Shown in pieces: positions 1 to 10,606 of a stretch of DNA of 10,606 nucleotides (within the stretch, counting starts at the first letter, position 1; each line of letters starts with the position of its first letter). A program made the position numbers and the translations under genes. The stretch comes from an uncultured archaeon (GTDB lineage: Archaea; Asgardarchaeota; Thorarchaeia; Thorarchaeales; Thorarchaeaceae): positions 1 through 10,606 of the forward strand of contig CAYHAA010000035.1 of NCBI GenBank assembly GCA_964354495.1, written 5' to 3'. Below the pieces are notes generated by a model that was not told where the DNA came from, made no database searches, and saw only the letters and a program-made list of their open reading frames with translations.

Positions 1-46
1 TGACTCTTCAAAATGCATAGTTGACAACCTCTTGCGTGAGTCTTGC

Positions 47-105
47 CTGCGGGCGGGAGGGAGGTGTCTGCCTTATAGTTCCTTCGTATGAGGCTCTGTC
101 TGCCT
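47..105 (+). repeat. Dispersed intergenic hairpin repeat, copy R1 (long form)
   Basis: 75-99 ATAGTTCCTTCGTATGAGGCTCTGT matches 5018-5042 at 23/25 nt. The G-rich left arm CTGCGGGCGGGAGGGAGGTG resembles CTGCGGAGGGAGGAGAGTG at 4991-5009. Internal 9-bp direct repeat TGTCTGCCT at 65-73 and 97-105. Confidence 0.9.
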
Positions 106-122
106 ATATCCATGGACCTATT

Positions 123-607
123 GGCAAATCGATTATTGGAGGTATATACTATGGTTCATTGGAAGTATAAGGAGATATTCACTCGGAGGTACATGAACTG
201 TTCACCTCAGACTCTCTGGCAAGCACTGTCAGTGGCAAAGAGAATGCCTTCACCATCAAAACTCTCCTCTGAGTGGTTCATGAATTTCCTCATGCAATAT
301 GACAACCTGTGGACTAGGTCTGCCTACTACTACTACTTCAAAGTCATTTGTCAGGAACTGGGCAGTGAATGTCTATGCCCTGATGATATCTCTCACACTA
401 AGTACATCATTGCTTCTTTGGTTGACTTCTGGAGCAACACTAGGATTCATACCTCTTGTTGGAGCAGTCTTCTTCATCCTTTCAGATTCAGTTATTGGTA
501 TCAGAGAGTTTCATCATGACATTAGGAATGCAGAGATAATGATACTCTCAACATACTGTCCAGCAATCTTCCTTCTCTCATCAGGAGCGATTTTCTTCAC
601 ATTTTAG
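123..607 (+). pseudogene. yhhN: Decayed/truncated YhhN-family (lysoplasmalogenase-like) membrane protein gene; intact C-terminal part in ORF 299-607
   Basis: ORF 299-607 carries VYALMIS...GAVFFILSDSVIGIREF...ILSTY, the typical YhhN C-terminal pattern, but is only 102 aa. Upstream frame 3 reads IIGGIYYGSLEV*GDIHSEVHELF...AFT, resembling the YhhN GD..LF..AF segment with stops and frame changes. The 5' boundary is uncertain. Confidence 0.65.
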
Positions 608-611
608 AGTG

Positions 612-670
612 AAGAGAAAAAGAAAGAGTGATGCTCCTCCTATGAGGATTATCACTTTATTTCTTCTTCA
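612..670. terminator. Hairpin between convergent genes, flanked by T-rich tracts on both strands (possible bidirectional terminator); also a degenerate copy (R0) of the dispersed repeat
   Basis: GTGAT(628-632) pairs with ATCAC(651-655); TCCTC(635-639)-CTAT-GAGGA(644-648). The minus-strand tract is TCTTTCTTTTTCTCTT (612-627); the plus-strand sequence after the stem is TTTATTTCTTCTTC. Confidence 0.55.
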
Positions 671-2369
671 TGAGAACTATTACCACAATGAGAAGGACCA
701 GTATTCCAGCAGCTCCAGCGATGACTAAAGTCATTGAATCTATTAGCTGACCACCAGTAGTTGAACTAGTTGTTGTGATCGTGATACTTGTAGTTCCTGT
801 ACTTGTTGATGTTGGTGTTGTTGCAGGCTGTGTCACAGTAACAAGAACTGTGTCGGATGCAGAATTCCCAATCGTATCGTTTACGAATAATGTATACAGA
901 TGAACACCCACTTCTAGTCCATCAATGATAACATCAAAGCTGGAACCATTCCATAGACCTGAATCAATCGCAGTCCCATTCTTTGATATGATGTACGAAT
1001 CGGGAAAGAGGTCAGAACAAATCCAAACAAGATGATTACCTGTGAGACCAAGTTCATAGGTGATGTCTTCTAGAGGCGTTACTGAGGGCGAATTATCATC
1101 AAGCATTACTGTTATAATGACTTCATCAGTTGCGTAATTACCATAGGTATCATTAGCACTTAGTATAAAGATATAGGATGCCACGGAGAGTCCATTCAGG
1201 TTCACTCTCAAATCTGTGCCATTCCATGGTCCTTGATCTATCACAACACTGTCTTTTGTGATAACGAAATACTCAGGATACGGTTCGTCACATAGCCAAG
1301 TGAGGTACTCACCGGATATGCCATATGGAATGGAAAAATCAGCAATATCGGAGATTGTTGGCACAGTAGTATCAGTTACATTGACATAAACAGTATCCGA
1401 TGCGAAATTATCCAGGTCATCATAGACAATTAAATCGTATTTATAATAGCCCGGGTCTAGATTGGTTAGAGGGAAAGAGATCTGAGAACCATTCCATGAT
1501 CCATAGTCATCGAGCACATCATCGATATACAATTCAAAGTTCTCAGGAGCATATGCTTCAGGTGTCCATATCAGGCTCACTGAGTCCGAATATTCCATTT
1601 CGATGTCATCTATTGAATCGACCTCAGGAGCAACACCACCAGTGATTTTTATCCAATCTATTCGTATATCAGGATAGGTATGATACTCATTCACATAAAA
1701 GTGCAAGGAAATAACGCTAATTGTCCTTGTTTCAGCAGCATGTTCGCTAGTTGAAACAACTCCATCGCCAAGATTTGTTCGAGTTGTACTATCTGCTGGG
1801 TTGTACCATATTGATGAGTAGTTCATGTAATTTGATGTGTACTCATAGTCATAGGTATACAAATCACCGGTATAGTGATTTATTGCCCAACTCACCTTAC
1901 TGGAACCAGAAGCTCCATAGGCAAGACGATAGGCAACACCCATATCCTGACATGTCAGAATATCAAGGCCACCCTCCTCGGACCCTGTAGGAGTATATTG
2001 AACCTGCGCTTCTAGCTTGAAGTTATAATCCACTACGAAGGTAGTACTGAGAGGAAAATTGAAGCTAGCATGCTCAATTCCACCAGAGGAAACTACATTT
2101 GAGAATAATGCTATCCCTGATGAATTCAAAGTCCATTCACCATATGATGTAGTCCATCCAGTAGTATTTGATCCATCATGATACCAAGTCGTCAATTCTT
2201 GTGCAGCGGGTGAGAGACCTCTGCTTTTTTCCATTGCATCTACTCTTCTATTGTTCATCACATCAGTAGACGTCCCAAACATTGAGGACGATATAAAAAA
2301 TAGACTCATGGAAAGAAAGAGTGTAAGTGCAAGAGCCACCGTTAGTATTTCTCTAGTGTGCTTGTCCAC
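657..2369 (-). CDS. Membrane-anchored cell-surface protein: signal/TM, beta-rich (lectin/LamG-like?) N-domain, 3 Ig-like repeats, Thr-rich linker, C-terminal TM + KKK
   Basis: 570-aa ORF with GTG start. Hydrophobic N-terminus ILTVALALTLFLSMSLFF; three ~86-92-aa repeats with L.W, G.WNG[ST] and D..[GD]N.A.D.V.V motifs; linker TQPATTPTSTSTGTTSITITTTSSTT; terminal LVIAGAAGILVLLIVVIVLM-KKK; many N-x-S/T sequons. Confidence 0.9.
   Translation of the reverse strand: MDKHTREILTVALALTLFLSMSLFFISSSMFGTSTDVMNNRRVDAMEKSRGLSPAAQELTTWYHDGSNTTGWTTSYGEWTLNSSGIALFSNVVSSGGIEHASFNFPLSTTFVVDYNFKLEAQVQYTPTGSEEGGLDILTCQDMGVAYRLAYGASGSSKVSWAINHYTGDLYTYDYEYTSNYMNYSSIWYNPADSTTRTNLGDGVVSTSEHAAETRTISVISLHFYVNEYHTYPDIRIDWIKITGGVAPEVDSIDDIEMEYSDSVSLIWTPEAYAPENFELYIDDVLDDYGSWNGSQISFPLTNLDPGYYKYDLIVYDDLDNFASDTVYVNVTDTTVPTISDIADFSIPYGISGEYLTWLCDEPYPEYFVITKDSVVIDQGPWNGTDLRVNLNGLSVASYIFILSANDTYGNYATDEVIITVMLDDNSPSVTPLEDITYELGLTGNHLVWICSDLFPDSYIISKNGTAIDSGLWNGSSFDVIIDGLEVGVHLYTLFVNDTIGNSASDTVLVTVTQPATTPTSTSTGTTSITITTTSSTTGGQLIDSMTLVIAGAAGILVLLIVVIVLMKKK
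834..1631 (-). repeat. Three tandem Ig-like protein domain repeats (1374-1631, 1098-1373, 834-1097)
   Basis: Aligned motifs LIWTPE/LTWLCD/LVWICS, GSWNGS/GPWNGT/GLWNGS, and DDLDNFASDTV/DTYGNYATDEV/DTIGNSASDTV. Confidence 0.85.
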
Positions 2370-2394
2370 TTCTTCTACTTCCTAGAATTCCATT

Positions 2395-2410
2395 TTTACT
2401 ATAAATTAAA
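2395..2410 (-). promoter_or_regulatory. Candidate archaeal TATA box for the surface protein gene
   Basis: Minus strand TTTAATTTATAGTAAA; TTTATA lies ~31 nt upstream of the GTG start at 2369. Confidence 0.5.
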
Positions 2411-2412
2411 CG

Positions 2413-2826
2413 TCACAAAAAAGGCGAAATTAAACATTGTGAGTCCTTAGGTGCCCTAGTGATCGAACCAGATATTGCAACAATCTCTATGTGTGCTGCA
2501 TACCATGATGGATCAAACTGTCCAATACAGAGTCCTCCAATTGAGCCTCCATATGCAGTAGCATAAACATTGTCAGTTCCATTTACGACTGCTCTGATAG
2601 GGACTCCATTTTGAAGTGCAGTGTTGTTATAGTCCCACCCATGGGAACTTGCTACACCCCATATCAGCCAGACTTCAGTTTCACTATACTGCATCCAGTA
2701 ATATGATGGAGCACTTGTGAACATAATATCATCCCAGATTACATCCTCACTCTTTCTATTTTGGTTGATTCCAGTGATTCTATGGGTATCTGTTCCAGCA
2801 GAGGTCATTTCATTGTAGGTCTTCAA
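2413..2826 (-). CDS. Hypothetical extracellular-type protein, probably a 5'-truncated gene fragment
   Basis: 137-aa ORF with TTG start and no signal peptide. It has W/Y/G/N-rich composition and NNT, NGT sequons like the neighbouring surface protein. The frame stays open upstream (GVYIDEQYATAQ) into the 3' end of the next gene. Confidence 0.5.
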   Translation of the reverse strand: MKTYNEMTSAGTDTHRITGINQNRKSEDVIWDDIMFTSAPSYYWMQYSETEVWLIWGVASSHGWDYNNTALQNGVPIRAVVNGTDNVYATAYGGSIGGLCIGQFDPSWYAAHIEIVAISGSITRAPKDSQCLISPFL

Positions 2827-2869
2827 TTGTGCAGTAGCATACTGTTCATCAATATAGACTCCTCTTGCT

Positions 2870-3568
2870 CTATATGAACGGATACAGTCTCCCGCTCAAT
2901 AAGAACAGGCTCAGCATGAGTCCCGAGAGAAGAGCGAATGTGACAACTACCTCGACCCATCTCTGCGCGAATGTGATGCGGGGTATAAGGAATCCAATAT
3001 TCCTCCGATAGTCCAACCACGCCTCTGGAAACAATCCTCTTAGATGATGTTCCTCGAACAATGCGAGTCCTATGTATGCTAACATCATCGGGAACCAGAT
3101 TGCAAGTGTCATCTCTGGTGTGAGGTATCCGAAGCCGAACGTATGCTGAAGAATCCAGACACTCCTGTTTGTCAATGAGGCCGTGAACATGAGCAGGCCA
3201 AGGTACTGAGGATGCCTGACTATTCCATACGGCCCGGTAGTGACGAGTCTTTCTCGCTCACTGCGATGTAGGAACAATACTGAGTAAAACAAGAGGCCGA
3301 GCCCGAGAAGTGTCAGTGCTATCTCAACGAGTCCTCCACCGAGGAATAGAGTCAGTAACAGAGCTGGGAAATAGACAAAATCAGTCACCATCACGACAAG
3401 GTAGATGAATAAAGGCATGGTCATGAGCCCCACATAGAAGTTGGGGGCGGAGATGAGAAGGGGAAGTATGTACGACACTGCATTCACTATCACCCTTCTG
3501 ATTCGTTCTACGCTCCCTGCCTTTGCCGAGGGTTCCGTACTGCCATCGTTACCCGTTGTCATCGCCAA
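2870..3568 (-). CDS. Isoprenylcysteine carboxyl methyltransferase / PEMT-family integral membrane methyltransferase
   Basis: Multiple TM segments, family motif LVTTGPYGIVRHPQYLG, and downstream EE..L...F...W.DY. Start is TTG 3568 or ATG 3562. Confidence 0.85.
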   Translation of the reverse strand: MAMTTGNDGSTEPSAKAGSVERIRRVIVNAVSYILPLLISAPNFYVGLMTMPLFIYLVVMVTDFVYFPALLLTLFLGGGLVEIALTLLGLGLLFYSVLFLHRSERERLVTTGPYGIVRHPQYLGLLMFTASLTNRSVWILQHTFGFGYLTPEMTLAIWFPMMLAYIGLALFEEHHLRGLFPEAWLDYRRNIGFLIPRITFAQRWVEVVVTFALLSGLMLSLFLLSGRLYPFI

Positions 3569-3607
3569 TCCGTACCTTCACTGTCTATGATGACTATCTC
3601 TACGTAT

Positions 3608-3622
3608 CTCCTTCCATGAAGC
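3608..3622 (+). repeat. Degenerate repeat copy R2b
   Basis: CTCCTTCCATGAAGC versus CTCCTTCGTATGAAGC (5022-5037): one deletion and one substitution, both in the loop. The CTTC/GAAG stem is intact. Confidence 0.5.
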
Positions 3623-3647
3623 GAAACAATCATAGCTGTAGACATCA

Positions 3648-3670
3648 TATATTTCCTTCGTAAGAGGCTC
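3648..3670 (+). repeat. Dispersed repeat copy R2a
   Basis: TATATTTCCTTCGTAAGAGGCTC matches 74-96 at 21/23 nt. Confidence 0.85.
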
Positions 3671-3813
3671 CTAATGCCATCAGCAATGGATGTAATAGCT
3701 AACCAATCATTGGAGGCGAGCCCTTTCGTTCATAAAGCCTGCAGTGAGATACTTAATCAAAGGTATTTGCGGTGTTCATCTGCAATCCTAATGGCAATCA
3801 CGGCGAGCAGCTG

Positions 3814-3851
3814 AAAAAAGAAGTAATTGCTCAACACTGATTGAATGTTGA
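3814..3851 (-). terminator. Candidate terminator of the 3865-4200 gene
   Basis: Inverted repeat TCAACA(3831-3836)-N9-TGTTGA(3846-3851) just after the stop, followed on the minus strand by T6 (3814-3819). Confidence 0.4.
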
Positions 3852-3864
3852 TCGTGCTGAGCAA

Positions 3865-4200
3865 TCATACTCTCTTTGCTAGAAGCAGAAGAGATCCAAT
3901 AATGACTAGAACTCCACCCACTGTGCTGGCAAAGTGGTACATGAGAATACCCATGATGATTACGACTATCCACTTGTTCCTGAATTCAAGCGCCTTGATC
4001 TTGATTGTGCCACTGTTCACTAGAGCAATCAGTGAGAATATGATTCCGAGGATGCCCATTATCATGCCATCAGTAATGAAGATCGTGAGCCAGGTGGGCA
4101 GGATAGGGTCCCATCCCATAATCTGAAGAATACCCTCAATGAGTCCAATGATGCCACCAATCAGTATTAGGATATCTCCTATTTTCTTAAGGTCCGCCAT
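3865..4200 (-). CDS. Small multi-pass membrane protein (111 aa), hypothetical
   Basis: Start moved from the ORF-track 4287 to ATG 4200 (MADLKKIGDILILIGGIIG), which has an AGGAG Shine-Dalgarno 8 nt upstream. About four hydrophobic Gly/Ile-rich helices. Confidence 0.8.
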   Translation of the reverse strand: MADLKKIGDILILIGGIIGLIEGILQIMGWDPILPTWLTIFITDGMIMGILGIIFSLIALVNSGTIKIKALEFRNKWIVVIIMGILMYHFASTVGGVLVIIGSLLLLAKRV

Positions 4201-4537
4201 TTTTAGTACTCCTGATATTTGTGGAACTGTCTTCGAAACATACCATGACGATGATGTGTATTGAAGCGTAGGTAAGAGAAAAAGCAATTGACGAGTAGCT
4301 AAAGATTGTGTCTTGGTAGCGCATCACTCCTCATGGCTGTTAAGAATTGGCATATCCATATGATTCCGGCTATATTTGACTATCGCCAAATTCGGTCTCT
4401 ATTCAACTTCGCCCATATCTTAATGCGCCTGTCAATTGCGCCTTTAACAGACCGTACAGGTTGTACAGAGCAGTCATACTTGGCGGGAATCATTGGTTTA
4501 ATATGCGACCCCTGCGATTCACGAATGGGAATCCGGT

Positions 4538-4873
4538 TTGTCTGTAATGGCCCCCGCGTATCTTTTGCCTTTGGCACTGGAATTTGGCCTGCTGCTGTAC
4601 TTTCTCTACATACTAAGGACTCGAGGCACGCAGAAGGACAGAAAATCCTTGTTCATTATCTCTATAATCCTCTCGTTCTTCGCCTCTGTCACAATCCTTG
4701 AGGTGTTGAACTACAGTATGATACCGCCACTGCCACCACCTCCAGCGACCCCTGAGAATTGGTATTCTGATGCCATGGTTATGCGCTCCCTAGCATCGAT
4801 GAAGGCTCAAGTCGAGGCCATATTCCTGTTCATTCTCGCATTGTCGTACATGTGTGCGAAATCACAGGAGTAG
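4538..4873 (+). CDS. Small 3-TM membrane protein with a proline-rich loop, hypothetical
   Basis: Three hydrophobic segments, a basic loop RTRGTQKDRK, and PPLPPPPATP. TTTAATAT (TATA-like) at 4497-4504. Start is TTG 4538 or ATG 4547. Confidence 0.65.
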   Translation: MSVMAPAYLLPLALEFGLLLYFLYILRTRGTQKDRKSLFIISIILSFFASVTILEVLNYSMIPPLPPPPATPENWYSDAMVMRSLASMKAQVEAIFLFILALSYMCAKSQE

Positions 4874-4911
4874 TCTTCGCAGCCGGAGTAGTCCAAGTCA
4901 ACGTTTGATGG

Positions 4912-4926
4912 TCAGGAGACTCCTGA
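4912..4926. promoter_or_regulatory. Perfect 15-bp palindrome (operator or hairpin)
   Basis: TCAGGAG-A-CTCCTGA, 38 nt after the stop of 4538-4873. Confidence 0.35.
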
Positions 4927-4990
4927 GATTTGGCACTCAAGGGAAGGTAACAGAAGCTTCTCTCTATGAACAATGCGGACTCTGGACTAA

Positions 4991-5042
4991 CTGCGGAGGG
5001 AGGAGAGTGCCCTGCTCATAGCTCCTTCGTATGAAGCTCTGT
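4991..5042 (+). repeat. Dispersed repeat copy R3 (long form)
   Basis: CTGCGGAGGGAGGAGAGTGCCCTGCTCATAGCTCCTTCGTATGAAGCTCTGT aligns along its length with 47-99; core 23/25 identical. Confidence 0.9.
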
Positions 5043-5259
5043 TTCCGTGTCTCATGAGATATGCAGTAGGGTCCTAACTCTACGTTTCATGATCAACTTG
5101 CTCAGTTCCTTTTTTGACTTCATGAATCATCTCAGTAGTTTCTGCTCGATTGGTGTTGTCAGAGCTATCATCAAGGATGCCGGAATAGATCATGTGCGCT
5201 CAGCATTGCTGGGTGGTGAAATATCGACTGAACAACCATCCGGTTCTCAGGCATTCTAA

Positions 5260-5290
5260 GACCGCGCTTAGCGGGTCAATTATGTTTAAG
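5260..5290 (+). promoter_or_regulatory. Hairpin plus candidate TATA box upstream of the flavodoxin gene
   Basis: GACC-G-CGC-TTA-GCG-G-GTC stem (5260-5277) and TTTAAG at 5285-5290, ~41 nt before ATG 5332. Confidence 0.35.
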
Positions 5291-5331
5291 AGTAGCATTT
5301 CAATAGGAACAGAGGCCGAGAATCGGACAGC

Positions 5332-5835
5332 ATGAACGCTATTGTGGTATACTATTCTAGAACCGGGACTACTAGGAAAGTAGCGGAAGGAATCTCAACA
5401 GCCCTCAAATGTGATGTTGAAGAAATCATTGATACGGAAAACAGGTCAGGCGTCATAGGTTGGCTGAAATCAGGCAGAGACGCAGGTCGAAAGGCATCAG
5501 CAGAGATTGAACCGCTGAAGAGAGATCCGGCCTCCTATGACATCGTGGTCATTGGAACCCCAATGTGGAACCACACACTTGCTACACCGGTCAGAGCCTA
5601 CATCACACAGTACAAGGATCGCTTCAAGAGAGTTGCCTTCTTCCGGACAGGAGCCAGCACTGACGACGACCCATTTGATGAAATGGAGTCCCTCTGCAGA
5701 AAAAAGCCAGTTGCCACCCTGAAACTCCGTAGAAAGTCACAAGTCGAAGCTAACCTGTATGAAGAAAGAGTCAGAGAATTCGCCGAAAGAATCACTACGG
5801 ATGCCCAGGACCCACGCACAAAACAGGCTAAGTAA
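5332..5835 (+). CDS. Flavodoxin-family protein
   Basis: FMN-binding loop VYYSRTGTT, YDIVVIGTPMW motif and VAFF.T strand; 167 aa. Confidence 0.92.
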   Translation: MNAIVVYYSRTGTTRKVAEGISTALKCDVEEIIDTENRSGVIGWLKSGRDAGRKASAEIEPLKRDPASYDIVVIGTPMWNHTLATPVRAYITQYKDRFKRVAFFRTGASTDDDPFDEMESLCRKKPVATLKLRRKSQVEANLYEERVREFAERITTDAQDPRTKQAK

Positions 5836-5919
5836 TAGGAGAAAGCCCCGTTCTAGCAATGGCTTTAGTGCACTGAACAAGTTAAATAGCTCTCATATAT
5901 GACTGCCAATCGGTGAGTC

Positions 5920-6861
5920 ATGTTGAGAGTGCTCGTGCTTGGTGGTACTGGCTTTCTGGGTTCAAGGATTGTCACCAGACTGAGCTCGCGTGGTCATGAG
6001 GTCACAATACTCACCCGTCGGACTGAGGCAGCAAAATACTTCGGTAGTAAGGGCATTGAAACGATTGTAGGGGACCTCATGGAGCCCGAGGCGTTCATAG
6101 ACAGCATAGGTCCGCAGGACTGCGTAGTCTCTGTTGCAATGCCTTTTGAGTTCGGAAGAATATCGAAGAGCAAGTTCGCTCAGATCAAGGAGAGGACGAC
6201 CAAGTTCGTGTCGACGGCTCTTACCATCGGGAAGAGACTCGACTGCCCTACCATACTGACTCTTGGCACTGCCTACAGCACTAAGCCAGGGCAAGTAGCT
6301 GACGAGTCTTGGCCACTTGTCCGGACGGGTCTCACGAAGGCTGGCGAAGAGGCGGACGTGCTTATTGCTAAGGCAAAGAAGGAGGGACAACCACTCATCA
6401 TAATGCTCCCGGGTCAGATCTATGGACCGGGTGGCCAGTTCCTCAAGATGTATGAGATGATGAAGAATGGGCGCTCGGGCGTCTTCGGGAGAGGTGACAA
6501 CCACATCCCGAGGGTACATGTCGATGACTGTGCTCAGGCCTTTGTTCTTGCCATAGAGAAACAGCCTGTGGGTGAGTCATTCATCATAGCTGACGACACT
6601 CCGTGTACCACGCGAGAATTCACAGAGCGCATGGCGGAGTGCATGGGACTGCCAAAGCCACGGACTGTTCCAATATTCATCGCTCGAATCGTTCTTGGTG
6701 GTCTTCTTCTGAGCGTTATACAGATGGACTGCGTGGTGACTAATGAGAAGGCCAAGAGAGAGCTGGGCTGGGAGCTGCAGTACCCCTCTTATCGAGAGGG
6801 TCTCAAGGCTACAATCGACTATCTACGTGAAGGTACGGTCCCAGGCCCGTCCGGATCATAA
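5920..6861 (+). CDS. NAD-dependent epimerase/dehydratase family (atypical SDR)
   Basis: Rossmann GGTGFLG, PGQIYGPG, VHVDDCAQA and C-terminal NEKAKRELGW.L.YPSYREGL. No clear YxxxK catalytic motif. Confidence 0.92.
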   Translation: MLRVLVLGGTGFLGSRIVTRLSSRGHEVTILTRRTEAAKYFGSKGIETIVGDLMEPEAFIDSIGPQDCVVSVAMPFEFGRISKSKFAQIKERTTKFVSTALTIGKRLDCPTILTLGTAYSTKPGQVADESWPLVRTGLTKAGEEADVLIAKAKKEGQPLIIMLPGQIYGPGGQFLKMYEMMKNGRSGVFGRGDNHIPRVHVDDCAQAFVLAIEKQPVGESFIIADDTPCTTREFTERMAECMGLPKPRTVPIFIARIVLGGLLLSVIQMDCVVTNEKAKRELGWELQYPSYREGLKATIDYLREGTVPGPSGS

Positions 6862-6873
6862 GAGACAAGAGCA

Positions 6874-6910
6874 GAGGTGATACTTACCTCGTATGAGGCC
6901 CTGTCCTGCG
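6874..6910 (+). repeat. Dispersed repeat copy R4
   Basis: GAGGTGAT box, perfect hairpin CCTC-GTAT-GAGG (6887-6898). 6889-6905 matches 84-100 at 16/17 nt. Followed by TGTCCTGCG (6902-6910). Confidence 0.8.
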
Positions 6911-6996
6911 ATGAACAAGAGAAGTAGTAATGAATCTTAATTCTCAACCCGTCGTAAGGCATATCAGAAAGGTCTGTCAGCATAAAATGACTGCTC

Positions 6997-7614
6997 ATGC
7001 AAAACACAGGTCATAGCCCCTATAATGTGACAAAAAGGGATGCAAAGAAGGTCATTGAAACCATGGTCCAGGCATTCTTTGATGACCCTCTATGGTGTCA
7101 TTTCTTTCCAGAACACAACAGCAGGTCAAGAGTCCTTCCGAGATTCTTCAACTACCGTGTTAGGAATGGTTTCATCGATGGGAAAATCTTTGCCACCTCT
7201 GAAAACATTGAGGGCGTTGTTATCCTTACACAATCGGAACGCAAGAAGTTTAGTTGGTTAAGGGCAATTAGAACTGGAGGGATCGGCCTGTATCGAGTAG
7301 CTGGGCCTGACGTTGTTAGAGAAATGCTAGAATTGGAGAGTTTTGTGGCCAGCAAGAGAGCTGAGTGTGTTTCTGAGCCCTATTGGTATCTAGGATCATT
7401 GGCAGTTCATCCAGATTATCAAGGGAAAGGTCTGGCCAGTAGACTCATTCGACCTGTACTCGAAATGTGCACATCACAAAACAGACTCTGCGTTCTGGAT
7501 ACTCAGAATGAACGTCTTGTACAAATGTACAAACATTATGGTTTCGATACTGTTGACTCATTCATGTTACCTGTGGTCAACATCCAACAATACATCATGG
7601 CCAGACAACCGTAG
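6997..7614 (+). CDS. GNAT-family N-acetyltransferase
   Basis: AFFDDPLW N-terminus, motif A YLGSLAVHPDYQGKGLASRLI, and motif B LDTQNE...MYKHYGF. Confidence 0.92.
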   Translation: MQNTGHSPYNVTKRDAKKVIETMVQAFFDDPLWCHFFPEHNSRSRVLPRFFNYRVRNGFIDGKIFATSENIEGVVILTQSERKKFSWLRAIRTGGIGLYRVAGPDVVREMLELESFVASKRAECVSEPYWYLGSLAVHPDYQGKGLASRLIRPVLEMCTSQNRLCVLDTQNERLVQMYKHYGFDTVDSFMLPVVNIQQYIMARQP

Positions 7615-7661
7615 TAATAGGGGACCTCTTCTCTACATTGCCAAAGAGAAAGACCGAGTAT

Positions 7662-7697
7662 GGAGAGTGTCCTGCGTATAGTTCCTTCGCATGAGGC
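7662..7697 (+). repeat. Dispersed repeat copy R5
   Basis: GGAGAGTGTCCTGCG followed by TATAGTTCCTTCGCATGAGGC (7677-7697), which matches 74-94 at 20/21 nt. Confidence 0.9.
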
Positions 7698-7818
7698 GCT
7701 ATCGCTCTTCTACACAAAGGATGGATTCAGACAGAAGCAAATGTGCCCCGCGTTGTTTCACTATTTGAGTATCCGGTATTGAGAAGAATTATCTGAGTGC
7801 TCATCGATACGGTACGAG

Positions 7819-8208
7819 GTGATTCTTGGAGTGAGCGGACCAGACCCCCGAAAGGTCGTCCTCAAGTATATCAAGGCAATCAATTCGCGAAACTCTGAAG
7901 CGCTCGTGGCGTTGCAAACCGAGGACTTCACCTTCATCAACTATGAGGGAGATGCCTACGTTGGTCGAGCTGGATGGCGTGACTACTTCACCGCATACCC
8001 GGAGTACAAGATACACGTGGATAGGCTCATCACCAGCGGGACTGGCGTTGCAATCATCGGGCGGACGACCGGCTGTCATGTTGGTCCGGAGGTCGAAGCA
8101 AGATGGACAGTGCTCTGGACTGCAGAGGTCAGACAGAATCTTATCGCTGAATGGCGTATCTACTCGGATGCTGAGGAGATCAGAGGGGCAATAGAAGCGG
8201 GACGGTGA
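7819..8208 (+). CDS. SnoaL-like / NTF2-fold protein
   Basis: V..YI.AIN..N...L..L..EDF..I...G....G...W..YF...P.Y......L pattern. GAGGTGAT at 7816-7823 suggests the real start is the in-frame GTG 7831. Confidence 0.8.
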   Translation: MILGVSGPDPRKVVLKYIKAINSRNSEALVALQTEDFTFINYEGDAYVGRAGWRDYFTAYPEYKIHVDRLITSGTGVAIIGRTTGCHVGPEVEARWTVLWTAEVRQNLIAEWRIYSDAEEIRGAIEAGR

Positions 8209-8323
8209 TGCCGGAGTTATCGAGACGATATCCACGTACCGTGAGAAGATCTGTAAGACAACGGCCCATGCGAATCCTCTATATGGCTAAGAATGAAACA
8301 CTCATTCTGCGAGAGATGGTGTA

Positions 8324-8887
8324 TTGGCTGATATTGACAAAAGTGCGAAGAAATCTGCATTTGCTATTGTCATTCTCAGGATTCTCTTGACACCTGCATT
8401 CTTCTATGCATTCATGTGGGACTTCACTGAGATTGCAGTCATTCTCTATCTTGCAGCATTTGCCTCTGATATTGTAGACGGCATCTTGGCAAGGAGGCAA
8501 GGAATAATCCCGTCATCGCCCGTCGAGGCCTATCTTGATCCTGTAGCTGATTTTGTGTTAATCTTCGCATCTTTCTATGTATTCTCTCTCAAACAGTTCT
8601 ACCCCTCTTGGATCTTGTTTGTATTTGTCCTCATGTTCCTATTCTTCATCATCTCGTCGAGCAAGAAAGAGCCCCTTTACGATCCTGTGGGAAAATACTA
8701 TGGAACATTTCTCATGACCACAATTGGAATCACTCTCTTCTTTCCAACAGAGCCTGTCTTCAATGGCGTTCTACTTCTCATCATTGGATATACAGCTGGC
8801 TTGGTCATCTATCGAGCAGTCTATCTCTGGAATAATCGAAAAGAAAATGAGGGTCTGAGGTTCTCTGAGGAAGTGAAGACAAGATAG
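8324..8887 (+). CDS. CDP-alcohol phosphatidyltransferase family protein
   Basis: SDIVDGILARR...EAYLDPVAD matches DxxDGxxAR...GxxxDxxxD except that G2 is E. Multiple TM helices; TTG start. Confidence 0.85.
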   Translation: MADIDKSAKKSAFAIVILRILLTPAFFYAFMWDFTEIAVILYLAAFASDIVDGILARRQGIIPSSPVEAYLDPVADFVLIFASFYVFSLKQFYPSWILFVFVLMFLFFIISSSKKEPLYDPVGKYYGTFLMTTIGITLFFPTEPVFNGVLLLIIGYTAGLVIYRAVYLWNNRKENEGLRFSEEVKTR

Positions 8888-8909
8888 GCAACAGTGTGAG
8901 TGAGACGCT

Positions 8910-9461
8910 ATGAACAAGAAACGAGTCTGCGGTCTGACGTGTATCATCGTCATTGCAGGACTGATAATCAGCGGAGTGATTATTGTCAACCTCAATAGTG
9001 TTGAGATAGTTCGGGATGTGGCAATCAACAATCCAGATGGGTCAACCGGCACGGCATTCGTGGTGTTCCGACCCGGAGTGACAGGTTTCAACGAGGCTGT
9101 GGTGAATGAATTCGTTCGCGGACTAGTAGACTCGGACTGGCGAGTGGAAGTGACCACGAGTTCATCGGTGACCCCCACAAATATGACTGGATATGACCTG
9201 ATTGTTCTAGGGAGCCCAACGAACGGGGCAAAACCACACGCATCGATGCTTGACTATCTCACACGTGTTGATTTTGGAGGAAGGCCTGTCGTGTTGATCC
9301 TTACGTCTGGTGGACTAGGTGGAGCTGGACTTGACCACTTCAGGAATGCAACTATCGACGCAAATGGCGTGGTCCTTAGTGCAATGCAATTCGCGATATA
9401 TGAGATGGATGCAGGAAGCAGAGCCTATACTGCTGGGACCGAGGTGTCGTTGGAACCATAG
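8910..9461 (+). CDS. Membrane-anchored flavodoxin-fold protein
   Basis: Basic N-terminus plus a single TM (CIIVIAGLIISGVIIV), then AFVVF.PG, YDLIVLGSPT and PVVLILTSGG flavodoxin-fold strands. It starts 22 nt after the previous stop, so co-transcription is likely. Confidence 0.7.
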   Translation: MNKKRVCGLTCIIVIAGLIISGVIIVNLNSVEIVRDVAINNPDGSTGTAFVVFRPGVTGFNEAVVNEFVRGLVDSDWRVEVTTSSSVTPTNMTGYDLIVLGSPTNGAKPHASMLDYLTRVDFGGRPVVLILTSGGLGGAGLDHFRNATIDANGVVLSAMQFAIYEMDAGSRAYTAGTEVSLEP

Positions 9462-9618
9462 TCTGAGTAGTCTGCACGTACATTGCAAACCCATGAACTG
9501 TTCTCTTCGACCGTGCCCCAAGGACTATTGCTGCTAAGATCCACTCAAGAACAACCGCTAATGGTCATAGTCCCTCATTCTGCTATTCGCTTGTCAATGA
9601 ACTATCTCAGGAATAAGG

Positions 9619-10431
9619 ATGATAGATCATTGCTTCGAAAGCAAGTCCCATAAGCAACATTCATCGAAATCCATCTCTATGGGCGTGACTACTCAGAATT
9701 ACTACGTTCAGAGGAAGGACTATTGGCTAAAATTCTACCATAGCATGGTCGATAATAAGAAGGTTCAACAACTCGTGCTGGAAAAATACCTTAGTCCTGA
9801 AAAGATCCCTGAAATGAAGTCAAGAATACAACAGCAATTTGAAGAATTACTACCACAGATTCCGGATTTTGGAAACAAGCGAATTAACCCCTTTTCCAGG
9901 GAAATGATTAGGACCGCTCTATCTCTAGTGTTCTATCGGGTCCTCAAAGCAGAGGGATTTCAATTACAGACGATCGGACAGATGCTGTATGAATTCGCTG
10001 ATGTCTATTATGGAAGTCTAAACCCGTTCATCAAATACCTCATGCGTCGGCCTTACTTCTCTTCGTATTTTCAAAAGAAGGCAAAGAACGCGTTAGAAAG
10101 ACGAAAAGCATCGGTTGATCCCGAGGACTATCATTGCGTTTTCGTTGAAGGTGATAAAGAAAATCTCCTCTTTGGCGTAGATTACACCAATTGTGGAGGT
10201 CTGAATTTCCTAAAGCATCAAAATGCTCTAGAGCTAGCACCTTACCTCTGTCTGTGCGACTACCCAATGTACAGGGCAATCAAAGTTGGTTTTAATCGTG
10301 CTGAGAATTTGGCGATTGGTGGGGCGAGGTGTGCCTTTCGTTTTTATCGTAGTTATCCAACATTGAAAGGCTGGCCACCCGAAGAAGTAAGTGAATACAA
10401 AGACTTCAATTTTGCTAAACAGAAACCATAG
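9619..10431 (+). CDS. L-2-amino-thiazoline-4-carboxylic acid (ATC) hydrolase family protein (V4R-like fold)
   Basis: FGVDYTNCG, LAPYLCLCDY and R..NLAIGGARCAFRF Cys motifs typical of the family. The real start may be ATG 9679 (MGVTTQNYY). Confidence 0.8.
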   Translation: MIDHCFESKSHKQHSSKSISMGVTTQNYYVQRKDYWLKFYHSMVDNKKVQQLVLEKYLSPEKIPEMKSRIQQQFEELLPQIPDFGNKRINPFSREMIRTALSLVFYRVLKAEGFQLQTIGQMLYEFADVYYGSLNPFIKYLMRRPYFSSYFQKKAKNALERRKASVDPEDYHCVFVEGDKENLLFGVDYTNCGGLNFLKHQNALELAPYLCLCDYPMYRAIKVGFNRAENLAIGGARCAFRFYRSYPTLKGWPPEEVSEYKDFNFAKQKP

Positions 10432-10470
10432 TTCTTGTGCGTTCCAACTCGGATGTCCGTTCAACGATAG

Positions 10471-10499
10471 GGAGAGTGGCCAATTCCTTCTTTGATGCT
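10471..10499 (+). repeat. Degenerate repeat copy R6
   Basis: GGAGAGTG (as in 5002-5009 and 7662-7669) followed by TTCCTTC-TTTGATGCT, compared with TTCCTTCGTATGAGGCT; 40 nt after the stop at 10431. Confidence 0.45.
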
Positions 10500-10606
10500 A
10501 GCATTCCCAATAGCATAGTCATTGCGCTCTTGCCCTCTTTCTCCCCCTCCTACCGTTCATTGTAAGTTGTACAATCTTGGACACCAGAGCGTTGTACCCC
10601 CAGGAA

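Follow-up and report, generated by a model that had tools for sequence, protein, structure and literature searches.

What separates the unrelated accessory genes of this stretch of Thorarchaeota DNA (10,606 nt, hereafter the window): the joints of a gene-cassette system, copies of a dispersed element, or an RNA motif at transcript ends? The first-pass annotation, made from the sequence alone, had offered all three readings of a short repeat between the genes, and as a whole it is partly supported. The key fact lies beyond the window: the array has its anchor in an acyl-CoA dehydrogenase (ACAD) gene just off the left edge, at that gene's 5′ end.

A same-strand repeat family

The repeat is real, with five intergenic copies on the + strand (cores at 78, 3652, 5021, 6883 and 7681). 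A 21-mer core gave four matches at ≤3 mismatches in the window versus none in 200 shuffles; a repeat finder returned a 26-nt same-strand family of five copies (75, 3649, 5018, 6880 and 7678); and a covariance/sequence model built from 39 copies, run on the window with filters off, scored exactly five, with E values from 7e-18 to 4e-8. Three weaker copies that had also been proposed (633–647, 3608–3622 and 10471–10499) received no model score at E up to 10; the last combines a left box with 13/17 of the core in a plausible place and is not significant.

The unit is a near-invariant 21-nt core, CTTATAG-TTCCTTC-GTATGAG, inside a copied ACAD promoter/5′ flank. Its most complete form is the ACAD-proximal copy 1 (43–119, + strand; 56.6 bits, E 7e-18), in which the ACAD 5′ UTR and left box (43–71) are followed by CTTATAG (72–78), TTCCTTC (79–85) and GTATGAG (86–92), then by a right box, TGTCTGCCT (97–105), and the leader and ribosome-binding site of a + strand open reading frame starting at 152. 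This right-arm leader is common to other copies. Copy 2 (3621–3694, +; E 1e-8), with two mismatches in its core (3652–3667), lies upstream of the start of a minus-strand methyltransferase gene. Copy 3 (4988–5050, +; E 1.4e-14, register alignment) likewise has two mismatches (5021–5036) and a left arm similar to the ACAD 5′ UTR. Copy 4 (6853–6922, +; E 3.6e-8) is decaying, with three mismatches (6883–6898), and forms the joint between SDR and GNAT genes, the SDR stop codon falling inside its left box. Copy 5, at the GNAT/SnoaL joint (7651–7719, +; E 1.3e-15), has one mismatch (7681–7696).

The core can be read as an imperfect 7-7-7 dyad (arm symmetry 5/7), with the spacer varying least. Across 50 distinct internal copies, conservation is 0.93 for GTTCCTTCG, 0.88 for TATGAGG, 0.77 for TTATA and 0.5 for the boxes, with a background of 0.37; the copies were detected through their core, so part of its apparent conservation is ascertainment. 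The upstream box that had been noted from the window was borne out as a GGAGAGTG-type left box, with 55% mean conservation among internal copies. A gradient of core decay from proximal to distal copies is visible in the window and in loci L031 and L028; because it is absent from L022 and L023, we did not use it as evidence.

Anchoring on the 5′ end of ACAD

The first six ACAD codons (MHFEES) occupy positions 1–18 of the window on the minus strand, and the remainder of the gene lies on a second contig (C34:9672–10910, minus strand). The last 55 nt of C34 are identical to window nt 1–55, an overlap that places the start of copy 1 34 nt upstream of the ACAD gene. The gene was identified by its Pfam ACAD N, M and C domains and by an orthologue in genome G000 at 90% identity, and it is transcribed away from the array. 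The position of copy 1 relative to the ACAD ATG matches that at 9 related metagenome-assembled genome (MAG) loci and at least 30 metagenome loci, and across 9 MAG loci and 5 outgroup genera the repeat unit begins 22–36 nt from a divergent ACAD start codon.

Internal copies keep the ACAD 5′ UTR and up to 22 codons (codons 2–23 in L032, at 91% amino-acid identity), and decayed ATG regions are found in internal copies of L023, L062, L057 and L060. Across genera, CTTATA-GTTCCTTCGTA sits at a fixed 62–66 nt upstream of the ACAD ATG, and the UTR in between varies. Adjacent copies have lineage-specific variants in common (GATAATTCG in L032, a 2-nt deletion in L022, and further variants in L062). The repeat is thus a copy of the ACAD promoter/5′ flank, and at the gene-proximal copy the core falls on the putative TATA/BRE of the ACAD promoter. 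The open reading frame at 152–519 ('gene X'), considered as a conserved ancestral neighbour of ACAD, was rejected in this role, being absent from beside ACAD in outgroups.

Genome-wide scatter, which the first-pass annotation had named as speaking against a cassette site, was not seen: in the 3.3-Mb Thorarchaeota genome G000 the core occurs only on the window contig, C35. Within the genus, copies are present in 21 of 28 genomes, confined in each to one strand and to one contig, rarely two, and all 61 copies on metagenome contigs lie on the same strand, on the 5′ side of ACAD. The layout recurs in other genera too. A look-alike at C23:268–323 was set aside, being marginal in nhmmer (E 0.009), missed by the model at E 0.001 and located inside an ORF. 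A guide-RNA-like complement of the core was found nowhere else in the genome at ≤3 mismatches, and the array has no conserved distal flank, its neighbour in G011 matching no cassette.

Modules of the array

Pfam searches upheld the proposed module content, namely a PEMT/ICMT-type methyltransferase, flavodoxin, SDR/epimerase, GNAT, SnoaL and membrane/surface proteins, and added a CDP-alcohol phosphatidyltransferase and an ATC-hydrolase-like protein. Module 1 (120–3620, both strands; Pfam) is 97% identical in a related strain's contig and holds the ORF at 152–519 (+), which overlaps a YhhN C-terminal half (299–607), followed on the minus strand by genes for a 570-aa PKD-domain surface protein (657–2369), a 137-aa unknown protein (2413–2826) and a PEMT/ICMT-type membrane methyltransferase (2870–3568). 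Module 2 (3695–4987, both strands) contains genes for a membrane protein (3865–4287, −) and a 111-aa membrane protein (4538–4873, +), and corresponds to two cassettes with a lost joint near 4482: in contig X3 a repeat core is followed directly by 4482–4874, which there adjoins 8322 onward (joints 97>4482 and 4874>8322).

Module 3 (5051–6852, +; Pfam) carries a flavodoxin (5332–5835) and an SDR/NAD-epimerase (5920–6861), with a hidden joint near 5866, placed there because the SDR gene is a single-gene cassette in relatives. In L028, L031 and L022 the SDR family (F2) has a repeat on each side, and contigs of three studies break at 5866. Module 4 (6923–7650, +; Pfam) is a single GNAT acetyltransferase cassette (gene 6997–7614), whose family (F4) also occurs in L031 and L023 with other neighbours. 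Module 5 (7720–10551, +; Pfam) has a hidden joint near 8322 (4874>8322 in the related strain) and encodes, all on the + strand, SnoaL-like (7819–8208), CDP-alcohol phosphatidyltransferase (8324–8887), flavodoxin-like (8910–9461) and ATC-hydrolase-like (9619–10431) proteins. The final stretch, 10552–10606, is the end of a different, dispersed repeat family (by blastn against the genome, more than 20 copies on both strands; many contexts and high depth in the contigs aligned to the window); it is not part of the array, and the assembly breaks there. About half of the genes flanking repeats lie on each strand, the window includes multi-gene modules, and the repeat copies are spaced 0.8–3.6 kb apart, with full-length genes between them.

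Exchange confined to the core

Several lines of evidence support the proposal that the repeat is the recombination or insertion site of an undescribed cassette system, with its enzyme encoded elsewhere than in the window. First, it occupies one locus, on the same strand, and is conserved genus-wide and beyond.

Second, modules are gained, lost and re-ordered exactly at the repeats between species and strains. Families F2 (SDR), F4 (GNAT), F3, F8, F25 and F7 occupy different positions beside different neighbours between species. On one contig of the related strain the order is 1–3662, SDR, GNAT and, further on, 4482–4874 and 8322 onward, with module identities from 97% down to about 80%. The reading covers those parts of the window to which contigs aligned, which excludes, for example, 3895–4248 and 8851–10266. 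In contigs of two studies (X1/X3 and X5), 3662 runs directly into 5866, and the break point at 3662 falls inside the core of copy 2. At the SDR/GNAT joint (copy 4), the related strain has a better repeat copy.

Third, the joints are precise. The same SDR-end/left-box sequence occurs in four genomes with differing right-hand neighbours. Variants of the left box accompany the left cassette (F2, F8) and those of the right arm the right cassette (GACTGAGG with F3, TATTG.G with F25), and cassette-specific sequence begins right after GAGG. Because the left sequence travels with the left module, and the sequence from about core position 10 rightwards with the right module, exchange is confined to about 14 nt (TTATA-GTTCCTTCG).

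Fourth, the core remains perfect even beside decayed flanks and in places where a promoter would be of no use: 16/16 cores are present beside diverged flanks, with a destroyed TATA arm (L022:3352 and 6563) and between convergent genes (L024:3051 and L027:2800). We consider it very probable that the locus is an array of swappable modules anchored on the ACAD 5′ end and joined at the core.

Search for an enzyme and a fold

The first-pass annotation had suggested looking near the repeat for a tyrosine or serine recombinase or a Y1-HUH gene. In G000 (97.7% complete) there were no matches to PF00589, for which 14/14 control genomes were positive, or to Y1/RAYT (PF01797), and the SSV-type integrase (PF16795) was absent. 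PF00589 is missing from 20 of the 28 genus genomes and, in the others, lies elsewhere than on the array contig. No recombinase family was found among 49 + 10 + 39 cargo and flank proteins (about 88 non-redundant) of more than 30 MAG and metagenome arrays. Two IS607-type MerR-resolvase genes (on C22 and C24) were rejected as candidates, having no counterpart in the array-bearing genomes G013, G017, G065, G068 and G077; the IS607-type serine recombinase is also present in array-less genera and does not follow the distribution of the arrays. The recurrent unknown cassette proteins F3 and F8 were dismissed as recombinases, being polytopic membrane proteins.

No fold was found either. RNAalifold on 39 copies gave 0 consensus pairs, and single copies folded on both strands gave z-scores near 0, no better than shuffles, and no T-run. 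A hairpin reading, GCCTTATA...TATGAGGC, with an apparently compensatory copy on C23, was dropped with that marginal copy. Rfam at a permissive threshold returned only a chance-level glutamine-II match, elsewhere than the repeat, and the R-box consensus (RYYYAAC...GTTRRRY) is not visible in the repeat sequence.

How the modules move

Our favoured reading, held tentatively and a little short of even confidence, is an integron-like gene-capture array whose core is the exchange site, worked by a trans-acting recombinase. Modules would be inserted, excised and re-ordered by conservative site-specific recombination at the core; TTCCTTC would form the overlap region, and the two imperfect inverted arms of 7 nt would be the binding sites. 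The recombinase would act in trans, from a gene outside the array, and occasional recombination or duplication of a longer promoter block would give the internal copies that hold ACAD 5′ UTR and codons. Several results run counter to this mechanism: no recombinase was found, and more than 30 arrays encode none; the arms are ragged, many internal copies including ACAD 5′ UTR and codons or the leader of the neighbour gene; and adjacent copies carry lineage-specific variants, as duplication of a resident block or gene conversion would give. In addition, a sister array at the other end of ACAD uses an unrelated block, which one sequence-specific enzyme does not explain.

The main rival is homologous recombination between duplicated promoter blocks, without a dedicated enzyme, which we regard as a serious though improbable account. 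Circular or linear DNA carrying the ACAD promoter block would insert in Campbell fashion and duplicate the block, of up to about 130–250 nt (the first ~22 codons, 5′ UTR, TATA/BRE and neighbour leader); the modules would then be shuffled as blocks recombine through RadA, exchange unequally and convert one another; and the core would look special only as the last part left in truncated copies and as the promoter part under selection. The missing recombinase, the arms ragged on both sides and the variants shared by neighbouring copies all favour it, as do the two unrelated blocks of the two arrays, each a functional gene end (~22 codons plus promoter or terminator), and the window joints at 4482, 5866 and 8322, which have no repeat and imply that non-site events also occur. 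However, many exchanges took place between sites sharing only ~20 nt (for example the F4-end and F8-end left arms before F25), and ~20 nt is short for RadA-type recombination. Neither neutral decay nor conversion tracts, which need homology in the flanks, can keep perfect 16/16 cores beside flanks at background identity, and the account gives no reason why one gene among hundreds of conserved genes should be a family-wide hot spot.

A purely regulatory role is highly improbable. On this account a mobile promoter/operator unit, made of the ACAD TATA/BRE and a site for a transcription factor, was duplicated and now drives or co-regulates the accessory genes, and the differences in content are ordinary indels in a permissive region. 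The fixed 62–66 nt between CTTATA-GTTCCTTCGTA and the ACAD ATG is archaeal promoter geometry, and several minus-strand cassette genes start 55–71 nt from the core, like ACAD. Testing promoter use by the orientation of the left-hand gene gave a weak trend among non-independent copies: cores beside leftward starts are slightly better kept (1.16 versus 1.82 mismatches, one-sided p 0.058), so their conservation may owe something to promoter use. Yet perfect cores occur where two genes converge and in copies whose TATA-like arm is destroyed. Conservation is higher in the supposed BRE/spacer than in the TATA arm, many cassettes have their own promoter-like TTAAATA ~27 nt before the ATG (as in the SDR cassette), and regulation leaves the module joints at the core in every species without an account.

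A REP/MITE-like selfish repeat, or an intrinsic terminator or 3′-UTR RNA motif, is an extremely remote prospect, already refuted by the genome-wide distribution. The repeat is short and intergenic, and the statement that five copies follow + strand stop codons holds for three (5021, 6883 and 7681); copies 1 and 2 instead precede minus-strand gene starts, copy 1 upstream of the ACAD ATG (18–16) and copy 2 84–90 nt upstream of the start of gene 2870–3568. Its single locus per genome, the perfect copies between convergent genes and the lack of any palindrome, hairpin, T-run, RAYT gene or Rfam family speak against all these forms. Weakest of all, with practically no chance of being right, is a classical integron remnant (CALIN, an attC cluster without integrase), a class enriched with integrons in Asgardarchaeota (PMC9668308): it would account for same-strand repeats between accessory genes, but is already refuted by the structure and integrase tests (0 pairs in 39 copies, z near 0, no RYYYAAC/GTTRRRY ends, no PF00589), by conservation in sequence rather than structure, by both gene orientations and by the ACAD anchor.

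Comparison with known systems

The first-pass annotation was correct in excluding an attC integron and a CRISPR array; CRISPR repeats of 25–40 nt alternate regularly with non-coding spacers of 25–70 nt, and here the spacing is gene-length. With integrons, including archaeal ones and CALINs (PMC9668308), the array shares a fixed platform beside one anchor gene whose transcription leads away from it, small accessory modules in a same-orientation row, each ending in a site-like repeat, modules shuffled between strains, and sites highly alike within a lineage, as in sedentary chromosomal integrons. By contrast, the anchor here is a metabolic gene, ACAD, rather than intI, in a genome without tyrosine recombinases; the site comes from the anchor gene's promoter/5′ end, is conserved in sequence and has neither an attC hairpin nor R/L boxes; cassette genes are found in either orientation, often with their own promoter, rather than as promoterless co-oriented single-ORF cassettes; and a second, unrelated array sits at the ACAD 3′ end.

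In tycheposon tRNA islands (bioRxiv 10.1101/2020.12.28.424599) and dusA 5′-end islands (PMC4482086), direct repeats are likewise partial copies of the target end, as the L032 copies are of ACAD, and newer elements push older ones outward as remnants decay. The dusA islands show that elements can target the 5′ end of a protein gene and bring a replacement for it (PMC4482086). However, an integrase is the only universal gene of dusA islands (PMC4482086) and the defining feature of tycheposons (bioRxiv 10.1101/2020.12.28.424599), whereas none of the more than 30 arrays here carries a site-specific integrase; the modules are mostly single genes of 0.4–2 kb, and the constant part is a 21-nt core, not a gene fragment.

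The pdif modules of Acinetobacter plasmids resemble the array in their small accessory modules, ~28-nt arm-spacer-arm sites (compare the 7-7-7 dyad), lack of a recombinase in the module and extensive shuffling between replicons (PMC6449649, PMC13141974). They are moved in trans by a host enzyme, at sites that XerC/XerD recognise and whose orientation alternates around modules (PMC6449649, PMC13141974). In the present case every site is direct, the array sits on the chromosome and is bound to a single gene, and Xer-type recombinases are absent from G000 and most of the genus.

A further counterpart is in the same genomes, at the ACAD 3′ end on C34: it has the same anchor, small swappable modules and no recombinase. 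By tblastn and alignment, its repeat consists of ~22 terminal ACAD codons plus the adjoining signal. It differs in using the opposite side of the gene, with the last 22 codons and a hairpin terminator, in having no TTCCTTCG-type core, and in being conserved along the whole coding remnant, where the 5′ repeat concentrates its conservation in a 21-nt site. No core or other sequence is common to the two arrays; in layout, the 5′ array mirrors the 3′ one. The literature searched contains no description of such a two-armed arrangement about one metabolic gene.

A gene-capture locus in Asgard archaea

A bolder reading, which we consider rather doubtful, is a Thorarchaeota gene-capture platform: ACAD flanked by two arrays with two unrelated sites, each from the gene's own end, served by a new recombinase or a co-opted housekeeping enzyme. 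Such a new recombinase may be one without a Pfam-recognisable tyrosine, serine or HUH domain. Topoisomerase IB is a candidate for co-option because the invariant segment contains TCCTT, the type-IB pentamer; as a universal enzyme, of the long eukaryote-like type, it has no specific link to the arrays.

Among prokaryotes, Asgard archaea are the closest known relatives of eukaryotes, and the locus is a lineage-wide, actively turning-over site of gene capture in them without a recognisable integrase. The modules carry mainly envelope, lipid-modifying and small redox enzymes, and the host genomes mostly lack Xer-type recombinases. If an enzyme does act on the 21-nt core, this would be a new system of site-specific recombination whose target is short and well defined, and it would have uses as a tool; without such an enzyme, the locus would be a natural case of integron-like cassette trading by homologous recombination alone. 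If the two-array platform is real, an analogue of integrons would have evolved independently in the archaeal lineage closest to eukaryotes. In either case, the locus gives a concrete, PCR-sized target for following gene flux in uncultured Asgard populations.

Repeat family in the window

The first-pass annotation had proposed a family of same-strand repeats, and this holds: a repeat finder recovers a 26-nt unit with five in-register copies, at 75, 3649, 5018, 6880 and 7678, every one of them on the + strand, and a 39-copy sequence model, applied to the window with its filters disabled, picks out the same five and no more (E 7e-18 to 4e-8; runner-up E 1.8). The 21-mer TATAGTTCCTTCGTATGAGGC has 4 matches in the window at ≤3 mismatches, versus 0 in 200 shuffles. 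The ‘weaker copies’ reported at 633–647, 3608–3622 and 10471–10499 are unsupported, as the model scores five other sites and its next hit has an E of 1.8. An Rfam search of the window returned no family for the repeat. No single copy, folded on either strand, does better than shuffled sequence, and the 39-copy alignment contains no consensus base pairs; what is conserved in the repeat is sequence, without structure.

The window is the whole of contig C35 from a 3.3-Mb assembly (51 contigs, 97.7% complete). A genome-wide copy-number search of this home genome, G000, as suggested in the first-pass annotation, found the motif clustered on C35 and nowhere else, which excludes a dispersed REP/MITE element or a general terminator.

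Anchor gene and its two arrays

The exact core also recurs in congeneric species, as same-strand clusters that each lie on a single contig. We retrieved these array contigs, turned them to a common orientation and grouped their ORFs into clusters; in 9 of them, a 413-aa gene immediately precedes the first repeat and is read in the direction leading away from the array, with ~36 nt between its start codon and the beginning of the repeat unit. This anchor was ruled out as a recombinase, having instead three of three Pfam ACAD domains: it is an acyl-CoA dehydrogenase gene (ACAD). The G000 orthologue (90% identity) lies on the minus strand at C34:9672–10910, 37 nt short of the end of that contig, and the first 55 nt of the window are identical to the final 55 nt of C34. 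The window therefore opens with ACAD codons 1–6 (minus strand, ATG at 18–16). Copy 1 of the repeat is the ACAD-proximal copy.

The model finds copies in 21 of the 28 genomes of the genus, at most 7 in each, confined to one strand and to one contig or, rarely, two. The ACAD orthologue is missing from 4 of the 5 repeat-less genomes checked; the fifth, G011, has ACAD with just one weaker copy, mismatched at 3 core positions, and lacks an array. Genus members G001, G003, G018 and G025 (89–95% complete) have neither repeat nor ACAD orthologue; either the whole locus, gene and both arrays, is itself accessory, or binning loss is systematic. At family level, copies are present in 9 of 16 genera, and in 5 outgroup genera a copy again adjoins the ACAD start (2–3 copies in G082, 5 in G065). 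Among 74 unbinned metagenome loci fetched via the ACAD protein, 61 of 61 repeat matches lie on the array strand on the 5′ side of ACAD, with at most 8 copies, and 3′ remnants lie without exception on the opposite side. The array contig of one relative is the public record SMTZ1_10008335.

Such 3′ remnants comprise the last ~21 codons of ACAD and number 6, 2 and 1 in the related loci L031, L033 and L029. With a 3′-end remnant array on C34 and the 5′ repeat array on C35, ACAD has arrays on both flanks. The 3′ block, a coding remnant plus a hairpin terminator, is unlike the 5′ unit in architecture; the 5′ and 3′ arrays have no sequence in common, and TTCCTTCG is absent from C34. In L113, a 125-kb metagenome contig (Ga0114923_10000029; L074 comes from the same contig), 12 ACAD 3′ remnants stand against one weak 5′ copy, so the two arrays expand independently.

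Anatomy of the repeat unit

Across 50 distinct internal copies, consensus identity rises from 0.38 at the far left through 0.55 in the left box (GGAGAGTGCCCTGC) and 0.77 in TTATA to 0.93 in GTTCCTTCG and 0.88 in TATGAGG, then falls to 0.51 in the right box (TCTGTCTGCC) and, past that box, to 0.37; the core figures are partly inflated because the core served to find the copies. The site, CTTATAG-TTCCTTC-GTATGAG, can be read as an imperfect inverted pair of 7-mers (5/7) flanking an asymmetric 7-nt spacer, its most invariant portion.

The arms beyond the site are ragged on both sides. Left arms consist of nothing, the left box, the ACAD 5′ UTR or, in some copies, a decayed ATG and up to 22 ACAD codons (L032, at 91% amino acid identity; also L023, L062, L057 and L060). 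Right arms in a subset of copies, window copy 1 among them, hold the right box, then a leader containing TTGGAGGT and the ~11 first codons (MVH...) of a + strand gene. Because left arms reach ACAD codons and right arms those of a + strand gene, the fullest unit is a copy of the entire divergent intergenic region beside ACAD. The distance from CTTATA-GTTCCTTCGTA to the ACAD ATG is constant across genera at 62–66 nt, with a variable UTR between. On the ACAD strand, the order is a purine-rich element, TATAAG, ~25 nt, a UTR with GAGGT and the ATG; at the proximal copy, the site has archaeal BRE/TATA geometry and is a putative promoter.

The 9-mer TGTCTGCCT, at 65–73 and 97–105, forms a perfect direct repeat flanking the core of copy 1, and related 8–9-mers (TGCCCTGC, TGTCCTGCG) make up the boxes to the left and right in other copies; these may be accessory binding sites or an old 32-nt duplication. 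A marginal look-alike at C23:268–323 of G000 (nhmmer E 0.009; missed by the model) has the left box, CTTATAG and the right box with a diverged core, and lies within a 260-aa ORF without a Pfam family, close to the contig end.

Module movement at the site

The proposal of a cassette system is partly supported: modules are gained, lost and re-ordered at the repeat between species and strains. The SDR family (F2) opens the arrays of L028 and L031, is roughly fourth in the window and comes no earlier than seventh in L022; GNAT (F4), F3, F8, F25 and F7 likewise recur at other positions with other neighbours. Cassette-specific sequence starts directly after ...GTATGAGG, regardless of the preceding cassette. 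Left-box variants travel with the left-hand cassette (SDR end, F8 end) and variants of the core right arm with the right-hand one (GACTGAGG before F3 in L033 and L031; TATTG.G before F25 in L031 and L028), placing the exchange within the ~14 nt of TTATA-GTTCCTTCG.

A 9.6-kb contig of a close relative, 97% identical to the window over module 1, runs in order through window positions 1–3662, 57 other bases, 5866–6872 (SDR, 92%), a repeat, 6961–7564 (GNAT, ~80%), ~3 kb of other DNA, a repeat, and 4482–4874 joined to 8322 onward. Such unequal identities among the modules of one contig point to separate histories. Position 3662 falls within the copy 2 core. Two independent studies (X1/X3 and X5) both contain the joint of 3662 to 5866, and a contig from a third (X6) starts at 5866, preceded by unrelated sequence. 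No repeat can be recognised at the window joints near 4482, 5866 and 8322; decay and events away from the site must therefore occur as well.

Search for a recombinase

Looking near the arrays for a recombinase, as the first-pass annotation had proposed, gave no linked tyrosine recombinase or Y1/RAYT gene, and the search returned no SSV-type integrase and no Y1/RAYT transposase. PF00589 has zero matches in G000 (97.7% complete) and, counting it, in 20 of the 28 genus genomes, which have no Phage_integrase-type tyrosine recombinase and therefore no XerA; where present in the genus, PF00589 lies on unrelated small contigs. Two IS607-type MerR-resolvase genes were rejected, as the family does not track the arrays. 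Inside the invariant segment lies TCCTT, the cleavage pentamer of poxvirus and bacterial type IB topoisomerases. The G000 TopIB (~690 aa, C27:15073–17151) has no specific link to the arrays, being universal in the family (38/41) and of a long eukaryote-like form.

Mechanism of shuffling

As the most likely mechanism we tentatively favour site-specific recombination, in which modules would be exchanged at the core by a putative trans-acting enzyme. First, conservation is compact at the core, greater in the spacer than in the arms, and cores matching at 16/16 positions adjoin flanks at background identity. Second, perfect cores persist at L022:3352 and L022:6563, where the TATA-like arm is destroyed, and at L024:3051 and L027:2800, in gaps between convergent genes that have no use for a promoter. 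Third, joints always fall within ~14 nt, even where sites share only ~20 nt.

The main rival, block-level homologous recombination between duplicated promoter blocks, is less likely as the principal mechanism and probably a contributor. In its favour are the ragged arms, the absence of an enzyme from our searches and the fact that the two blocks are unrelated and each correspond to a functional end of ACAD. Neighbouring copies also have lineage variants in common: GATAATTCG in copies 1 and 2 of L032, a 2-nt deletion in L022 and, in L062, a duplicate bearing a UTR and core variant of its own. That the core is a promoter only is weakly suggested by its slightly better preservation beside leftward gene starts (1.16 versus 1.82 mismatches, p 0.058, the copies being non-independent).

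Cargo

The ~88 non-redundant proteins of the MAG and metagenome arrays span ~100 Pfam families, none dominant. They include enzymes (PEMT/ICMT and other methyltransferases, CAAX protease, CDP-alcohol phosphatidyltransferase, flavodoxins, GNAT, SDR and SnoaL), a Na+/H+ antiporter, PKD and beta-helix surface proteins, a Ras-family GTPase and numerous unknown membrane proteins. None of the ~88 is an integrase, transposase or resolvase, except for one TnpB-like (Cas12f1-like_TNB) protein in or beside an array or flank of metagenome set A4. The last 55 nt of the window (10552–10606), where the assembly break falls, belong to another repeat family with >20 copies in the genome, on both strands, at 80–98% identity; because copies lie near IS607-type TnpA genes, or pieces of them, on C24 and C46, this repeat is probably an IS/MITE end. 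Together with the TnpB-like protein, it suggests that IS elements settle in arrays.

Two window genes are described here. The first + strand ORF, 152–519, begins with MVH... behind a good RBS, and a YhhN-family match (profile positions 105–181 of 182) lies in a different frame at 299–607. Because a 97%-identical strain has no indel there, the region 152–607, of which G000 has a second copy at C4:118037–118321 (67–73% amino acid identity), is not a sequencing error but a conserved frameshift or a pseudogene. The 570-aa surface protein at 657–2369, minus strand, has tandem PKD/Ig-like domains, then a C-terminal hydrophobic anchor, with a ~270-nt internal periodicity (CCATTCCATGGTCC at 946, 1219 and 1489).

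Comparison with known systems

The ACAD locus resembles an integron in its platform by an outward-facing anchor gene, its same-orientation, site-bounded array and its module trading, but fails each defining feature tested: IntI, the attC fold and co-oriented promoterless cassettes. The earlier statement that this is not an attC integron is thus confirmed, there being no attC-type fold and no integrase. Integrase-borne islands at gene ends, such as tycheposons (bioRxiv 10.1101/2020.12.28.424599) and dusA 5′-end islands (PMC4482086), similarly accrete at a gene end; they are defined by their integrase, whereas the ACAD array has none. Acinetobacter pdif modules (PMC6449649, PMC13141974) share the reliance on a trans-acting host function, but the sites of the ACAD array are direct and its host is without Xer. 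The searchable literature yielded no account of comparable arrays, either from Asgard archaea or next to ACAD genes. By these comparisons, the ACAD array would be counted among site-bounded cassette arrays, already known as a class, and there is a fair, though less than even, chance that the machinery behind it is new.

Follow-up and report, generated by a model that had tools for sequence, protein, structure and literature searches.

Integrons are the textbook platform for gene capture. They have recently been reported in Asgard archaea through the detection of attC sites (PMC9668308). Data S1 of this attC-based survey omits public MAGs (SMTZ1-45, AB_25 and OWC2) that bear the arrays described here (PMC9668308), and surveys of this type are blind to the locus. 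We analyzed a 10,606-nt stretch of DNA (the window), the entire contig of one Thorarchaeota MAG, in which a short repeat separates units of accessory genes. The locus acts as an integron-like, single hyper-variable cassette array, but with a different type of site and no known recombinase. On balance, we lean towards the view that the repeats are att-like junction sites of an integron-like chromosomal gene-cassette array in Thorarchaeaceae, served by an enzyme acting in trans.

The repeat and its copies in the window

The repeat comprises 21-32 bases: a nearly invariant, asymmetric 21-nt core (TATAGTTCCTTCGTATGAGGC), or ~32 nt when the shoulders are included. Five copies of the core are present on the + strand of the window, with 0, 2, 3, 4 and 1 mismatches (copies 1-5). 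At ≤3 mismatches, four copies were found, versus 0.00 expected from 200 shuffles; copy 4, the fifth one detected, was recovered at 4 mismatches and by a repeat finder. A sequence-only covariance model of the repeat, trained on 54 copies, matched all five with E-values of 1.6e-14 to 1.9e-6 (bit scores below). Thus, shuffles, repeat finder and covariance model bear out the five clear + strand copies described in an earlier note on this DNA. The weaker copies that the note had placed at 633-647, 3608-3622 and 10471-10499 gave no match to the model, with filters off and E-values up to 10. Nor does the segment 10471-10499 correspond in position to the repeat found behind the same gene (ATC_hydrolase) in another array. 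A decayed repeat ahead of the ATC_hydrolase gene, or at 10471-10499, was discarded as unsupported by the model and the array comparison. The features of the window are as follows (units carry no strand).

1-18, minus strand: start of the conserved acyl-CoA dehydrogenase (ACAD) gene (its first 18 nt; start codon at 16-18), remainder on contig C34
25-105 (core 74-94), plus strand: repeat copy 1, ACAD-proximal, with the long class A left arm; 46.8 bits
95-3647: unit 1 (Pfam)
299-607, plus strand: YhhN fragment, unit 1 (Pfam)
657-2369, minus strand: PKD/Ig surface protein, unit 1 (Pfam)
2413-2826, minus strand: gene without assigned function, unit 1 (Pfam search)
2870-3568, minus strand: PEMT/ICMT-like methyltransferase, unit 1 (Pfam)
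3633-3679 (core 3648-3668), plus strand: repeat copy 2; 24.7 bits
3669-5016: unit 2
3865-4287, minus strand: gene without assigned function, unit 2
4306-4701, plus strand: gene without assigned function, unit 2, with a homologue in another array
4997-5044 (core 5017-5037), plus strand: repeat copy 3; 39.9 bits
5038-6878: unit 3 (Pfam; blastn)
5051-5130, no strand given: remnant of a membrane-protein cassette, unit 3 (blastn)
5332-5835, plus strand: flavodoxin-like gene, unit 3 (Pfam)
5920-6861, plus strand: SDR/epimerase, unit 3 (Pfam)
6862-6905 (core 6879-6899), plus strand: repeat copy 4, the most degenerate; 21.4 bits
6900-7676: unit 4
6997-7614, plus strand: GNAT acetyltransferase, unit 4 (Pfam)
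7657-7704 (core 7677-7697), plus strand: repeat copy 5; 39.4 bits
7698-10551: unit 5, the last, without a closing repeat (Pfam)
7819-8208, plus strand: SnoaL-like gene, unit 5 (Pfam)
8324-8887, plus strand: CDP-alcohol phosphatidyltransferase, unit 5 (Pfam)
8910-9461, plus strand: 183-aa gene with a sub-threshold FMN_red match only, unit 5 (Pfam)
9619-10431, plus strand: ATC_hydrolase, unit 5 (Pfam)
10552-10606, plus strand: initial 55 nt of a dispersed, unrelated ~215-nt repeat

The contig ends at 10606 because of the dispersed repeat, which lies outside the cassette system and had no match in an Rfam search.

The left shoulder of the site is a purine-rich box (GGAGAGTG / GGAGGTG) of moderate conservation (0.5-0.7 bits at positions -18 to -11). 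It is present in 4 of the 5 window copies, in agreement with its earlier description as preceding most of them. The dyad within the core is weak (CTTATA / TATGAG, 5/6, flanking an asymmetric centre of 7-9 nt), and the core does not look like a classical two-arm site, which may count against our favoured reading. The repeat has no fixed position relative to genes. The proposed location behind + strand stop codons held for copies 3, 4 and 5 only (copy 4 being 18 nt downstream of the SDR stop codon), and not for copies 1 and 2, which are upstream of minus-strand genes.

Array layout and the ACAD promoter region

In the 3.3 Mb source genome (G000), fuzzy matching and an nhmmer profile located the core on the window contig only. 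A further core match, at C23:266-315, is weak and doubtful. The repeat occupies one locus per genome and occurs in 48 of 86 Thorarchaeaceae genomes, representing 10 of 16 genera. Model matches on 20 contigs with 2-7 each (66 in total) showed zero strand discordance, and metagenome arrays were likewise co-oriented. Arrays contain 1 to 8 or more copies and usually begin within a divergent ACAD gene's promoter region; repeats and units follow, and then a conserved distal flank (HxlR-like, ATP-cone, methyltransferase and HAD genes). Locus L049 consists of ACAD, one repeat and the distal flank and is an empty site. F29, a small protein that bears a zinc ribbon of the topoisomerase type, was noted in the distal flank of two genomes; G000 has no homologue of it.

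The median unit measures 916 nt and 30 of 42 units hold a single gene. Within units, genes are found on both strands (30 plus, 27 minus) and TATA-like promoter elements occur: the class B TATA ends 24 nt ahead of the start of F3, a 220-aa membrane protein, and the SDR gene has its own TATA-like element ~30 nt ahead of the ATG. Oxidoreductases, flavodoxins, methyltransferases and GNATs are common among the cargo. No tRNA or tmRNA genes were found in five array or flank loci, and a tRNA-derived att site was rejected. The dataset viral_contigs returned a single match, an exact 19-mer only with unmatched flanks. This sole match was taken as chance, and a viral or plasmid carrier of the site was rejected.

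The window start shares a 55-nt overlap with contig C34, where tblastn placed ACAD at 9672-10910 with 90% identity to the orthologue of genome G004. The protein has the N, M and C domains of Acyl-CoA_dh (Pfam), and the same gene flanks arrays at more than 11 loci. The first copy is found 58-64 nt from the ACAD ATG across loci. On the minus strand of copy 1, CTATAA lies 58 nt ahead of the ACAD ATG; the TTATAG position is kept at 58-69 nt from this ATG, array-less genera included. CTATAA in copy 1 is likely the ACAD TATA box, with a predicted promoter role, and the core probably overlaps the ACAD promoter. Many internal copies repeat the ACAD leader as their class A arm, and the site seems to derive from the ACAD promoter region. 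In array-less genera, a diverged form of the site is found upstream of ACAD: the orthologues (80-91% identical) retain TTATAG, and the TTCCTTCGTATGAGG part has diverged. Conservation of the core follows the arrays and not ACAD.

Cassette shuffling, breakpoints and competing explanations

Individual cassettes recur in arrays of different genera, where their rank and neighbours differ (for example F3, SDR, GNAT, NhaA and F13). Units placed elsewhere in the arrays of L010, L017 and L051 share homology with the left end of unit 1 (68-249), the GNAT cassette of unit 4 is also present in L011 and L013, and the SDR-plus-repeat unit is kept in four genomes. The ATC_hydrolase gene forms a separate repeat-bounded cassette in L052 and lies downstream of the SDR cassette in L010. 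Homology between genomes starts or stops at the core ~20-fold more often than by chance. On the ACAD side, 72 of 72 homology blocks end at the first copy; among the internal blocks, the ~30-nt core window holds 26 of the 63 left ends and 21 of the 61 right ends (chance ~2%). The breakpoints cluster sharply at +10 to +24 and -20 to -11. Window and L010, for instance, are 96.8% identical through core position +16 and unrelated beyond it. The crossover itself is bounded only to about -7 to +16, variation in the core being too low for polymorphism mapping. The synteny comparison proposed in the earlier note showed homology breaking at the repeat core and cassettes shuffled. The further a copy ranks from ACAD, the poorer its match to the consensus (rho -0.65), and in 9 of 11 arrays the best match is the first copy. 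This polarity is partly due to the left arm of that copy, which may be under selection as the ACAD leader.

The single array per genome, its co-orientation, the shuffling, the core breakpoints and the one-copy empty site support a cassette junction whose enzyme is encoded outside the window, one of the options originally raised. We infer that recombination is site-specific and is carried out in trans by an unrecognised enzyme. The site would be recognised as double-stranded DNA. Its primary copy would lie in the divergent ACAD promoter region, just past the likely TATA box, and insertion probably occurs mainly at this ACAD-proximal copy. Small units of 1-4 accessory genes with their own promoters would be gained, lost and swapped via recombination inside the core, the sequence to the left of the core belonging to the preceding cassette and that to the right to the following one. 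The outcome would be co-oriented arrays with decaying distal copies. We put forward only tentatively, as a possibility rather than an expectation, that this is integron-like gene capture by a distinct mechanism, combining a double-stranded ~30-bp promoter-derived site with a recombinase outside the tyrosine, serine, HUH, DEDD, DDE and Cas1 types that is encoded off the array.

The search for recombinases covered the source genome (97.7% complete) and the family. PF00589 (Phage_integrase) had no match in G000 at E≤0.01, nor in G004, G012, G047, G050, G053, G055, G059, G060 and G061; in the family it occurs in 29 of 86 genomes, never on an array contig. Serine recombinases (PF00239) are sporadic (22 of 86 genomes), were not found in most array genomes and likewise never lie on an array contig. 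G000 has two IS607-type genes (MerR HTH plus resolvase), on C22 and C24, with no repeat copies near them. No Y1-HUH (PF01797), IS110, Cas1 or rve genes were found in G000, and no recombinase domain was detected among at least 40 cargo and flank proteins. F2, the largest of the recurrent cargo proteins that have no Pfam match, spans the membrane with nine TM segments and was ruled out as the enzyme. In all, the hunt through the cargo, both flanks, C34, C25, C22, C24 and the arrays of other genera found no array-linked recombinase, and yielded IS607-type TnpA and TnpB-like genes elsewhere in the genome only. The tyrosine, serine or Y1-HUH recombinase beside the repeat, for which the earlier note advised looking, is therefore not found at the arrays.

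This result is consistent with the main rival explanation, which we consider unlikely yet the most serious: the ACAD promoter and leader region would have been duplicated, and the copies would serve as short arms for RadA homologous recombination, with no dedicated enzyme. DNA would be taken up from related Thorarchaeota, and gene conversion from the selected ACAD-proximal copy would preserve the likeness of the copies. The class A arm in many internal copies would provide up to ~90 nt of homology, and conservation tends to be highest in the first copy. Certain rearrangements also bypass the repeat, as in the joining of the flavodoxin gene to the SDR unit and the fusion of ATC_hydrolase into unit 5. 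However, conservation is concentrated in the 21-nt core and does not extend across the 90 nt; many internal copies (classes B and C) share the core alone, with unrelated left arms; and the sharp breakpoint clusters argue against this explanation as well. Moreover, one part of the core, invariant where arrays are present, has diverged at the same ACAD gene where they are not, so promoter selection and conversion would be insufficient.

It is improbable that the repeat is a cis-regulatory element, acting as a leftward promoter or as an operator (e.g. for the HxlR-like regulator encoded in the distal flank), which co-regulates a stress and detoxification gene island and sits at unit boundaries incidentally. 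On the minus strand, the core does consist of a purine-rich run and then CTATAA, at the constant distance from the ACAD ATG, the HxlR-family gene is conserved, and the composition of the cargo would suit such an island. However, the asymmetric site keeps a single orientation while the genes face both ways. It lies 12-18 nt past plus-strand stop codons (SDR) and beyond the separate promoters of minus-strand genes, such as the class B TATA of F3, and the SDR has a TATA-like element of its own. The core-bounded homology between genomes would be left unexplained.

Folding gave no sign of a structured element. DNA folds of the five window copies on both strands were no better than shuffles (z -0.86 to +1.48), the RNAalifold consensus had -0.18 kcal/mol and zero covarying pairs, and an Rfam search at the repeats found no match. 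A class A hairpin (TCTTGCC / GGCGAGA) was rejected, its pairing (80.1%) being on a par with that in shuffles (78.5%). A 10-aa upstream ORF from the core ATG (MRLC/SL...) was dismissed as no more than a left end conserved among related cassettes; other copies do not keep the frame. The earlier view that the site is not attC was confirmed: it has no fold on either strand, the GTT of the core is followed by CCTT and not RRRY, and RYYYAAC is absent. The lack of fold and covariation, of attC features and of a fixed gene position together rule out attC, REP, terminator, UTR and RNA elements. That the repeat is a selfish element of the REP/MITE kind, or else a structured RNA, 3'-UTR or terminator, as the earlier note had also considered, is hardly credible: it is short and intergenic, and in the window three copies come after + strand stop codons, but it forms a single locus in 3.3 Mb and no dispersed, genome-wide family, the genes face both ways, and hairpin, covariation, Rfam match and Y1-HUH gene were not found.

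Implications and comparison with known systems

With or without an enzyme, the locus is a defined hotspot where Thorarchaeota gain and lose genes and a marker for strain-level variation in metagenomes, and the 32-bp core offers a concrete bait for its binding protein. If an enzyme is behind the array, it is likely a new one. Distinct gene capture, if true, would represent a new type of machinery for site-specific recombination in archaeal relatives of eukaryotes. If there is no enzyme, a promoter-derived repeat would organise gene flux through homologous recombination alone.

Like REP/BIME elements with RAYT, the site is a short repeat between genes, but it is not dispersed, not palindromic and has no RAYT. 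Similar to pdif modules of Acinetobacter plasmids and to IMEX, which use host Xer/dif, the units are small, recombinase-less modules with a conserved ~30-bp site, presumably recognised in trans, and, as in IMEX, they stack co-oriented at one chromosomal site. In contrast to pdif, with its alternating orientation and clear 11-6-11 dyad, the site has only a weak 6-nt dyad, and these genomes have no detectable Xer-type recombinase. The site is also missing from closed genomes of the family that have no ACAD, and is therefore not an essential dif.

Stacked gene-end att elements (tRNA-gene islands, dusA 5'-end islands and integrase-less CIME-type elements) share direct repeats that stem from one end of a conserved target gene (here the promoter and leader of ACAD), hybrid junctions, an intact target gene and several elements at one site. 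Unlike these elements, the units are ~1 kb and single-gene, without integrase, excisionase or transfer genes, and no matching integrase turned up anywhere in the genomes.

Compared with integrons, no IntI or tyrosine recombinase was found in the array genomes, and the primary site is located in a housekeeping-type gene's promoter rather than next to an integrase. The Thorarchaeaceae site is conserved in sequence and not in structure, with neither the hairpin nor the RYYYAAC...GTTRRRY ends of attC. Whereas integron cassettes are mostly promoterless and co-oriented with a common promoter, the genes here face both ways and have their own promoters. Yet there is one array per genome at a fixed locus, as for integron arrays, sedentary chromosomal integrons and CALINs (attC clusters without IntI), and the sites within the lineage are very similar, as are Vibrio VCRs. 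As in integrons, the sites are co-oriented and <4 kb apart, bounding mostly single-gene units of about 0.4-4 kb; the diverse accessory cargo includes many membrane proteins; shuffling of cassettes is seen among relatives; and every junction combines a left and a right cassette part.

Repeat copies and anatomy of the site

The core TATAGTTCCTTCGTATGAGGC occurs five times on the + strand of the window, starting at positions 74, 3648, 5017, 6879 and 7677. Four of these copies have at most 3 mismatches (0.00 expected, 200 shuffles) and the remaining one has 4. A sequence-only covariance model trained on 54 copies scored the five at 21-47 bits. Thus, the five clear copies described in the earlier note are real; the three 'weaker' ones it listed are unsupported, the model matching nothing there even when run unfiltered up to E 10.

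Copy 1 contains the ATG of an open reading frame (88-519, +) that overlaps another (299-607, +) in a different frame. The latter matches only the C-terminal half of YhhN (profile positions 105-181 of 182), and a truncation or frameshift has probably affected the gene at this left end of unit 1 (a unit being the gene or genes between successive copies). Inside the GNAT gene, an Rfam match to the Glutamine-II riboswitch (7485-7517, -) scored 19.7 bits (E 0.3), below the gathering score of 33, and is most likely due to chance.

In an anchored alignment of the 54 copies, the 21-nt core is nearly invariant (1.1-2.0 bits per position). It is flanked by GGG.AG.GCCCTGC, a left shoulder of moderate conservation, and by TCT..CTGC, a short shoulder on the right. 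Left of the left shoulder the copies fall into three classes. Class A has a long left arm, represented in the first copy by the leader of ACAD, the conserved divergent acyl-CoA dehydrogenase gene at the start of the array. In class C the left arm is the 3' end of the SDR gene. Class B carries a TATA-like box whose end lies 24 nt ahead of the start codon in leftward cassette genes; its left arms include, among others:

L017:1310-1411, class B left arm
L019:445-546, class B left arm
L021:12887-12988, class B left arm

A conserved class B element of ~30 nt (ACTTAGA..TTTAAGTATAGAC) is common to unrelated leftward cassette genes. The 24-nt spacing suggests a shared promoter for leaderless transcripts that moves along with the cassettes.

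No conserved structure was detected. The RNAalifold consensus reached -0.18 kcal/mol with 0 covarying pairs, the sole candidate hairpin was paired in 80.1% of cells compared to 78.5% in shuffles, and DNA folds of the five window copies on either strand were no better than shuffles (z -0.86 to +1.48).

Setting and distribution of the array

The window spans the whole of C35, a 10.6 kb contig from a 3.3 Mb genome (G000; 51 contigs, 97.7% complete), in whose assembly contigs overlap by 55 nt. C34, which bears the ACAD gene, adjoins the left end. The last 55 nt are the start of a ~215-nt dispersed repeat, unrelated to the core, and C25, which bears the conserved distal flank, opens with the end of this repeat. 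Because of the overlap with C34 and the splitting of the dispersed repeat between the window end and the start of C25, the order C34, C35, dispersed repeat, C25 is likely.

Window 1-18, - strand: first 18 nt of the ACAD gene, in the contig overlap with C34
Window 10552-10606; C8:83610-83824; C27:14593-14810; C25:2-118 and 2989-3120; C42:1-95; C6:152723-152816; others: dispersed ~215-nt repeat

The dispersed repeat has at least 20 copies in this genome (75-98% identity), and several contigs start or end in it. It matches no Rfam family and may be a MITE or one end of a TnpB-type element. On C34, 1.1 kb from ACAD, a zinc-type alcohol dehydrogenase is split into two overlapping frames, ADH_N and ADH_zinc_N (7539-8288 and 8213-8527; L042), which is either a pseudogene created by a frameshift or an artefact of the assembly.

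Fuzzy matching and an nhmmer profile placed the core on one contig of the genome only, bar a weak match at C23:266-315 (L001). This solitary look-alike (10.7 bits, ~70% identical to copy 1) lies inside a 260-aa reading frame near the ribosomal protein S19 gene and is doubtful, either chance or a relic. Among Thorarchaeaceae, the model matches 48 of the 86 genomes and 10 of the 16 genera, at essentially one locus per genome; 20 contigs carry 2-7 matches each (66 in total), none on the opposite strand to its neighbours. Independent metagenome contigs agree. Among 185,579 species genomes, the exact core 19-mer occurs on 10 contigs labelled Thorarchaeota, Promethearchaeota or uncultured archaeon, every one a locus known from the Thorarchaeaceae relatives, and on one Prevotella contig, taken as a chance match. 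Viral contigs held no copy except for a chance 19-mer. Two closed family genomes have neither an ACAD orthologue nor the site. The REP/MITE-like element and the 3'-UTR RNA element considered in the earlier note are rejected: the repeat occupies a single locus, with no conserved fold and no covariation.

The start of the array lies 58-64 nt upstream of ACAD in most genomes, and a conserved flank with HxlR-like, ATP-cone, methyltransferase and HAD genes closes its other end. The smallest array, an 'empty site' (L049), is one copy without a unit, and the largest (L010) has eight copies. The 42 units have a median length of 916 nt, 30 of them holding a single gene, and their genes point in both directions (30 plus, 27 minus). 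Units carry a varied set of accessory genes, whose products include many multi-pass membrane proteins, SDR, GNAT, flavodoxins, methyltransferases, NhaA, CAAX proteases, TPR proteins and a Ras-family GTPase. The last, of the Asgard 'eukaryotic signature' type, lies within a multi-gene unit (L025:9711-10370, -; contig C181 of genome G048), so such genes can belong to the mobile cassette pool.

Cassette exchange, its possible mechanism and the origin of the site

Cassette families recur across genera at varying ranks and with varying neighbours; the F3 cassette is first, second or third, and the SDR cassette first, third or last. In the F3 alignment, homology starts at the left core and stops inside the right core. 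We counted the ends of homology blocks between genomes over all arrays, relative to the core anchor. All 72 ACAD-side blocks end at the first copy. For the internal ones, left ends cluster at -25 to +5 (26 of 63) and right ends at +5 to +30 (21 of 61), where ~2% would be expected. The window and L010 are 96.8% identical through +16 of the first core and unrelated beyond. This clustering supports gain or loss of modules at the repeat, with some changes occurring elsewhere. We conclude that the repeats mark the junctions of a cassette array that is specific to Thorarchaeaceae and was seeded in the promoter region of ACAD.

We lean towards an unrecognised enzyme, acting in trans, that would recombine the junction sites as double-stranded DNA in a site-specific manner. 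New units would enter at the ACAD-proximal copy, and older copies would then decay. The first copy is the best consensus match in 9 of 11 arrays, and the match drops with rank from ACAD (rho -0.65, a statistic partly driven by the first copy's leader arm), a trend that fits such insertion and decay. Homologous recombination with gene conversion, our second choice, is rather unlikely; in its favour, some changes bypass the repeat as a unit boundary, a flavodoxin gene having been joined to the SDR unit and ATC_hydrolase, a cassette of its own in L052, having been fused into unit 5, the last of the window. A purely regulatory role for the repeat comes third and is improbable.

Orthologues of ACAD in array-less genera (80-91% identical) retain TTATAG at a distance of 64-69 nt from the start codon; in minus-strand reading, this is probably the TATA box of ACAD. 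A GAGGT-type ribosome-binding sequence lies close to their ATG. Upstream of ACAD in these genera the TTCCTTCGTATGAGG part diverges at many positions, whereas in all array-bearing genera it hardly varies, in first and internal copies alike. Strong core conservation thus accompanies the arrays and not ACAD expression.

The cassette system raised in the earlier note is supported as to its junction sites; the enzyme it supposed outside the window was not found in our searches of the genome. These gave no Phage_integrase, Y1_Tnp, IS110 DEDD, Cas1 or rve match, and only two site-specific recombinases, both IS607-type TnpA (MerR HTH and resolvase domain, 200 aa each; loci L040 and L041):

C22:1314-1916, - strand, IS607-type TnpA
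C24:10745-11347, + strand, IS607-type TnpA

No repeat copy lies near either; the C24 gene is near a TnpB-like gene encoding a 504-aa protein with a Cas12f1-like TNB (TnpB-type) domain. Of the 86 family genomes, 29 have tyrosine recombinases and 22 have serine recombinases, none on array contigs; neither kind was found in most genomes holding the best arrays. Phage_integrase, which would include an XerA-type dimer resolvase, was not found in 57 of the 86 genomes searched or in the 97.7%-complete G000. Cargo and flanking genes contain no recombinase domain. The check proposed in the earlier note, for a tyrosine/serine recombinase or Y1-HUH gene close to the repeat, linked none to the arrays.

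Comparison with known systems

Integrons have been reported in Archaea by a survey that saw an enrichment in Asgard genomes (PMC9668308). Only two Thorarchaeaceae MAGs appear in its genome table, each with two attC sites, and the public MAGs holding these arrays are not among the entries (PMC9668308). Full-text searches of open-access papers turned up no account of this locus. Integrative elements stacked at a gene-end att site and Xer-dependent modules have some traits in common with it; each differs in integrase, site symmetry or orientation. As the earlier note recognised, the site is not an attC, having neither its fold nor RYYYAAC...GTTRRRY ends. IntI, the other defining feature of integrons that we tested, was likewise not found, and the usual co-oriented promoterless cassette genes are missing; in its genomic behaviour, however, the Thorarchaeaceae repeat locus matches an integron cassette array.

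Follow-up and report, generated by a model that had tools for sequence, protein, structure and literature searches.

Platforms that accumulate gene cassettes are known in bacteria and, in the form of integrons with an IntI integrase and attC sites, in some archaea. Related arrangements extend beyond the integron. The dif modules of Acinetobacter plasmids are gene modules that lie between short recombination sites and are moved between replicons and strains, and in the tycheposon islands of Prochlorococcus cargo accretes in tandem at one attachment site or hotspot; these systems work with XerC/D or with tyrosine or serine integrases, at palindromic or tRNA-derived sites. A Xer/dif site comprises two 11-bp inverted arms and a 6-bp spacer (PMC2958812). 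Archaeal integrons have to date been found by means of IntI and attC models (Ghaly et al. 2022, PMC9668308), and such models would not detect the repeat described here.

The stretch of DNA that we analysed (the window, 10,606 nt) is the entire contig C35 of a Thorarchaeota genome (G000; 3.3 Mb in 51 contigs, 97.7% complete). It carries a cassette-like locus of an unusual kind, lacking an integrase, from an Asgard archaeon, and a search of the literature found no description of this array. In common with sedentary chromosomal integrons and CALINs, of which the VCR arrays of Vibrio are an example, the array occupies one chromosomal locus with a fixed anchor, holds a long row of mostly single-gene, unrelated accessory modules (GNAT, SnoaL, flavodoxin, methyltransferases) and is built on co-oriented, lineage-specific repeats, with the order of the modules varying among relatives. 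Unlike in those systems, the genomes that carry the array mostly lack a tyrosine recombinase and lack IntI, the repeat has neither R''/R' boxes (RYYYAAC / GTTRRRY) nor an attC-type hairpin, and the modules bring about 100 nt of leader of their own, have genes on either strand and adjoin a repeat that is promoter-like. Thus, although co-oriented, mostly single-gene cassettes of variable order are present, the locus is not a member of the integron/CALIN class because neither IntI nor the boxes and fold of attC were found. The array is integron-like, and there is no known recombinase for it.

Dif modules and tycheposons differ from the array in that no such recombinase or site was found at it; the arms of the consensus agree at 5 of 11 positions as an inverted repeat by inspection, and a PF00589 gene is absent; the array is not of the Xer/dif type. 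Homologous recombination at dispersed promoter or intergenic repeats provides a further parallel, with short non-coding repeats as crossover points, but passive dispersed repeats of that kind share neither the confinement to one locus nor the complete co-orientation and sharp 17-nt conservation seen here. An integron-like organization without an integrase or an attC fold, meaning a single anchor, lineage-specific repeats that all point one way, single-gene modules in shuffled order and junctions in a 17-nt core, would be a second route to an exchangeable array of accessory genes, and it would bear on how Asgard archaea gain and shuffle genes.

A repeat array beside an acyl-CoA dehydrogenase gene

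The repeat possesses a near-invariant 22-nt core, TTATA followed by GTTCCTTCGTATGAGGC, and more weakly conserved arms. There are five real copies in G000, all on the plus strand and all on this 10.6-kb contig; other matches, to a 16-mer with three mismatches, are found across the 3.3-Mb genome in a number expected by chance. The array is anchored at the minus-strand start of an acyl-CoA dehydrogenase gene (ACAD), codons 1-6 of which (MHFEES) occupy positions 1-18. The remainder lies on contig C34, whose final 55 nt are identical to window positions 1-55 (a contig overlap) and whose minus-strand ORF at 9669-10919 contains all three Acyl-CoA_dh domains. The first repeat, R1, spans 57-105 as a full unit and consists of TGTCTGCCT at 65-73, TATA, the 17-nt core at 78-94 and the 9-mer again at 97-105. 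R2 (3635-3679) is 84 nt from the start of a PEMT/ICMT-like gene (2870-3568, minus strand), and R3 spans 5000-5044. R4 (6864-6910) has a core at 6883-6899 with three mismatches to the consensus, and its left arm is cut to about 15 nt by the stop codon of an epimerase gene (6859-6861). R5 (7661-7704) has a core at 7681-7697 with one mismatch.

Among 28 genomes of the genus, 19 have their copies grouped on a single contig and strand at intervals of 0.4-2.5 kb; a reversed-pattern control gave 0-1 matches per genome. There is one repeat locus per genome across the genus, always on the same strand, and of 116 matches to a profile of the repeat unit in the collected contigs (oriented by ACAD), all significant ones are co-oriented. 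A distance of about 63 nt separates the first copy from the start codon of ACAD in at least 11 genomes of the genus. A single copy upstream of ACAD, sometimes diverged, is also present in other genera and in members of the genus that have no array; G183, from one other genus, has an array, and beyond the family the repeat gives chance-level matches only. Because array-less genomes and other genera keep the single upstream copy, we infer that the ACAD-proximal copy is ancestral and that the arrays would be expansions from there.

Several internal copies in G012 retain a perfect 17-mer, with the TATA part and the arms unrelated, which looks like selection on the 17-mer itself. Orthologues of R4 decay freely, with 0-3 mismatches at varying positions. 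An exact 17-mer match on a viral contig was taken as chance; its flanks are unrelated, and the DNA is that of metagenome locus L072. Partial duplicates of the ACAD 5' end precede internal repeat copies in two relatives, exceeding 130 nt in G023 (contig C181, locus L044, at about 11800-11900 of the flipped locus) and amounting to about 35 nt in G002 (contig C131, locus L043, 6850-6920). These duplicates would be traces of recombination within the start of the ACAD gene.

The modules between repeats contain one to four genes of unrelated functions on either strand. They include flavodoxin, NAD epimerase, GNAT, SnoaL-like and CDP-alcohol phosphatidyltransferase genes, together with PEMT/ICMT-like methyltransferases, a Na+/H+ antiporter and PKD-domain surface proteins; the G+C content of neighbouring genes spreads over 41-55%, against 47.7% for the genome. 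Their order is highly variable. The epimerase module is the first after ACAD in G004 and G017, the fourth in G000 and the seventh in G012, and a membrane-protein module, F16, follows ACAD in G016, the epimerase in G017 and F6 in G014. What comes after the epimerase and R4 is equally diverse: GNAT in G000 and G004, an ATC-hydrolase-like gene directly in G012, F16 in G017 and other sequence on metagenome contigs L071 and L073. At the G012 junction with the ATC-hydrolase-like gene, window positions 9618-9725 match at 93.5%; the corresponding 2.7-kb difference between G000 and G012 (6900-9617) has no recognizable repeat at its right end.

The GNAT module and its flanking 9-mers

The 205-aa gene at 6997-7614 (plus strand) is a predicted GNAT-family N-acetyltransferase, according to its Pfam domains and its orthologues. 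It matches PF00583 (Acetyltransf_1) with 43.8 bits (3.6e-11; cut-off 20.7), PF13508 (Acetyltransf_7) with 39.3 bits and PF13673 (Acetyltransf_10) with 33.7 bits, as well as FR47, all above the curated cut-offs. Orthologues with 62-73% identity occur in five other genomes (six loci, three genera). Every one of the six has a repeat copy some 95-110 nt upstream, amid differing neighbours, whereas none of 14 paralogue loci (30-40% identity) has an upstream copy. The gene is preceded by the epimerase in G000 and G004, by other genes in G002 and G009 and by ACAD in G272, which belongs to another genus; the epimerase-GNAT locus of G004 has 84% DNA identity to the window. The initial annotation, in which the gene figured as a possible cassette, had regarded synteny of GNAT and both flanks across relatives as the observation that would speak against it; the neighbours differ among relatives. 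On these comparisons the GNAT gene appears to be an exchangeable module of a hypervariable array that begins beside ACAD in this Thorarchaeota lineage.

Ahead of the GNAT gene, the first rightward ATG of the module opens a conserved small ORF (6930-7016, plus strand, 28 codons, MNLNSQ..RxIRKV), which is also found in G004, G002, G272 and G222 (loci L042, L043, L079 and L080). Its start and N-terminal peptide are the same in five of the six orthologous loci. It begins 29-30 nt past the repeat core, behind a purine-rich stretch, and 67-70 nt before the GNAT start, runs for 16-28 or more codons and overlaps the GNAT start codon in another frame. A leader peptide is one possible product; alternatively, the ORF may be a micro-gene whose translation is coupled to that of its neighbour.

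Two exact copies of TGTCCTGCG, both on the plus strand, are present in the window, one in the right arm of R4 (6902-6910) and one in the left arm of R5 (7668-7676), beside the two cores as originally noted. The first starts at a 3-nt offset from the R4 core, and a gap of 4 nt, TATA, separates the second from the R5 core; the distance from 9-mer to 9-mer is 766 nt and that from core to core 798 nt. From this arrangement the initial annotation had proposed the footprint of an integrated circular cassette or a target-site duplication. Transposon target-site and attL/attR duplications do take the form of a short exact direct repeat flanking a gene, and both the 9/9 identity and the symmetrical placement of the copies relative to the two cores fit the insertion of a GNAT element between two pre-existing cores. 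We nevertheless consider a duplication of that origin highly improbable. The pair is no chance match, yet it is tied to the repeat unit. The consensus of 90 repeat copies collected in relatives reads TGCCCTGCT-TATA on the left side and TCTGTCTGCC on the right, and a TGYC(C)TGC motif is common to both arms. A sequence within two mismatches of TGTCCTGCG occurs in the 20 nt left of the core in 19 of the 90 copies (21%), compared with 46 of 5000 random windows (0.9%). Hence, in contrast to a target-site duplication, the 9-mer sits inside a larger unit that recurs at unrelated modules.

Other loci point in the same direction. At R1, TGTCTGCCT flanks a single core on both sides with no gene insert between; flanking 9-mers are therefore a property of the unit, independent of the gene. 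G004 has, at its orthologous locus, TGTCCTGCG in the R4 right arm and TGCCCTGCT in the R5 left arm, a 7/9 match, so perfect identity is specific to G000 and, unlike that of a target-site duplication, is not kept at orthologous loci. The GNAT orthologue loci of G002, G009, G272 and G222 miss the downstream repeat copy or both 9-mers. Neither a transposase nor terminal inverted repeats marking the ends of an element were found, and the linkage analysis presented below places both 9-mers within the module. The two 9-mers are best read as arms built into the repeat unit, the right one of R4 and the left one of R5, and the 9/9 match of G000 as a local coincidence between related arms, which would exclude a duplication made by insertion. 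What survives of the cassette idea is a discrete, exchangeable GNAT module between co-oriented repeats; its interpretation of the 9-mers as an integration-made duplication does not. In practical terms, the 9-bp repeat should not be taken for the scar of an insertion, and what is exchanged extends from one core to the next.

A recombination between the two 9-mers that removes about 766 bp had likewise been envisaged; the natural partners are instead the cores of 17-22 nt, 798 nt apart. No public sequencing run contains more than 18% of sampled words of 4900-8300. Public contigs from four runs yielded neither the suggested empty allele joining 6910 to 7677 nor the circle junction, and the GNAT module by itself was seen neither excised nor missing from its site. 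In X1 and X2 the GNAT part (7081-7788) is uncovered and the epimerase and SnoaL genes are covered. One public contig fuses 4986 to 7818 via 140 other letters, one has a joint at 6899, exactly where the R4 core ends, and one repeats the G012-type junction before 9617. These joints hint at other arrangements in related populations.

Junctions in the core and the probable route of exchange

Junctions between modules were mapped by pairwise comparison of 97 repeat copies. In pairs related only in their left flank (n=259), identity is raised from -40 to about +8 of the 17-mer and falls to baseline beyond; in pairs related only in their right flank (n=36), it is at baseline left of the core and raised from about +9 onward. 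The switch at +8/+9 therefore locates the junctions inside GTTCCTTCG|TATGAGGC of the 17-nt core, at a resolution for which a fixed crossover and homologous exchange within the roughly 20 conserved bases give the same pattern. It follows that the left arm goes with the upstream module and the right arm with the downstream module, and therefore that both copies of TGTCCTGCG lie inside the GNAT module, near its ends. This module extends from core to core over 6883-7680 (plus strand, 798 bp), with its exchange points inside the cores. Recombination between the R4 and R5 cores would remove or circularize 798 bp and leave a hybrid repeat between both 9-mers, which is the layout of R1.

How the exchange takes place can be approached from the same observations. 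Our preferred mechanism, which we hold to be probable though well short of assured, is homologous recombination between promoter-bearing repeats. Exchange would occur by ordinary homologous recombination between the short conserved repeats and within shared genes, and looped-out or circular intermediates would carry modules in and out. Intermediates that recombine at the repeats are proposed because co-orientation is complete despite many opposite-strand genes; inverted promoter copies carried by the genes themselves would not yield uniform co-orientation. Homologous recombination is favored because an integrase and a fold are absent, because of a tract that distinguishes two strains, and because the ACAD fragments vary. 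The tract is seen on comparison of G012 with a contig of a near-identical strain: three differences in 7.7 kb are followed by about 6% divergence, which begins 340 nt inside the epimerase gene and runs through the repeat, the sequences being unrelated beyond. This tract would be the product of homologous recombination. The ACAD fragments of unequal length in G002 and G023 look like homologous or illegitimate events, with a fixed crossover unlikely. Several observations count against this reading: the shared homology of about 22-35 nt is short for efficiency, some copies sit between convergent gene ends, the 2.7-kb difference from G012 reaches no recognizable repeat on its right side, no excised GNAT module was seen, and the combination of a promoter with homologous recombination leaves the perfect 17-mers of G012 unexplained.

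Those 17-mers would find an explanation in a dedicated site-specific system, an analogue of the integron in which an unrecognized recombinase moves circular modules at the 17-22 nt core. The recombinase might be encoded elsewhere or on a mobile element, the ACAD-proximal copy would be the primary site and the TGYC(C)TGC arms accessory binding sites. Such a system would account for the fixed anchor and single locus per genome, for complete co-orientation though about 40% of array genes are on the other strand, for a sharply bounded core amid variable arms (including the G012 copies with unrelated flanks), for the restriction of junctions to the core and for the frequency of single-gene modules; by eye, the core also has an imperfect 7-7-7 layout, CTTATAG / TTCCTTC / GTATGAG. 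We regard it as unlikely but as a serious rival, giving it more weight than any other departure from the preferred mechanism, since the enzyme searches, the properties of the core and the traces of recombination all speak against it. No PF00589 tyrosine recombinase was found in G000, with a control that matched in 14 of 14 genomes, or in the array-bearing genomes G004, G012, G014, G016, G017, G019 and G042. G000 likewise gave no match to the Y1 HUH transposase (PF01797), for which the control worked, or to Cas1 (PF01867), and none to PF04986, for which the control was silent too. Serine recombinases are represented in it solely by a pair of 201-aa genes located on other contigs, and none of the flanking genes examined beside arrays encodes a recombinase. 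The core shows little palindromic symmetry, and as single strands the repeats fold like shuffled sequence: for 80-nt units of all five copies, taken on each strand, z ranged from -0.9 to +1.15 relative to shuffles. The free decay of the R4 orthologues, the homologous appearance of the ACAD 5' duplications and the strain tract add to these objections.

A broader formulation, which we put forward tentatively, is that the array is an Asgard gene-capture platform that operates without an integron integrase and whose 22-bp core serves both as attachment site and as bidirectional promoter; if this is true, captured genes would be expressed in either orientation. Its agent could conceivably be an unrecognized recombinase, or else a recombination pathway of the host that a 17-mer-binding protein brings to the site, a suggestion that we likewise rate as doubtful.

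Several further candidates were set aside. An apparent left-arm hairpin, of types A and B with what looked like compensatory changes, was rejected when the folds of 68 arms did not surpass those of shuffled sequence (mean z -0.32). For want of a matching motif or enzyme we also dismissed replication-origin ORB elements, C/D-box RNA and IS200/IS91-type ends; Rfam gave no match at the repeats. No tRNA gene lies in the window, which rules out a tRNA-derived attachment site. Across the genus, genomes that do have a tyrosine recombinase (G020, G024, G015, G018 and G011) are mostly array-less, and vice versa. A division into two subclades might account for this anticorrelation, as might gaps in the assemblies.

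Promoter-like geometry and other features of the window

The repeat is probably a promoter usable both ways and derived from that of ACAD, as judged from its geometry. Archaeal TATA/BRE promoters have an AT-rich box about 25 nt ahead of the transcription start. In G000, TATA-like hexamers are most frequent 55-60 nt ahead of start codons, and Shine-Dalgarno motifs have their peak at -12. The box of the repeat, TTATAG/CTATAA, stands 40-52 nt ahead of the first rightward ATG in several modules and 55-64 nt ahead of the minus-strand starts of ACAD and F16. The promoter reading follows from these distances between box and start codon, which in both directions are usual for G000. Each copy, derived from the ACAD promoter, would drive the adjoining genes in both directions. 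At least eight of about 52 copies fit a promoter poorly, being placed between convergent gene ends.

It is tempting to ask whether regulation is all that the repeats provide. They would then be a promoter or operator copied together with the ACAD leader, and the variability of the locus would reflect ordinary gene gain and loss. The promoter-like geometry in both directions is compatible with a purely regulatory role, as are the conservation of the ACAD-proximal copy across the family, with or without arrays, and the presence of an HxlR/PadR-like regulator in the conserved distal flank. However, opposite-strand genes lack inverted copies, some copies are found where two convergent genes end, the point at which homology between genomes changes over is exactly within the core, and the repeat occurs nowhere else in the genome. 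A role confined to regulation is, in our estimation, improbable, and clearly more so than a dedicated recombination system.

The right end of the window bears no relation to the array. At 10552-10606 the contig breaks off in the terminal part of a multicopy element, of which other contigs of the genome carry at least 18 copies, and many different loose contig ends fall at 10550-10552 among the public contigs. On contig C24, some 2.5 kb separate one copy of the element from a gene for a 201-aa serine recombinase, and because of this proximity the element is probably an end of IS607/TnpB type. Another copy (C25, 3011-3042) is about 2 kb from the HxlR/PadR-like gene (C25, 5121-5516) by which the array's conserved distal flank is recognized in relatives; owing to this placement, C25 is probably the continuation of the array locus.

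Two observations concern the left end. An ORF of 143 aa at 88-519 (plus strand) has its ATG inside the R1 core, is rich in Cys and Trp and gave no Pfam match. Window DNA at 68-250 is 72-77% conserved downstream of repeats that precede the 3' end of a PKD-domain surface-protein gene in G012 and G014. The region 88-519 may be non-coding, or may contain a small gene that starts from the ATG at 112. In the leader of ACAD (window 20-60, minus strand), CCTCTCGC is able to pair with the Shine-Dalgarno region, GCAAGAGG. Folding of the ACAD leader as the plus strand gives an 8-bp stem in several genomes, and the same region is found in L042, L045 and L049; the stem may be a hairpin that sequesters the ribosome-binding site.
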